Below, piece by piece: positions 1-64,000 of a DNA stretch of 64,000 bases (position 1 is its first letter; each line of letters opens with the position of its first letter). The position numbers and the translations under genes are program-made. The notes under the pieces were generated by a model, which did not search any database, had not been told where the DNA came from, and was given only the letters and a program-made list of their open reading frames with translations. This stretch comes from Coleofasciculus sp. B1-GNL1-01 (lineage in GTDB: Bacteria > Cyanobacteriota > Cyanobacteriia > Cyanobacteriales > Coleofasciculaceae), in assembly GCA_040220235.1 (NCBI GenBank), contig JAVJTO010000094.1. One strand, given 5' to 3'.

Positions 1-2
1 AA

Positions 3-3000
3 TTAAACGTCCCCGCCGCCTTTACCGCCACAACCGCTACAGGGATTAGTTTTGGCGATAACCTGTTTAATGCTACCGGGATCAATGATTACACCTCTCT
101 GGTGGGAACGCCCAATGGCTTTGTCTTTAATACACCAGAACCCGGTTCTATCGTTAATACAGGCACACTGGAAGTCAATTCTGAACAGAATCTCAGTCTA
201 ATTGGCGGTACGGTTGTGAGTACAGGTGAATTAGTCGCCCCAGACGGTCAAATTACTGTAACCACCGTTCCTGGTAATCAGTGGGTTCGGATTAGCCAAG
301 CGGGACATTTGCTGAGTTTAGAGGTTCCGGCGGCGGCGACGGAAGTTCCATTTACTCCCCTTTCTCTTCCCCAACTGCTAACGGGAGGAAACGTTGGTAA
401 CGCCACAGGTTTGTCGGTAAATGAACAGGGTGAGGTTGCGCTTACGGGTTCAGGAATTGCGATTGACAAGGGTGATGTAGTTGCCAATACGGTAACGGGG
501 GGAACGGCGTTACTTTCAGCAGAGAATAATCTCACGTTGGTGGAGAGTCAGTTAACCACAACGGGTAATTTGCAACTCTTGGCGCAGGATACGGTACGGG
601 TGCGCGATACTGTGGCGAATCCATTTATTGCTGATGCGGGAAATGATTTAATTGTTCAAGGAAATCAAAAGGTTGATATCTTTGCCCTGAATCATGCCGC
701 CAGTGGCTTCTTCTCTGGTGGGGATATGGTCTTCCGTTCTAGTAATACGATAAGCGGAGATGCTCACTACTCGACAGGCGGCGATTTCCGGATTGAACAA
801 TTGGATGGCAGTGAAGGAGATTTAGAAAGTCCCTATGATCCAATTATTCTAGCTACAGGAAATGTCGAACTGGGAGACTATACGGGGGCTTCGCTACATA
901 TTTTAGCTGGGGGTAGCGTCAATGTAGGAAATGTTGAAATTACGGGGGCAGATACAGTAGCTGATACCATTAATCCCAATAATACTACCTTGTTTAACGG
1001 GACTACTGAAATAGGGAAGTTGGCAACAGTCAACTTGTCAAATGGTGAATCAGTGATAATTAACGGCAATCAGCAACCAACATTAGACATTAGAGCAGGC
1101 GTAGATTGGTCACTCTTAGGAGGAGTACCAACTGTTACTTCACCGATAGACTCAACTAATCAATTTACAGGTGATAACCAACCTCCCACTTTTCCGGGAA
1201 CAGTTACCAATGCAAATATTGATATCGGCAGTATTAAGATTGCCATTAATCAACCGGATGGAGTGGTATTGTTAACCAATCAGTACAATCCAAATGATTT
1301 AGGTGGAAATATTCAAATTGGAGCAATCAATGTAAGCAACGATTTGGGTAATGCTGGATCTGTTACTATTGACTCTCGTGAAAATATTGGAACTGCTTCA
1401 ATTAAATCGAGAGCAAATGTGAGTGGTGATGGGGGTGCTATAATCCTTAATGCCGAAGGCAATATTGACATTGAAAACGCTAGTGGTAGTGATATTGATT
1501 CAAGGGGTGATAATGGAGGAAATATTACCCTTAATGCTGGTGGTACGATCAGGATGACGAATGCTCTTTCCCGAGGTAAAGATACTACGGGTGATGGAGG
1601 CGATATTACTATCACGGCTGGAGGAGATATTAACAGTGGCAATATCCAGACAAGTGGTGCAAATGGCGGAGAAATCACGATCAACAGCGGTGGTGTAATT
1701 GACACCACAGGTCCGCTAGGAAATGAAGGAACAATAGAATCCTGTAGTAATATTACCTGTGATGGTGCGGGTGAAAGTGGCGATATTGCCGTTGAAGCAA
1801 CCAGCATTATTACCCGGGGCATTCAGTCAAATGGTGACTTAGATGGTAACATTAACCTGACCAGCAATGAAATTCAGCTTAAGCCCGCAGAAGTACCTGC
1901 AAATAGACCTGAAGTTCCCTTTATTAGAGGAACTGGAACGCTTCGGCTTCAGCCATTGGATATAGAAACAATAACTGTAAACACAGGAAGCAATGATCTA
2001 ATCTTAGATAACCCTCTCCAGCTTGGGGGCAATATCAGTTTCAATACGAGTGGTGGTAATGTTACCTTGAATGGCACGGTTGATGGAGAATATGATTTAA
2101 GTTTAAATACGGACACGGGGACAGCACTATTTAATGGGATTGTTGGCAGTCTGAATTCCTTAAATATTATCAGCACAGACGCTAACGGAAAAACGATCAT
2201 CAATCGTGATATAACTGCCAACCAGCTAGAATTCAACAACATGGTAGAAGTGCTGTCGAATTCAACATTAACGTTGACCCAAAGCGGAATGCAGCCTCCT
2301 CCAGCAATCGACTTTATGTCAAGTGTTGAATTAAAGGCTGATCTGACGATAAGCACGATTAGAAATAGTCAAATTAACTTTAATAGCACGGTTGATGGGA
2401 CGTATGATTTGACCGTATTAAATCCAGGAGAAACGACATTTACAGCTGAAGTTGGCAGCATCAGCCGTTTGAATACCCTTAGGACAGATAACGAGGGAAC
2501 AACCCAAATCAATAACAATATTACCGCTAATCAAATCGACATCCAAGATGCAGTCGAGGTGCTGTCCGACTTATCGTTAACGGCGGATGAAATTGAATTC
2601 GGCTCAACGATTACGGGAACCAATCAAAATCTGATCCTTCAATCGTCAAATACTACTGATATCTTTAGCCTAGTCGGATCAGGGACATCCTCCGAGGAAG
2701 CGGGATTCCAAGATGGTTTCGAGAGTCTGACAATTCGCAGTACGAATAGCGGCGGACAAATTGATTTAAGCAATCTCACGTTCAGTGATCCCGTAACAAT
2801 TCAAATGCCTGATGGTGTGATCGCAATTAATGGCAAGATTACGGGTATAGATGATGCTTCAATTACACTCAACAGTGCCACCACTAACTTAAATGCCGAT
2901 ATCACGACTGTAGATGGTAGTATAGCGTTTAATGCAGACAACGTTAGACTGGGTAATAATGTTACTCTCAGCAGTGGTAGTAACCCAATTCGCTTTCAAG

Positions 3001-5960
3001 GTACGGTTGATGGCAATCATGATTTGACACTATTGAGTTCGGGTACAACAACCTTTGGCGGTGCGGTTGGTGGTTCTACCCGACTGAATAGTCTCACGAC
3101 AGATTCTGGCGGAATAACTCAATTCCAGGGGAACGTTACGGCAAATCGCTTGGATTTACAAGATCGGGTAGATGTGCTATCCAATTTATCCCTAACCGCC
3201 GCAGAAATTGACTTGAATTCAATTGAGACAAGCACCAATCAAACCCTGACACTGCAACCTCTAAATCCGAACCAAGACTTTAGTGTAAATGGTGGGATAT
3301 TCAAAGACGGTTTCCAGAGTATAACCATTGGACAAGAATCAGGGAGTGGCACAATTACACTGGATGATAATTTTACATTCAATGATCCTGTGACGATTCA
3401 GTCGTCTAGTGGGGAAATTGTTCTTAATGGTATGCTGATGGGTGAAGATAATGCCGCGATTACCCTTGATGCTGCTACGACAACACTGAATTCTAATATC
3501 ACAACCTCAGGTAATAGTCTCACGTTCTTAGGAGACAGGGTTAATTTAGGCGCTGATGTTGACCTGAATACGGCGAGTGGTAATATCAATTTTAGTGGCA
3601 TTGTAGAGGGCGATCGCACTTTACGTATCTTCAGTAGCGGAACCACCACATTCTCTGGTGCTGTGGGTAGTATCACACCGTTAAATAGTCTCACCACTGA
3701 CGCCGGAGGAACCACCCAATTTGGCGGAGATGTTACGGCGAATCGTTTAAGTATCCAAGATTCCCTGGCTGTCTTATCGGATTTATCCCTAACTGCATCA
3801 GAGATTACCTTGGGTGCAACGGTAACGGGATCAAATACTAATTTAGTTTTGCAACCGCTTAATCCCACTCAAAAGTTTACTCTCACCAGAGGCGTGTTTG
3901 AAGACGGGTTCCAGAGTCTCAGGATTGGCAGGGAAAATGGCAGTGGCGAGATCGAACTCAATGGCAATCTCACCGTTAGCGATCCGCTATCTATCCTATC
4001 ACCAACAGGTTCAGGTTCGATCACCGCCACAGGTACAATTACCGGATTCGATAATGCCACAATTAACCTACTGGCGAATCAAGCTATTAATGTAAATGAT
4101 ATTACGGCGAATGCGGGGATTTCTCTCACCAGTAATCAAAGGGCTGTCACTACCGGAAATCTGAATACGTCGGGAGTGAATCAAGGGGGAGATATTACAG
4201 TACAAGCCAAAACGGAGATTCAAACGGGTGCGATCAATTCCAGTGCAACTCAGGGCGATGGGGGGAATGTCACCTTAGATCCAGAAAACGATATCGAAGT
4301 GGATTCGATTAATGCTCAAGGTGGCATCAACGGCAGAGGTGGTAACGTTGATATTACCACAGAACAATTTTTCCGCGCTACCGAGACATTTAGCGATCGC
4401 ACGGGTACAACCACCAGTATCTCCACCGCAGGCGGGAATGGTGGTGGATCAGTGATCATCCGCCATCAAGGAGGGAAATTGGGTATCCCCTTCACCGTCG
4501 GACAAGACTATAATAACGAGAATGGAACACGAGGCGCGATCGCAACCGGAAGCGATAATCAAATTACCGAGGGTTCCTATCCCAATCCTTATACTCAGGG
4601 AATTGCACCGAGTCAGATTCAACTGATTACACCAGAAACAAGCAGTGCATCGTCACCCGAAAATCCGCTGATTCTGCAAAAAGAGTCCCCCTCACAACCT
4701 CAGGTAGAAACCGACGTGCCATCTGTAACAATTGACACCGTATTTGGCACAATTGATGCGGCGTATACCCAAGAATTTGAATCCTATCTTGGCAAACCAG
4801 CCACTCAAATTCTCACCTTAACTCAGGCGCGTCAACTTTTGCAGGATATTGCCCAAGAAACAGGGGTCAAACCTGCATTAATTTATGTCATGTTTGTTCC
4901 CAGTAGCATCTCTTCTGAATCAGCTACCCCCCAAGACAATGATCAACTGGATCTCGTCTTAGTTACCGCCCAAGGAGAACCCATTCACAAATCCATACCC
5001 ATCACCCGCGCTGAAGTTTTACAAGTAGCGCAACAGTTTCAACGAAGTGTAACCAATGTCCGAGATACTAAGGGTTACTTAGCCCCAGGAAAACAACTCT
5101 ACGACTGGTTAATTACGCCATTAGAAGCTGACTTACAAGCCCAAGGCATTCAAAACTTGGTGTTTGTGATGGACAGGGGTTTACGTTCCATTCCCGTAGC
5201 CGCCCTACACAATGAACAACAATTCTTGATCGAGAATTATAGTGTAGGAATTATGCCCAGTTTAAGCCTTACTGATACTCGCTACCAAAGTGTGCAAGAT
5301 ACCCAAGTTTTGGCAATGGGGGCAGAACGATTTAGCGATAAAAAGCCGTTACCCGCCGTTCCCGTGGAATTAGAAGCGATTACCCAGAAACTATGGCAAG
5401 GTCAATTTTTCCTAGATGAAGGCTTTACTCTAGATAATCTGAAAGCCCAACGGAAAAAACAACCCTTTGGGATTATTCACCTCGCCACCCATGCCGATTT
5501 TCGTCCCGGTGCGATCAGCAATTCCTACATCCAGTTATGGAATAGTAAGCTACGCCTTGATCAATTGCCAGAATTAGGATGGAATGATCCTCCTGTAGAA
5601 TTACTGGTACTCAGTGCTTGTCGTACTGCATTAGGGGATGAAAACGCCGAATTAGGCTTTGCCGGATTAGCGGTGCAAGCGGGAGTCAAATCAACCTTAG
5701 CCAGTTTGTGGTATGTCAGCGATGAAGGTACATTGGCACTAATGACCCAATTTTATGATCACTTAAGAACGGCTCCCATTAAAGCAGAAGCCTTACGACA
5801 GGTGCAAATCGATATGCTTAAGGGGCAAACTAAACTGGAAAATGGTCAACTGATTACGTCTGCGGGAACGATTTTGTTACCCTCTGAATTGCCCCAATCA
5901 CAAGATTTAACCCATCCGTATTATTGGGCATCTTTCACTGTCGTGGGGAATCCTTGGTAA
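3..5960 (+). CDS. Filamentous haemagglutinin/TPS-type beta-helix protein with C-terminal CHAT (caspase-like) domain; 5' end lies upstream of the window
   Basis: Frame is open from base 3 (LNVPAAFTATTATGISFG, matching the paralog at 25177). Long G/N/T-rich beta-helix repeats. CHAT motifs IIHLATHAD, VLSACRT, HPYYWASF. Confidence 0.9.
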   Translation, partial: LNVPAAFTATTATGISFGDNLFNATGINDYTSLVGTPNGFVFNTPEPGSIVNTGTLEVNSEQNLSLIGGTVVSTGELVAPDGQITVTTVPGNQWVRISQAGHLLSLEVPAAATEVPFTPLSLPQLLTGGNVGNATGLSVNEQGEVALTGSGIAIDKGDVVANTVTGGTALLSAENNLTLVESQLTTTGNLQLLAQDTVRVRDTVANPFIADAGNDLIVQGNQKVDIFALNHAASGFFSGGDMVFRSSNTISGDAHYSTGGDFRIEQLDGSEGDLESPYDPIILATGNVELGDYTGASLHILAGGSVNVGNVEITGADTVADTINPNNTTLFNGTTEIGKLATVNLSNGESVIINGNQQPTLDIRAGVDWSLLGGVPTVTSPIDSTNQFTGDNQPPTFPGTVTNANIDIGSIKIAINQPDGVVLLTNQYNPNDLGGNIQIGAINVSNDLGNAGSVTIDSRENIGTASIKSRANVSGDGGAIILNAEGNIDIENASGSDIDSRGDNGGNITLNAGGTIRMTNALSRGKDTTGDGGDITITAGGDINSGNIQTSGANGGEITINSGGVIDTTGPLGNEGTIESCSNITCDGAGESGDIAVEATSIITRGIQSNGDLDGNINLTSNEIQLKPAEVPANRPEVPFIRGTGTLRLQPLDIETITVNTGSNDLILDNPLQLGGNISFNTSGGNVTLNGTVDGEYDLSLNTDTGTALFNGIVGSLNSLNIISTDANGKTIINRDITANQLEFNNMVEVLSNSTLTLTQSGMQPPPAIDFMSSVELKADLTISTIRNSQINFNSTVDGTYDLTVLNPGETTFTAEVGSISRLNTLRTDNEGTTQINNNITANQIDIQDAVEVLSDLSLTADEIEFGSTITGTNQNLILQSSNTTDIFSLVGSGTSSEEAGFQDGFESLTIRSTNSGGQIDLSNLTFSDPVTIQMPDGVIAINGKITGIDDASITLNSATTNLNADITTVDGSIAFNADNVRLGNNVTLSSGSNPIRFQGTVDGNHDLTLLSSGTTTFGGAVGGSTRLNSLTTDSGGITQFQGNVTANRLDLQDRVDVLSNLSLTAAEIDLNSIETSTNQTLTLQPLNPNQDFSVNGGIFKDGFQSITIGQESGSGTITLDDNFTFNDPVTIQSSSGEIVLNGMLMGEDNAAITLDAATTTLNSNITTSGNSLTFLGDRVNLGADVDLNTASGNINFSGIVEGDRTLRIFSSGTTTFSGAVGSITPLNSLTTDAGGTTQFGGDVTANRLSIQDSLAVLSDLSLTASEITLGATVTGSNTNLVLQPLNPTQKFTLTRGVFEDGFQSLRIGRENGSGEIELNGNLTVSDPLSILSPTGSGSITATGTITGFDNATINLLANQAINVNDITANAGISLTSNQRAVTTGNLNTSGVNQGGDITVQAKTEIQTGAINSSATQGDGGNVTLDPENDIEVDSINAQGGINGRGGNVDITTEQFFRATETFSDRTGTTTSISTAGGNGGGSVIIRHQGGKLGIPFTVGQDYNNENGTRGAIATGSDNQITEGSYPNPYTQGIAPSQIQLITPETSSASSPENPLILQKESPSQPQVETDVPSVTIDTVFGTIDAAYTQEFESYLGKPATQILTLTQARQLLQDIAQETGVKPALIYVMFVPSSISSESATPQDNDQLDLVLVTAQGEPIHKSIPITRAEVLQVAQQFQRSVTNVRDTKGYLAPGKQLYDWLITPLEADLQAQGIQNLVFVMDRGLRSIPVAALHNEQQFLIENYSVGIMPSLSLTDTRYQSVQDTQVLAMGAERFSDKKPLPAVPVELEAITQKLWQGQFFLDEGFTLDNLKAQRKKQPFGIIHLATHADFRPGAISNSYIQLWNSKLRLDQLPELGWNDPPVELLVLSACRTALGDENAELGFAGLAVQAGVKSTLASLWYVSDEGTLALMTQFYDHLRTAPIKAEALRQVQIDMLKGQTKLENGQLITSAGTILLPSELPQSQDLTHPYYWASFTVVGNPW
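3610..3617. repeat. HIP1 octamer GCGATCGC (representative copy; dozens across the window)
   Basis: The palindrome recurs throughout coding and intergenic DNA, a known cyanobacterial genome signature. Confidence 0.9.
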
Positions 5961-6049
5961 AAACTGGCGGAAATTTTTGGCTGAGTCCCCCACTCCCCTG
6001 CTCCTTTACCTCATAATGAGAATTGGAGAGTTTATGAAGAAACGTAACA

Positions 6050-6334
6050 ATGCCTAAAGCTATCTGGAACGACACGGTTCTCGCCGAGAGCAACAACTGT
6101 CAGATTGTCGAAGGAAACTATTATTTTCCCCCAGACTCAATCAACCAGGAGTATTTCAAGGAAAGCAGTACCCATACCAGCTGTCCCTGGAAGGGTCAAG
6201 CCAATTACTACACCATCGAAGTTGATGGGCAACAGAATAAAGATGCAGCCTGGTACTATCCTCAAGCAAAAGAGAAGGCGAAAAATTTTGAGGGCTATGT
6301 TGCCTTTTGGAGAGGAGTAAAAGTTGAAGCATAG
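6050..6334 (+). CDS. DUF427 domain protein
   Basis: VEGNYYFPPDS, CPWKGQANYY, DAAWYYP and GYVAFW motifs. Confidence 0.9.
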   Translation: MPKAIWNDTVLAESNNCQIVEGNYYFPPDSINQEYFKESSTHTSCPWKGQANYYTIEVDGQQNKDAAWYYPQAKEKAKNFEGYVAFWRGVKVEA

Positions 6335-6335
6335 C

Positions 6336-6438
6336 TAAGCTGTCATGCATTTAAATTGGGAATGGGTAGCGAGCAAGATGCTCGCACTACACGGCTTTCG
6401 CCATTATTGACATTAAGGTTTAAATGCCGAACAGCTTA
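6336..6438. mobile_element. MITE-like element containing a GTAG REP hairpin
   Basis: Imperfect terminal inverted repeats TAAGCTGTCATGCATTTAAA / TTTAAATGCCGAACAGCTTA. Internal GTAGCGAGCAAGATGCTCGCACTAC. Confidence 0.6.
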
Positions 6439-6678
6439 GTATGGGTTTAGAATCCTCGCCCAACTTAAATATACAGCGCAAAGCGCTGTAATAAAGTACA
6501 GTAGATCAAAGTCCCCCTTCAGATCCCCCTTCCGTCCCCCTTAAAAAGGGGGAGACCAAAGGATGCTTCGCGTTTTGTTCCATGGGGATTTAGGGGGATC
6601 GACAATGTACCGCATAGCAAAGTAAACTGCTGTAACACTCTCTGTAAAACGCTACAGCTAGACCTGAATCCCTTCTAC

Positions 6679-7455
6679 CTACTTTTTAACCGCCCTGTCA
6701 CCCCCGGGAGTTTGCCAGTTTTCCCGATGGAAATTTGGCTGAGATTGAACCCAGACGTTTGCACCCGATTCAATTAACTCTTGCTCAATTTGCACCGCAT
6801 TCTCTACTATCGCTGCTGTCAAATTCATCGTCTTTAGATAGACATTATAAGCCGCGACTGGCACATTTAAAACAGAACTCCAGGCTTCCTCTTGTTGGTG
6901 AAACACCTGAATTTCTGGCTTTTGTTCAGGGAATCCCTTTCCTATCTTTAATCCACATAACTCAATTTCTGACGCCGATGGTGGTTGATCAATTAAACCA
7001 TGATAGTAATCTCCCACATTCAGCAATACGTCATAAATCTCTCTAGACAACCGTTTGCCAATGGGATGAGACAAATTACAGGTTAACATTGGCAGTACAT
7101 GCCAAGTTTGAGCGAGCAAATCTTGTCTAATGCCAGACACAGTAGCGGGAATCAGCAGATCAACAGAACTCAGAAAATCCGTGTTCAGAGAAAGAACCAT
7201 GACGGAAACAACTTGCCACTCCTCTGCGGCGACAGGCGATTCAGGTTCCTTCACAATCATCACATAGCGCGATGGCGAATTCCCCGCCAGAAACCTTCGT
7301 GCGGAATCAGGAAATAGATGCTGTTGCTCCTGTGGAGAAAACTCTAGAGGACTATACACCGAGCGATTAACCTCCCAGATTTCTCCAGGTTGAGGGGGTT
7401 GCTGGTTTAATGTTGAACCTTTAGGAAACCTGTATTCATTATAGTTTATACGCAT
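6679..7455 (-). CDS. Hypothetical protein downstream of the sigma-like gene (possible PemK/MazF-like fold)
   Basis: 258-aa ORF with a GEIWEV...RYVMIV...VSVMVLS pattern; co-oriented with 7789..8484. Confidence 0.65.
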   Translation of the reverse strand: MRINYNEYRFPKGSTLNQQPPQPGEIWEVNRSVYSPLEFSPQEQQHLFPDSARRFLAGNSPSRYVMIVKEPESPVAAEEWQVVSVMVLSLNTDFLSSVDLLIPATVSGIRQDLLAQTWHVLPMLTCNLSHPIGKRLSREIYDVLLNVGDYYHGLIDQPPSASEIELCGLKIGKGFPEQKPEIQVFHQQEEAWSSVLNVPVAAYNVYLKTMNLTAAIVENAVQIEQELIESGANVWVQSQPNFHRENWQTPGGDRAVKK

Positions 7456-7788
7456 TTGATTCTAGCTCCAGACAATACCGTACTCTGCTCTGATGAGAAA
7501 GCAAATCACCTGAAACCTAGCCTACTCTAAATTTCACCAAACGGCGTATAAAAATTGATCAACTTTACCAAAACTTCAAATCGTTAGCCCGGATAGATAG
7601 GGAGCCTATTAGCTTTGACATAATGGTCATGCTAACTTGCTCTCGTTGGGTTTCCTTCCTCAACCCAACCTACTCTCGTTGACTCTTCAAATCGCTAGCC
7701 CGGATGGATACACCTCATCGACTTATGATTGTTTAAACTTCCCTCAAACCCTCACCAATGAGGGATGACAAATGATAAATGACGCTCC

Positions 7789-8484
7789 TTACCAACCTTG
7801 AGTTGAGCGCACTCGCTGAACCTTTTGACGGCTTGTCGCTTCGATTTCAGATTGAACCGTTGCAGGTTTCATCAATCCTAACTCTTCAGCAAGGTATTCT
7901 AATAACTCGCGCCAACGTTTTGAGACAGCACCTTGAGTTTTTAAGCCCAAATCAGCAGCCAGTTGGACTTGAGTTTTGCCTTGTACTTTACCATACCAGA
8001 GTTTTTGATAACCCCGATTAGGATGACGTTTATCCAGCACGGAAATCGCATCAATGGCGCGGCTAACTAAATCTGCACGTTCTACAGTATCCAACAAATC
8101 CAACTTATCCTGTATCGTTTCCAATAAAGGCAAATCCGTTCCCGGAATGGTTTGGTCTAAACTGATACAGTTTTGTCGTTTTTCCTTACGCACCAAGTCA
8201 ATAATCGCAAAACGTGCCACCATTGCCGCCCAGTGGTAGAAGTCTTGGACATCCCCTTGGCGGAACTTTCCCGCCATTACAGCTTGAAATACTTTAGCAT
8301 GGGCAGTTTGGGCAGCATCTTCCCAGGAAACAGCCGTACCTCTCGTATTTTTACGGGCAATTCTTTCAATTCTCCGTTGATGTTCCAAGTGGCTCAGAAG
8401 TTGCCCACAAACCAGACAATCTCCCTTGAGACAGCGTTTTATTGGGTCTTCAGGAAGAAGAGCGTGATTAAATTGCTGAGTCAT
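7789..8484 (-). CDS. Sigma-70 family (ECF/HetZ-like) RNA polymerase sigma factor-like protein
   Basis: Region-2-like WEDAAQ...FYHWAAMVARFAIIDLVRK and SLD motifs; C-terminal HTH TQVQLAADLGLKTQGAVSKR. Confidence 0.7.
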   Translation of the reverse strand: MTQQFNHALLPEDPIKRCLKGDCLVCGQLLSHLEHQRRIERIARKNTRGTAVSWEDAAQTAHAKVFQAVMAGKFRQGDVQDFYHWAAMVARFAIIDLVRKEKRQNCISLDQTIPGTDLPLLETIQDKLDLLDTVERADLVSRAIDAISVLDKRHPNRGYQKLWYGKVQGKTQVQLAADLGLKTQGAVSKRWRELLEYLAEELGLMKPATVQSEIEATSRQKVQRVRSTQGW

Positions 8485-9189
8485 ATCCAGTCTGGCTAAA
8501 GATTATATTATGTGCCTTGTTTCGTCAAATGGGTTGACTGTGTAGAAAAATTCACGGGTACAAGAGACTCCTACACAGATGTGTAGAAGTCATCGATGAG
8601 CTGAAAGCATTACATCATAGCAAAAGTGTCGGAAGGTTGATCAAGAAATCACCAAACCTGCGGCTGACTAGGTAGAAAGACTTATGACTCCAGGCGGGTA
8701 GTTGTTGTTCCAATTTTTGGTCAAGCACCGGGTTCTAATCGCAACGACTCAACTGACAACAAAATTTTTTTCGGGGATTTCGGAATAGTTGGCTCTTAGG
8801 ATTCGTTACAGATCACTAGGTAAGGGAAGGGCAGCGGATGAGTTCCTCTCCTGCTTGTGCTGGTGAGCCTTCGCGAATAAAAATTAGTGGCGTCCAAAAT
8901 CCCAGCATTAGCGTATTGATTTTCATGATTTTGTCTGACAAAAACAGATTCTACTCATTACTCGCCAGAAGAGAGTTAATTTTACGCAGAACATTGACTT
9001 TGTTTACAAAATGTTACTTTGACTGCATAGGACATCGGTCAAGAAACCGGGTTTCTTTGGGTGAAAGGTTGGTATGGCGTTGTCATTCTCACGAAAAACC
9101 CGGTTTCTGGGAATACTTGACCGTATTATAGACACCTTGCGCCCCTACACTTGGATGTATCACATTAGCTTGGAAACTGCAATATAATC

Positions 9190-9519
9190 ATGCAAAACGT
9201 GATTTTGAATTGGTCAATCTCCCTGGTTTTATTAACCTTGACAGTCGCTTGCATGAGTAATCAGTATGTTCCCTATCGCCCAGTTATTCGCTCGCAAGAT
9301 GAGTTAGTGGTTTCCGATGCGGCTGTTAACCCAGAACACCAGGAAAATATCAAGCGAGTCTTTGATTTCTATAGTGTTCCTTATCGCGAAGAGAATGGAC
9401 AAATCCTGATCCCAGCTAAAGTTTGGCAAGATCGGGAACTGATGTGGAACTATACGACAAAGGCGAATGATTCGGAGTGGCTACGTCAACAAGAAGAAGA
9501 TGTTAAGTCCACGCCCTAA
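9190..9519 (+). CDS. Hypothetical lipoprotein
   Basis: Hydrophobic leader ending in lipobox-like LTVAC; 109 aa. Confidence 0.6.
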   Translation: MQNVILNWSISLVLLTLTVACMSNQYVPYRPVIRSQDELVVSDAAVNPEHQENIKRVFDFYSVPYREENGQILIPAKVWQDRELMWNYTTKANDSEWLRQQEEDVKSTP

Positions 9520-10513
9520 AAAATGTATTTGTCTGCCAACTCGCCGCCGTGCGCTGTTCAATCGCCGCCAATTCCATCTCATCCAATGGCTGAAAACGGC
9601 TGGCGACTTCCACATTTGACTCTAACTGTGGCACATTTTCCGCCGCAATTACCGCACAGTGAACCCCGGATTGAGAGAGAGTATATCCCAGCGCCTGGTG
9701 CATCCCGTCTAAAGCACCGGATTTAAACAACCGCCCATAAGCCGGGACTTTCATGGCAATCACACCCACCTTTTGCTTTCGCGCCACGGGTAAAACGGTG
9801 GGAATAAAGGGACGGGGGTGATGTTTATCCGCCGCATTAATACAGACCAGAGTAGTATCAAAGGGATAACGCTGCAATCCAGCCGCAATCACATCGGGTT
9901 CGTGGTGTCCAGTAATCCCAGAGTATTTAATCAAGTTTTGGGCTTTGGCTTCTTCGATCGCTTTAGCCGCCCCCGTTGAACTAAAAATCGTATCGAGTTC
10001 TTCGTGAAACGAGACGTGGTGCAATTGCCACAAGTCCAAATAATCGGTATTCAAGCGTTTGAGCGATCGCTCCAACTCCCGCCACGCCCCATCGCGATCG
10101 CGGGCGGCGCTTTTACTGGCGAGAAATACCTGCTGTCGGTAGTTTGGTAAGATTTTACCGAGATAATCTTCACTCGGTCCATAACTCGCCGCCGTATCAA
10201 AGTAACGGATTCCTAATTCTAACGCCCGTTGAATAATCGCCAACGCCTCAGCTTCCTGGTTCGGTTTGGATAAGGGTGTCTTCCCTGCCCCTCCTAAGCC
10301 TAAAATAGGCACAGAAACCCCTGTATCTCCTAACATCCGTTCCGGCATTGTGGTGGTTCCAGAGACTGACATGGCGAGGGTTTCCGCTGACTGCTGTTGG
10401 GAAGCTGAGGATTGATGTTTTTTCCACGCCGCACTTCCCACAATTCCACCTGCTACCGCCATACCCGTTAGGAGAAATGTGCGTCGGTTTGTTTTTTCGG
10501 ACATATACTGCAC
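9503..10513 (-). CDS. Aldo/keto reductase with Tat signal peptide
   Basis: NRRTFL twin-Arg leader; GIRYFDTAASYG, SLKRLNTDYLDLWQLH and IAMK motifs. Confidence 0.9.
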   Translation of the reverse strand: MQYMSEKTNRRTFLLTGMAVAGGIVGSAAWKKHQSSASQQQSAETLAMSVSGTTTMPERMLGDTGVSVPILGLGGAGKTPLSKPNQEAEALAIIQRALELGIRYFDTAASYGPSEDYLGKILPNYRQQVFLASKSAARDRDGAWRELERSLKRLNTDYLDLWQLHHVSFHEELDTIFSSTGAAKAIEEAKAQNLIKYSGITGHHEPDVIAAGLQRYPFDTTLVCINAADKHHPRPFIPTVLPVARKQKVGVIAMKVPAYGRLFKSGALDGMHQALGYTLSQSGVHCAVIAAENVPQLESNVEVASRFQPLDEMELAAIEQRTAASWQTNTFFRAWT

Positions 10514-10590
10514 CTCCAGACTTTCTTCCCATTGTGCTGAGTTTGCTTAAATATGCAATAACTCAGGGGAGGGAACAGGAAACAGATTGA

Positions 10591-10655
10591 GTCGGGGCGG
10601 GTTTAGTTACATCTGGGGTGAGGTGCGAAACGATAGTAGTAAAACCCGCCCCTAC
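10591..10655. repeat. GTAG-family REP doublet (REPIN) GGGGCGGGTTT-spacer-AAACCCGCCCCTAC; representative copy
   Basis: Same inverted pair near 21366, 31815, 32566, 32725, 36997, 46203, 46301 and 52688. Related GGGCGACCC..GGGTCGCCCCTAC doublets near 32908, 62562 and 63388. Confidence 0.85.
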
Positions 10656-10715
10656 ATACCTCACGCGCTAGGTTTCCTCGAACGACGTGAAGAATCAACA
10701 ATTAACAATCAACAA

Positions 10716-13073
10716 TCAACACTCAACACTTAATGTCCACACCCCATCCCAATTGGGAGGCGGTGGCGAGTCTAGCCAATACAAACAACGCTGGATATGT
10801 AATCTCGCCGCCTTATCACCACCATCCATCTCCAAAACCTGGGAAAATTCACCAATTGCCAGGGCAAATTGGTGGTTGAGGTAATAGCGACGCCCCTTTT
10901 CATAATGGTCAATAATTTGTTCTTGCTGACTCGAAAGGGATCGGGAACGAAGTCCCATCAGTTCATATATGGCAAGGGATTGGGGTTTACTCTTCACCGG
11001 GAGGCGATCCAGTTCTCGCACCCAGACGCGATCGCGACAATGTTGATAAATCGTTTCGCTAATAATAATGTCGCAGCCATAATCGCGACTGACTTGTTCG
11101 AGTAATGAGGTAAAGTTGACAATATCCCCAGACAATGGGGGTTGAGAACCATTACTCAGATGGATTCTCCCAGCATGAATGCCAATACCTAGACGAGGCA
11201 TTGACTGTTGGGGTGTCAAATGATTACGATTAAACTCGGCTAACTGTTGGCGCATGTCTATCGCTGCTTGCACTGCATACCAGGCGCGATCGCTTACAGG
11301 TAAGGAGGTATCAAAGACAGCAATTAATGCATCACCAATATATTGATTTAAAGTGCCTTGATACTTCAAGACAGTCTCCACCATTAGTTCACAATAGTGA
11401 TTGAGCATGGAAACAACGGTTTCTGCTTCCATGTTGTCCATCAGGCTGGTATACCCTTGAATATCAGCACATAAAATCGCCACATTGGGATGAGCAAATA
11501 ACTGGATATCATATTTTCTCAAAAATTCCTGAGTGAGTTCCTGGCTGACTTGGTGATAGGTGGGAAGTTGAGTGGAACTCGTGGAATTAATTTCTTTGAG
11601 AACGACGACGAGTCCATAAAAATGATGAGATCCGTTGTTCTCGGCGATCGACCGAATCGATAAATCAATCGGTTGTTCCTGATCACGGGCAATAACTGTA
11701 TGAGGAGCTTGATAGTCCTGCTGTTCTGTTAAAGCCCCTTGGACTAAATGAGCAAAGTTACTCTCTTTTACCTGAATAAAATCACCAATCCAACTCCCTT
11801 CCACCCCATCTCCCTCATCGCTTTTGAGAAGCTGATGCGCTTTTTCGTTGACCGTAATAATTCGCCCCGTTGCATCGGTATAAATCACGCCATGATCTAG
11901 CGTCTTTAAAATAAGCCGTTGAATCTGTTCCTGTTGTTTTAGCGACGTGAATTGGCGAGAATTTTGTAAGGCAATCCCCACTTGCAGCGCAAAGGCTGCC
12001 ATTAATTGTTGATCGGCTTGACTAAAACTTGCTTTAAAGATATCCGGTGGAATGGGCCAACTGTCGGGATCATAAGCGGGAAAATATCCCCGTTTCTTTT
12101 TATTAATTAACTCCAGTACCCCCAAGACTTCGTTATCCGGTGTCAAAATGGGCATATAGAGTAAACTACAGGTACGATACCCGGTATGGCAATCCTTTTT
12201 TTTGATCCGATCAACACCAGGGTAGATATAGAGGTCAAAGGGAATATTTAAGGCTTTTCCCGACTCAGCTACTTTACCCACAAAGCCAACCCCAATCCCG
12301 TGACGCTTCTGGTGAGGAGAACCTTCCTCTGTTTCTACCATTGTCCACAGTTCCTGGCGTTCCTGATCGATTAGCCATAAGCGACTGCGATCGGCATTCA
12401 TTAATTCATTGGCTTCTTGAATAATAAGCTGACGGATCGCATCAAAGTTTAGTCCGCCTTGGCTAATCGTATGAATAGCTTTAATAAAGCCAAGAAAAAC
12501 ATCTTGTTTTTTAATTTCTGCATAAAGCGCCTGACATCGCTCTACGGTGGGACGAATCCACGCACTTGCCTGATAAAATCGCCTTTCATCGTCTTGAGTA
12601 AATCCATGATTGTCAATCGTCTTCTCTAAAGGCTGATCGGGGCTAGCCTCTGGTTTTAATTTGTTAAGTAATTGAACAAAAGCAATGATGTTTTTTTGTT
12701 TATTAGATAAAGGTAGAGATAATAAATTATAAACGATATAATCAAAGTAATGCGGTAGTTTTATCCCGTGTTCTTCACGGTAAAACTGACATTCAAACGG
12801 GCTTTCTACAAAACTCTGCAAATTGGCAATTCCGCTAATCCCCGTAGTATTTGGAATTCTTAACTCTTTGGGTTGGGAATAGTTTGGGGTTAAAACGAGA
12901 CATTGCTCTGGGTCATATCGGTCTAATAAAAAAATATTAACCCGATCAACACGGATAATTTTCTTGAAGCATTGAGCTATTTCCATTAACATTTGTGTTA
13001 ATATAAAATTTAAATCCTGGTGATTTGACATCAGTATAGATCCTCCCTTTACTTTAACCAGGCAGTTGCCCAT
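10716..13073 (-). CDS. CyaB-type GAF-GAF-PAS-class III cyclase-TPR protein with degenerate catalytic site
   Basis: Two GAF domains with LLNK/LINK motifs, a PAS domain, cyclase motifs ADIQGYT and YIGDAL, and a C-terminal PPPNWDGVW. The true start may be the later Met (MSNHQD). Confidence 0.85.
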   Translation of the reverse strand: MGNCLVKVKGGSILMSNHQDLNFILTQMLMEIAQCFKKIIRVDRVNIFLLDRYDPEQCLVLTPNYSQPKELRIPNTTGISGIANLQSFVESPFECQFYREEHGIKLPHYFDYIVYNLLSLPLSNKQKNIIAFVQLLNKLKPEASPDQPLEKTIDNHGFTQDDERRFYQASAWIRPTVERCQALYAEIKKQDVFLGFIKAIHTISQGGLNFDAIRQLIIQEANELMNADRSRLWLIDQERQELWTMVETEEGSPHQKRHGIGVGFVGKVAESGKALNIPFDLYIYPGVDRIKKKDCHTGYRTCSLLYMPILTPDNEVLGVLELINKKKRGYFPAYDPDSWPIPPDIFKASFSQADQQLMAAFALQVGIALQNSRQFTSLKQQEQIQRLILKTLDHGVIYTDATGRIITVNEKAHQLLKSDEGDGVEGSWIGDFIQVKESNFAHLVQGALTEQQDYQAPHTVIARDQEQPIDLSIRSIAENNGSHHFYGLVVVLKEINSTSSTQLPTYHQVSQELTQEFLRKYDIQLFAHPNVAILCADIQGYTSLMDNMEAETVVSMLNHYCELMVETVLKYQGTLNQYIGDALIAVFDTSLPVSDRAWYAVQAAIDMRQQLAEFNRNHLTPQQSMPRLGIGIHAGRIHLSNGSQPPLSGDIVNFTSLLEQVSRDYGCDIIISETIYQHCRDRVWVRELDRLPVKSKPQSLAIYELMGLRSRSLSSQQEQIIDHYEKGRRYYLNHQFALAIGEFSQVLEMDGGDKAARLHIQRCLYWLDSPPPPNWDGVWTLSVEC

Positions 13074-13210
13074 TTAAGCCGCTTCTCAAGGTTTATCGGG
13101 TAAGATGCTTCTGAAACAGTGCGATTTGGCACAACCGCTCTACCTACAATCTTTACATGCCCGCGACCTATCCACCATACTACCCGTACTGTAGCCGTTT
13201 TTATCCCTGA

Positions 13211-14254
13211 TTAGTCAACGATCCCCATTCGTTGGGGAGGGAAAAATCGTTTGGTTACCTTTCCCAGAATATTCTGTTGGGGAAGAAACCCCCAATCCTC
13301 ACTATCATAGCTGTGGTTGCGGTTATCCCCCAAGACGAAATAAGAATTGGCGGGAACGGTGATGGGAGTAAAGGCGTCTTGAGAACGTCCTTGACGATAG
13401 TTCTCTTCCAAAGGCTGAGAATTGATATAAACTATTCCCTTTTGAATCTCTACCCGTTCTCCAGGTAAACCAATAATTCGCTGAACAAAGGCTTCTCGAA
13501 AATGGTTATCTTGCAAAGCTTCCGGTGGTAAAAATAGGACAACATCTTGCCGTTGGGGGGATCGAAAATGGTAGGTTTGTTTATCCACAATAACACGATC
13601 GCCGCTGTGTAACGTTGGGTTCATCTCGTTCGTGGTAATGACGTGACTATCAGCGATATGTGTTGTAATAAAGAACATCTGCATAGAAATGATGATAGAA
13701 AATAGAATAGAGACAAGCGCCATACATAAAATGGGAATCTGATTTCGTTCACGACGAACGGTTGAGGCGATATAAACGTGATAAAAAACCAGAGATTTGA
13801 GGAGTATCGGCACGAGTTGAACCAGCAACGAGGTAATAAAAAAAGTAAAGAATAGAACACTCAACCACAGACGGTTAATATAGAGGTGACCCGCACCAGG
13901 GACAAGGCGCGAGAGAAAGACAGCCAGCCATGGATCTTTTCGACTGGTTCTGAGTTTCTCAAAACTCGGTGGATTAGCTTTCTTGGCACAGTCATAGGCA
14001 TCAAATATTCCCCAAATACTCAATGCGAATGTGGCGATTAATAGAATTTCTCCGATGAAAATATTGCCGATTTGACTTAAAATCAACCATGCACTTAAAG
14101 CATATAACCCGACTTGAGTGATAATTAAACTGTACCCTCTGATCAGCTTTCCCGTATAAAGCTGACCAATTCCGGGAAAAAATAGGGATAAGTTAGCCGC
14201 TAGCCAAGGTTCTTTTCCTGAACTCGGTGAGGAAGGGTGCTGCAATTGAGACAT
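13211..14254 (-). CDS. Signal peptidase I (S26) homolog with N-terminal membrane domains; catalytic dyad substituted
   Basis: MNPTL..GDRVIVDK, RIIGLPGE and YFVLGDNRNHSYDS boxes; two K(E/D)PWLA..LS..PG TM2-like repeats. Confidence 0.85.
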   Translation of the reverse strand: MSQLQHPSSPSSGKEPWLAANLSLFFPGIGQLYTGKLIRGYSLIITQVGLYALSAWLILSQIGNIFIGEILLIATFALSIWGIFDAYDCAKKANPPSFEKLRTSRKDPWLAVFLSRLVPGAGHLYINRLWLSVLFFTFFITSLLVQLVPILLKSLVFYHVYIASTVRRERNQIPILCMALVSILFSIIISMQMFFITTHIADSHVITTNEMNPTLHSGDRVIVDKQTYHFRSPQRQDVVLFLPPEALQDNHFREAFVQRIIGLPGERVEIQKGIVYINSQPLEENYRQGRSQDAFTPITVPANSYFVLGDNRNHSYDSEDWGFLPQQNILGKVTKRFFPPQRMGIVD

Positions 14255-14483
14255 CGGTATTGCCTTCGATATAGGTGTAGCCCAGTAGATACCCCATGTT
14301 AAGATGCTAAATTTAACAAACGTCTAAGAGAGCGGCTTTACTATAACGAGTAACTGGGCAGAGTGACAAGTTGATTTAACTATCTTTATAGAAACTTATA
14401 AAACTAAGCCTATCGTTTAAATCAACGGTGAAGTTAAAATTGTATTTTATCCTTCGTGGTTCCTAGTTATCAGAGAAATAAAA

Positions 14484-15167
14484 ATGGGATTTAAACTCGA
14501 AACCGTTATTCCTTGGGGGCGTTCGCTAGACGAATATGTCAGAATGTTTGACCTGCAACCCGATGAACTTAGATTAACCCTACTCGATTGTGCAGGGGGA
14601 CCGGCTAGCTTTAATGCGGAGATGACGCGCCAAGGATATAATGTTATCTCCTGTGACCCTATCTATCAGTTTTCGGCAACTGATATCAAAAGACGCATTC
14701 AAGAGGTATATCCAAGGGTGATTGATGGGGTGAAAGCGAATCGTGATAACTATGTGTGGCAAACAATTGGATCACCCGAAGAACTGGGAGAAATTCGCCT
14801 GTCAGCCATGGAAGAATTTATCGACGATTTATCGATAGGAATTGAACAAGGACGCTATATTAATGCTGAGTTGCCTAGTTTACCATTTACAACCCGTCAA
14901 TTTAGTTTAGCGGTTTGTTCTCACTTCCTGTTTAGCTATTCTGACTTATTGTCTCAAGCGTTTCACCTGCTTTCGATTCAGGAATTGTGTCGTGTGGCAA
15001 ATGAGGTGAGAATTTTTCCGCTGGTAGATATTTCGGGAGATGTATCTCCCCATGTATCCCCTGTAATCAGGGAGTTAAATGCACAGAGATATAATGTGGA
15101 AATTAAGCAGGTTGCTTATGAGTTTCAACAAGGCGGAAATCAAATGTTGCAGATAAAAAAGTTTTGA
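14484..15167 (+). CDS. SAM-dependent methyltransferase-like protein
   Basis: LLDCAGGPASF, SCDPIY, CSHFLFSY and EVRIFPL motifs. Confidence 0.8.
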   Translation: MGFKLETVIPWGRSLDEYVRMFDLQPDELRLTLLDCAGGPASFNAEMTRQGYNVISCDPIYQFSATDIKRRIQEVYPRVIDGVKANRDNYVWQTIGSPEELGEIRLSAMEEFIDDLSIGIEQGRYINAELPSLPFTTRQFSLAVCSHFLFSYSDLLSQAFHLLSIQELCRVANEVRIFPLVDISGDVSPHVSPVIRELNAQRYNVEIKQVAYEFQQGGNQMLQIKKF

Positions 15168-15169
15168 GT

Positions 15170-15211
15170 ATGACAAATGACGAATGACGAATGACGAATG
15201 ACAAATGACGA
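15170..15211. repeat. STRR-type heptamer tandem repeat (TGACGAA/TGACAAA)
   Basis: Direct tandem heptamers; similar tracts near 21540 and 34714. Confidence 0.85.
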
Positions 15212-15360
15212 TCCCCACTTTTTTACTCAGATGTAACTAAACCCACCTCAACTCAGGATTCCGGAGGCGCTAAAGCGCTGACTACGAACGAATGGTGCGA
15301 TCGCACTCCCTAATACTACAGTTGTATTACAATAATTCGGTAGGACATAGGTCATGATCA

Positions 15361-16581
15361 ATGGTATCTCATCCCCATCAGCCGAGACAGGATGATGCTG
15401 TATTAGGAACGGGTCAATTGCCACTCCCGGCTAATGCAGCCGTTTTAGGCGGTTTGGTCGGTGTTCAGCGTCGTTTGCACAGTCCCCTGGTGAGTCAACG
15501 TGTGGCGGCGGTTAAGCAGAGTCTGACGTATGGTAAGGCGGGAGTCTCTGTAGTATTAGACGCCCTGAACGATGATCACTGGCAAGTGCGATATACCGCC
15601 TATTCGCAACTTCGGGGAATTGATCATCCCCAGTTGTTGCCGCGTTTAATGGAGTATAATCCTTATCAGTGTCTCCAATGTCTTTATCGCTATTCTACTG
15701 CTCATTCTACGGCGTATGCCTTGGCAATAAGTTCGGATCAACAGTTGCTGATAAGCGGAGCAACAGATAGAACCATTAAAGTGCGATCGCTATACACAGG
15801 CAAGATTCTTTGTACTCTAACAGGACATAGGAGTTCGGTGTCGGCGGTGGCGTTTCATCCTGATCAGCCAATGTTAATTAGTGGTAGTTGGGATAGTACA
15901 ATTAAGCTGTGGAATTTAGCCGGAGTATCCCAACAAAATCGATTAGCCAGCGATAGACTGATAGCTACGTTTAGCGAACAGGGGAGTAAGATCTATACCA
16001 TTGCCCTGCATCCAGAGGGACAGATTCTTGCCAGTGGAAGTCAGGATGGAACGATTACCCTGTGGGATATTCAGGCTGAAGAAAAGATAAGTGCGATCGC
16101 AGGACATACAGAGGCGATTACCGCCCTCACTTTTACCGCCGATGGTCAAACCTTAATCAGTAGCAGTATTGATAATACCCTGAACGGCTGGAATTGGCAA
16201 ACGCAACACCTCCAGTATAGTCTCACCGGACACAGCCATTGGGTGAATGCGATCGCGATTCATCCTGATGGAGAAATTCTCGCGAGTGGGAGTCAGGATA
16301 AAACAATTAAACTCTGGCATCTTCCCACTGGAAAACTCTTAAATACTCTAACCGGACATTGGGGTGAGATCAAAGGGTTAGCGATGAGTCAGGATGGACA
16401 AACGCTAGTGAGTTGCAGTTGGGATGAGACAATTCGATTCTGGCATTTACCCACAGGAATTTTATTGCATAGCTTAACCGGACATCGCGGTGCAATTGTA
16501 TCCCTTGCCATGACTTCTGATGTGCCACTCATTGTTAGTAGTAGTCAGGATCGAACTATTTGCGTCTGGGGAATGGATTAA
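15361..16581 (+). CDS. WD40 repeat protein with N-terminal HEAT-like segment
   Basis: About 7 repeats of the type GH...V.A....LASGS.D.TIKLW. Confidence 0.92.
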   Translation: MVSHPHQPRQDDAVLGTGQLPLPANAAVLGGLVGVQRRLHSPLVSQRVAAVKQSLTYGKAGVSVVLDALNDDHWQVRYTAYSQLRGIDHPQLLPRLMEYNPYQCLQCLYRYSTAHSTAYALAISSDQQLLISGATDRTIKVRSLYTGKILCTLTGHRSSVSAVAFHPDQPMLISGSWDSTIKLWNLAGVSQQNRLASDRLIATFSEQGSKIYTIALHPEGQILASGSQDGTITLWDIQAEEKISAIAGHTEAITALTFTADGQTLISSSIDNTLNGWNWQTQHLQYSLTGHSHWVNAIAIHPDGEILASGSQDKTIKLWHLPTGKLLNTLTGHWGEIKGLAMSQDGQTLVSCSWDETIRFWHLPTGILLHSLTGHRGAIVSLAMTSDVPLIVSSSQDRTICVWGMD

Positions 16582-16618
16582 CCTTACCCAGATAGGCAGC
16601 GTTAACCCTGATTGCGTA

Positions 16619-16816
16619 TTAGTAGCGCTTGGTTTTCTGCACCCCGTAAATAATCCCTGTGGCAATAGACAGTAAAATTAATAGCCACAAAATACCGCCG
16701 GGAATAAAGCTGAGGATACCTACACCTCTAAAAATATAAACCACAATCGTAACAGCGACAGAAATGGAAAAAATATAAGCATAAATTAGGGTATCAGATG
16801 GGGGAGGTGGACTCAT
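16619..16816 (-). CDS. Small membrane protein (65 aa)
   Basis: Two hydrophobic stretches around RGVGILSFIPGG; similar to the neighbour at 16962. Confidence 0.7.
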   Translation of the reverse strand: MSPPPPSDTLIYAYIFSISVAVTIVVYIFRGVGILSFIPGGILWLLILLSIATGIIYGVQKTKRY

Positions 16817-16961
16817 AATATAAGTAGTCGAACAAAATTAAAACTACGGCGGGGAACTTGCTATCGCAAGAAGCAAGCTACGTCATTTTTCATTCATGAA
16901 GGTTTCAGGAATAGTGACAGAACGTCAGAGAGTTCGGTTGATTTCCACCAACCTACTTAAT

Positions 16962-17165
16962 TTACCGTCGGATCGTGAGACCGCTGAGGATACCGATACC
17001 AATGGAAAAGAGAACGATCGCCCAGACGACAGCCGATGGAATTTGCTGAATTACACCGAGTCCCGTGAGTAGCAAAACAAATGCTGCGAGTAACAGACCC
17101 ACACCCAGGGCAATGCCAATAATATACAAAAAGGTTTTTGTGCCTTCATTGGGGGATTGATTCAC
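16962..17165 (-). CDS. Small membrane protein (67 aa)
   Basis: Hydrophobic, with TGLGVIQQIP..VVWAIVLFSIGIGI; an AAGGAA RBS precedes the GTG start. Confidence 0.7.
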   Translation of the reverse strand: MNQSPNEGTKTFLYIIGIALGVGLLLAAFVLLLTGLGVIQQIPSAVVWAIVLFSIGIGILSGLTIRR

Positions 17166-17553
17166 AATCGAGTTCCTTTAGAGTGAGACAACGACAGAAC
17201 TACGGGACTTATTTTTGCATAGAATGGAACAATCCGTTACATAAGACCTATGCAAGTCTAGGTAAAGCTCTATCATAGGAAGGGTTTCAGGCTTCGCTCT
17301 TCCGAAAGTGACATAAGAGCGTTATCCTGGGGTTTTAATCCCTAGGGAACCTTAGCCTATCAGAATGCTATGACCCAACCAAATAGCTTTGTCATTTGTC
17401 GTTCGTAGTAATGGCTTTAGCCTATCAAACGAAAAGAACCCAGCCCAATCATTTTATCATACACACTGTAACCCAAACACCAAACAAAAATAAAGACAAA
17501 TGACGACTCTACCGTTACCTTTTATTGTGTCCACCTACTTATCCTAGTTGAAC

Positions 17554-17895
17554 CAATTTTACGGATTTAGCTAAGATTTTTAATGATTGGGTACATAGTA
17601 GCCTTCCTAAGGGAGAACAAGATTGGTTAGGAGTTGATGGTAAAAGCAGTAGAGCTACTGTCAGTAATGACGACCAAGCTTATCAAGATTTTATTAATGT
17701 AGTTTCGGTATTCAGCGCTCAACAAGGAGTTCCCCTTGCTCTCCAACAATTTCACAACAAACAAGGTAGTGAAATTGCTGTTGTGCAAAATCTTCTAGCC
17801 ACTTTAGACATAGAAGGAGTCGTTTTTACTTTGGATTCCTTACGTTGCAAAAAAAAACTGTACAGTTAATTACCGAAAGTGGCAATGATTATGTA
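17554..17895 (+). pseudogene. ISAs1-family transposase fragment
   Basis: Manual translation gives WLGVDGKSSRAT...GSEIAVVQNLLATLDIEGVVFTLDSL, then a frameshift at an A9 run into TVQLITESGNDYV. No start and no C-terminus. Confidence 0.8.
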
Positions 17896-18170
17896 TTTCA
17901 TACCCTTGCACCGCTAGAGTGGGAAAATGTATCATTGCTCCCCCAGCTCCCCCTACTTCCCCTGCTCCTTACCCCACCAAAACACTTATTCAGCAGACCC
18001 TAATTAATCCTGGTCGCCCTAATTTTCTCTCATCACTGCGGAATTAGCCCTGCCTTGCCGGGGGGAACGAGGGGGGTTGGGGGGTTAGGTTTTTCCAATT
18101 CGTCAGCAGTATCCCCACGGTGGAAGAAGGGGTTAGGGGATGAGGGGGAAAATCAACCCGCCCGGATTGA

Positions 18171-18224
18171 AGCGAAGCAACATCTGGTCTCCCCCTTTTT
18201 AAGGGGGACGGAAGGGGGATCTAA
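18171..18224. repeat. Dispersed 54-bp palindrome-containing repeat
   Basis: AGCGAAGCAACATCTGGTCTCCCCCTTTTTAAGGGGGACGGAAGGGGGATCTAA is identical at 36901..36954. A partial reverse copy lies at about 6521..6557. Confidence 0.85.
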
Positions 18225-18226
18225 AA

Positions 18227-18297
18227 AGGCGGCACCCAGATTCGAACTGGGGATAAAGGCTTTGCAGGCCCCTGCCTTACCGCTTGGCTATGCCGCC
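18227..18297 (-). tRNA. trnC: tRNA-Cys (GCA)
   Basis: GGCGGCATAGCCAAGCGGTAAGGCAGGGGCCTGCAAAGCCTTTATCCCCAGTTCGAATCTGGGTGCCGCCT: acceptor stem, GCA anticodon, TTCGAA T-loop, U discriminator. CCA is not encoded. Confidence 0.97.
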
Positions 18298-18489
18298 GCA
18301 CAACGAACGCGCCATGGCGCGTCTCTACAATAAAGGATTATAGCCTATCTCATCCTTATGTGTCTCTTTCGCCAGGAATTCTTTTCGGCGAGCAAAACAT
18401 TAAGTATCTTAGCGGGGTGAAGCCATTTTGTCCATTCCTCGCTAGTCTGAGAATATCCGTTAATAGAGCGTCCCGCTACACCTCTATCC

Positions 18490-19167
18490 ATGCTATTCAA
18501 CCTGCTTAACCTGCCCTACTGGATTTTCCTGGGGATGGGAATCCTCCTGTTTCTGGTTGTCATTGTCTCCGGTGGCGGGGATGATGACTTTGATATCGAT
18601 GCCGATGCGGATGCTGATGTGGATGCCGATGGCGATTTTGCCATGGGATCAATGTTCAGTTTTCTGGGTGTGGGTAAAGTTCCCCTAATTTTGTTACTTG
18701 CCACTGACTGTTGTCTGGTAGGAGCATTCGGCTGGATGATTAATGTGGCGATCGGAAATCTCACGGGTACGATTCCCACGGGATTCTTCGGTGGTGTCGT
18801 CGCTGGTGCTTCCCTACTCCTGAGTGTATTTAGTGGTGGCTTAATTTCTCGACCTTTAGGCAAAATTTTTGCCACATTTGGAGAAGATGCCAGTGGCGAT
18901 CGCTTAATTGGGTGTCAGGGTAGCGTCAGTTCTAGTTCAATTCCCCTAGAAAGTCAAGGCAAAATCGGTCAAGTGGATGTGATTGATCCCAGTGGCAATC
19001 TGGTAACCATTAATGCCACTCTACCGAAATGGGCAAAAGTTATTCCCAATCGGGGCAATCACGTCTTAGTCATTGACCGACAACCGGAAAGCTATCGGGT
19101 GGTTACTAAAGATAGTTCTGATCAACAACAGTGGTTGTCTAATTCATCCCCAAAAGATTCACAGTAA
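18490..19167 (+). CDS. YqiJ/DUF1449-like (NfeD-type) membrane protein
   Basis: TM helices, D/A-rich loop, FLGVGKVPL, C-terminal OB-like region; directly upstream of flotillin. Confidence 0.8.
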   Translation: MLFNLLNLPYWIFLGMGILLFLVVIVSGGGDDDFDIDADADADVDADGDFAMGSMFSFLGVGKVPLILLLATDCCLVGAFGWMINVAIGNLTGTIPTGFFGGVVAGASLLLSVFSGGLISRPLGKIFATFGEDASGDRLIGCQGSVSSSSIPLESQGKIGQVDVIDPSGNLVTINATLPKWAKVIPNRGNHVLVIDRQPESYRVVTKDSSDQQQWLSNSSPKDSQ

Positions 19168-19288
19168 CCTCTGCATACACAACCATTTCTATTCCGTTCA
19201 GGCAAACTGTGATTCTTTTTACACAACCTCTAAATGTGTATAAATTTCAGGCTTCAATACAACATATAGATTTAGAGCGCAAACTACC

Positions 19289-21340
19289 ATGTCACAATCA
19301 TCTACGACATCAACGTCCCAGCCTGTTCCCGTATCATCTACCCTGGCACAGTTACCCAGTGGTATCCTCCTGTTCCCCGGTGTGATTGGGGCAATCATTT
19401 TAGGACTCATTGCCACGTTATGGGCATACAAACTGGTTTACAAAATCACTCCCAATAACGAAGCCTTTGTCAGAACCGGTGGCTTTTTTGTTAAACAGAA
19501 AAAAGTCATTTTGTATGGCGGTTGTGCCGTGTGGCCCGGTTTCCATGAACTCACTCGTGTCCCTTTACGGGAAATTTCTATTGATGTGGAACGCACCGGA
19601 AACTTAGCCGTTCGCACTCAAGACTACCTGCGGGCAAATATGCGGGCAACTTTTTATGTCTGTATTAACGCCGATAAAGACGACGTGTTAACCGCTGCTG
19701 CCCGACTCTCCAAACAAGGACGAGTTTCCACGGAAGATATTAAAGAAGCCCTCGAAAAACGGGCAGATGATGCCATTCGCGCCTCGGCGAAGAAGAAGAG
19801 TTTAGCCGAAATTGATTCTGATAAATTAGGGTTTGCGGATGAAGTTTTAAACCTGATTCAACCTGACCTAAAAAAAGTCGGATTAACCCTAAATAATATC
19901 GCCATTTCTGAAATCGAAGAAAGCGATACCTACGATACCAATAACTTCTTCGACGCCCAAGGAGTCCGCCTGCGAACCGAAACCATTCAACGCTCCATTC
20001 AACAAAAACGGGAGGTTGAACTGAGTACCCAGGTCAGAATTGAACAGCAGGAACTCGATGCCCAGAAGCAATCCCTGCGAATCGCCAGAGAAAAAGAAGA
20101 CGCCACTCTAGGACAACAACTCGAAGTTGAATCCCTAAAATCCCAGCGACAACGAGAAATTCAAGAAGCCAAAGACCGAGAAGCCGCCGCCATACAACGG
20201 ACAAAAATTTTACAAGATAAGTCCGTTGAAGAAGAAGAAATTCGCCGCAAACTCTCGGTTCAAGAAAACCAAATTCAGGCTGATATTGCCCTAGAAGAAC
20301 GGAGTAAACAGCTAAAAGTCGCCCAAACCACCCAAAAACAGGAAGCCGAAATCGCCGAAATTACCCGTCAGCAAACCGTCGATTCCTCCCGCCTAGAAGC
20401 CCAAGTCCGGGTAGCTGAAGCCGAACGTTTGTCAAAAGTGGCAAAACAGGAAGCGGCGGTTGCTATTGCCAATAAAGAACGAGAACGCTTTGCCGCTGAA
20501 GCCGAACGCGCCCAAGCGGAATCCGGTGTGGTTACGGCGACAGAGATTGAAAAAGCGGAACGGGAAAAACGCTTATCCCTAATTTCAGCAGAACAAGAGG
20601 CAGAAAAACGACGAATTGCTGACCAAAACGTTGTCGAAATCGATGTTTTCCGTCGTCGTCGTCAAGCCGAAATTGCCCGTCAAGCGGCAGAATTAGAAGC
20701 CGAATCCATCCGCACCTTAGCCCAAGCGAATCGGGATAAAGCCTTAGCTGAAGCCGAAGGAAAACGGGCAATCATTGAAGCCGAGAATACCTTAAGTGAC
20801 TCCAAGTTAAGCGCCCAAGTACTGACCACAATTTGGCCCGATTTAGTCGATAAACTGCCAGAAATCGCCAAAGCCTTAGCACCACAACCGGGAATTTTAG
20901 GTGATACCCGAATTTTTGCGTTTCCTGGGATGAATGGCAGTAATGGCAATGGTAAGGGTAATGGCATGGGTGATATTAACAAACTCTTACTCTCAACCAG
21001 TGGCTTGTCGTTAATTAATACGCTTTTGGATGAAGGGAAACTAGGCACGTTAATTGGTCAAGTAAGTCAGTTGGTGCGGAATAATCCGACTCAAACGGGA
21101 GAAAATGGCAATCCGAAGCCGTCAGAGTCTTCAGCCGAATCCGAGACGCCCGCCTTAGTCAAACGACAAACCCCGCCACCACCGCCCCCATCCAAATCTC
21201 CCGGACAACGACAACCCTCGTCCTCAGCCGCGAAACTGGTCGAACCCTCTCAGGTTAAGAGTGATGAGGGTTCCACGCCACCGCATCGGACATCTGGGTC
21301 AAAGAGCGATCGCGAAGACCCCAGAACCCGTCATAATTGA
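19289..21340 (+). CDS. Flotillin / SPFH (YqiK-like) protein
   Basis: N-terminal TM, SPFH domain, YDTNNFFDAQG motif, long A/E coiled coil and Pro-rich tail. Confidence 0.92.
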   Translation: MSQSSTTSTSQPVPVSSTLAQLPSGILLFPGVIGAIILGLIATLWAYKLVYKITPNNEAFVRTGGFFVKQKKVILYGGCAVWPGFHELTRVPLREISIDVERTGNLAVRTQDYLRANMRATFYVCINADKDDVLTAAARLSKQGRVSTEDIKEALEKRADDAIRASAKKKSLAEIDSDKLGFADEVLNLIQPDLKKVGLTLNNIAISEIEESDTYDTNNFFDAQGVRLRTETIQRSIQQKREVELSTQVRIEQQELDAQKQSLRIAREKEDATLGQQLEVESLKSQRQREIQEAKDREAAAIQRTKILQDKSVEEEEIRRKLSVQENQIQADIALEERSKQLKVAQTTQKQEAEIAEITRQQTVDSSRLEAQVRVAEAERLSKVAKQEAAVAIANKERERFAAEAERAQAESGVVTATEIEKAEREKRLSLISAEQEAEKRRIADQNVVEIDVFRRRRQAEIARQAAELEAESIRTLAQANRDKALAEAEGKRAIIEAENTLSDSKLSAQVLTTIWPDLVDKLPEIAKALAPQPGILGDTRIFAFPGMNGSNGNGKGNGMGDINKLLLSTSGLSLINTLLDEGKLGTLIGQVSQLVRNNPTQTGENGNPKPSESSAESETPALVKRQTPPPPPPSKSPGQRQPSSSAAKLVEPSQVKSDEGSTPPHRTSGSKSDREDPRTRHN

Positions 21341-21471
21341 GGCAGAGTAGCTCCAGGAGCAGGACTGTAGGGGCGGGTTTTACTGATAACGTTTTGCCAC
21401 AAACCGATAACTTGACTAAACCCGCCCTTCTAGGGGATCAGAGGAGACATAAGAAGATGAGCTTTCTAGAA

Positions 21472-21567
21472 TTCCCTGTTCCCTGTTCCCTGTTCCCTGT
21501 TCCCTGTTCCCTGTTCCCTGTTCCCTGTTCCCTAACAAATGACAAATGACCAATGACCAATGACAAA
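21472..21567. repeat. STRR tandem heptamers (TTCCCTG x8, then TGACAAA-type)
   Basis: Directly visible tandem array. Confidence 0.9.
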
Positions 21568-21619
21568 GAACAAAATTTGATACCCTAGCTTAAATAGTCT
21601 TGGGAACGAATAGAGAAGC

Positions 21620-22783
21620 GTGGATATTCAAATTGGGCGAGGTAAGACAGCTCGCAGAGCTTATGGCATCGATGAAATCGCATTAGTCCCCGGACAACGG
21701 ACGCTAGACCCTAATTTGGCAGACACCCGTTGGCGTTTGGGGAGCATCGAACGAGAAATTCCGATCATTGCCAGTGCGATGGACGGCGTGATTGATGTGC
21801 GAATGGCAGTTCTCCTATCTGAGATGGGAGCGCTAGGGGTTTTAAACCTCGAAGGCATTCAAACCCGTTATGCTGACCCTGCTCCGATATTAGAGCGAAT
21901 CACCTCCGTGGGTAAATCAGAATTCGTTAATCTGATGCAGGAGTTGTACGCCGAACCGATTAAACCGGAATTAATCAGCCAGCGAATTCAGGAAATTAAA
22001 GACCAAGGTGGGATTGCGGCGGTGAGTGCTACACCAGCAGGCGCGATGAAATACGGTGAAATTGTCGCCTCAGCGGGTGCTGATTTATTCTTCATACAAG
22101 CCACTGTGGTGTCCACGGCTCACCTGTCACCCGAGTCAGTTACTCCTCTAGATTTAGCCCAGTTCTGCCAGGATATGCCAATGCCCGTGGTTTTGGGCAA
22201 TTGTGTCACCTACGAAGTTGCCCTGAATTTAATGAAAGCAGGTGCAGCAGCGATATTAGTGGGAATTGGTCCGGGTGCCGCTTGTACCTCGCGGGGCGTT
22301 CTGGGTGTGGGAGTCCCCCAGGCGACGGCGGTGGCGGATTGTGCAGCAGCCCGTGATGATTATCATCAAGAGACGGGTAATTATGTGCCAGTTATTGCTG
22401 ATGGTGGGCTAATTACTGGGGGAGATATCTGTAAATGTATCGCTTGTGGCGCAGATGCGGTGATGATTGGTTCTCCTCTGGCTCGTGCCAAAGAAGCCCC
22501 AGGACGCGGATTTCACTGGGGAATGGCAACGCCTAGCCCAGTTCTGCCACGAGGAACGCGCATCCAAGTTGGGAGTACGGGAACATTACAGGAAATTCTG
22601 ATTGGACCTGCCCAACTGGATGATGGCACTCACAATCTTTTAGGTGCGCTGAAAACCAGTATGGGAACTTTGGGCGCTAAAGACCTGAAAGAAATGCAGC
22701 AAGTGGAGGTCGTGATTGCCCCATCCCTGCTCACCGAAGGGAAAGTTTACCAGAAAGCGCAACAGTTGGGAATGGGTAAATAA
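21620..22783 (+). CDS. guaB: GuaB3-family IMP dehydrogenase-related protein
   Basis: [31 protein letters not shown] (catalytic Cys), IADGG and HWGMA. Confidence 0.95.
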
Positions 22784-22841
22784 AATGTTTGGGGTTGACA
22801 AACTGCCCCAAACCCCACTGATGTAAGTTAACATAGAAAAA

Positions 22842-22912
22842 GCGGAGACGCATGTTTCCGTTCACTCCTCACACCACACTCCGCCCGGACTATGTTCGGG
22901 CGGTTCCTTTTT
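22842..22912 (+). ncRNA. yfr1: Yfr1 small RNA
   Basis: 5' hairpin, conserved ACTCCTCACAC (22864..22874) and terminator CCGCCCGGA-CTATG-TTCGGGCGG plus T run, in the canonical guaB-trxA position. Confidence 0.93.
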
Positions 22913-23074
22913 CAGCGTTAAGCTCTAATGTCACGACATTTTAACATGTTAATCGATTAAATGTGACGATTTATGTCTAAATATATACTTTTTTTGCAGG
23001 GGAACGCTCAGTTTTCTCTGTGGTAAAATATCCCAAGACACATAGAAAATAGTTACACGCAAGGATTTCCAGGC

Positions 23075-23398
23075 ATGTCAACAGCCGTAGCAGTTACAGA
23101 CGCCAGTTTTAAGCAAGACGTCCTAGATAGTGACGTTCCCGTTTTAGTAGATTTTTGGGCACCTTGGTGCGGTCCATGTCGGATGGTCGCCCCTGTGGTA
23201 GATGAAATCGCCCAACAATACGAAGGTCAGATTAAAGTTGTGAAGCTCAACACTGACGAAAATCCCAATGTAGCCAGTCAGTATGGGATTCGTAGCATTC
23301 CCACCTTAATGATTTTTAAAGGAGGACAACGAGTTGATATGGTTGTGGGTGCAGTTCCGAAAACGACGCTAGCAAACACTCTAGAAAAATATCTCTAA
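23075..23398 (+). CDS. trxA: Thioredoxin (m-type)
   Basis: WAPWCGPC active site; 107 aa. Confidence 0.97.
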
Positions 23399-23412
23399 TC
23401 CCTAATCAGTTA

Positions 23413-23439
23413 AGCCTTAAGCCGAATCGGGTTAAGGCT
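23413..23439 (+). terminator. Hairpin after trxA
   Basis: AGCCTTAA...TTAAGGCT inverted repeat without a strong U tract. Confidence 0.35.
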
Positions 23440-23712
23440 AGTTAGGCTTGCAGGCGCGAGAAGTCGCTACAGCTACAAAAAGCCTGTAAGCTCTCGATTA
23501 GGTTGGCAAACATAACCCAAAAGCCAGAAAAGCGGTGAAAAGCCGTGTAAATTGCCAATTTTGAAATCATTATAAAAATCAGCAAGTTGGCAACTTGAGT
23601 TTATATCTAGTCCCCCAACTACTATAATTACCCGTTTTTCTATCATAAATCCGGATTAAGACACTGCCACTTGTACTATGTAAGTGTCTAAATCTATAGA
23701 CTTTACTAAGTC

Positions 23713-24531
23713 ATGACTAGGATACCTATATCGCCTCAACCGATTAAACGTGTTGTGGCGATCGCATCAGTCGTGGTTGGTTGTCTGGTTAGTCCGATTC
23801 CGACTCACTCTCAACCGACCAACTCAGCGAGTAATACTCCCTCGCTGCAAGATATGCTTGAGTTTAATCTGGATCTCTCGGGTCGGGGAAGCCCCCGTTC
23901 CGGTAATCGCACGGGTGGCGCGAGTCGGAGTTTGTGTGGGGGAAGTCAATCTGGAGAATCTCTGTTCGCCCTGATTCCCGATACCAATGTGGGATTAACG
24001 GTAGAGGAACATCCCACCTTCTGGTTCTATATTCCTGATGGCGCGAATACATTCGACTCGATGAAATTTGCCCTCTGGAGTGATCAGGGTGAGAAAGTGT
24101 ACGAAACCACCTATCCTGTGACGAATGCCCTACCCGGTGTGATTAGTATCTCTTTACCGCCAACCCTACCCGCGCTAAAGGAAAACCAATACTACAACTG
24201 GATTTTTACCGTTTACTGTGAAGATCCCCAAGCAGCGATTGTTCGCACTGATCCCCGACGAGTCCGAGTTAGAGGTTCCATCCAACGTGTTCCCGTAACG
24301 GCTGAACTCCAACAAGGATTGAATCGGGCGTTAACTCCCCGCGATCGCGCCGTTGTTTTAGCCCGAAATGGGATTTGGTTTGACCCTCTCACCCTGATCG
24401 GCAATCTTCGCCGTACTCAGACAGCCAATTACGCCCTGGCGATGGATTGGAGTAACTTGTTAGAGGATATTGAACTCGACGCGATCGCATCCAAACCCAT
24501 TACTGAATGCTGTAGTGCTTTGGCTCAGTGA
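23713..24531 (+). CDS. DUF928 domain protein
   Basis: Signal peptide; GGASRSLC, GLTVEEHPTFWFYIP, GIWFD and PITECC motifs. Confidence 0.9.
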   Translation: MTRIPISPQPIKRVVAIASVVVGCLVSPIPTHSQPTNSASNTPSLQDMLEFNLDLSGRGSPRSGNRTGGASRSLCGGSQSGESLFALIPDTNVGLTVEEHPTFWFYIPDGANTFDSMKFALWSDQGEKVYETTYPVTNALPGVISISLPPTLPALKENQYYNWIFTVYCEDPQAAIVRTDPRRVRVRGSIQRVPVTAELQQGLNRALTPRDRAVVLARNGIWFDPLTLIGNLRRTQTANYALAMDWSNLLEDIELDAIASKPITECCSALAQ

Positions 24532-24861
24532 TTCCCACATTGGCATAGTGGTTCTCAATTGAGAATTATCAATTACCCTGTCCTCTAACGAAGGTTGCTT
24601 GTCTTCCATCGTCGCCAAAAACCGCTATCTCTACTGGATGTTCCTAATTCCACGTTAAACACGAGATATCAGCGACTTGATTCGAGCCTGTAAGACCCCG
24701 CTACACTATCTCGTTCGATCAGTCCCTCATTTTTGCACTTTGGCTGTTCTCATCTACCAGAAACAGCTTATCGCCCCTAATTTTAATTCGATAGCCGCCT
24801 GACCCTTAAACCAGTGTGCTATAAAGAAGTAGATTGGATATTTTCTCAAGTACTAGGTGGT

Positions 24862-24904
24862 GTATCACTAAATACTGTGGCTTTCTTGCCCAAGGGTTTA
24901 GTAT
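24862..24904 (+). promoter_or_regulatory. Candidate NtcA-activated promoter
   Basis: GTA-TCACTAAA-TAC (24862..24875, preceded by T), then TAGTAT after a 23-nt spacer. Confidence 0.55.
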
Positions 24905-25176
24905 TTTGTTGTCATTGGAGAATATAGGTTGGTGGCTAACCCTAATTGAGTCATCTCGGCAAAGGAATTCCGGCTTCTGAATTTCTTTGATAGGCATGGT
25001 ATTGAACTCATGCCTAGGTTCACCATAGCTAAAACCAATAACAGATAACTTAACCCTGGAAAGGGGAGTGATATCATCCAGATTGATTATTCAGATACTT
25101 TCGACGATAATTCAACCGCAATAGTTTTGGTGTCTCTTTAAAATTCAACGTATCATTTGATAGCTGAGTAATCGTA

Positions 25177-28100
25177 TTGGGATTCGGTGCGGCTTCTAAT
25201 TTGGACTTGCCTTATTTAGGGTTGAGTGGAATCCTGTCTGTCAAGTCCTATACATCAGTTCTATCTATTCCACGGAGTTTTGTAGCCCCTATGATTAATT
25301 CTGCAATGAAAGGAGCAATTCTGCTGTTGGCTACTTTACCTTTTTTGGGTGTTACCAGCATACAGCCAACTCAGGCGACTTCAATCCCTCTCAAGGTGGA
25401 TAAAACAGACGTACCGATTGTTCCTCAGTTTAAGCCTAGCTCTCTATTAACAAACACTTCAGTTACTCAGAATACTTTTGCTAAAGATTCTATTGTAACC
25501 AAGGAAGCCACACAGATCAACCCCCCAAGTCTAATCATGGCTCAGTCCGTTACTGGGGCAGGTGATGAGTTAGGGACCACGGTTGAGCAAGACGGTAACC
25601 AATTTAACATCGACGGTGGCACACTTTCCGGAGATAGGGAAAATCTCTTTCACAGTTTCCAAGACTTTGGTCTTTCCGCTGGTGAAATTGCCAATTTTAT
25701 TTCTAATCCTGAAATTCGCAATATCTTGGGGCGGGTAGTTAGTGGGGAAGCTTCAATTATTAATGGTTTGATTCAAGTTACCGGGGGCAACTCGAATTTA
25801 TTTTTAATGAATCCGGCGGGGATTGTATTTGGGGCGAATGCCAGTTTAAATGTCCCCGCGTCGTTTACAGCTACAACCGCGACAGGAATTGGTTTTGCGG
25901 GAGATCAGTGGTTCAATGTCTTTAGTGAAAATAACTATCAAACGTTAATCGGTAATCCCAATCAGTTTGCCTTTGATTTAGCTCAACCCGCAACCCTAAT
26001 TAATGCTGGCAATCTAGCCGTATCAGAAGGGCATAATTTAACCCTACTGGCGGGAAATACGATTAATACCGGGCAACTGACTGCACCGGGCGGCACCATT
26101 ACAATGGCGGCTGTACCGGAATCCAATCGGGTACGGATCAGTCAACCGGGACAATTATTAAGTTTAGAAATTGTACCATCTACCAATGAGAATGGGGAGA
26201 TAGAGGCAATTGATCCCTTGGATTTACCAACGCTGCTGACGGGTACAGAGGAAAGCGTAGAGACGGGATTAACCGTTACGGATACAGGTCAAGTACAGCT
26301 TCAGGAGTCTGGTATCACTGTACCCGCAGACGCCGGGGTTGCGATCGCCTCTGGCACTCTGGATGTGTCTCATGAGTCTCCCACTGTCGATTCCCAGTCG
26401 GTGAATGTGTTTGGCAACAAAGTGGGTGTATTTGATGCCACAATTAACGCTTCTGGGATGTATGGCGGCGGAACAGTACGACTGGGTGGTGACTATCAAG
26501 GTCAAGGTACGTTTAATGCGTCTCAAACCCTAATCAGTGAAAACTCGCTGATTACGGCTGATGCTGGGCTACAGGGGACAGGCGGTGAGGTGTTTGCTTG
26601 GGCAGATGGAGTTACGGGCTTTTATGGGACGATAAGCGCCCGTGGTGGAACGGAAGCGGGAGATGGGGGATTTATTGAAGTTTCTGGCAAAGAGTTGCTG
26701 ATTTTTACGGGTCATGCTGATGCTGGAGCATTTAACGGTCAACCGGGTGCGTTACTGCTTGATCCTAAAAATATCACGATTGGAGACGCCAATTCACCCT
26801 TAGCAATACGCTTTAATCCGACGACTTCATCAACAGAAAATCAGTTTGGTTATTCAGTTGCGGCGCTAGGTTCAGACGTACTCGTAGGTGATCCGGGATA
26901 TGACGAAGGCGGGCAGAACGACGTAGGTATTACTTATTTGTTTGATGGGACTACTGGAGAAGAGATAAAACAATTCTTGAGTCCCAATTCAACAGCAAAT
27001 GGTCGATTCGGTTTTGCTGTAGCTGGGATGGAATCAGACAAGGTTATTGTTGGTGCGCCGGGAGAAAACAACAACAACGGAAGGGTTTATTTATTTGATC
27101 GGGATGGGATACTACAGCGATCATTCGACAACCCAAATTCCTCGATAGCTGAAGGTAACACTCAATTCGGCTTCGGCTATTCCGTCGCCGCCGTGGGGTC
27201 AAATGTTTTGGTCGGCTCTCCAGGAGATGATACCCAAGGAACAGATACAGGTGCGGCTTATTTATTCGAGGGCAATACGGGGACTCGACTGCACGACTTC
27301 TTCAGCCCTAATCCTACGGGTTCGCCCACCAATAACGGTCGATTTGGCTATTCAGTCGCTGGGGTGGATTCAAATGTGCTAGTGGGAGCACCTGGAGACA
27401 ATATAGGGGTAGAAGGCAATATCATAACTGGAGGTGCTGCCTATCTATTTAATAGCAACAGTGGAGATCTAATCGAAACATTTACGAGTCCAAACGCTAC
27501 AGACACCGGGGAGTTCGGGATTTCAGTAGCCGCGATGGGTTCACAAATACTCGTGGGCGCCCCTGGTGATAATCTTGGACAAGGAGTTCAAGGTGCTGCC
27601 TATTGGTTTAATCAGGATGGCGAGTTGCAAAACACTTTTTCTAGTCCCAATGCTGATAACGGTCAATTTGGTACTTCAGTAGCAGCAGTAGAATCGGCGG
27701 AGTCTGCATTAGGGTTTAACGTTGTAGTCAGTGCCCCCGGAGAAAATGCAACCTATTTGTATGAACCCCTGCCAGATTCGGACACGGGACTTTTGTGGCA
27801 AACCTTTCTCAAGCCCTCGGAGTCACCTAGCAATTTTGGTAATGCAGTTGCTGGGGTAGAAAGAAACGTGGTGGTGGGAGCGCCAGGAGGTATGAACGAT
27901 GAAGGCGAGATTTATTTGTTTGGCTCCAGCTTCGAGTTTGATGATAATCCCAACCAATCTGTGACTATCGATGTCGCCACTATTACCAACATTACTAACA
28001 CGGGAACCGAAATTGAGTTTCAGGCAAACAATGACATCACTGTCAAGAAACCAATTACCACTAACAATCAGAACGGAACTGGAGGATCACTGAAATTAAG

Positions 28101-31100
28101 AGCAGGTCGAAGTATTTTTGTCAATGCTAATATCACCACAGATGATGGAAATTTAACCTTAATTGCCAATGATAGTAATGCTATCGATGATTTTCGTGAG
28201 GACGGTAAAGCTTTTATAGAGATAGAAGATGGCTTTGCACTGAATTCGGGGAATGGCGATATATATCTTCAACTCGATACAGGGGGAGAAAGGGGAGATA
28301 TTAATGTTCGGGGTGAGATTATTACTGAGAACGGAGATCTGGTTGTAGAACACAATAATTCTACAGGTGGAAATGTCAATATTGGAGAAACGGCAACGAT
28401 TAAGGTTGTTGGAGATGTTGATATGAACACGAGTGGCGGTAATATTCTTACCAGTGGTAATGTGGCTACCACTAACGGTGAAGTTAGTTTCGCGACTCAA
28501 GGTGGTGACATAGAAATTCAAAATGGGGGTAATGTTTCTACCAATGCTGGTGAGATTAATTTCGCTAGTCAAGGTGGCAATATAGAAATTCAGAATGGGG
28601 GTGATGTTTCTACTAATGGGGATGAGATTCGTTTCATTACTCAGGGTGGAACGATTCAGGTTGATCCGGCGTTCAATTTGACGGGTGAAACGTTCCTGTC
28701 TACAGGTGATGGAACGGGAGATATTCTGTTTAATAATCGTCTTGATGGGACGCAAAATCTCACGCTTACGGCGGGAACGGGTAATGTGAGCTTTGAGGGA
28801 CAAGTAGGTAGCGGTACACCTCTGGGAAACCTGACGATTGCTAGTGCGGGAAATGTGACGGCAAAAGACGCGATCGCAGCCTCTAGCTTTACGCATCAAT
28901 CGGGAACTGGCACAATTAATTTGGCAAATCTTCGAGATATTCAAATCCTGGATGGGGATTTCAGCCTAAATACTACGAATACCCTGACTGTCGGTAATAT
29001 TACAGCAACTGATGGCAAGGTAGAACTGAGTGCCAATAGTAGCCTAACCACCGAAAATATCACCACTTCTGGTGACACCATTAATCTCACCAGTCAAGGC
29101 GAAGAAGTCACGAGTGGTAACTTGGATTCCGGTGGTGGCAATGTGGGAGTGAGTGCTAATAGTAACCTGAACACAGAAGATATCATCACCTCTGGCGGCA
29201 CAATTAATCTCACCAGTACACAGGGAGAAATCAATAGTGGTAACTTGGATTCCGGTAGTGGCAATGTAGACGCAACTGCTAGTAATAATCTGAACACAGC
29301 AAATATCACCACCTCTGGCGGCACAATTAACCTCACCAGTACACAGGGAGAAGTCAGTAGTGATAACTTAAATTCCGGTGGTGGGAATGTAGACGCGAGT
29401 GCCAATAGTAATTTAACTACAGCAAATATCACCACCTCTGGTGGCACAATTAACCTCACCAGTAAAGACGAAGAAATTAATACGGGTGACTTAAATTCTT
29501 CTGCAGCTATTGGCGGTGATATTACTGTAAATGCAAGGATCTCGATTACCACTGAAGCCATCAATTCTAGTGGCACTGAAGGCGATGGTGGCAACGTTAC
29601 CCTCGATCCCCTGGAAGATATTACTGTCAATTCTATTAATGTCCAAGGCGGCAGCAATGGTCAAGGCGGTGATGTTGACATCACGACGCAACAATTCTTT
29701 CAAGCAACAGGAAGTTTTAGCGATCAAAATGGCATAGACGCTAGTATTTCTACGGCTGGCGGTAACGGTGGTGGTGATATTACCATTCGTCATGATGGTG
29801 GCGCAAGAAATGTGCCGTTTGTGGTAGGTGATGGAAGCAAGAATGGTACGGCACAAGCCATTACCAGTGGGGAGTTTACGATTGCACCTGTTCAGTCATT
29901 TCCAGAAAGTCATACTCTCGGTAATATCCGGATTATTACAACTGATCCTCCAACTGATCCTCCAACTAATCCAACTGATCCTCCAACTAATCCAACTGAT
30001 CTGTTAATAGAGTTTAAGAGACCGTTAGAGCGCCCTCCTACTCCTAATGCCTTGGATCAAGAGCCAATTATCAATGCTGATGTTTACAAAATTGAGCGCT
30101 TTTTTACCCAGGCATTTGAGAAACAACTGGGAATGGAGGCGGAAAAAATCCTCACCTTGGATGAAATTCGGAATCGCTTGCGTAGCATTGAGGTGGCAAC
30201 TGGGGTAAAACCTGCTGTAATTTATGGGGTTTTTGTTCCTAGCAGCACTAAATCAGAAATGGAATTAGAACTGATGTTGGTAACAGCGGATCGGGATGTT
30301 ATTACCAAGCGAGTGTCAGGGGCTAAACAGTCTGATGTCCTGAATACAGGACAGAACTTCCGTCAAGAAATTCTTGATGGTGGGTTTGGATATTTAGATG
30401 ACGCCCAACAACTGTATCAATGGATGGTAGCCCCCTTAGAAACAGATTTACAAGAAACAGGAATTGAGAATTTAGTCTTTATTCTCGATGAAGGGTTGCG
30501 CTCATTGCCCATAGCCGCTATCCATGATGGAGATAACTTTATCGTGGAGCGATATAGTGTGAGTTTGATGCCCAGTGTGAGTCTCACAGATACCCGTTAT
30601 GCCGATATTAAAACGATGCCTGTTTTGGCAATGGGTGCTTCAGATTTTCCCGATAATCCTCTTTTGGAACAATTACCAGCAGCGGCGGCTGAGGTATCGA
30701 TTCTGACCAATACCTTATGGCGTGGTCAAGCTTTTCTCAATGAGAATTTTACTGTTAACAATCTCAAGGCAAAACGCGAAGAAAAACCCTTTGGCATTAT
30801 TCACCTGGCTACCCATGCAGAATTTGAACCAGGCGCACCTAGTAATTCTTATATTCAGTTATGGGATACTAAGGTAGGAATGGACGAAGTACGTAGTTTA
30901 GGCTGGCATGATCCGGCTGTAGAATTAGTGGTATTAAGTGCTTGTCGTACTGCCTTAGGTGATCCGAGTGCCGAACTGGGGTTTGCTGGATTTGCGGCTA
31001 AAGCTGGAGTTAAATCAGTATTAGCTAGTTTATGGTACATCGAGGATTGGGGAACGTTGCCAATGATGGCAGAGTTTTACAATAATCTGGATGATGCACC

Positions 31101-31290
31101 GATTAAAGCGGAAGCATGGCGACGGGCGCAAGTGGCAATGATTGAAGGAAAGGTTAAGTATGAAGATAATCAATTAATTTTATCGGATAAAGCCATTGCT
31201 TTGCCAATTACTGATGCTAACCCGGGTAATCCTGACTTATCTCATCCCTATTACTGGTCAGCATTTAGTATTGTTGGTAATCCGTGGTAA
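25177..31290 (+). CDS. TPS/filamentous haemagglutinin protein with FG-GAP propeller and C-terminal CHAT domain
   Basis: TPS motifs NLFHSF and LFLMNPAG; seven FG...VG(A)PG repeats; CHAT HLATHA and LSACRT. Start is probably ATG 25291. Confidence 0.92.
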   Translation: MGFGAASNLDLPYLGLSGILSVKSYTSVLSIPRSFVAPMINSAMKGAILLLATLPFLGVTSIQPTQATSIPLKVDKTDVPIVPQFKPSSLLTNTSVTQNTFAKDSIVTKEATQINPPSLIMAQSVTGAGDELGTTVEQDGNQFNIDGGTLSGDRENLFHSFQDFGLSAGEIANFISNPEIRNILGRVVSGEASIINGLIQVTGGNSNLFLMNPAGIVFGANASLNVPASFTATTATGIGFAGDQWFNVFSENNYQTLIGNPNQFAFDLAQPATLINAGNLAVSEGHNLTLLAGNTINTGQLTAPGGTITMAAVPESNRVRISQPGQLLSLEIVPSTNENGEIEAIDPLDLPTLLTGTEESVETGLTVTDTGQVQLQESGITVPADAGVAIASGTLDVSHESPTVDSQSVNVFGNKVGVFDATINASGMYGGGTVRLGGDYQGQGTFNASQTLISENSLITADAGLQGTGGEVFAWADGVTGFYGTISARGGTEAGDGGFIEVSGKELLIFTGHADAGAFNGQPGALLLDPKNITIGDANSPLAIRFNPTTSSTENQFGYSVAALGSDVLVGDPGYDEGGQNDVGITYLFDGTTGEEIKQFLSPNSTANGRFGFAVAGMESDKVIVGAPGENNNNGRVYLFDRDGILQRSFDNPNSSIAEGNTQFGFGYSVAAVGSNVLVGSPGDDTQGTDTGAAYLFEGNTGTRLHDFFSPNPTGSPTNNGRFGYSVAGVDSNVLVGAPGDNIGVEGNIITGGAAYLFNSNSGDLIETFTSPNATDTGEFGISVAAMGSQILVGAPGDNLGQGVQGAAYWFNQDGELQNTFSSPNADNGQFGTSVAAVESAESALGFNVVVSAPGENATYLYEPLPDSDTGLLWQTFLKPSESPSNFGNAVAGVERNVVVGAPGGMNDEGEIYLFGSSFEFDDNPNQSVTIDVATITNITNTGTEIEFQANNDITVKKPITTNNQNGTGGSLKLRAGRSIFVNANITTDDGNLTLIANDSNAIDDFREDGKAFIEIEDGFALNSGNGDIYLQLDTGGERGDINVRGEIITENGDLVVEHNNSTGGNVNIGETATIKVVGDVDMNTSGGNILTSGNVATTNGEVSFATQGGDIEIQNGGNVSTNAGEINFASQGGNIEIQNGGDVSTNGDEIRFITQGGTIQVDPAFNLTGETFLSTGDGTGDILFNNRLDGTQNLTLTAGTGNVSFEGQVGSGTPLGNLTIASAGNVTAKDAIAASSFTHQSGTGTINLANLRDIQILDGDFSLNTTNTLTVGNITATDGKVELSANSSLTTENITTSGDTINLTSQGEEVTSGNLDSGGGNVGVSANSNLNTEDIITSGGTINLTSTQGEINSGNLDSGSGNVDATASNNLNTANITTSGGTINLTSTQGEVSSDNLNSGGGNVDASANSNLTTANITTSGGTINLTSKDEEINTGDLNSSAAIGGDITVNARISITTEAINSSGTEGDGGNVTLDPLEDITVNSINVQGGSNGQGGDVDITTQQFFQATGSFSDQNGIDASISTAGGNGGGDITIRHDGGARNVPFVVGDGSKNGTAQAITSGEFTIAPVQSFPESHTLGNIRIITTDPPTDPPTNPTDPPTNPTDLLIEFKRPLERPPTPNALDQEPIINADVYKIERFFTQAFEKQLGMEAEKILTLDEIRNRLRSIEVATGVKPAVIYGVFVPSSTKSEMELELMLVTADRDVITKRVSGAKQSDVLNTGQNFRQEILDGGFGYLDDAQQLYQWMVAPLETDLQETGIENLVFILDEGLRSLPIAAIHDGDNFIVERYSVSLMPSVSLTDTRYADIKTMPVLAMGASDFPDNPLLEQLPAAAAEVSILTNTLWRGQAFLNENFTVNNLKAKREEKPFGIIHLATHAEFEPGAPSNSYIQLWDTKVGMDEVRSLGWHDPAVELVVLSACRTALGDPSAELGFAGFAAKAGVKSVLASLWYIEDWGTLPMMAEFYNNLDDAPIKAEAWRRAQVAMIEGKVKYEDNQLILSDKAIALPITDANPGNPDLSHPYYWSAFSIVGNPW

Positions 31291-31361
31291 AAGGCAGAGG
31301 TGCGGAGGAGAAGAGGTGAATTTTTCAATTAACCAATGACCAATGATATTTATCGGCGAAA

Positions 31362-31718
31362 ATGAGTATAGATAATCAGTTTGAGCCTCTTTTGAGCGGT
31401 GAAGTATTGTCGGTTGATGAATCAACACAACTTTTAATTGGAAATCGCACGTTCCGAGTGGATGAACTCGTAGAAGCGATACGGATGCAGTTTGAAGGGT
31501 TAGAGGGATGGAATCAAGACAAGGATGGTTGGTTTAGTGAAAAGGGTATTTCGGCTGAAGTTTTGAGATTTACTGCTAAAGGTTGGCAAAAAGGTACGGT
31601 GAGAATCAGTCTAGAATTTTGTCCTGAAGAAACTGAGACTCAGAAATCCCCAGCCTTAAATACAAGCGGGACATCACAAAAGCAAGAGGAACTGCCGATT
31701 GTGGGAATGATGGGCTAG
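31362..31718 (+). CDS. KGK domain protein
   Basis: WFSEKGISAEVLRF..KGWQKGTVRISLEFCPE. Confidence 0.88.
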   Translation: MSIDNQFEPLLSGEVLSVDESTQLLIGNRTFRVDELVEAIRMQFEGLEGWNQDKDGWFSEKGISAEVLRFTAKGWQKGTVRISLEFCPEETETQKSPALNTSGTSQKQEELPIVGMMG

Positions 31719-31901
31719 AGATGTAGGATGGGCATTGCCCGCTTCACGGTAACTTGGAGTTGATTACCATGGCGGCACAATGTCTTGTCCCAATCTCATC
31801 GTGCGAGGTTGGGGAGGGCGGGTTTTGTAGAAAGGTTATTGGTTTCTCTGTTAATTTTGCCCCTAAACCCGCCCCTACAGCTTGGTTCTTCCTACTTGAA
31901 C

Positions 31902-32156
31902 TCATTCATCTACAAACACACATCGCTTCATTACACTCATTACCTCTCCCGGATTTGCTGTTGGTGTCAGAGGACTCCATTCCGTTACATTGGCAAAGCC
32001 GAGACGATACAACGTGTGAATGATTTTCACCACGCCTTTGTTAGAACCAACGACGATAACTTTGACGAATTCTCGTTTTGAGTCTGAACGGGTGGAAGCT
32101 TGTAGCTGTATCGAGGCTTCGGGGGGTTTAGTATCGGTCAAAACGTTCTGAACCAT
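31902..32156 (-). CDS. Small hypothetical protein (84 aa)
   Basis: IIHTLYRLGFANVTEWSPL..GEVMS pattern; divergent from the HTH gene. Confidence 0.75.
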   Translation of the reverse strand: MVQNVLTDTKPPEASIQLQASTRSDSKREFVKVIVVGSNKGVVKIIHTLYRLGFANVTEWSPLTPTANPGEVMSVMKRCVFVDE

Positions 32157-32187
32157 TGGGGTTTCCCTGATTTGCGTTTACCTGAAA

Positions 32188-32245
32188 TATTCGCAGATCT
32201 GCGAATACTCAAATTGTACGCTGTATCTTCGCAGATCTGCAAATA
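32188..32245. promoter_or_regulatory. Pair of palindromic operators
   Basis: Perfect 20-bp palindrome TATTCGCAGATCTGCGAATA (32188..32207) and near copy TCTTCGCAGATCTGCAAATA (32226..32245). Confidence 0.75.
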
Positions 32246-32272
32246 TTTACTTCCTGATCTTCCTCTGACACG

Positions 32273-32527
32273 ATGGGAAACATGGGAAAAGCAGGCAAAG
32301 TCCTTCGGCAAGTTTTAGAGAGCTACGGCATCAGCCAGAACAAATTGGCTCTCACATTGGGAGTTAAACCTTCCGTTGTTTTTCGCTGGTTTCATGAGCA
32401 GACAGATCCCAGTGCTGAAACTGTCCGAAGTATTGCTGAAGCTTTACACGGTCTTGATCCAGCCGCTGCTGATGAGTTTGTCCGGCTTTATTTGGGGGAT
32501 TACCTTCAAGACAGGGATAAAACCTGA
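32273..32527 (+). CDS. XRE-family helix-turn-helix regulator
   Basis: MGKAGKVLRQVLESYGISQNKLA..LGV..SVVFRW...DP. Confidence 0.9.
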   Translation: MGNMGKAGKVLRQVLESYGISQNKLALTLGVKPSVVFRWFHEQTDPSAETVRSIAEALHGLDPAAADEFVRLYLGDYLQDRDKT

Positions 32528-33169
32528 AATATGCCAGGGGTTTATTTGAACCAGTGAGGTTGGGGCAGGGCGGGTTTTGTCGAAAGGTTATTGGTTTGTC
32601 TGTTAATTTTGTCCCTAAACCCGCCCCTACAACTTGACTGCCTCTACTTGAACTTATTCATCTAAAAACATACATCGCTTCAAGATAAAATTGTCTGATG
32701 TTTCACGGGAAGCAAATGGTCAAGTCGGGGCGGGTTTAGTCACTTATGGGTTAGGTCAGAAATAATAGTAGTAAAACCCGCCCCTACAAGCTAGGTTTTT
32801 TCTAAGGTGGGGAAGGGTCAAAACGACCTCATTTAGCCAGATGTCATGAAACGTAAACTCCTTGGATGACTGAACAGTTTATCCCATAGAACTTGTAGTT
32901 TGAATAAAGGGCGACCCGACCGAATTGAATGGACGGGTGTTGTGAATTGATGGAAGCGGGTCGCCCCTACAGCTTGTTAGATCATGTTCACTCCTCTCCT
33001 ATTCTCGTTGAGATACCTTGCCAACCCCCTCTCTCTTTCAAAAGGAGGATGTTTTAGGAACAAATACTGACTTATTAATAATAAGGATACTCAACCGCAT
33101 ACGCGATTAGTCCTCTGGAGAGGTCAACTACCCCGCTCATGCTTACCCACAGCTTCAGTTCTCAGATGA

Positions 33170-34717
<1,548 letters not shown>

Positions 34718-34762
34718 CCAATGACAAATGACGAATGACAAATAACAAATGACTAATAACCA

Positions 34763-35170
34763 ATGAACCTTAAAATCTTACTCCCTACAGAAATACTACT
34801 CGATGAAGAAGTAACCAAAGTATCTGCCGAAGCGGAAAATGGCGCTTTTACCTTATTACCGAATCATATTGACTTTGTTACGGCAATTGTTCCTGGCATT
34901 TTATTCTTTGAATCTGAATCGGAATCCACCCCAGAGGTGTTTATCGCTGTGGATGAAGGAATTTTAGTTAAATGTGGCGCAGATGTTCGGGTTTCAACTG
35001 GACGAGCGATTCGATCGGATGACCTAGAAACGTTACAGCAAACTGTAGAAGAGGAGTTTTCGCGTTTGGATGAACGGGAAAGAATCACAGCAGGTGCGAT
35101 CGCGAAATTAGAAGCCAGTTTTGCTCGTGGTGTATATGAGATAGGAGGGTCAAGTGGCGAAGCGTCCTAA
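34763..35170 (+). CDS. atpC: N-type ATPase epsilon subunit
   Basis: GAFTLLPNHIDFVTAIVPGIL and AVDEGILVK. Confidence 0.93.
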   Translation: MNLKILLPTEILLDEEVTKVSAEAENGAFTLLPNHIDFVTAIVPGILFFESESESTPEVFIAVDEGILVKCGADVRVSTGRAIRSDDLETLQQTVEEEFSRLDERERITAGAIAKLEASFARGVYEIGGSSGEAS

Positions 35171-35465
35171 TCACTCGAGACGACGACACAATAAGACGTT
35201 TCTGGGGAAAATAAAAGATAAATCCATCCGTAAACTTAAAGCCCGTAAGGAAGAAAATTTAAGTGTTTTATATGGCTTGACATTGATGGGGTTTGTCGGC
35301 TGGTCGGTTGGTATTCCTACGTTAATTGGCGTGGCAATTGGACTGTGGCTGGATGAAGTTTTGCCCACTCCCTTTTCCTGGACACTTACCTTAATGTTGG
35401 TGGGTTTAGTTCTCGGTTGTATTAATGCTTGGTACTGGGTAAAGCAGGAGTCTGCCGATGAGTGA
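35154..35465 (+). CDS. atpQ: N-ATPase AtpQ (AtpZ/gene-1-like)
   Basis: GWSVGIPTLIG..IGLWLD...SWTLTL...GCINAWYWV; lies after atpC. Confidence 0.88.
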   Translation: MAKRPNHSRRRHNKTFLGKIKDKSIRKLKARKEENLSVLYGLTLMGFVGWSVGIPTLIGVAIGLWLDEVLPTPFSWTLTLMLVGLVLGCINAWYWVKQESADE

Positions 35466-36693
35466 GTCAGCACAGACAATCCCCCTATTGATTTTATTGG
35501 TGGGCGCAATTAGCACGATTTCCATCCTGATTAAGGAAGGGATGACGCGCTTGGGCTTACCCAGTTTAGTGGGGTATTTGGTGCTAGGCTTTCTGCTGCG
35601 GCTGGCGGATTCCCAGTGGCAATTTCTGGGAGAACCGGGGCAGGAAATTTTTGAGTTTTTAGCCGAAGTTGGCGTGATTTCCTTGTTGTTTCGGGTAGGG
35701 TTAGAAAGTGATTTAGCGGGATTGATGCGCCAGTTATCCACAGCAACGAAAATTGGGTTAGTTAATATTGTTGTCAATGGGGGTTTCGGATTTGTCACCT
35801 CCTATTGGTTACTGGGACTGGCGTTTATCCCCAGTTTATTTATTGCGATCGCGTTTACGGCAACCAGTGTGGGTGTATCGATTGGGGTATGGCAAGAAGC
35901 AAATGCCACTCATTCAAACTATGGGGAATTACTACTGGATGTGGCGGAACTGGATGATATTTTGGGGGTAAGTTTAATGGCGTTATTGTTTGCTGTTGCC
36001 CCAGCAATTCAAGATAGGGGAACGGGAGAATTATTGCCCGTTATTGCCAAAACCTCTGGTATATTTTTCCTAAAAGCTGTAGTTTTTGGGACATTTTGCT
36101 ATGTGTTTTCGCGCTTTTTTGAGGCAAAGTTGACTAAGTTTTTTCGCCAAATTGAAGCGCCACCGGAACCGATGCTGGAGGTGGTGGGGATTGGTTTTAT
36201 TATTGCCGCGATCGCGGGGTTATTGGGGTTTTCAGTTGCCATTGGCGCTTTCTTTGCCGGATTAGTGTTTAGCCGTGATCCTAATGCGGTCAAAATTGAT
36301 GCGTCGTTTGACTCGTTATACGAACTGTTTACGCCGTTCTTTTTGATTGGGATTGGCTTGAAAATTAACCCTAGTGCGCTAACGGCGGCTTTTGGAATGG
36401 GAGGAATTCTCCTTGTCGCCGCCGTATTAGGCAAACTCATTGGTGCGGGGGGTCCCACTTGGTTAACCACAGGTTGGACGGGTGCGGCGTTAATTGGCGT
36501 CAGTATGGTTCCTCGCGCCGAAATTACCATGATTGTCATGGGTAAAGGACTCTCGTTAGGAGAGTGGGCGGTATCCAATCAGGTTTTCGCCGCCATGGTT
36601 GTTGTGTCTGCGGTGACTAGCATTCTAGCACCGATTGTTCTGCGTTCGTTGTTGCACCAATTGCCTGAAACTCAAACAGGAGTAAGTAACTGA
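35458..36693 (+). CDS. Cation/proton antiporter, CPA2 NapA-like
   Basis: About 12 TM helices; LLFRVGLE, ATSVGV, AELDDILG, LGKLIG and MVPRAE motifs. Start overlaps the atpQ stop. Confidence 0.9.
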   Translation: MSESAQTIPLLILLVGAISTISILIKEGMTRLGLPSLVGYLVLGFLLRLADSQWQFLGEPGQEIFEFLAEVGVISLLFRVGLESDLAGLMRQLSTATKIGLVNIVVNGGFGFVTSYWLLGLAFIPSLFIAIAFTATSVGVSIGVWQEANATHSNYGELLLDVAELDDILGVSLMALLFAVAPAIQDRGTGELLPVIAKTSGIFFLKAVVFGTFCYVFSRFFEAKLTKFFRQIEAPPEPMLEVVGIGFIIAAIAGLLGFSVAIGAFFAGLVFSRDPNAVKIDASFDSLYELFTPFFLIGIGLKINPSALTAAFGMGGILLVAAVLGKLIGAGGPTWLTTGWTGAALIGVSMVPRAEITMIVMGKGLSLGEWAVSNQVFAAMVVVSAVTSILAPIVLRSLLHQLPETQTGVSN

Positions 36694-36800
36694 TGCCTAT
36701 TTCACCGCAGCTTATTGTCTGGATTGCGATCGCGTTAGCACAAGTCAGCCTGCTGGCAATCGCACCGTTGTTGATTCGCTGGCTTTCTTTACTTCCTTAA
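36693..36800 (+). CDS. 35-aa single-TM microprotein, absent from the ORF track
   Basis: MPISPQLIVWIAIALAQVSLLAIAPLLIRWLSLLP. The ATG overlaps the antiporter stop (TGATG) with AGGAG upstream, and the ORF contains a HIP1 site. Confidence 0.55.
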   Translation: MPISPQLIVWIAIALAQVSLLAIAPLLIRWLSLLP

Positions 36801-37087
36801 TTTTTATGAAATTATCCTCTTTTAAATTAAGCGAAGCATCCTTTGGCTTCCCCCGTGCAAAAAAAGCGAAGCAACATCTGGTCTCCCCCATGGAACAAAA
36901 AGCGAAGCAACATCTGGTCTCCCCCTTTTTAAGGGGGACGGAAGGGGGATCTAATAGGGGGACGGAAGGGGGATCTCAAGCAACATCCTTAAATAAGGGC
37001 GGGTTTAGTTACCTATACACCAACAAAAAACGTTAATTGTAAAACCCGCCCCTACAGTCATCAAAACGTTTTTATCGGAGCATCACC

Positions 37088-37396
37088 ATGAACAATATAT
37101 TGCATTTAATTCTCGCCTTTCCTGCCGGCTTTGCCCTAGGAATTTTCTACTTTGGTAGTCTGTGGCTTACCGTGCGCCAACTGCCAACCACCCGTTATCC
37201 TATCCGCTTATTTGTAGGGAGTTATTTAGGTCGTATGGTGATTGCCTTACTCGGCTTTTATATCATCATCAACGGACATTGGGAACGAGCGCTGGTTGGC
37301 GTATTGGGTTTAATCGTCGCCCGCACATTGTTGGTGCGTCGTTTTGAACCAAAACCCTGGCATTTAGAACAACCCGCTAGTCATCAAATTCATTAA
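37088..37396 (+). CDS. atpR: N-ATPase AtpR subunit
   Basis: GFALGIFYFGSLWLTVR, SYLGR and GLIVARTLLVR. Confidence 0.88.
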   Translation: MNNILHLILAFPAGFALGIFYFGSLWLTVRQLPTTRYPIRLFVGSYLGRMVIALLGFYIIINGHWERALVGVLGLIVARTLLVRRFEPKPWHLEQPASHQIH

Positions 37397-37434
37397 TTGA
37401 TGATTGAGTTTTGGGATAGGCAAAATCCCCGATA

Positions 37435-37586
37435 AAACGCGAGCGAGACTACAAACGCGAGCGAGACTACAAACGCGAGCGAGACTACAAACGCGAGCGA
37501 GACGCTAAACGCGAGCGAGACGCTAAACGCGAGCGAGACGCTAAACGCGAGCGAGACGCTAAACGCGAGCGAGACGCTCGCACTAC
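37435..37586. repeat. 18-bp tandem repeat x8 ending in a REP hairpin
   Basis: AAACGCGAGCGAGACTAC x3, then AAACGCGAGCGAGACGCT x5, then CGCACTAC. Confidence 0.92.
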
Positions 37587-37626
37587 TACAACCAACGGTT
37601 AATTTTAAATTGAGAGAAGGAGACTA

Positions 37627-38349
37627 ATGAATGTTACCCCAGATACTATTATTTTTTGGCAGTGGCAGTGGTTTAAACTGAACGCTACCCTGGTTTATAC
37701 TTGGCTCGTCATGGCAATTTTGGTCGTGGGATCTTGGCTAGTGACGCGCAATTTGAAAGTTGAACCCGAAGAAATGTCGAATTGGCAAAATCGCTTAGAA
37801 ATTATTGTCGAAATGATTAATGGTGAGATTCGCCAAGCCACTAATCGAGAACCGAGTGAATTTCTGCCATTTGTTGGCACAATCTTTCTGTTCTTTGCCC
37901 TTGCCAATATTCTTACCATCATTCCCGGTTACGAATCCCCCGCCGCGTCTCTATCCACTACAGGCGCTTTTGCCTTGTGTGTCTTTTTTGCTGTACCGTA
38001 TTACGGGATTAAACATTCTGGGTTTGGCAGTTACCTGAAACATTTTATTGAGCCGACGCCCGTTGTTTTACCTTTTAATATTCTCAGCGAAATCACCCGG
38101 ACGCTATCCTTAGCCATTCGCTTGTTTGGTAATGTGATGAGTACGAGTTTATTGGTGGCAATTGTTTTATCCCTCATTCCCCTATTTCTACCTATTCCCG
38201 TCAGAGCTTATGGAATTGGAATTGGAGTGATTCAGGCGTATGTTTTTGCCATTTTAACCCTCGTCTATATCGCGTCAGGGATTCGCGCCCAGCGTAAAAG
38301 TCAACAAAAACGACAACAGCAACAGCAATCAGAAGAAGGAGCAACCTAA
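37627..38349 (+). CDS. atpB: ATP synthase subunit a
   Basis: LPFNILSEITRTLSLAIRLFGN (essential Arg) and IQAYVF..LTLVYI. Confidence 0.95.
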   Translation: MNVTPDTIIFWQWQWFKLNATLVYTWLVMAILVVGSWLVTRNLKVEPEEMSNWQNRLEIIVEMINGEIRQATNREPSEFLPFVGTIFLFFALANILTIIPGYESPAASLSTTGAFALCVFFAVPYYGIKHSGFGSYLKHFIEPTPVVLPFNILSEITRTLSLAIRLFGNVMSTSLLVAIVLSLIPLFLPIPVRAYGIGIGVIQAYVFAILTLVYIASGIRAQRKSQQKRQQQQQSEEGAT

Positions 38350-38350
38350 C

Positions 38351-38629
38351 ATGGATAATCTTGGTCTTATTGGCATCGCCTCGATTCTTGGTGCCGCCCT
38401 TTCCATCGGATTAGGGGCAATTGGACCCGCGATTGGGGAAGGATTAGGATTGGCGAATGCCCTACGTGCGATCGCGCAACAGCCGGATAAGGCGAATACG
38501 ATTACCCGCACCTTATTTGTGGGGATGGCATTTATTGAATCAACGGCGATTTATGCCTTCATTGTGTCGATTATTCTCATTTTTGCCAATCCGTTTTGGA
38601 ATCACTTTTTGAATCAGGGAGGAGGATAA
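38351..38629 (+). CDS. atpE: ATP synthase subunit c with Na+-type signature
   Basis: GPAIGEG, AQQP and IESTAIY; LIFANPFW tail typical of N-ATPases. Confidence 0.96.
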   Translation: MDNLGLIGIASILGAALSIGLGAIGPAIGEGLGLANALRAIAQQPDKANTITRTLFVGMAFIESTAIYAFIVSIILIFANPFWNHFLNQGGG

Positions 38630-38633
38630 GCCA

Positions 38634-39515
38634 ATGATTGATTGGTTTACATTGATTGCCCAAATTATTAACTTCATTATCCTCGTTTTTCTACTGTGGC
38701 GCTTTTTGTATAAGCCCATTACTAAAACTATGGGTGAGCGCCGCAAGCGGATTGAGCGTCAGTGGAAAGAAGCGCAACAGCAACAAGAGGAAGCCCAAGC
38801 CGAAGCGGAATCCTATCGCCAAAAGCAACAAGACTTAGAAAAACGGCGAGAGGAATTGTTGAATGAAGCCAAAGAAAACGCCAAAGCTGAACAGGAGAAA
38901 TTAATCAATCAGGCACGTCAAGAGGTTGACAAAAAGCAGGCAGAATGGCATGAATCCATTGAACGCCAGCAAGAATCCTTTCTGGAGAACCTGCGACAAC
39001 GGGTACAAGAGGTGACCCATAAAACCACCCGTCGCGCCTTACAGGATTTGGCAGATACGGAATTAGAACAACAGGCGATCGCGGTGTTCATTGAACGCCT
39101 AAAACACCTGGAGGACGAAGAACGAGAAGCCTTCAAACAATCGATTCATGACTCTGACCAGGATGTTGTCATTAACAGCGCCTTTGAGATGCCAGAAGAA
39201 AGCCAGCAAAAAATCCGGGATACTCTCCACCAAGAAAATATTCTCAATGGCAAAGACGTGAAATTCTCCACCTCATCGGATTTAATCTGTGGCGTAGAAA
39301 TGCGGAGCAAAAACCATCAGATTGCGTGGACGTTAGCCGACTATCTCGAAAGCCTAGAGGAACAATTCGCCAACGAATTCCCGAATAAGGCTGAAGCTGA
39401 AGAAAAACCAGACGATGAGGAACAGCCATCCACTAGAGAATCGGATGAACCCGAAGAGGAGCCAGATAAAAGGAAACTTTTGGGGTTGAAGGAGTATAAA
39501 GGTGAGATGAGATAA
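38634..39515 (+). CDS. atpF: N-ATPase subunit b (long, b-delta-like)
   Basis: IDWFTLIAQIINFIILVFLL.RFLYKPI, coiled coil, DLICGVEM. Confidence 0.93.
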   Translation: MIDWFTLIAQIINFIILVFLLWRFLYKPITKTMGERRKRIERQWKEAQQQQEEAQAEAESYRQKQQDLEKRREELLNEAKENAKAEQEKLINQARQEVDKKQAEWHESIERQQESFLENLRQRVQEVTHKTTRRALQDLADTELEQQAIAVFIERLKHLEDEEREAFKQSIHDSDQDVVINSAFEMPEESQQKIRDTLHQENILNGKDVKFSTSSDLICGVEMRSKNHQIAWTLADYLESLEEQFANEFPNKAEAEEKPDDEEQPSTRESDEPEEEPDKRKLLGLKEYKGEMR

Positions 39516-39680
39516 ATCTTCCTTGAGGCAGATTAATGTTGATGCCTCATTTCTTAGGATATTTGCCGAGGACTAGAATAGGCAGATGGCTTGATTCGCC
39601 CAACCCTTTTCTAGTCACTAGACTCTATTCAATAAATTAATTGGCAATTTGTCCAAAACCTAATCAGGAGAAATTTTTGA

Positions 39681-40190
39681 ATGCTGAATCGTTTGCCTAA
39701 AAGAGAACACAACGGATTAATTAGCCTCAAAAGAGGGGCGTTCGCCTTACTCACCCTGTCCGTACTCCTAGGCGCTTGCACCCCGGAACCTGAAGCCACG
39801 GTTCCAGAAACGGGAGTAGACACAACCTTGACGGAAACCGATGATACAGACGTTGAAGACGTAGCTGAAGATACGGAAGAATTCATCGGTGAGATGGTAA
39901 CCGTTACGGGTGAAGTTGAAGAAGATTATGGGATCAACACATTTGTCATAGAGGATACCGGTGAGATATTTGGTGATAAAGTGTTGGTGATCAATACCGC
40001 CGCGACAGAGCCAATTCTGGAAGAGCAGAATGTCCGAGTTACTGGGGAAGTTCGCGAACTCGTCGTGGCTGAGTTTGAGCGGGATTATGACCTAACCTGG
40101 GAAGGGGATATTCTCCAGACGATAGAAGCTGAGTACGTCGGACAGCCTGTTATCGTTGCTGATGCTGTCGAAGTGTTAGATATTCCCTAG
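39681..40190 (+). CDS. Acidic hypothetical lipoprotein
   Basis: LLGAC lipobox; repeated VTVTGEV/VRVTGEV (OB-like); AGGAG RBS. Confidence 0.8.
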   Translation: MLNRLPKREHNGLISLKRGAFALLTLSVLLGACTPEPEATVPETGVDTTLTETDDTDVEDVAEDTEEFIGEMVTVTGEVEEDYGINTFVIEDTGEIFGDKVLVINTAATEPILEEQNVRVTGEVRELVVAEFERDYDLTWEGDILQTIEAEYVGQPVIVADAVEVLDIP

Positions 40191-40210
40191 AATTTTGGGT
40201 AAAAAACCCT

Positions 40211-40308
40211 ACTCCATCGCAAGCGAGACTTCATAGCAAGCGAGACTCCATCGCCAACCAGACTCTATAGCAAACCAGACTCTATAGCGAGCGAGACGCT
40301 CGCACTAC
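40211..40308. repeat. Degenerate ~17-bp tandem repeat ending in REP GCGAGCGAGACGCTCGCACTAC
   Basis: About 4 to 5 ACTCCATCGCAAGCGAG-like units. Confidence 0.75.
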
Positions 40309-40361
40309 GGCGGCGGCAATTCTTTTTTGCCTCTTTCCTCCTGCCATCTACCATCTTTTTC

Positions 40362-42059
40362 ATGAACGAAAAGTCAATGTCACTACAAACGGTTCTAGAT
40401 GAAACCTTTACCCAATTAAACCAGGGACTAGAGACGTATCAACCTGAACTCCAACTGCGGGAAGTAGGAGTGGTCAAATCGGTATCCCGTGGCATTGCAA
40501 CGGTTAGTGGTTTACCCACAGTAAAAGCGGATGAATTGATTCGTTTTCCGGGTGGGTTGTTGGGAATTGCGTTTAATTTAGACCCGGATGAAGTGGGGGT
40601 TATTTTATTAGGAGAAAGCGAACATATTGAAGCAGGCGATCGCGTACAGCGCACCGGACGGATTTTGGATGTGCCAGTCGGCGAGGCGCTGATTGGTCGG
40701 GTGATGGACGCCACGGGTCGTCCGTTGGATAATCAGGGGGCGATTCAAACCAGCGAACGTCTACCCATCGAACAGGAAGCCCCCGCTATTTTAGACCGCG
40801 CCCCGGTGAAAGTGCCATTACAGACGGGTCTTAAGGTTGTAGATGCGTTAGTTCCCATTGGTCGTGGTCAACGGGAATTAATTGTCGGCGATCGCCAAAC
40901 CGGGAAAACCGCGATCGCAGTAGATACGATTATTAATCAAAAAGGGAAAGATGTCATCTGTATTTACTGCGCTGTGGGTCAACGTACCTCCGCCGTGGCA
41001 AAAGTGATTGCCCAGTTGCGCGAACGAGAGGCGATGGATTATTCCCTGGTTGTCGTTGCTACAGGGGAAGATGCTCCAGGGTTGCGCTACATTACCCCGT
41101 ATGCCGCGATGTCCATTGGCGAATATTTTCGCGATCGCGGACAGGATGCGTTAGTGGTGATTGATGATATGACCCGCCATGCTTGGGCGTATCGTGAATT
41201 GTCCTTACTGTTGCGACGTCCACCAGGTCGAGAAGCCTATCCCGGTGATATTTTTTATATTCATTCCCGGATGTTGGAACGGTCAACCCACCTCAGCGAA
41301 GAATTGGGAGGCGGTTCCTTAACTGCATTACCGATTGTGGAAACCCAAGCCCAGAATATTTCTGCCTATATTCCCACTAATTTAATCTCAATTACCGACG
41401 GTCAGATTTACGTGTCTCCGGATTTATTCCAGCAAACCGTCTTACCCGCCGTGGAGGTGGGTAAATCGGTGTCGCGGGTTGGCGGAAAAACCCAGTTAGC
41501 GGCGTATCAAGACGTGGCGGGAGATTTACGCCTGTCTTATTCTCAATTCCAAGAAGTGGAAGTATTTGCCCGGTTTAGCACCCAGCTTGATGAAGACACT
41601 CGTCACACCCTAGAACGAGGGCGTCGGGTGCGGCAGATCCTCAAGCAAAAGGAATCCCAACCGTTATCGGTTCCTGAGCAAATTGCTGCCCTTGTCGCGG
41701 TGAATGAGGGGGTTTTTGATGAACTGCCCTTGGATCAGGTGAGAGACGCCGAAACAGCCGTCAGAGAAGCGGTGACAGCGGAATTGTCCGAGGTGTGCGA
41801 TCGCGTTGTATCGGGTGAAGCGTTAAGGGATGAGGATTTAGAGGCAATTTTACGGGTAGCTAAGGAGGCGACACAGGCGTATAAACCGGAACAAGAGCAA
41901 GAAGAAGAACGAACTGAGCAAGAATCGGAAGAAGAGAAAGAAGAAGGGGAAGAACCGACTCAGGCAGAACAGTCTGAGGAGGACAAAGAAGAAGAAAATA
42001 AACAGCAAGAAGAAGATCAACAAGAAGATCAAGAGAAGGAAGAATCTGACAATCAATAA
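40362..42059 (+). CDS. atpA: N-type ATPase alpha subunit
   Basis: [30 protein letters not shown] and SVSRVGG; E/Q-rich tail. Confidence 0.96.
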
Positions 42060-42087
42060 AGACAGATTCTCAATCTTGCCAGGGTGT

Positions 42088-42194
42088 TATAGCACTACGA
42101 GGATACGTTAGGACATTTATCTGTTGCCTGTTGCCTGTTGCCTGTTGCCTTTTCACCTAATTTTATTGTCCTAACCTCAATGCGTAGCGCTATA
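42088..42194. mobile_element. MITE-like element
   Basis: TATAGCACTACG..GTTAGGACA / TGTCCTAAC..CGTAGCGCTATA inverted ends; internal TGTTGCC x3. Confidence 0.6.
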
Positions 42195-42209
42195 TCATCA
42201 AGGATTTTT

Positions 42210-42518
42210 ATGAACGGTATACTAATTTTTGTCATTGTAGCAGTTGTGGTCTTGGCAATCTTTGCCATTGCTAAAGGTAGGAAACGTCGGGGTAGCTATG
42301 GTGGTGGAGGCTTTGTCCCTGATACTAACGGCGATAATGGTGATGGCTTTGGTGATGGCTTTGGTGATGGCGGTGACGGCGGTGGTGTAGGCGGTAGTTC
42401 TGGTGTAGGCGGTAGTTCTGGCGGTGGTGCTGGTACTAGTGGCGGTGCTGGTGGCGGTGCTGGTGGCGGTGGCGGTGCTGGTGGCGGTGCAGGCGGCGGC
42501 GGCGGTGGCGGTGGTTGA
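42210..42518 (+). CDS. Small single-TM glycine-rich protein
   Basis: ATG 42210 follows AAGGA; TM helix, KGRKRR, then a poly-Gly tail. Confidence 0.65.
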   Translation: MNGILIFVIVAVVVLAIFAIAKGRKRRGSYGGGGFVPDTNGDNGDGFGDGFGDGGDGGGVGGSSGVGGSSGGGAGTSGGAGGGAGGGGGAGGGAGGGGGGGG

Positions 42519-42689
42519 TGCTAGAGTTATAGGCTGACCCTGAGCGAAGTCGAAGGGTCAACCTCCTGAATTTCGCTATACCCCACACCCTGTCTCATTT
42601 TTAGCTAATTTGCCACCCCTTGAGGAATCTGACAATTAGCCGATGGCGCGATCGCTCCTGCGCTCCTACCCTTTCTGCGGACATCACCG

Positions 42690-43241
42690 TTAAAATTCTG
42701 GTGACCACAAATCAACAATAGCGACCTCAAAACCAGGAAGTAAATCAGGAATCATTAGTACATCACCATCGCCTAAAATCTCGACCTCGGACGCAGGACG
42801 ATAAATTTCGACCCGACGCTGTGGCGGATTCATCAAAATACCAACTTTTGTTCCTTGCTCCAGAAAAAATTGAATCTTATCTCTCAACGATTTTAAGGTA
42901 TCTGTTGGGGACTTTACCTCAACCATTAAATCAGGAGCCAGTTCCGCAAACGAACGAGGACTTTTGGGTAACCGTTCAGCTAAAACAAAAGAAACATCAG
43001 GCGCTCTGACATTAGCATTGGGTAGGTCAAAACCTGCACTAGACGCTGTCACCCGACCAAGCTTTTGAGGTCTTACCCAATTACCTAAAACCCGGACAAA
43101 TTCGGCGACGACTTCATCTGACTCATAACCCGATGGACTCATAACTACGATTTGCCCGTCCACTAACTCCATGCGATACTCAGGATGTTCTGCTTGTAAT
43201 TTCTCCAAGTCTTTGCGGGTTAGAGCTGTCAGAGAAGCCAT
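42690..43241 (-). CDS. Uma2-family endonuclease (DUF820)
   Basis: MELVDGQIVVMSP, RAPDVSF and APDLMVEVKSP. Confidence 0.93.
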   Translation of the reverse strand: MASLTALTRKDLEKLQAEHPEYRMELVDGQIVVMSPSGYESDEVVAEFVRVLGNWVRPQKLGRVTASSAGFDLPNANVRAPDVSFVLAERLPKSPRSFAELAPDLMVEVKSPTDTLKSLRDKIQFFLEQGTKVGILMNPPQRRVEIYRPASEVEILGDGDVLMIPDLLPGFEVAIVDLWSPEF

Positions 43242-43424
43242 AGAACCTCTTTGAGTTTATATCTAGAATGATTGATAAATTCATTGTATTACCGTTGAGC
43301 GCAACTCGGTATTAGGTTTAATGGCACTGCAATAAGCATTTTAGAATCATCGAAACCTTTAATATACCGTAGGGTGGGTTTCGACTTCGCAAGAGCCCAC
43401 CAGCATACCAGTCAGTGGCATTCT

Positions 43425-43642
43425 TAATTAGGGCTTGCTGCACAAAGCCAAAACCGCAAAACCCATCAATACTTTGAGCTTTATTGAAACAGGGTTTGAT
43501 TCAAGGAAATCGGGTAGTATCCTTCATCAGTATGGCATCACCTTGCTCAGGACAAATGTACCCTTGCTCCCCCAGCTCCCCCAGCTCCCCCAGCTTCCCC
43601 CGCTCCCCCTCACCACAAAACTTATTCAGCAGCCCCTAATTA
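43425..43642. mobile_element. MITE-like element
   Basis: Inverted ends TAATTAGGGCTTGCTG / CAGCAGCCCCTAATTA. A similar right end lies at about 17936..18006. Confidence 0.6.
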
Positions 43643-43712
43643 GGCTCTTATCTCCAACGACGAACTAAGATATCGTGAGAGAAGAACTCCCGTTAAGAGA
43701 AAATCCTTTTCA

Positions 43713-44918
43713 ATGACTGCGACTACTCCCAACTCCGCCAAACACAAAAAAGCCAAAGCCCTGAAACCAGGGAAGATCCGCCCTGCAAAGGAACTCTGTA
43801 GCGAATGTGGTCTGTGTAATACATACTATATTCATTATGTCAAGGAAGCTTGTGCTTTTCTTAACCAACAGATTCCCGAATTAGAAACCCAAACCCATGG
43901 ACGTAGCCGGAATCTGGATAATCCCGATGATTGGTATTTCGGCGTCAACCAGGACATGATGGCGGCGCGGAAACTTCAACCGATTGAAGGGGCGCAGTGG
44001 ACAGGAATTGTTAGCACCATTGCCATTGAAATGCTCACCAGTGGCAAAGTTGAAGGCGTTGTCTGTGTGCAGAATACCAAAGAAGACCGTTTTCAACCGA
44101 TGCCGATTATCGCCCGAACACCAGAAGAGATTCTCGCCGCCCGGGTGAATAAGCCCACCCTGTCTCCTAATCTTTCGGTATTAGAACAAATTGAACAGTC
44201 GGGGATGAAACGCCTATTAGTGATTGGCGTCGGCTGTCAAATTCAAGCATTACGGGCGGTGGAAAAAGAATTGGGCTTAGAAAAACTCTATGTTTTGGGG
44301 ACGCCCTGTGTGGATAATGTCACCCGCGCTGGCTTGCAGAAATTCCTGGAAACCACCAGCAAATCCCCCGATACCGTCGTGCATTATGAGTTCATGCAGG
44401 ACTTTCAAGTTCACTTCAAACACGAAGATGGGTCTATTGAGAAAGTCCCCTTCTTTGGATTGAATACGAAAGAACTTAAGGATGTATTTGCCCCCTCTTG
44501 TATGAGTTGTTTCGATTACGTCAACTCTCTAGCGGATTTAGTGGTTGGTTACATGGGCGCACCCTTTGGTTGGCAATGGATTGTGGTGCGAAATGACCGG
44601 GGACAGGAAATGCTGGATCTGGTGCAAAATCAGCTAGAAACGCAATCGGTTACGTCTAAGGGCGATCGACATCAAGCCGTGCAACAGAGTATTCCGGCGT
44701 ATGATAAAGGGGTAACGTTACCGATGTGGGCAGCAAAATTAATGGGGGTGGTGATTGAAAAGATTGGTCCAAAGGGATTGGAGTATGCTCGTTTCTCGAT
44801 TGACTCCCACTTTACCCGCAATTATCTCTATGTGAAGCGCCATCACCCAAAGAAATTAGCGGCGCATATTCCAGAGTTTGCCAAGCGAATTGTGGGACAG
44901 TATACTTTACCTGATTAA
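43713..44918 (+). CDS. bciB: Ferredoxin-dependent divinyl chlorophyllide 8-vinyl reductase (FrhB/FdhB family, Slr1923-like)
   Basis: PAKELCSECGLC, GAQWTGIV, GVGCQ, GTPCVDN, YEFMQD and SCMSCFDY. Confidence 0.88.
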   Translation: MTATTPNSAKHKKAKALKPGKIRPAKELCSECGLCNTYYIHYVKEACAFLNQQIPELETQTHGRSRNLDNPDDWYFGVNQDMMAARKLQPIEGAQWTGIVSTIAIEMLTSGKVEGVVCVQNTKEDRFQPMPIIARTPEEILAARVNKPTLSPNLSVLEQIEQSGMKRLLVIGVGCQIQALRAVEKELGLEKLYVLGTPCVDNVTRAGLQKFLETTSKSPDTVVHYEFMQDFQVHFKHEDGSIEKVPFFGLNTKELKDVFAPSCMSCFDYVNSLADLVVGYMGAPFGWQWIVVRNDRGQEMLDLVQNQLETQSVTSKGDRHQAVQQSIPAYDKGVTLPMWAAKLMGVVIEKIGPKGLEYARFSIDSHFTRNYLYVKRHHPKKLAAHIPEFAKRIVGQYTLPD

Positions 44919-45162
44919 GAGAGTTATCACTCACGGGAGTCGGGTTAGGTTGCGGCTTCAACCAATCAGTATCAAGCGCAACTGACCCGAACTCAATCGA
45001 TAGGGTATAGTTTCAGCAAAACGCGATCGCACGCTCAAAAATAATACTATTCCCCTCTGAACAGATACCGGACTCTCATCCCAACTCTTATCAATTCTGT
45101 TATATAGCGCGTCTAAATGAAACGCGAACTCGTCTTGTTCCCTGTTCTCTACATTTAAACCA

Positions 45163-45576
45163 ATGCCGTCCAAAACCTTTATTGTTCGCGCCCACGCGAG
45201 AACCATCTATACTCGCCCTGTCACATTTATATGTGCCAAGTGCAATCAGGCAACGACTCGCGAATGTTATCCGGGTACGCCACCGAAATACTGCCTCAAC
45301 TGTGCGCCGAAGAAGAAGAAAGCCTCAGCCAGCCGAACACCCGAAAAGGGTATGTTTAAACCCACTCATCACTTAGTTGCTCATAGAACAGGTGAACAGA
45401 TACCCGTATGCTTAGAAACCTCCCCTGATCCGGGATGGTTCTGGGTGCGTACTGCCCTGGATTGGTTTTCTGGAGAGTCGATTATTCAATATCACAGACA
45501 GAAGGGATTATATAGTCGAGACAAACCCTTGGCGGATTACTCCTTGGAGGAGATAGCCTCTGACACAGGGACTTAA
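45163..45576 (+). CDS. Hypothetical Cys-rich (zinc-ribbon-like) protein
   Basis: CAKC...CYPG..PKYCLNC. Confidence 0.7.
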   Translation: MPSKTFIVRAHARTIYTRPVTFICAKCNQATTRECYPGTPPKYCLNCAPKKKKASASRTPEKGMFKPTHHLVAHRTGEQIPVCLETSPDPGWFWVRTALDWFSGESIIQYHRQKGLYSRDKPLADYSLEEIASDTGT

Positions 45577-46004
45577 CGGTTGGACACTCTCAATGTCTTG
45601 AAGATATCAGGAATCTGGCTAATCCACAAACGATTTGCCCAGTTTTGTGTGGCAGGTTTTAGCGATCGCTGCGTCTGAAAGCGTGCAAATAAGCGGTCTA
45701 ATTCACTTTTACCACCTTCATCCCACAGCATTTCAATCGGTTTAAATTGCTCGGTATCGGGAAAATCAGGACGGTGGCGAGTTAATCGTTCAGCGTATTG
45801 GGTCAACGGCTGAAAGTGAATCGAATAATAGAGTCTGTTGACTGGATAGTTTCTGATTTCAAAGCAGGGAAAAAATTCTGGAAAGCGTTCCCTGGCTTCT
45901 TTAAAGCGGTTATAGATATCCCGTTCCCAGCGCTTGCGGGTAATATCATCAATGTCTATATCTTGCTCAGTGAGGAGAATCATCGAATTGTTGGAACGGT
46001 ACAT
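45573..46004 (-). CDS. Hypothetical protein
   Basis: 143-aa ORF, convergent with 45163..45576 and overlapping it by 4 bp. Confidence 0.6.
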   Translation of the reverse strand: MYRSNNSMILLTEQDIDIDDITRKRWERDIYNRFKEARERFPEFFPCFEIRNYPVNRLYYSIHFQPLTQYAERLTRHRPDFPDTEQFKPIEMLWDEGGKSELDRLFARFQTQRSLKPATQNWANRLWISQIPDIFKTLRVSNR

Positions 46005-46361
46005 AAGGGGAGGGAACTTGCTTCACTTTCTACTTTAGAAAGGGCGTGTGACAAGGTTATGACAAATTAATGACGATCTTATCAAGGGGTGACAAGGGAG
46101 TTGAGGTGTAGGCAGGGTATGGGGTGTAGGGCGTAGGGTGTAGGGTGTAGGGTGTAGGGAGGGCTTCACAACCTTTGAAGGAATCTGGTTTTGACGTTAG
46201 TAAGGGCGGGTTTTGCTACAGATGTTATCGGTGAGATTCGACATTGAGTGCCTAAACCCGCCCCTACAGCGTGTTGTATTCTTTAGATTTGGGGTTAGTA
46301 AGGGCGGGTTTTGCTACAAATGTTATCGGTGGGATTCAACATTGAGTGCCTAAACCCGCCC

Positions 46362-47957
46362 CTACAGCGCCAATGCCAACCCATCCCCACGGGGTTCAGA
46401 CGCCGCCACGAAAACGCCTCCCTGCCGTAAGATTATCTGACCCTTGCCAAACCGTTTTTCATCGGTACTCATTTCAATATGATGTCCCCGTTGAGCAAGT
46501 GCCAAAGCCACATCAGACGGTACAGTTGGCTCTAAAAGTACCTGATTTCCGGCGATAAACTGCCATCGCGGTGCATCCAGTGCTGCTTGGGGATTCATGC
46601 CGTAGTCTGCCAGATTCACCACCATTTGTAGATGTCCTTGGGGTTGCATATATTCCCCCATGACGCCAAAGGGTCCTAAGGGTTGACCGTCTTGGCTGAG
46701 GAAGCTGGGAATTATCGTATGATAGGGACGTTTCCCTGGTGCAACTTGATTGGGATGACCTGCTTCTAGGGTGAAACCATAGCCGCGATTGTGTAGGGCA
46801 ATCCCTGTACCCGGAATCAGAATCCCACTACCAAACCCTTGATAATTGGATTGAATCAACGACACCATCAACTCCCCATCGGCGGCGGCTAAATAGACGG
46901 TTCCGCCTTTGGCTAAACCAGGTTGGGCTAAGGGAATCGCGGTGTCTGTGATTAACTGGCGACGGGTTTGGGCATAGTCTTTATCCAGGAGTCGCTCAAC
47001 TGCCATGTCCATAAATCGAGGATCGGCGATATAACGTTTGGCATCGGCAAAAGCCAGCTTCATCGCTTCAATTTGCAGGTGATAGCTGTCTACCGAGTCA
47101 CGGGGATATTGACGTAAATTGAATCCTTCCAGGATATTTAAGGCGATTAATGCCGTTAATCCTTGGGTATTGGGCGGAATTTCCCAAACCCGTAAGTCTC
47201 GATAGGTGGTGGAAATCGGGTTCACCCAATCCGCTTGATGGGCGGCGAAATCGGCTACGGTTAATAAGCCCCCCGTATTGGCAGCAAAATTCGCGATCGC
47301 ACGAGCAATATCTCCCTGATAAAAGCATTCACCCCCCGTTTGGGCAATCTGGGTTAAGGTTTGAGCATGAGCCTCACTTCCCCACACCTCTCCCGGATGC
47401 GGCGCCCGGTTATGGGGGAAAAAGACAGATTTAAATGGCTCAAATTCTCGCCCCTGTAGGGGAAGGAAAATCGCCTCCGCCTGTTTCCAAGCGGTTGCGG
47501 TAACTGGGGAAACTGGATATCCGGCTTGAGCATAACGAATCGCCGGGGCAAATAACTGCTCAAAGGGTAATTTCCCCCACCGTTGCCATAATGTTCGCCA
47601 AGCCGAGACACAGCCAGGTACGGTGACGGGTAACCACCCCCGTTGCGGGATGTCTTCCATCCCAGCAAAATGGTTTAAGGTTAAAGCTTGAGGACTTTTA
47701 CCCGAGGCGTTAAGTCCATGTAACTGACCATCCCAGACTAAGGCAAAGGTGTCAGACCCAATTCCGTTAGAGGTAGGTTCAACTACCGTGAGTGCGATCG
47801 CCATGGCTAATGCTGCATCAATAGCATTCCCCCCCGCCCAAATCATCTCCATCCCCGCTAATGTGGCTAGGGGTTGGCTGGTGGCGACAGCACAGTGCTT
47901 GCCCATGATTACCCGTCGCGTAGAAGGGTAGGGGTAGTGAGTTAGGTTATTGGTCAT
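46362..47957 (-). CDS. ggt: Gamma-glutamyltransferase family protein
   Basis: GGNAIDAA, VVEPTSNGIG, GTVYL (Thr nucleophile), KRPYHTIIP and QPQGH. Confidence 0.95.
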   Translation of the reverse strand: MTNNLTHYPYPSTRRVIMGKHCAVATSQPLATLAGMEMIWAGGNAIDAALAMAIALTVVEPTSNGIGSDTFALVWDGQLHGLNASGKSPQALTLNHFAGMEDIPQRGWLPVTVPGCVSAWRTLWQRWGKLPFEQLFAPAIRYAQAGYPVSPVTATAWKQAEAIFLPLQGREFEPFKSVFFPHNRAPHPGEVWGSEAHAQTLTQIAQTGGECFYQGDIARAIANFAANTGGLLTVADFAAHQADWVNPISTTYRDLRVWEIPPNTQGLTALIALNILEGFNLRQYPRDSVDSYHLQIEAMKLAFADAKRYIADPRFMDMAVERLLDKDYAQTRRQLITDTAIPLAQPGLAKGGTVYLAAADGELMVSLIQSNYQGFGSGILIPGTGIALHNRGYGFTLEAGHPNQVAPGKRPYHTIIPSFLSQDGQPLGPFGVMGEYMQPQGHLQMVVNLADYGMNPQAALDAPRWQFIAGNQVLLEPTVPSDVALALAQRGHHIEMSTDEKRFGKGQIILRQGGVFVAASEPRGDGLALAL

Positions 47958-48157
47958 TTGTCTTATGTCTTATGTCTTATGTCAAAACACTGATTTCACG
48001 GATTTATTAGAGAGAGTGAGGTAGGGAAGTGAGAGATTAGTTACACTGATTACATTGAGTGACATCAGGGTGAAAATCTTCCCGTTAATGATAAAATTTG
48101 CCCCTACATCACCCTCATCTTCCAGACGCGCCATGGCGCGTCTCTACATTGCTTTCC

Positions 48158-48520
48158 TCAAACCAAGGCTTCACTACAAACAATTATTGGAACTAGGTAA
48201 TCCTCATCTTTTTGGCGACGGTTTAGCCATTCGTGTCGGTCATATTGGGCGTAAAGTTGCTTGAGTTTGATAAACAGTTCATTCCCGGTTATACTATTCC
48301 GTTTTAGCCGATTTAACTCGCGCTTGAGTCCTGTGGTGACGGGTTCGCGGAAGGCTTTTTCTAATAGGTTAATTTGCGCTTTGATGTCCTCATCATTAAT
48401 CGTTTCAAAAAAGAGTCGGAGTTCCCGTAAACTATAGCGTTGTCCTTGGCTAAGATTGCGGCTATAGTCTCGTTCCGATTGACGGTGTTTCACATCTTCG
48501 GCAAATTGACGTTTAATTCT
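48158..48520 (-). pseudogene. C-terminal remnant of a large PLD-helicase-type gene
   Basis: Ends PIIVCSEALV, a terminus I associate with PLD/SNF2-like helicases. Co-oriented with the PLD fragment at 49759; no credible start of its own. Confidence 0.55.
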
Positions 48521-49755
48521 ATACGAATATAACACCGATTAAGTAGATTAAACCAATGCTATTAGGTTTTAAGACCGAATTAAAACTTAATAACAAGCAG
48601 CGAACGGCGCTAGCTAAACACGCTGGCGTTTCTCGCCATGCTTGGAATTGGGGTTTAGGTTTAACCAAACAGATACTCTTACACAATCGGGACAACCCAG
48701 AGGATAAAATCAAGTTTCCTACTGGGATTGACTTGCACTCATTGTTGGTAGCTCTGGTTAAACCCATTTGCCCTTGGTATTACGAAGTGAGTAAATGCGC
48801 CCCTCAGTATGCGCTTAGGCAATTAGCTCAAGCCTGGAAAGATGCGTTTAAGAAAAATAAAAAGCCACCTCGGTTTAAGAAGAAAGGACGGGGAGATAGC
48901 TTTACCCTAGATGGCTCAATTGCACTTGAGCATTTTAAAATCAGGGTTCCGGTTATTGGCTGGTTGAGGACGCATGAGCGGCTGCCCGTCTGTTTTCAGC
49001 CCAAGTCCGTCACCATATCCAGGACAGCAGACCGATGGTTCATCAGCTTTAAGCTGGAACATGAGCCAGTTAACCGACCCAAATCTCACTCTGTAGTGGG
49101 CGTTGATCTTGGTATAAAAGCATTAGCTGTCTTGTCTACTGGGATTGTAGTAGAGGGGGCAAAAGCTTATCGAAAGTACGAGAAGAAACTCTCTCGCCTG
49201 CAATGGTTAAACCGCCACAAGCAAATCGGTTCGGCTAACTGGAAGTCTTCCCAAATCAAAATAGCTCGTTTGCACCGAAAAATAGCCAACATCAGAAAGG
49301 ACACGTTGCACAAGCTCACATCCTATTTAGCCAAAAACCACAGCCGAATAGGAATAGAAAATTTAAACGTGTCTGGGATGATGGCTAATCATAAGCTAGC
49401 CAAAGCTATCCAGGACATGGGCTTTTATGAGTTTAAACGCCAGCTAGAGTACAAGTGCAAGTTGTACGGGTCAACACTGGTCGTAGTAGACCAATGGTAT
49501 CCCTCAACCAAAACCTGTTCTCGTTGTCATGTCATCAAGGATGAAATGCCTTTATCTGAGCAGGTTTTTCGGTGTGATAACTGCGGATTGGAAATTGATC
49601 GAGATTTCAACGCTTCCATTAATTTGGAAGTAGCCGCCAGTTAGGTGGGGGAGAGCCTGTGGACTGCTTAAGTGCCGTCACGGCCAGAATGAAGCAGGAA
49701 GTAAACAGCAAAATTTACCAGGTATTGGTAGATTTGTGTAAGTTTTATGTAACGG
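48521..49755 (+). mobile_element. tnpB-only insertion sequence, probably IS607-like; left boundary uncertain
   Basis: tnpB followed by a ~110-nt tail ending GTAAGTTTTATGTAACGG. No tnpA. Flanked by two pieces of a host gene. Confidence 0.65.
48556..49644 (+). CDS. tnpB: RNA-guided nuclease TnpB (IS200/IS605/IS607 ORF B)
   Basis: GVDLGIK (RuvC-I D), IGIENLNV (E), CSRC..CDNC zinc finger and DRDFNASIN (D). Confidence 0.95.
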   Translation: MLLGFKTELKLNNKQRTALAKHAGVSRHAWNWGLGLTKQILLHNRDNPEDKIKFPTGIDLHSLLVALVKPICPWYYEVSKCAPQYALRQLAQAWKDAFKKNKKPPRFKKKGRGDSFTLDGSIALEHFKIRVPVIGWLRTHERLPVCFQPKSVTISRTADRWFISFKLEHEPVNRPKSHSVVGVDLGIKALAVLSTGIVVEGAKAYRKYEKKLSRLQWLNRHKQIGSANWKSSQIKIARLHRKIANIRKDTLHKLTSYLAKNHSRIGIENLNVSGMMANHKLAKAIQDMGFYEFKRQLEYKCKLYGSTLVVVDQWYPSTKTCSRCHVIKDEMPLSEQVFRCDNCGLEIDRDFNASINLEVAAS

Positions 49756-49775
49756 TTTTCATTTCATATAGATAT
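49630..49775 (+). ncRNA. Putative TnpB omega/reRNA (scaffold plus flanking guide)
   Basis: Established for TnpB that the RNA derives from the element right end. A GCCTGTGGAC..GAAGCAGGAAG scaffold-like segment is present. Boundaries are approximate. Confidence 0.55.
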
Positions 49776-50190
49776 CGTAGGGGCGGGTTGGTGCCATTAC
49801 CCACGACTGCTGCATCTGCTGCATTAGGGTTTCGTCGAAGTCTTCGGCGTCTTCCCAGAGTTGGTTATACCAGTGGGTGAGTTGTTGGTGGTTGTCGTTT
49901 CCGTGAACAATAACATTGAGTTCAGTATTATGGGAAATGCCGGATAGGGTGAGATTAGAGGAACCGACAACAGCAATACCATTTTCGGCGCGATCGACGA
50001 GTTGTCCCAATTGGTTATAAACTGTACCATAGTCGAAGATGGAGGCTTTGGCGTGGAGTCGTCCTTTGGTATACACCCGAACCTGTAAGCGTTTTTCTTC
50101 GAGCATTTGTACCAGGTTTCTGACCAAGGTTTCCGCTGCATCGGTTTGATCCATTAATTCTACGCTAGACCGGATATTTTCGGCGGTTGG
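49759..50190 (-). pseudogene. Phospholipase-D (HKD) nuclease-domain fragment of a PLD-helicase
   Basis: RLHAKASIFD and VGSSNLTLSGISHNTELN. The frame extends upstream (TAENIRSSVEL) without a start and is truncated at the IS. Confidence 0.8.
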
Positions 50191-50298
50191 TGAGTGCTAG
50201 TGGAAAGAGCGATCGCGTTGTTGAGCCAAACCCTAGAACCTTTGTGGCAACAAGCTCCTCAGCCAGTGCTAGTGGAAAGAGCGATCGCGTAAAGTAAC

Positions 50299-50401
50299 TA
50301 TAGCAATCCTAAATAGGACGCAACAATTGAAGGGCTTGAAATCTAGGTATAGCAAGGGTTTCAGCTTTGAAAATTGCCACAACCTAAATAGGATTGCTAT
50401 A
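50299..50401. mobile_element. MITE-like element
   Basis: Terminal inverted repeats TATAGCAATCCTA / TAGGATTGCTATA. Confidence 0.7.
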
Positions 50402-50796
50402 TGTGTTCTAATGGTGTTCTTCTAGCCCAGAGTCGTCTTGCCGTCTGAATAGTCCTGGTCGCCCTAATTTTCTCTCATCACTGCGGAATTAGCCCTGCTT
50501 TTGAAGGGGGACGGGAGGGGGATCAAAGGGGATATAGGTAGCGAATGTTACCTAAAGCAGCTTTCCTTTGTGACTTTCCTGAAAACTCTTCCTTTAGATA
50601 GAGGCACATTCCACTCTTCTGTGGGAAAAAACTGTTGTGTATGCTTAATCATGTAATCACTAGGGCAATCTGAGACAGGTTCAGTAATCACTTGCCTATT
50701 ATCAGGACTCGTTTGGTAAACTGCTGGAGTCAAAAAACTAATTTGTTCCATTATCACTTGGAATAGATGAAGTAAACCTCTCTACTCAATAGGATT

Positions 50797-50991
50797 ATGA
50801 TACTAGGACTTCTTACAGTTTACTTATTAATCGCTGGATTATTTTGCATAAACTGGTTAAATGCATTCCAGAAAGAGACGAATTTATCGTCGGAGCAAAA
50901 ATTCCGGTGTCGGATAGTCTTTATCATTGCTACCGTTTTTTGGCCTCTCATCTTCCCAATTTCATACCTGGAACACTGTTCGAGAGTTTAG
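50797..50991 (+). CDS. Small membrane protein (64 aa)
   Basis: Two TM segments, IATVFWPLIFPISYLE; AGGA RBS. Confidence 0.7.
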   Translation: MILGLLTVYLLIAGLFCINWLNAFQKETNLSSEQKFRCRIVFIIATVFWPLIFPISYLEHCSRV

Positions 50992-51140
50992 GGAATGGAG
51001 AGTGAGAAAGCTTGAACCAGCTTTTTCCAACCTGAATAAGAGTGGGCATCTTGCCTGCTTCATTATTTGGGCAGAGTTGGGCTGACACAAGCCCAACTAA
51101 TCGTGGCATCCTAAATAAAGAGAGAGTTATGAGATCAAGG

Positions 51141-52652
51141 ATGTCAGAAGCGTCAGCACAAAAGCGGATAGTCGTCGTTGGTGCAGGATGGGCAGGTTTA
51201 GGTGCGACTTATCATCTTGCTCAACAAGGCTACGATGTTACTCTTCTAGAAGCCACCCCCTATCCTGGTGGATTAGTAGCTGGATGGAAAACCTCTGGCG
51301 GACGTTCAGTCGAGGGGGGTATTCATGGGTTCTGGTATCCCTATCGCAATATCTTTCGCCTGGTTCACGAATTGGGACTCCAACCCTTCACTCCTTTTAC
51401 CCATTCTTCCCAATATTCTCCGGCTGGGTTAGAAGTCGAATCGCCTCTGTTTCAGAATGAGTTCCCGCTTCCTACCCCATTGGGAACGTTTCTCTATCCC
51501 AAGTTTAGACGCCTACCTCTGATTGACAGGCTTTCTGCTTTACCTCTCCTGTATGCTCTGATTGATTTTGATAATTCTGATCAAGCATGGCAACGTTACG
51601 ATAAGGTAACTGCCCGCGAACTCTTTAAACAGTTTGGTGTCTCTGCCCGATTGTATCGAGATTCCTTTGAACCGATGCTATTGGTGGGGTTATTTGCCCC
51701 TGGTGAGCAATGTTCCGCCGCCGCCGCCCTGGGAATGCTCTATTACTTCATTTTGGCTCACCAACCCAATTTTGATGTCGTCTGGTGTCGGGGAACGGTG
51801 GCAGAGATGATTTTTAAACCCTGGGTGGAGCGGATTGAGAAAGCTGGGGGACGAGTGCTGACGAATAAGCGGGTGAATGATATTCTCTTGGACGATAGGG
51901 GTAAGGCGAAAGCGGTTGTCTGCGGTGAGGATGTCTTTGAAGCCGATGCGGTTATTTTTGCCGTTAGTGTCAATGGCATGAAAAAAATTGTCAGTGCGAG
52001 TAGTAACTTGCAACCCTATTCGGAATTCCGGAATTTGAGAAACTTAGGCGCAATTGATGTTCTGGCAACCCGGTTATGGTTTGACCGAAAAGCTATTCTG
52101 CGGAATCCGTCTAATGCTTGTTTTGGCTTTGATCCGACGACGGGGTGGACATTTTTTGATTTGAATGCGCTGCATGATGAATATGCATATCAACCAGGAA
52201 GTGTCATTGAAGCAGATTTTTATCATGCGAATCAGTTATTGCCGATGAGTGATGAGCAAATTGTGGCAAAGGTTCATCGAGATTTAGCTACTTGTGTGCC
52301 AGAGTTTCGGGGTGCTAAGGTTATTGATAGTAGTGTAATTCGTGTGCCGCAAGGGGTAACGCATTTTGCACCGGGAAGTTATCAGTATTTGCTGCCAGCA
52401 ACCAGTCCGATTGATAATGTGTTTATGAGTGGGGATTGGGTTGTTACTAATCACGGTTCTTGGTCACAGGAGAAGGCATACATAACGGGTTTAGAGGCGG
52501 CAAATTTAGTAATTGACCGTTTTGGATATGGAAATAAGGCAACGATTATTCCGGTTGAACCTGATGAACCTCATATTCAAGTGGGGCGGATGATTAATAA
52601 AACGGTGCGGGATTGGGGGAAAACAGTATTACCTGATTTTTGGTTACCTTAG
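51141..52652 (+). CDS. FAD-dependent oxidoreductase (amine oxidase / carotenoid desaturase family)
   Basis: VVVGAGWAGLG, GGLVAGW, EGGIHGFW, SGDW and SQEKAY. ATG 51141 preferred over GTG 51042. Confidence 0.88.
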   Translation: MSEASAQKRIVVVGAGWAGLGATYHLAQQGYDVTLLEATPYPGGLVAGWKTSGGRSVEGGIHGFWYPYRNIFRLVHELGLQPFTPFTHSSQYSPAGLEVESPLFQNEFPLPTPLGTFLYPKFRRLPLIDRLSALPLLYALIDFDNSDQAWQRYDKVTARELFKQFGVSARLYRDSFEPMLLVGLFAPGEQCSAAAALGMLYYFILAHQPNFDVVWCRGTVAEMIFKPWVERIEKAGGRVLTNKRVNDILLDDRGKAKAVVCGEDVFEADAVIFAVSVNGMKKIVSASSNLQPYSEFRNLRNLGAIDVLATRLWFDRKAILRNPSNACFGFDPTTGWTFFDLNALHDEYAYQPGSVIEADFYHANQLLPMSDEQIVAKVHRDLATCVPEFRGAKVIDSSVIRVPQGVTHFAPGSYQYLLPATSPIDNVFMSGDWVVTNHGSWSQEKAYITGLEAANLVIDRFGYGNKATIIPVEPDEPHIQVGRMINKTVRDWGKTVLPDFWLP

Positions 52653-52747
52653 AAGAAAGGCAAAAGGCAGATGGCACTAGGTTAGGGAGGGCGGGTTTTG
52701 TTGAAAGGTTATTGGTCAATAACACAATTAAGCGGCTAAACCCGCCC

Positions 52748-53785
52748 CTACAATTTATTCGTTGGATTCTGCCGAATATATTGTAAGATACCCTGTGCGA
52801 TCGCGCTTGCCATTTGGCTCTGGTGTTCGGGTGTCGCTAGGCGTGGGTTATCGTCTTGTCCGGTAACAAATCCAACTTCCACGAGGACGGCGGGTATGGG
52901 GTTATTCCGCAGCACATAAAATCGGGCTTGTTTCACGCCGCGATCGCGAATCGGAATTGCCTGTAAAATACTGTTATGTATGGTTTGAGCAAGGCTTTGC
53001 CCGTTCGAGTAATAATAGGTTTCCAATCCATTCACATCAGGACGGCGACCAACCGCATTCGCATGGATACTCACAAATAAGTCCGCCTGGGCTTGTTTTG
53101 CCATCTCCACGCGGGGTGCTAAGTCTACAAAATAATCGCTGGTTCGAGTGAGAATTACTTGAATTCCTTGTTGCTGTAAAATGGCGGCAACTTGTTGAGA
53201 AATGGGCAAAATTACATCCTTTTCCCGCAATCCATTTAACCCAACTGCACCGGGATCTTTTCCCCCATGTCCGGGATCAATCATAACCACAATACGGCGG
53301 TTGGGAACTTGGGAGAGATTGAAGGGAGAATTGCTGGTTGTCGGGGATATGACAGGATTTTGCGACGGTAGGGGGGTTGGTGTGGTTAATTGGACAACTC
53401 GTTGCGGTGGTGGTAACTGCACTGTCCACATCCGAGGGGAGAATCCTTTCAATAGAACTTGTTGGGGATTAATCGTATAACCCGGATTAAACTCAATCAC
53501 CAAGCGCGTGGTTTGGGGGTTCAATTGACTGACACGCACTACCCGCACTGCACCACCAACGAATTGTTCTAATTTGGCATTCTCTAGGGGGATACCGGGT
53601 AAATCAATTACCAGGCGGTTGGGATTGGCAAGAAATTGTCCTCTGGGTTGTACGCCTTCGTCAGTGGTAAAGACGAGTTGATTTTGATTCACATCAAAGC
53701 GCCAGGAGAGCAATCTCGCCGCTTGCGCTGGAAAGGAGAGCAAAAAAAAGCCGAGAAAACTGGGAAGTAGCCAGTGCAGTTTCAC
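52748..53785 (-). CDS. amiC: N-acetylmuramoyl-L-alanine amidase with AMIN domain
   Basis: Signal peptide, NPNRLVIDL, IDPGHGGKDPGA, FVSIHAN and LVEVGF. GTG 53785 is the likely start. Confidence 0.92.
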   Translation of the reverse strand: MKLHWLLPSFLGFFLLSFPAQAARLLSWRFDVNQNQLVFTTDEGVQPRGQFLANPNRLVIDLPGIPLENAKLEQFVGGAVRVVRVSQLNPQTTRLVIEFNPGYTINPQQVLLKGFSPRMWTVQLPPPQRVVQLTTPTPLPSQNPVISPTTSNSPFNLSQVPNRRIVVMIDPGHGGKDPGAVGLNGLREKDVILPISQQVAAILQQQGIQVILTRTSDYFVDLAPRVEMAKQAQADLFVSIHANAVGRRPDVNGLETYYYSNGQSLAQTIHNSILQAIPIRDRGVKQARFYVLRNNPIPAVLVEVGFVTGQDDNPRLATPEHQSQMASAIAQGILQYIRQNPTNKL

Positions 53786-54015
53786 CGTTAAAGTTCCCTT
53801 ACATAAATGAATGACGAATGACACTATCCACCGTTAACTTTAATTGTGTCCACCCACTTATTGTTTTGAATAAGAGTAAAAGTGGCTTTCTCGATTTTAA
53901 AAGGAGGATTTGAGATTGTCTCGCACCTGATGGAGTTAAATGTTAATTGTTTACACTTGAGAGACTTCCCAATCAGGAGAATTTCCCTTATGTCAAACCA
54001 ACGGCTATAGCAATT

Positions 54016-54159
54016 CTACCCTTCAATATCCTTATCGTTGATTAGCACATACATCCAGACAACGACAACCGCCGTCACCAGCAGCAGGGGGTATTCAGGC
54101 AGCGCCGCTAAGATTACAATAATCTCCAGGATGGTTTTAAGGTCTTCAAATCGTTTCAT
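54016..54159 (-). CDS. 47-aa hydrophobic microprotein, absent from the ORF track
   Basis: MKRFEDLKTILEIIVILAALPEYPLLLVTAVVVVWMYVLINDKDIEG; divergent from 54293. Confidence 0.45.
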   Translation of the reverse strand: MKRFEDLKTILEIIVILAALPEYPLLLVTAVVVVWMYVLINDKDIEG

Positions 54160-54292
54160 TGAATCAGATTGAACTCTTAATCCCATTCAAGGAGAAGGCT
54201 AGGTGAGTACCGGGTTGAGAAATTTGGCTGAAGTGGCTGACTTCTGGCTAACTTTGAGTTGACCTGAATTGACTTTTCGCTGATTATGAATA

Positions 54293-55384
54293 ATGGCGCG
54301 ATCGCTTAAAGTTGCCCCAGAGTACATAAACCACGTCAAATCAGCACTTCGGCGCAATGGCTACCCCAGCCAAAAGAAGTTTGCTGAACACGTTACCCCA
54401 TCGTTATCCACGGTTAAAAAATTCCTCAATGGCGAACCCGTTGATTTTGAGTATTTTGTCGAACTGTGTGACGCATTGGGGTTAAACTGGCGAGATATTT
54501 TTTTAGATGAGTCAGACAATCCGCCCTCTCCTCATGACTCAAACCCAACCCTGGAGGAGTCTTCACCCTTCATCACCGGGACACCCATCACCCATCCCCG
54601 CTATTTTTTTGGACGCAAACGAGAACTCAAACGCCTGTTCAATTTACTCAAACGCCATCCCCTACAAAATGCAGCGATTATCGGGAAGCGGCGCATCGGC
54701 AAAACCTCCCTGTTGCACTACTTGAAAACTATTACCACGACGCCACCGGAGGAATTACGTCCCGGTCAAAAGTCGGACTGGTTACCCTATCCCGAACGCT
54801 ACTGTTGGATATTTGTGGATTTTCAGGATACACGGATGGCAAGCCAAGAAAAATTGCTGGGTTATATTCTGGAAGGCATGAATATGAAAGTGCCGAAGCC
54901 TTGTCACCTGGATTATTTTATGGATGTGGTGAGTAGCCATTTGCATTCACCCACCGTTATTTTATTGGATGAAATTGGTGTGGGATTGCAACGTTGTCCA
55001 GAATTAGATGATGGGTTTTGGGAAAGTTTACGGTCTTTAGCCACGAATCAGACAGGGGGAAATCTGGCTTTTATTTTAGCCACACCGGAATCTCCCCTGG
55101 ATTTGGCGTCTCATACGGGACATAGTTCTCCCTTTTTCAATATCTTTGGCTATACCGCCTATCTGGGCGCATTGACGGAGGCGGAAGCGCGGGAATTGAT
55201 TGATAGTTCACCGATTCCGTTTCCAGTTGAGGATGTAGCCTGGATTTTGGAGAAAAGTCAATGTTTACCCCTACTGCTGCAAATTCTGTGTCGCGAACGT
55301 TTGTTTAGTTTGGAAGAGGGGGAAACGGGAGATAATTGGCGGGAGGAGGCGTTAAAACAGATAGAACCCTTCACGAATTTGTAG
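54293..55384 (+). CDS. HTH-fused STAND/AAA-type P-loop ATPase
   Basis: N-terminal XRE-like HTH; FFGRKREL, Walker A GKRRIGKTS, Walker B ILLDE and SPFFNIF. Confidence 0.88.
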   Translation: MARSLKVAPEYINHVKSALRRNGYPSQKKFAEHVTPSLSTVKKFLNGEPVDFEYFVELCDALGLNWRDIFLDESDNPPSPHDSNPTLEESSPFITGTPITHPRYFFGRKRELKRLFNLLKRHPLQNAAIIGKRRIGKTSLLHYLKTITTTPPEELRPGQKSDWLPYPERYCWIFVDFQDTRMASQEKLLGYILEGMNMKVPKPCHLDYFMDVVSSHLHSPTVILLDEIGVGLQRCPELDDGFWESLRSLATNQTGGNLAFILATPESPLDLASHTGHSSPFFNIFGYTAYLGALTEAEARELIDSSPIPFPVEDVAWILEKSQCLPLLLQILCRERLFSLEEGETGDNWREEALKQIEPFTNL

Positions 55385-55494
55385 AGAACCCAGTTTTTAT
55401 GTAGGGTGGGCAAGATTTATAAACCTTCAAACGCTTACATTATCGTTGGTTGCTCTTGCCCACCCTACGGTAACTTACGCTAGAGAGGTAAACC

Positions 55495-56112
55495 ATGTCA
55501 TTTAGCAGTTATAAAAGTATTGGCGTCGTCGCTAAAACGTTTCAGATCAAATATATTCGAGACAATTTTATTACCGAGATTGAATTTGACGTGAGTGATA
55601 GTTTCCGGAATGAATTAGAGTTAATTTTAAATGAGGGGGTGTTTGACAATTCCGAGATGGCGATTTGTGAAACGATTATTTATCCCATATTAAAAGAAGT
55701 TTGGAAAGCTTATCGCCGCAATTTCCTGCTTTGGAGTCACCAAGCCTTGACCTACGATGAAAACTTATCGGGGACTCCTGATTATATCGTGGCAAAGCGC
55801 TCTCCCTTGGGGACAGTGGTGTTCGATAAGCCCTATTTTGTAGTGGTTGAGGCAAAGAAGGAGAGTGATTTTACTGAAGGATGGGGGCAATGTTTGGCAG
55901 AGATGGTGGCGGTGCAGAAAATTAACAATGATCCAGAACAACGGATATTTGGTGTTGTTTCCAATGGGGCGATATGGCAGTTTGGTCAACTGATATCTGA
56001 TGAGTTTACCCAAAATAAGCGGTTTTATACAATTCAGGACTTGGAGCGGTTATTTGCTGCCGTAAATTATGTTTTTCAACAATGTGAGTTACAGTTGGAT
56101 CAGCAATTGTAA
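55495..56112 (+). CDS. PD-(D/E)XK-like hypothetical protein
   Basis: LSGTPDY, VVVEAKK, GWGQCLAEMVAVQ and VSNGAIWQF. Confidence 0.8.
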   Translation: MSFSSYKSIGVVAKTFQIKYIRDNFITEIEFDVSDSFRNELELILNEGVFDNSEMAICETIIYPILKEVWKAYRRNFLLWSHQALTYDENLSGTPDYIVAKRSPLGTVVFDKPYFVVVEAKKESDFTEGWGQCLAEMVAVQKINNDPEQRIFGVVSNGAIWQFGQLISDEFTQNKRFYTIQDLERLFAAVNYVFQQCELQLDQQL

Positions 56113-56169
56113 CTCGTTATCGCGAATTTATATTACAATTCACAGAGTCACATTTTAACAAAAACTGAG

Positions 56170-58530
56170 ATGTCTTACCCCTCGGTTCCCCGCAACGCCT
56201 ACACTGATGCACCTGAGCAGCACCCGAACTTTATTTTGGGGAGTTTGCAATTGCTGTTCTGGCTGTTCTTTCATCCCTCAGCGTTTCGTAACCATCTCAA
56301 ACGCATTGATCCTACCTTGGACTTCCACAATAACCGAATAAATTCGCTGTGCTGGCGAAACTTAGCATTATGGAAGCTTCTGTTTCAGGGATACATCATT
56401 GTACCGATGATAATGAGTTTGTTGTTTGCAGCAGACACTTTATATCGAGGGGAATTGAATGCTAATGCTATTGTCTCTCTCATAGTATGGGATGTACTGT
56501 TCGTGATATTTGGTGTGGTTGAAGGTGTGGGGGGAGGTGTGGGGGTAGGCGTGGCGCAAGGTGTGGGGGTAGGCGTGGCTTTTGGTGTGGTGTTTGGCAT
56601 GGCACGAGGCGTGGGTGTAGGCGTGGCTTTTGGCGTTAGAGTAGGCATAGTAGGAGGCGTGGGTGTAGGCGTGGCTTTTGGCGTTAGAGTAGGCGTTATA
56701 TATGCCGTTAATGGCGTTAGAGTAAGCATAGTGGAAGCGGTGATGGCTGTCGTGATGGCTGTCGTGATATATGGCGTAATGCATTACGTGAGGTATGGCG
56801 TGATGTACTGTGTGGGAGTCACAATGCAATTGTGGCGACCTATCGTAACCTATCCCTTGGTCACTCTATGGAATGCACTGCTTTATCGTCTTGACCTGAA
56901 ACGCCTAGATACAAAATCTTGCTTTCTGCGCTGGCATTCAGCCTTTTGGGACGAGCGGCAAAGTTTACGCCTCCCTGAACTAGACCAGCACCTTGTCCTA
57001 GTCTGGGAACGCAACCCTACCGAGGGAAAAGCTGCCATTGACTATCTCAATAGTAGCCCGCAACGTTGGGCTGCTCAAGCAGCACAGATTGAACTGGATG
57101 CTAGAAAATTAGAATACTGTACTGATATCGATTCTATCCGTAACGTTTATAGCACATTTGCTTCAGGAAACTTGGAAGGCTCTCCTAACCCAATTTTGTA
57201 TAAATTTAACTATATCAGTGCCGATGTAGATGCCGCTTTCAACCAGAATAGTCTCTATAACCAACGCATCGCTCTGGAAAATGTCGCCAAAACTCTAGAG
57301 CTTTTTATCGAAGAATTAACTAGAAGTAGTAATCAATACGCTCCTCGCTTTCGTCGCATTGCCATTCATTGGCAGCAAATAGTTGTTGAGTACGTACAAA
57401 CATTAATCGCAGCCACTGAACTACGCCAAGAAATTGATGATCCTTACATCTTTGGTGTACCCCTAAATGAACAGGTTAAACTCTTCATGGGACGCACTAG
57501 CATTGGGCTTCGCATCGAAAAATTAATCCTAGACCGTCGCCGCCCTCCCTTACTCCTCTATGGTCAGCGACGTATGGGCAAAACCTCTCTGCTGAATAAC
57601 TTAGGACGCCTCCTCCCGAATTCCATCATCCCCATGTTCGTCGATTTACAAGGCGCACCCACATCAGCGAGTGACCATGCGGGTTTTCTCTATAATCTTG
57701 CCAAAGGGATGACCTATTCGGCTAAACGGCAAGCTGGTTTAACCCTACCTCCCCTCACCCGCGAAGCCTTAACCTCTGACCCCTTTACGACCTTTGATGA
57801 ATGGCTGGATAAAGTTGAACAAACACTAGAAAAAAACACCGCACTCCTAGCATTAGACGAATTCGAGGTACTGGATAAAGCCTTAACCGAAGGACGTTTC
57901 AGCGAAACCGATGTCCTAGGGATGCTACGCCATCTTATCCAACACCGCCCCCGCTTTAAAGTCTTACTGGCTGGCTCTCATACTATCAAAGAATTTCAGC
58001 GCTGGGCGAGTTACTTGATTAACGTTCAGGTTGTCCATATCAGTTACCTGAACGAACCCGAAGCCCGCCAACTGATTGAACGCCCCATCCCAGAGTTTAC
58101 CCTACGCTATGAACCCGATGCGGTTGAGCGAGTCCTCTCCCTAACCCGATGTCATCCCTGCTTGGTACAATTACTCTGCTCTGAGATTGTCGCCCTGAAA
58201 AATGAGCAAGAGGTATCGATTCGCCGACTAGCAACTGTGGCTGATGTGGAAGCCGCTATACCCGAAGCCTTAAGCAGTGGTAGCTTCTTCTTTGCCGATA
58301 TCGAACGCAATCAAGTGGATGAGTTGGGATTGGCGATACTGCGCTTTTTAGCCGCACAAGGGGAAGGGGCGAGTATTGGTAAGGTGGTTTTATCCCGCGA
58401 GTTTCCTGCTCCTCTGAATCCTAGCCTCAATTTACTGTTGCAACGGGAGTTAATTGAAGATAGTGGTGGCGGCTACTGCTTCCAAGTGGAGTTAATCCGG
58501 CGCTGGTTTGCCAGAGAGACAGGGGAGTAA
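56170..58530 (+). CDS. Membrane-anchored STAND/AAA ATPase with Gly/Val repeat region
   Basis: TM N-terminus and GVGVGVAFG repeats; LFMGR, Walker A GQRRMGKTS, Walker B LALDEFE and CHPCLVQ. Confidence 0.88.
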   Translation: MSYPSVPRNAYTDAPEQHPNFILGSLQLLFWLFFHPSAFRNHLKRIDPTLDFHNNRINSLCWRNLALWKLLFQGYIIVPMIMSLLFAADTLYRGELNANAIVSLIVWDVLFVIFGVVEGVGGGVGVGVAQGVGVGVAFGVVFGMARGVGVGVAFGVRVGIVGGVGVGVAFGVRVGVIYAVNGVRVSIVEAVMAVVMAVVIYGVMHYVRYGVMYCVGVTMQLWRPIVTYPLVTLWNALLYRLDLKRLDTKSCFLRWHSAFWDERQSLRLPELDQHLVLVWERNPTEGKAAIDYLNSSPQRWAAQAAQIELDARKLEYCTDIDSIRNVYSTFASGNLEGSPNPILYKFNYISADVDAAFNQNSLYNQRIALENVAKTLELFIEELTRSSNQYAPRFRRIAIHWQQIVVEYVQTLIAATELRQEIDDPYIFGVPLNEQVKLFMGRTSIGLRIEKLILDRRRPPLLLYGQRRMGKTSLLNNLGRLLPNSIIPMFVDLQGAPTSASDHAGFLYNLAKGMTYSAKRQAGLTLPPLTREALTSDPFTTFDEWLDKVEQTLEKNTALLALDEFEVLDKALTEGRFSETDVLGMLRHLIQHRPRFKVLLAGSHTIKEFQRWASYLINVQVVHISYLNEPEARQLIERPIPEFTLRYEPDAVERVLSLTRCHPCLVQLLCSEIVALKNEQEVSIRRLATVADVEAAIPEALSSGSFFFADIERNQVDELGLAILRFLAAQGEGASIGKVVLSREFPAPLNPSLNLLLQRELIEDSGGGYCFQVELIRRWFARETGE

Positions 58531-58654
58531 TATCTTGAGTTTGTCGTTGTGCAGTCTTCGCCCTACGCGATCGCAGGGAGAATAGCGCGTGTAAGACCTC
58601 AAGCTCGGCAATGCGTGGTGAGCCGTCAACCGTTCGGCGTTCAACTGGTAGGAA

Positions 58655-59179
58655 TCACTGTCCTTGTAGGGCGGCGAGGATGTCAAAAATAATCTCCCGT
58701 TGTTGGGCATCATATTGCCAACGTTCCAGAAACGTCTTATAACTTCCCTCTCCGGTTATGGCACTTTCCCGTAACGCCACTACTTTTTCCTGCACTTGAG
58801 GGAGATTAATTTGTTCAATTAAATGGATCGTTCGTCTTCGCACTCGATCCGATCCTTGCGCCATGGCTTCATTCTGATTCCGACGGTGGGTAATCGCCAT
58901 GGCAGCGGACATGGCTAAGTTTTTCACCAACAGTTCAGCGACGGTATCCGGTGAGGATTGCAGGGCTTGAATTACCTCTGGCGAGGGAGTATCCGCTACA
59001 CTGTCGTCAGCGGTGAGGTACGTGACAAAGAACCCTCTAGCACCATTTGTGGTTTTCACCAACTGGGCGATCGCACTCGCCGCGTCTACTTGGGAGAGTT
59101 CACCGGATGACAGTTGCGTCATCAGGGATTGAGTGAGTGCGATCGCCTCTTCAAAGGTCACATTGTCTGGAATATCCAC
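58655..59179 (-). CDS. Conserved hypothetical protein
   Basis: NGARGFFVTYLT, LVKNLAMSAAM and FLERWQYD. Confidence 0.8.
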   Translation of the reverse strand: MDIPDNVTFEEAIALTQSLMTQLSSGELSQVDAASAIAQLVKTTNGARGFFVTYLTADDSVADTPSPEVIQALQSSPDTVAELLVKNLAMSAAMAITHRRNQNEAMAQGSDRVRRRTIHLIEQINLPQVQEKVVALRESAITGEGSYKTFLERWQYDAQQREIIFDILAALQGQ

Positions 59180-59237
59180 CTGATTCCATCTCGTAATAAA
59201 ATGCTAGTCAAGTTATCTTGATCCAAAATTAATCCTA

Positions 59238-60197
59238 ATGCAAGCACTTTGGCTGGAAAACAACCAACTGCAACTCCGCCAAGACGTTCCCATTCCGCAG
59301 CCCCCACCGGGAGAAGCCTTGGTGCGAGTTGTGCAGGCGGGTATCTGTAACACGGACTTGGAATTAATTCGAGGCTATTACCCCTATAAAGGTATTTTAG
59401 GGCATGAGTTCGTTGGTGTTGTTGAACAAGGATCGACTGAGTTACAGGGACAACGAGTTGTTGGCGAGATTAACGCCGTCTGTGGGCAATGTCACTATTG
59501 TCAAAGTGGACAATCAACCCACTGCGAAAACCGCACCGTACTCGGAATTGCCAACCGTCATGGGGCGTTTGCTGAGTATCTTAGTTTACCCATCGAGAAC
59601 TTGCATCGAGTCCCCGATAATTTACCCACAGATTTAGCGACGTTTACCGAACCTGTCGCCGCCGCCTTGGAAATTCAGCAGCAAGTCAGGGTGAGTTCGA
59701 CGGAACGAGTGTTGGTGGTGGGCGATGGGAAACTGGGACAATTAGTCGCCCAAACCCTTGCCCTAACCGGATGTGACTTGTTAGTGGTGGGGCGTCATCG
59801 GCATAAGTTGGCAAATTTATCGGCACGCGGGATTAATGTGGGATTCGCCGATGCGATCGCCAAACGATCGTTTGATATTGCTGTAGAGTGTACGGGGAAT
59901 CCGGCTGGATTTGAACTCGCCCGCCGCGCTTTACGTCCACGAGGTATTTTAGTCCTGAAAAGTACGTATGCGGGTCAGTTAACCTTTGATGCTTCCTCTC
60001 TGGTTGTAGACGAAATTACCCTAATTGGGTCCCGTTGTGGTCCGTTTGCCCCCGCCCTTGAGTTACTGGCGTCAGGACAGGTGGATGTGAAACCGCTGAT
60101 TCAGGGTCATTATCCGTTACGAGAGGGACTTAAAGCAGTTGAACAGGCAAAAACTAAGGGCGTGTTAAAGGTTTTATTGGATATGAGTAATGAGTAG
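59238..60197 (+). CDS. Zinc-dependent alcohol dehydrogenase (MDR family)
   Basis: GICNTD, GHEFVG, CGQCHYC..C and VGDGKLG. Confidence 0.93.
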   Translation: MQALWLENNQLQLRQDVPIPQPPPGEALVRVVQAGICNTDLELIRGYYPYKGILGHEFVGVVEQGSTELQGQRVVGEINAVCGQCHYCQSGQSTHCENRTVLGIANRHGAFAEYLSLPIENLHRVPDNLPTDLATFTEPVAAALEIQQQVRVSSTERVLVVGDGKLGQLVAQTLALTGCDLLVVGRHRHKLANLSARGINVGFADAIAKRSFDIAVECTGNPAGFELARRALRPRGILVLKSTYAGQLTFDASSLVVDEITLIGSRCGPFAPALELLASGQVDVKPLIQGHYPLREGLKAVEQAKTKGVLKVLLDMSNE

Positions 60198-60338
60198 TTG
60201 GTCTTATGTCTTATGTCTTATGTCCTTTGTCATTCGTAAGGGTTTGAGGACTATTTACAACCTTAATAGAGTTAAGTTTATTTTCATCAACCTACTTAGG
60301 ATGAGTGTTCAGGATAAAAATAGGGAGGGTCAAGTCGG

Positions 60339-61001
60339 GTGCAAATCGGATGGTTAGCAGATAAACAGACAAGGGCGAAGGCGATCGAATTGACCAATGT
60401 TATTCGTTTTTTTGCCAATCGCGGTTGGACACCCGCCACCAGTTCTAATTTCTCGTTCGTTAAGGATCAGGAACAAAAAGCCTTTGTCATTTCCCGGTCT
60501 GGACAGGATAAAAGCCAGTTTAAACCCAATCATTTCATGCTCATCGACGAACGAGGTCAAGCCATTGAACCAAAACAGGCAAAACCCTCAGCCGAAACCT
60601 TAATTCACCTGAGTCTTTATAACTGGCAACCGATTGAATGTGTCCTGCATACCCATTCCCCGGCGTCTACAGTGTTGTCAATGAAATATGCTGGATTAGG
60701 AACAGATTTTACCCATCCCAGTCAAATAACCTTTACTGGCTATGAAATTAAAAAAGCCTTTGATGGAATTGACACCCATGATACAACCGTAACGCTGCCG
60801 ATTTTCCCCAATTCCCAAAACATGGTAGAATTTGCGAACAATTTGGCTCACTATTTAGCCAGGAGTGATGAGTTATTTGGCTTCGCGATCGCGGGTCATG
60901 GATTATATACCTGGGGAAACACGATTCAGGCGGCGAAACGTCATGTTGAAGCCTGGGAATTTCTGTTCGAGTGCCGTTTATTGGAGTTAAGGATTGGATG
61001 A
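60339..61001 (+). CDS. mtnB: Methylthioribulose-1-phosphate dehydratase
   Basis: GWTPATSSNFS, KPSAETLIH, VLHTHS, GHGLYTWG and HVEAWEFLF. Confidence 0.93.
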   Translation: MQIGWLADKQTRAKAIELTNVIRFFANRGWTPATSSNFSFVKDQEQKAFVISRSGQDKSQFKPNHFMLIDERGQAIEPKQAKPSAETLIHLSLYNWQPIECVLHTHSPASTVLSMKYAGLGTDFTHPSQITFTGYEIKKAFDGIDTHDTTVTLPIFPNSQNMVEFANNLAHYLARSDELFGFAIAGHGLYTWGNTIQAAKRHVEAWEFLFECRLLELRIG

Positions 61002-61705
61002 CTGTTAAACTCACTGATATCAACTATATTTTGTTGGATATTGAAGGCACAACCTCGGATATTCAATTTGTCCATAAGGTGATGTTTCCTTACTCCAGAG
61101 AACGGTTAGACCAGTTTGTATTAAACCATCAGAATTTAGATGAGGTAGTTGAGGCGATTGAGTTGACCAAGCAAACGGTTAAAGCCGAACAAGGACAAGA
61201 CATTGATTTAGAGGGCGCGATCGCCACTTTACTCCACTGGATTGATAGCGATCGCAAACATCCCGCCCTGAAATCGATTCAAGGACTCATCTGGAAAAAC
61301 GGATTCGAGACAGGGGCATTTGAATCACATCTCTATCCCGATGTCAAGCCTCAGTTAGAAGACTGGGCGCGATCGGGGTTAAAATTAGGCATTTATTCCT
61401 CTGGGTCAATTGCCACTCAAAAAATGTTTTTCAGCCACACCGTAGAGGGAGATCTCACCCCACTCATTGCTAACTATTTCGATTTAACCACGGGGAGTAA
61501 AAAAGAAGCGATGAGTTACGAGAAGATTATCGATAGTTTAGAACTAGCCCCCAATCAAATCGTCTTCTTTTCCGACGTTCCAGCGGAATTAGTTGCAGCG
61601 CGACAAAAAGGGTTGCAAGTGATTCATGTCAAGCGAGAGGGAACCGAATCTTGGTCTGACGTACCCGAAGTAGAATCCTTTCAAGAGGTATCATTTATCT
61701 CCTAA
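60998..61705 (+). CDS. mtnC: Enolase-phosphatase E1 (acireductone synthase)
   Basis: LLDIEGTTS, DRKHPALKSIQG, IYSSGS and FFSD; ATGA overlap with mtnB. Confidence 0.93.
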   Translation: MTVKLTDINYILLDIEGTTSDIQFVHKVMFPYSRERLDQFVLNHQNLDEVVEAIELTKQTVKAEQGQDIDLEGAIATLLHWIDSDRKHPALKSIQGLIWKNGFETGAFESHLYPDVKPQLEDWARSGLKLGIYSSGSIATQKMFFSHTVEGDLTPLIANYFDLTTGSKKEAMSYEKIIDSLELAPNQIVFFSDVPAELVAARQKGLQVIHVKREGTESWSDVPEVESFQEVSFIS

Positions 61706-61709
61706 GTTC

Positions 61710-61764
61710 GTAGTTGCGCTTGTAGTTGCGCTTGTAGTTGCGCTTGTAGTTGCGCTTTAGCGCC
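61710..61764. repeat. 12-bp tandem GTAGTTGCGCTT x4 ending in a REP-like hairpin
   Basis: Directly visible. The last unit completes GCGCTTTAGCGC; a related element lies at about 15266..15290. Confidence 0.85.
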
Positions 61765-61888
61765 ATCAACGTTTGCATCACCCCCTACAATTTATGATAG
61801 ATGCCAGGAAATAAATTTCCGGCTGAAAGCTTACTACATTAAACGCTTTTCACCCTGCCCTCTAGCTGCTGTCTTCTGCTTTCTGCCT

Positions 61889-62494
61889 TTATTCCTGCTG
61901 TATCATCCACACCAAAAAGGCTAAAATTTGCTCAACGGGTGGTAGAGGATAAACGATTAAATCAATCGTGACAGTAGTGGCTTCTAATTTAAGAAATTGC
62001 CATTGGTTACCATTACTAACTGTACCATAGATACATTGAAGCGGTTGTTCCTTAGCGATATTAAATTTCTGGGCAGCCACCATTTCCGCCACACATTGAC
62101 CAATTCCCGATTTAAGATTAGCTTGTTTCGCCTCCACAATCACAACCGCCGGGGCTTCAATGTCTAAAAGTTCGGGGGAACGACTGATCAGGAAGTCACA
62201 ACGTCCATTAAGTCCCAGTGATTCATCGACGTTAAAGTCTTCGCCAGAAAATAAACTAATTTGACGGTTCAAAATGCGCCGTACTTCCACTAAAACTGGG
62301 CTAATAATTAATTCAGATCTGGCTTTCTCACTTCCTGTCGCTACAGCGAGAGGGAGATTTTCGTCCAGAATGGCGGCTAAGGTAGAACTAGGTTGAACTG
62401 GGTCAATTTCCGGCAAAAATCGAATCCCTTCTGCTGTCGTGAGATTGAAGGCTTCTTTGGCTTTAGCAAGCGTGGTGAATTGACTGTATGGCAT
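61889..62494 (-). CDS. PD-(D/E)XK-like hypothetical protein (same family as 55495)
   Basis: SEKARSELIISP, LNGRCDF, IVEAK, GQCVAEMVAAQ and SNGNQWQF. Confidence 0.82.
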   Translation of the reverse strand: MPYSQFTTLAKAKEAFNLTTAEGIRFLPEIDPVQPSSTLAAILDENLPLAVATGSEKARSELIISPVLVEVRRILNRQISLFSGEDFNVDESLGLNGRCDFLISRSPELLDIEAPAVVIVEAKQANLKSGIGQCVAEMVAAQKFNIAKEQPLQCIYGTVSNGNQWQFLKLEATTVTIDLIVYPLPPVEQILAFLVWMIQQE

Positions 62495-63567
62495 GATTAT
62501 CCTATCTAATCAAATCCGTTCATACCTCAGAACGTAGATAAATCCAAAACAAAGCCAGGACAGGGCGACCCGATCGCATTGAATGGAATGGTGTTGTTGA
62601 TTAAACCAAGCGGGTCGCCCCTACAGGAAAATTATCGGGGTTTGGGTTGTGGTATCCGGGATGAATAAAGGGTCTATGGTTGCTTGATCTTATCTATATA
62701 GTAAGACCCGATCGCCCAATCGTATCTATCCCGATCCAAGCAACGCGATCGCACGTTTCCCCCTTATTCCCTCACTTCTTCCCACTCCCAGGAAGACGGG
62801 GAAGCATCACTCCCCAGTCTGCACCTGTTTATTTCCACCACCTGATTGAGATAAGGAAAACTTTTAGGCTTTAGGCTTGCGTTTTAATCATTTAAAGTTC
62901 ATCAAACTTAACAGGGCAGAAAACGTCACGGGTCAATCCTGATTTGATCAGGGTTTGAGGTTGTAGTACAATGTTAACTTAATCCTGTATTGTGTTATTT
63001 TTATGGTAAATTTTTAACTTTAAACGCTTCAAAGCCTTATAAATACGTTAATTTTTCCCGTGTCGCTGCGGCAAAATTGAAACACGACAAGTATCTTACA
63101 TTACCCAATTTTCTCAACTCAGATCGAGGCAAAATTGACAAATAACCATTTTCATGCATCTGAGGCTTAATCAAAAAGGGACAACTGGGGGGAATGGGAA
63201 TGCAACTCGCCAGGAATTAGAGGAAGTGCGATCGCATAAGACACAGATCATCGAATCTCTGCTTGAGTCAACAAATTGAGGAACCAGCGACTGGATGGTA
63301 GGGAAGAAATAGGGTGCGATCGCACAGCGACTCAACCCAAATAATTCTCTTTATACAGTTGCGCGGTCTTCGCTTTAAATTGAGGACAGGGCGACCCGAT
63401 CGCATTGAATAGAGTGGTGTTGTTAATTAAACCAAGCGGGTCGCCCCTACAGGAAGGAATTTGACAAAAGTACATTCAGTTATCCCTGTTTGACTTGTAG
63501 GGAATCACCGATCCTTTTAGGTCGGTGAGAATGTCAACGATATCCTGCATCAGACTTTTTATCTCGA

Positions 63568-64000
63568 TCAACGGTGAACCAACCGTTTTTGAAACACCAA
63601 CCATTTTCCCATGGCATCGGAATTAGAGTTTACCCCTTTGTGCAATAAAATCACCCCATCTTCAAAGCCAATAATGCCATACTCTTGCTTTGCCGTTACC
63701 TGATCAATTAGCGATACCAGCGACTTCAAAAGTCCTCGTTCCTGATCAAACGCCACCTGATATTGCTGCAATCGCCAAAGGTCAGCAATAATATAATCTA
63801 CAGTAATGACCTCTTGCTGATCATTGCGTAAGCTTAAATCCGGTAAGCGGATAATTTCACGGCGACTAGAGAGATGAGGAATAATATAAGTTGTCGCCGA
63901 AACACTGGCATCCGGTGGAATTTGGGAAACTAAAGGACGCATTTGTTGCACATGGTTCCACTGTTGGGGTAATGAGATATGTACCCAGGGGTCAAAGGAA
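63568..64000 (-). CDS. DUF2079-family membrane protein, C-terminal part (runs off the window)
   Basis: Frame is open to the window edge; DPWVH and IPPDASVSATTYIIPHLSSRR motifs. Confidence 0.75.
   Translation of the reverse strand, partial: SFDPWVHISLPQQWNHVQQMRPLVSQIPPDASVSATTYIIPHLSSRREIIRLPDLSLRNDQQEVITVDYIIADLWRLQQYQVAFDQERGLLKSLVSLIDQVTAKQEYGIIGFEDGVILLHKGVNSNSDAMGKWLVFQKRLVHR

Follow-up and report, generated by a model that had tools for sequence, protein, structure and literature searches.

A conserved pair of ATPases that probably relays a membrane alarm to gene expression in filament-forming bacteria

Among STAND NTPases, whose signature motifs are named hhGRExE and GxP, MalT and the SARP-type regulators form an ATP-dependent oligomer that acts on arrayed direct repeats. 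To our knowledge, each of the bacterial STAND immune proteins characterised so far consists of one chain, with repeat sensors that are soluble. Within the MNS clade, the Npun2340/2341 family is said to have been defined by Leipe et al. in 2004. The same family is named as a member of this clade in the portion of Kaur et al. 2021 (PMC8195603) used here, where nSTAND2 is presented as a mobile two-gene operon of two MNS-like STAND ATPases, predicted to form a hetero-multimer. According to part of the text of 10.64898/2026.01.04.697583, Avs and bacterial NACHT proteins are single polypeptides with large C-terminal TPR, WD40 or FGE sensors.

The window, that is the whole stretch of 64,000 nucleotides analysed from Coleofasciculus sp. 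B1-GNL1-01, contains three genes co-oriented on the plus strand: gene A (54293..55384, 363 amino acids), with a Cro/XRE-like HTH, an MNS/Cdc6-like ATPase and a helical lid; gene B (55495..56112, 205 amino acids), a PD-(D/E)XK-family protein; and gene C (56170..58530, 786 amino acids), with a glycine-rich membrane region, an ATPase and a winged helix. All features that a preliminary description had listed for the locus were found, and no NCBIfam family matched any of the five proteins searched. A and C are paralogous ATPases whose folds are nearest to archaeal MNS-type and Cdc6/Orc1 proteins, the MJ/PH/SSO-type members of the MNS clade (2qen, 2fna) being the best Foldseek matches for both. As in this clade, sensor repeats are lacking and C shows ATPase, lid and winged helix; unlike the archaeal ATPases, C bears a putative N-terminal membrane sensor and its partner A is truncated. 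At the places expected for the two STAND signatures the consensus reads FFGRExE / IFVGR and SGxWP / RGHP, and in both window copies Cys replaces Gly ahead of Pro.

The absence of TPR, WD and LRR families from A and C (Pfam, E<=0.01), already claimed beforehand, was confirmed. The pair shares with Avs and bacterial NACHT a STAND-like NTPase core, and some of its relatives likewise carry TIR or peptidase effectors, but it does not share the C-terminal sensor repeats (TPR, WD40, LRR, FGE), which are absent from both Pfam results and models. A-C would resemble MalT and SARP proteins in working on arrayed repeats as an oligomer driven by ATP, its DNA action being predicted from the co-occurrence of HTH and array; unlike in MalT, sensor and DNA-binding domains are divided between two ATPases and there is no TPR sensor. 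Also nSTAND2, as far as the portion of PMC8195603 goes, has two adjacent STAND genes, MNS-like ATPases and variable fused modules. However, in one of its ATPases the NTP-binding motifs are eroded and TPR+HEPN or GT4 is attached, whereas A and C are both intact, and its entries in that portion are proteobacterial, whereas A-C has one membrane-anchored member and a mostly DNA-binding output. PF20702 was absent from A and C (Pfam, E<=0.01) and from 12 A orthologs scanned, and GT4 and HEPN effectors gave no Pfam match in A or C (E<=0.01), nor in those 12 orthologs; a PF20702 search of the genome itself returned no match anywhere, controls included, which makes it uninformative.

The same genome holds three AAA_35 pairs (HTH + AAA_35, then AAA_35 + WD40, PBP or GUN4+LRR) that have the two-gene layout of A-C and share its HTH and gap passengers, but they carry soluble or periplasmic sensors at the C-terminus, whereas the putative sensor of A-C is the membrane region of C. 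They fall in a starred clade of their own and so go back to a duplication separate from that of A-C. PF14516 (AAA_35) is not matched by A or C (Pfam, E<=0.01); among the 12 A orthologs scanned, 3 match it, but under the cut-off. The small partner ATPases form no starred clade in the tree (82/79, long branches), and therefore we do not claim a single origin for all of them. Judging from portions of PMC7159879 and PMC8195603, the iSTAND MoxR-vWA ternary and bacterial TRADD-N systems have much in common with A-C, namely the HTH, a small membrane gene in divergent orientation, swapping among TIR, trypsin and EAD, and hosts that are multicellular, but MoxR, vWA and TRADD-N components are missing from the A-C locus. 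The EACC1 membrane two-gene system was considered and rejected for its caspase partner and single helix, as given in the portion of PMC7159879. No characterised system in NCBIfam or PADLOC matches the pair, and the literature searched holds no account of it; the clade tables of a 2026 STAND survey and Leipe 2004, outside this search, may list the family, and four accessions of relatives were not found in the supplements of PMC8195603 and PMC7159879. The word "undescribed", applied to the locus earlier, should be softened: two-STAND operons are already known from nSTAND2 (PMC8195603), three AAA_35 pairs of like layout occur in the same genome, and the array and microprotein upstream of A are not confined to this pair.

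In A, the HTH covers approximately residues 1-72, and Pfam matches to HTH_26 and AAA_16 both remain below cut-off. The AF2 model (pLDDT 92) is closest to 2qen and 2fna among the best Foldseek matches, and aligns with Cdc6/Orc1 2qby at Z 18.5 (rmsd 3.8, 240 aligned) and with the MalT entry 8bob at Z 14.6 (rmsd 3.3, 215 aligned); in a profile search of solved structures the best E was 0.014 for A, and for C there was none at E<=0.1. In the model, the chain of A ends at residue 363, right after the helical lid, without a winged helix, so that of the two supposed STAND ATPases only C has a full STAND-like core. Walker motifs (GKRRIGKTS and ILLDE in A, GQRRMGKTS and LALDE in C) are intact in 61/62 A and 68/68 C sequences, and A R247 / C R587 are invariant. 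The GxRRxGKTS form attributed to both proteins holds for the window copies and is invariant in C (68/68), whereas its first Arg is present in only 36/62 A sequences. Swapping of the N-terminal domain of A was observed, with HTH, SARP, TIR, EAD2, TCAD9 and kinase among orthologs: 38 of 62 N-termini belong to recognisable DNA-binding types, 15 are unnamed helical, 5 effector, adaptor or kinase, and 4 have none. SARP-type orthologs (17/62) cluster with one BTAD-confirmed SARP fusion, and TIR (2), EAD2, TCAD9 and trypsin are fused to A or sister small ATPases.

C consists of a conserved N-cap, a membrane region (~65-244), a helical linker (~270-420), an ATPase (~421-700) and a winged helix (~705-785), the last modelled as helices and a beta-wing at 705-785, after the helical domain. 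It has five hydrophobic segments; its AF2 model has pLDDT 82 overall, falling below 50 at 137-185, where membrane topology is of low confidence, and its best fold match is 2qen (TM 0.69 by target). Within the gene, 12/48-nt tandem repeats (56512..56768, plus strand; period 48, score 193 in Tandem Repeats Finder) encode Gly/Val-rich helices and are a likely source of length variation. The membrane region is hypervariable, well above the rest of the protein: compared with the close relative G003, residues 51-215 are identical at 76/165 positions and the ATPase at 268/280. CHASE2 takes its place in a sister pair, which argues that the membrane region is the input. Four such regions matched no Pfam family at E<=0.05; ESM Atlas values for the linker of C (0.78) and the microprotein (0.81) belong to unnamed clusters and are leads only. 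The soluble part of C has 1087 representatives at 50% identity (E<=1e-30), and in RNA-library runs, which are contigs only, may hold DNA and so do not establish expression, the middle of C is without cover, a gap that carries no weight.

An A-C heterodimer, suggested as a check at the outset, is supported by modelling, the complex scoring 0.70 against 0.00 for the best of three controls; the mark used is reached by 116/157 solved pairs and 2/215 mismatched pairs. Contacts agree by at least 74% between runs, with partner pLDDT of at least 82, and residues 241-290 of A contact residues 467-472, 563-564 and 603 of C. This score may also stem from resemblance to solved AAA+/ORC interfaces.

A candidate operator (54238..54286, plus strand) sits between A and a divergent gene. 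Here the phased direct repeats noticed previously were recovered as TGACTT/TAACTT/TGACCT/TGACTT at 54238, 54249, 54260 and 54270 (spacing 11, 11, 10); these four copies have at most one mismatch, a fifth has two, and a general repeat finder saw merely a weak two-copy family. Array chains of at least two occur in 12/17 orthologs with the cyanobacterial HTH (the other 5 have a chain of one, i.e. no array), in 2/45 other orthologs and in 84/4197 ORFs of the genome itself. A promoter scan gave 7 sites where 4.8 were expected and was uninformative. The divergent gene (54016..54159, minus strand) encodes a microprotein of 47 amino acids with one hydrophobic segment, a single membrane helix, and is a candidate regulated output or modulator. 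Its presence was confirmed; in place of the start that gives 56 amino acids, position 54159 is most likely, since 3/5 same-genus copies stop at codon 4 of the longer frame and distant homologs start at the second ATG. Homologs occur in 20/52 genomes of the family (E<=0.01), and in 9/9 distant loci fetched the same HTH gene is divergent from them; by the filter used, 8/17 cyanobacterial orthologs show no divergent small membrane gene, and at several A loci this gene is PF20712. Array and small membrane gene are enriched where the cyanobacterial HTH occurs and accompany it at iSTAND and AAA_35 loci too; this HTH also stands at the head of iSTAND/MoxR/vWA and TRADD-N loci. Both are parts of an HTH cassette and not of the A-C pair alone, and the HTH of A may serve autoregulation only.

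That two unrelated ATPase genes stand together by chance is hardly credible. Of the 69 informative loci, which come from Cyanobacteria, Chloroflexota and Thiotrichaceae, 65 have A directly upstream of C, with frames often overlapping or abutting, and conservation as a pair, on which the preliminary description depended, is thus confirmed; the four loci without A nearby, and one genome where A and C are ~15 kb apart, would favour chance, but all four carry A elsewhere in the genome. A reciprocal scan of 250 cyanobacterial genomes found A in 14, C in 13, both in 12 and adjacent in 10. Sequence distances among A proteins mirror those among C proteins (Spearman 0.81 over 54 pairs), but this was rejected as a sign of co-evolution, since shared descent explains it. 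It is also very improbable that A, B and C make up a three-gene nuclease system with B as effector of the ATPases. B is co-oriented, retains its place between A and C in the close relatives G001, G003 and G005 and in L055, and is under purifying selection (pN 0.012, pS 0.154 against G003), but its family lies between A and C in only 1/80 related loci and has 24 loci in its own genome (E<1e-5); elsewhere PIN, HicB, HNH or DUF5995 fills the same gap, and one AAA_35 pair of this genome holds an HSDR_N gene in between. Both B (E 2.5e-47) and its paralog at 61889-62494 (32% identical) match PADLOC PD_DExK, and the earlier suspicion of a passenger, here a lineage-restricted one, is borne out. The inverted repeat ahead of it (55401..55468) has perfect 15-nt arms (55401-55415/55454-55468) and a 38-nt spacer, and is REP-like since 17 exact copies of the arm occur across the genome; in same-genus loci this segment is replaced by other sequence, indicating a variable insertion site outside the system.

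Direct abortive infection, where a lethal pore would be made by the microprotein or by C through its glycine-rich helices upon phage-triggered ATPase oligomerisation, and A would be a regulatory subunit with an HTH that serves autoregulation of the operon alone, seems unlikely to us. The TIR, EAD2, TCAD9 and trypsin fusions agree with it (TIR, EAD2 and trypsin are conflict effectors or adaptors in portions of PMC7159879 and PMC8195603, and TCAD9 is counted as one by Pfam name), as do the rapid decay of the locus, intact in 1/5 close same-genus copies, the existence of a deletion allele side by side, and the toxin-antitoxin genes often inserted nearby. However, effector fusions are just 5/62 and DNA-binding ones dominate, CHASE2 is able to substitute for the membrane region, and PADLOC gives A and C short P-loop matches only, none full-length. 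Moreover, among the nearest 150 of 436 cluster representatives the neighbours are chiefly metabolic genes and few are defence genes, a setting unlike that of a typical defence island; linkage to such islands appears weak, and of 341 pattern matches in viral contigs 0 were confirmed. The metabolic neighbourhoods, together with the CHASE2 variant, the SARP-type fusions and TadE-like genes divergent upstream in at least nine Chloroflexota loci, are instead consistent with non-conflict signalling, in which the pair would respond to envelope stress or to a small molecule by controlling surface or developmental genes, in the manner of MalT or SARP regulators. We doubt this explanation, because presence is patchy (14/250 cyanobacterial genomes), the locus is often broken among close relatives, the sensor region is much more variable than the remainder, TIR and EAD2 fusions exist, and the TadE synteny, found among related taxa, may be explained by descent.

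The reading to which we give about an even chance takes A and C as a switch made of two ATPases that leads from membrane to transcription and belongs to the conflict toolkit of multicellular bacteria, with B as passenger; the pair probably relays a membrane alarm to gene expression in filament-forming bacteria. C would be the membrane-anchored sensor, and its glycine-rich helices, which are exchangeable, would react to a membrane event that most likely arises from biological conflict (a foreign membrane protein, a pore or a contact). A would be the output subunit, its outward-facing arginine surface docking, in the model, onto the ATP site of C, and the signal from C would alter its oligomeric state, although C could equally sequester A as activate it. 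In cyanobacteria, the HTH of A would act on the 11-bp-phased TGACTT array and so control both the operon of A and the small membrane-protein gene on the divergent side; a minority of other bacteria have, where the HTH would be, a direct effector or adaptor (TIR, EAD2, TCAD9, kinase). Counting against this reading are the chiefly metabolic neighbourhoods, the sub-cut-off HTH match, the orthologs that lack array or small gene, and the low-confidence topology of residues 137-185 of C.

A bolder version, which we think improbable, makes A and C a sensor-helper pair resembling NLRs. The repeat-driven glycine-rich region would diversify and serve as a receptor that recognises foreign membrane proteins or contact with non-kin, and a single membrane-embedded C would seed a head-to-tail filament of A, the trans face of A sitting on the ATP site of C while its own site could take up another A. 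Such a filament would read the 11-bp-phased operator and induce a small membrane protein, itself interchangeable, by which a cell of the bacterial filament is sealed off or killed.

More generally, a pair such as A-C would extend the bacterial STAND immune toolkit by membrane sensing and by an arm that acts on transcription, and would provide a tractable model of sensor-helper nucleation for filament-forming bacteria. The A-C pair combines two ATPases catalytically intact by motif, a putative, hypervariable membrane input on C and a swappable output on A, and since the family is sizeable and present in cultured cyanobacteria, direct tests of the putative operator, interface and trigger are feasible.

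The locus consists of three co-oriented genes, as the preliminary description had them: A (54293-55384, + strand, 363 aa), an HTH-ATPase; B (55495-56112, +, 205 aa), of the PD-(D/E)XK family; and C (56170-58530, +, 786 aa), with a membrane region, an ATPase and a winged helix. Pfam assigned HTH_26 and AAA_16 to A, both weakly, AAA_22 to C, and weak ATPase_2 and nSTAND1 matches to each of the two; no repeat sensor was detected by Pfam in either protein, which bears out the noted lack of sensor repeats. NCBIfam had no match at the locus. PADLOC recognized B as PD_DExK (E 2.5e-47) and reached A and C at their P-loops only. In the protein collection, A's close relatives are named Coleofasciculus ATP-binding proteins. 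The flanks are ordinary, with an amidase upstream and a zinc dehydrogenase, a class II aldolase and a HAD hydrolase downstream. Synteny with same-genus genomes stops at window position 58575, where the relatives run on into another gene, presumably DXP reductoisomerase, so that the right flank of the window is rearranged. Short REP-like tandem 12-nt repeats lie behind the HAD hydrolase gene (61706-61774) and occur also on contig C168 of the source genome (G000). Elsewhere the window holds an ORF of 2037 aa (25177-31290) and a PLD-like fragment of 131 aa (PF13091, 49759-50154), perhaps what is left of a disrupted restriction-type gene; the fragment adjoins an IS605 OrfB/TnpB-like gene (48556-49644).

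The unit is the A-C pair. The best 80 of 92 confirmed C relatives were kept as loci, spanning Cyanobacteria, Chloroflexota, Thiotrichaceae and two MAGs with other labels; A lies upstream of C in 65, the flank is too short in 11, and A is not nearby in 4, all four genomes of which carry A elsewhere. Searched in the reciprocal direction, 250 further cyanobacterial genomes, with no more than 8-10 candidates scored in each, yielded A in 14, C in 13 and both in 12 (adjacent in 10, on separate contigs in one, about 15 kb apart in one); in the two A-only genomes A finishes near contig ends. The proposed conservation of the pair is therefore upheld, and so is the suspicion that B is a passenger: its family stands in the A-C gap at 1/80 loci and has 24 loci across the source genome, and PIN, HicB, HNH or DUF5995 genes occupy the gap elsewhere. 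Even so, B has remained intact, evolves under purifying selection and is retained by close relatives. The source genome also carries a second, distant pair of small ATPase and membrane ATPase (L123:6340-10569, on C168) and an orphan ATPase of 346 aa (L148:3743-4783, on C42), which matches nSTAND2 in part (E 1e-8) and clusters among the small partners of sister pairs.

In the AlphaFold2 model of A (pLDDT 92) a disordered linker joins the HTH to a P-loop domain, and the chain stops after a helical lid, with no winged helix. That of C (pLDDT 82) has long hydrophobic helices (65-244, with pLDDT below 50 over 137-185), followed by a helical linker and then the ATPase, and closes with a winged helix at its C-terminal end. 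A hydropathy scan gave five hydrophobic segments in C. The best Foldseek matches of both are the archaeal Walker-type ATPases 2qen and 2fna, A aligns with Cdc6/Orc1 (Z 18.5, rmsd 3.8, 240 aligned), and A and C are paralogous (probability 98.2, E 3e-14). From these matches A and C are basal, MNS-like STAND relatives; the earlier reading of two STAND ATPases stands to this extent, the full core being found in C only. Walker motifs, described as intact in both, are kept in 61/62 A and 68/68 C sequences; R247 (A) and R587 (C), arginines that align with each other, are invariant.

When A's ATPase was folded with the soluble part of C, the hetero-oligomer suggested earlier was predicted with a score of 0.70, the best of three controls reaching 0.00; 116/157 solved complexes and 2/215 mismatched pairs reach this mark, counts that are only rough with the alignments used here. 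At least 74% of contacts agree between runs, with partner pLDDT of at least 82. In the model, A residues 241-290, R247 included, contact C's Walker A, Walker B and residue 603, and C 702-714 packs against A 282-290. The prediction supports A-C binding, but likeness to solved ORC-type interfaces may account for the pass, A and C being paralogous AAA+ domains.

On the input side, C's membrane region is hypervariable. It is identical to that of G003, a same-genus genome, at 76/165 positions, against 268/280 in the ATPase, and mean identities across 67 relatives are 0.21 and 0.69. The region is encoded by 12/48-nt tandem repeats and measures 138 to 414 residues between anchors (41/68 rows, both anchors found); clusters at 90% identity have 41 members for A and 2 for C. 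Synonymous divergence is raised in C's first half (0.25-0.44 versus 0.12 for A, in an unreliable part of the alignment), a pattern suggestive of exchanged modules, not of point selection. CHASE2, a receptor domain, takes the place of the membrane region in one sister pair, on a protein that shares a starred clade with C (21 rows, 99/95), and we infer that C's membrane region is the sensor. A clean sensor swap is seen at one orthologous same-genus site, with CHASE2 on the large ATPase of G001 (L120:6308-8923) where that of G003 (L119) bears a glycine-rich membrane region, the ATPase domains being closely related; L121 and L122 group with L120 by sequence likeness. At L033:2640-4262 a stand-alone copy (540 aa) of the N-terminal and linker part of C, lacking the ATPase, lies upstream of the pair and may be a spare allele or decoy.

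On the output side, the anticipated N-terminal domain swapping was seen: the 62 A orthologs, in sequence clusters named after their representatives, carry a cyanobacterial HTH (17), a SARP-type domain (17), other HTH-like domains (4), an unnamed Chloroflexota helical domain (15), TIR (2), kinase, TCAD9 or EAD2 (1 each), or none (4). The phased TGACTT array (54238-54286) and the divergent microprotein gene (54016-54159, - strand) are present as described, and both are enriched beside the cyanobacterial HTH elsewhere. Chains of at least two phased TGACTT repeats precede 12/17 such orthologs, 2/45 others and 84/4197 own-genome ORFs, the motif coming from the window, so that only other loci are tests, and kin not being independent; a small divergent membrane ORF accompanies 9/17, 2/44 and 77/4147, respectively. 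At least three families unrelated by sequence fill this slot, PF20712 CyanoTRADDas_TM among them. Homologs of the window's microprotein occur in 20/52 genomes of the family, and all nine distant loci fetched (9/9) are divergent to the same HTH, fused where tested to iSTAND or AAA_35. HTH, array and small gene are thus a portable cassette, common to described conflict systems. TRADD-N proteins have a related HTH (32% over 65 residues), which appears to be the one called TRADD-N-aHTH1 in PMC8195603. TadE-like gene clusters lie upstream, on the opposite strand, at L052, L059, L062, L065, L068, L070, L077, L078 and L084, and are candidate regulated targets of SARP-type A. Pairs whose A bears the Chloroflexota helical domain adjoin a conserved cluster of unnamed membrane genes with a weak Yip1 match (L056, L063, L073, L076, L110).

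The reading we favour, to which we give about an even chance, is a membrane-to-transcription switch with a conflict-type trigger. C would sense, A would dock onto C's ATP site and thereby change oligomeric state, and A's HTH would control the operon together with the small membrane protein encoded divergently from it, C acting either as activator or by sequestering A. For a conflict trigger count the patchy presence of the pair, the TIR, EAD2, TCAD9 and trypsin swaps, the shared cassette, hosts that we take to be largely filamentous, and decay of the locus. Only G003 is intact among five close same-genus copies, those of G001, G002, G005 and G006 having deletions or fragments, to which artefacts of draft assembly may contribute; the deletion of G002 (54483 to 57799) has its joint in 4/4 public runs examined, possibly from one campaign, which also hold contigs of the intact A-B part.

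Against conflict count the neighbours, mostly metabolic in the 150/436 representatives scanned (defence-like were a type IIG restriction enzyme, an HNH gene and several toxin-antitoxin genes), the predominance of DNA-binding outputs on A, the TadE-like genes facing SARP versions in related Chloroflexota, and the lack of any viral copy found. Signalling unrelated to conflict, to which some of these points lend weight, seems to us unlikely, and direct abortive infection, to which the swaps and decay could also belong, is similarly doubtful. We hold as no less tentative that C, as a diversifying membrane receptor, seeds a head-to-tail filament of A on the operator. That B is the effector does not fit its scarcity in the gap, even with B intact, and is very improbable; chance adjacency of A and C, given their recurrence, is negligible.

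A two-STAND operon is already described as nSTAND2 (PMC8195603), which tempers the earlier word "undescribed". In nSTAND2 one of the ATPases is inactive and the effectors are GT4 or HEPN, whereas both ATPases here keep their Walker motifs, and we rejected this identity; PMC8195603 also names an MNS family, Npun2340/2341. The iSTAND and EACC1 comparisons come from PMC7159879. In 10.64898/2026.01.04.697583 the sensors analysed were solely those C-terminal to the NTPase, which would leave a membrane sensor at the N-terminus outside that survey. The passages of 10.1101/2023.09.22.558884 considered hold nothing on the A-C pair, and no description of the membrane-anchored pair was found in the literature searched, which covered 10.64898/2026.01.04.697583 by its text and Npun2340/2341 by name. 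Three AAA_35 pairs of the source genome share the A-C layout but form a separate clade: HTH+AAA_35 / AAA_35+sensor operons L142-L144 (C88:49447-54276, C12:23022-27901, C96:13073-17530), whose sensors differ (periplasmic binding protein, GUN4+LRR, WD40), and in the C88 operon an HSDR_N gene occupies the gap as a passenger and a phased chain of TGACTT repeats is present. The A-C pair is real, conserved and uncharacterised, and it belongs as a variant with the paired STAND systems of MNS type, not in a category of its own.
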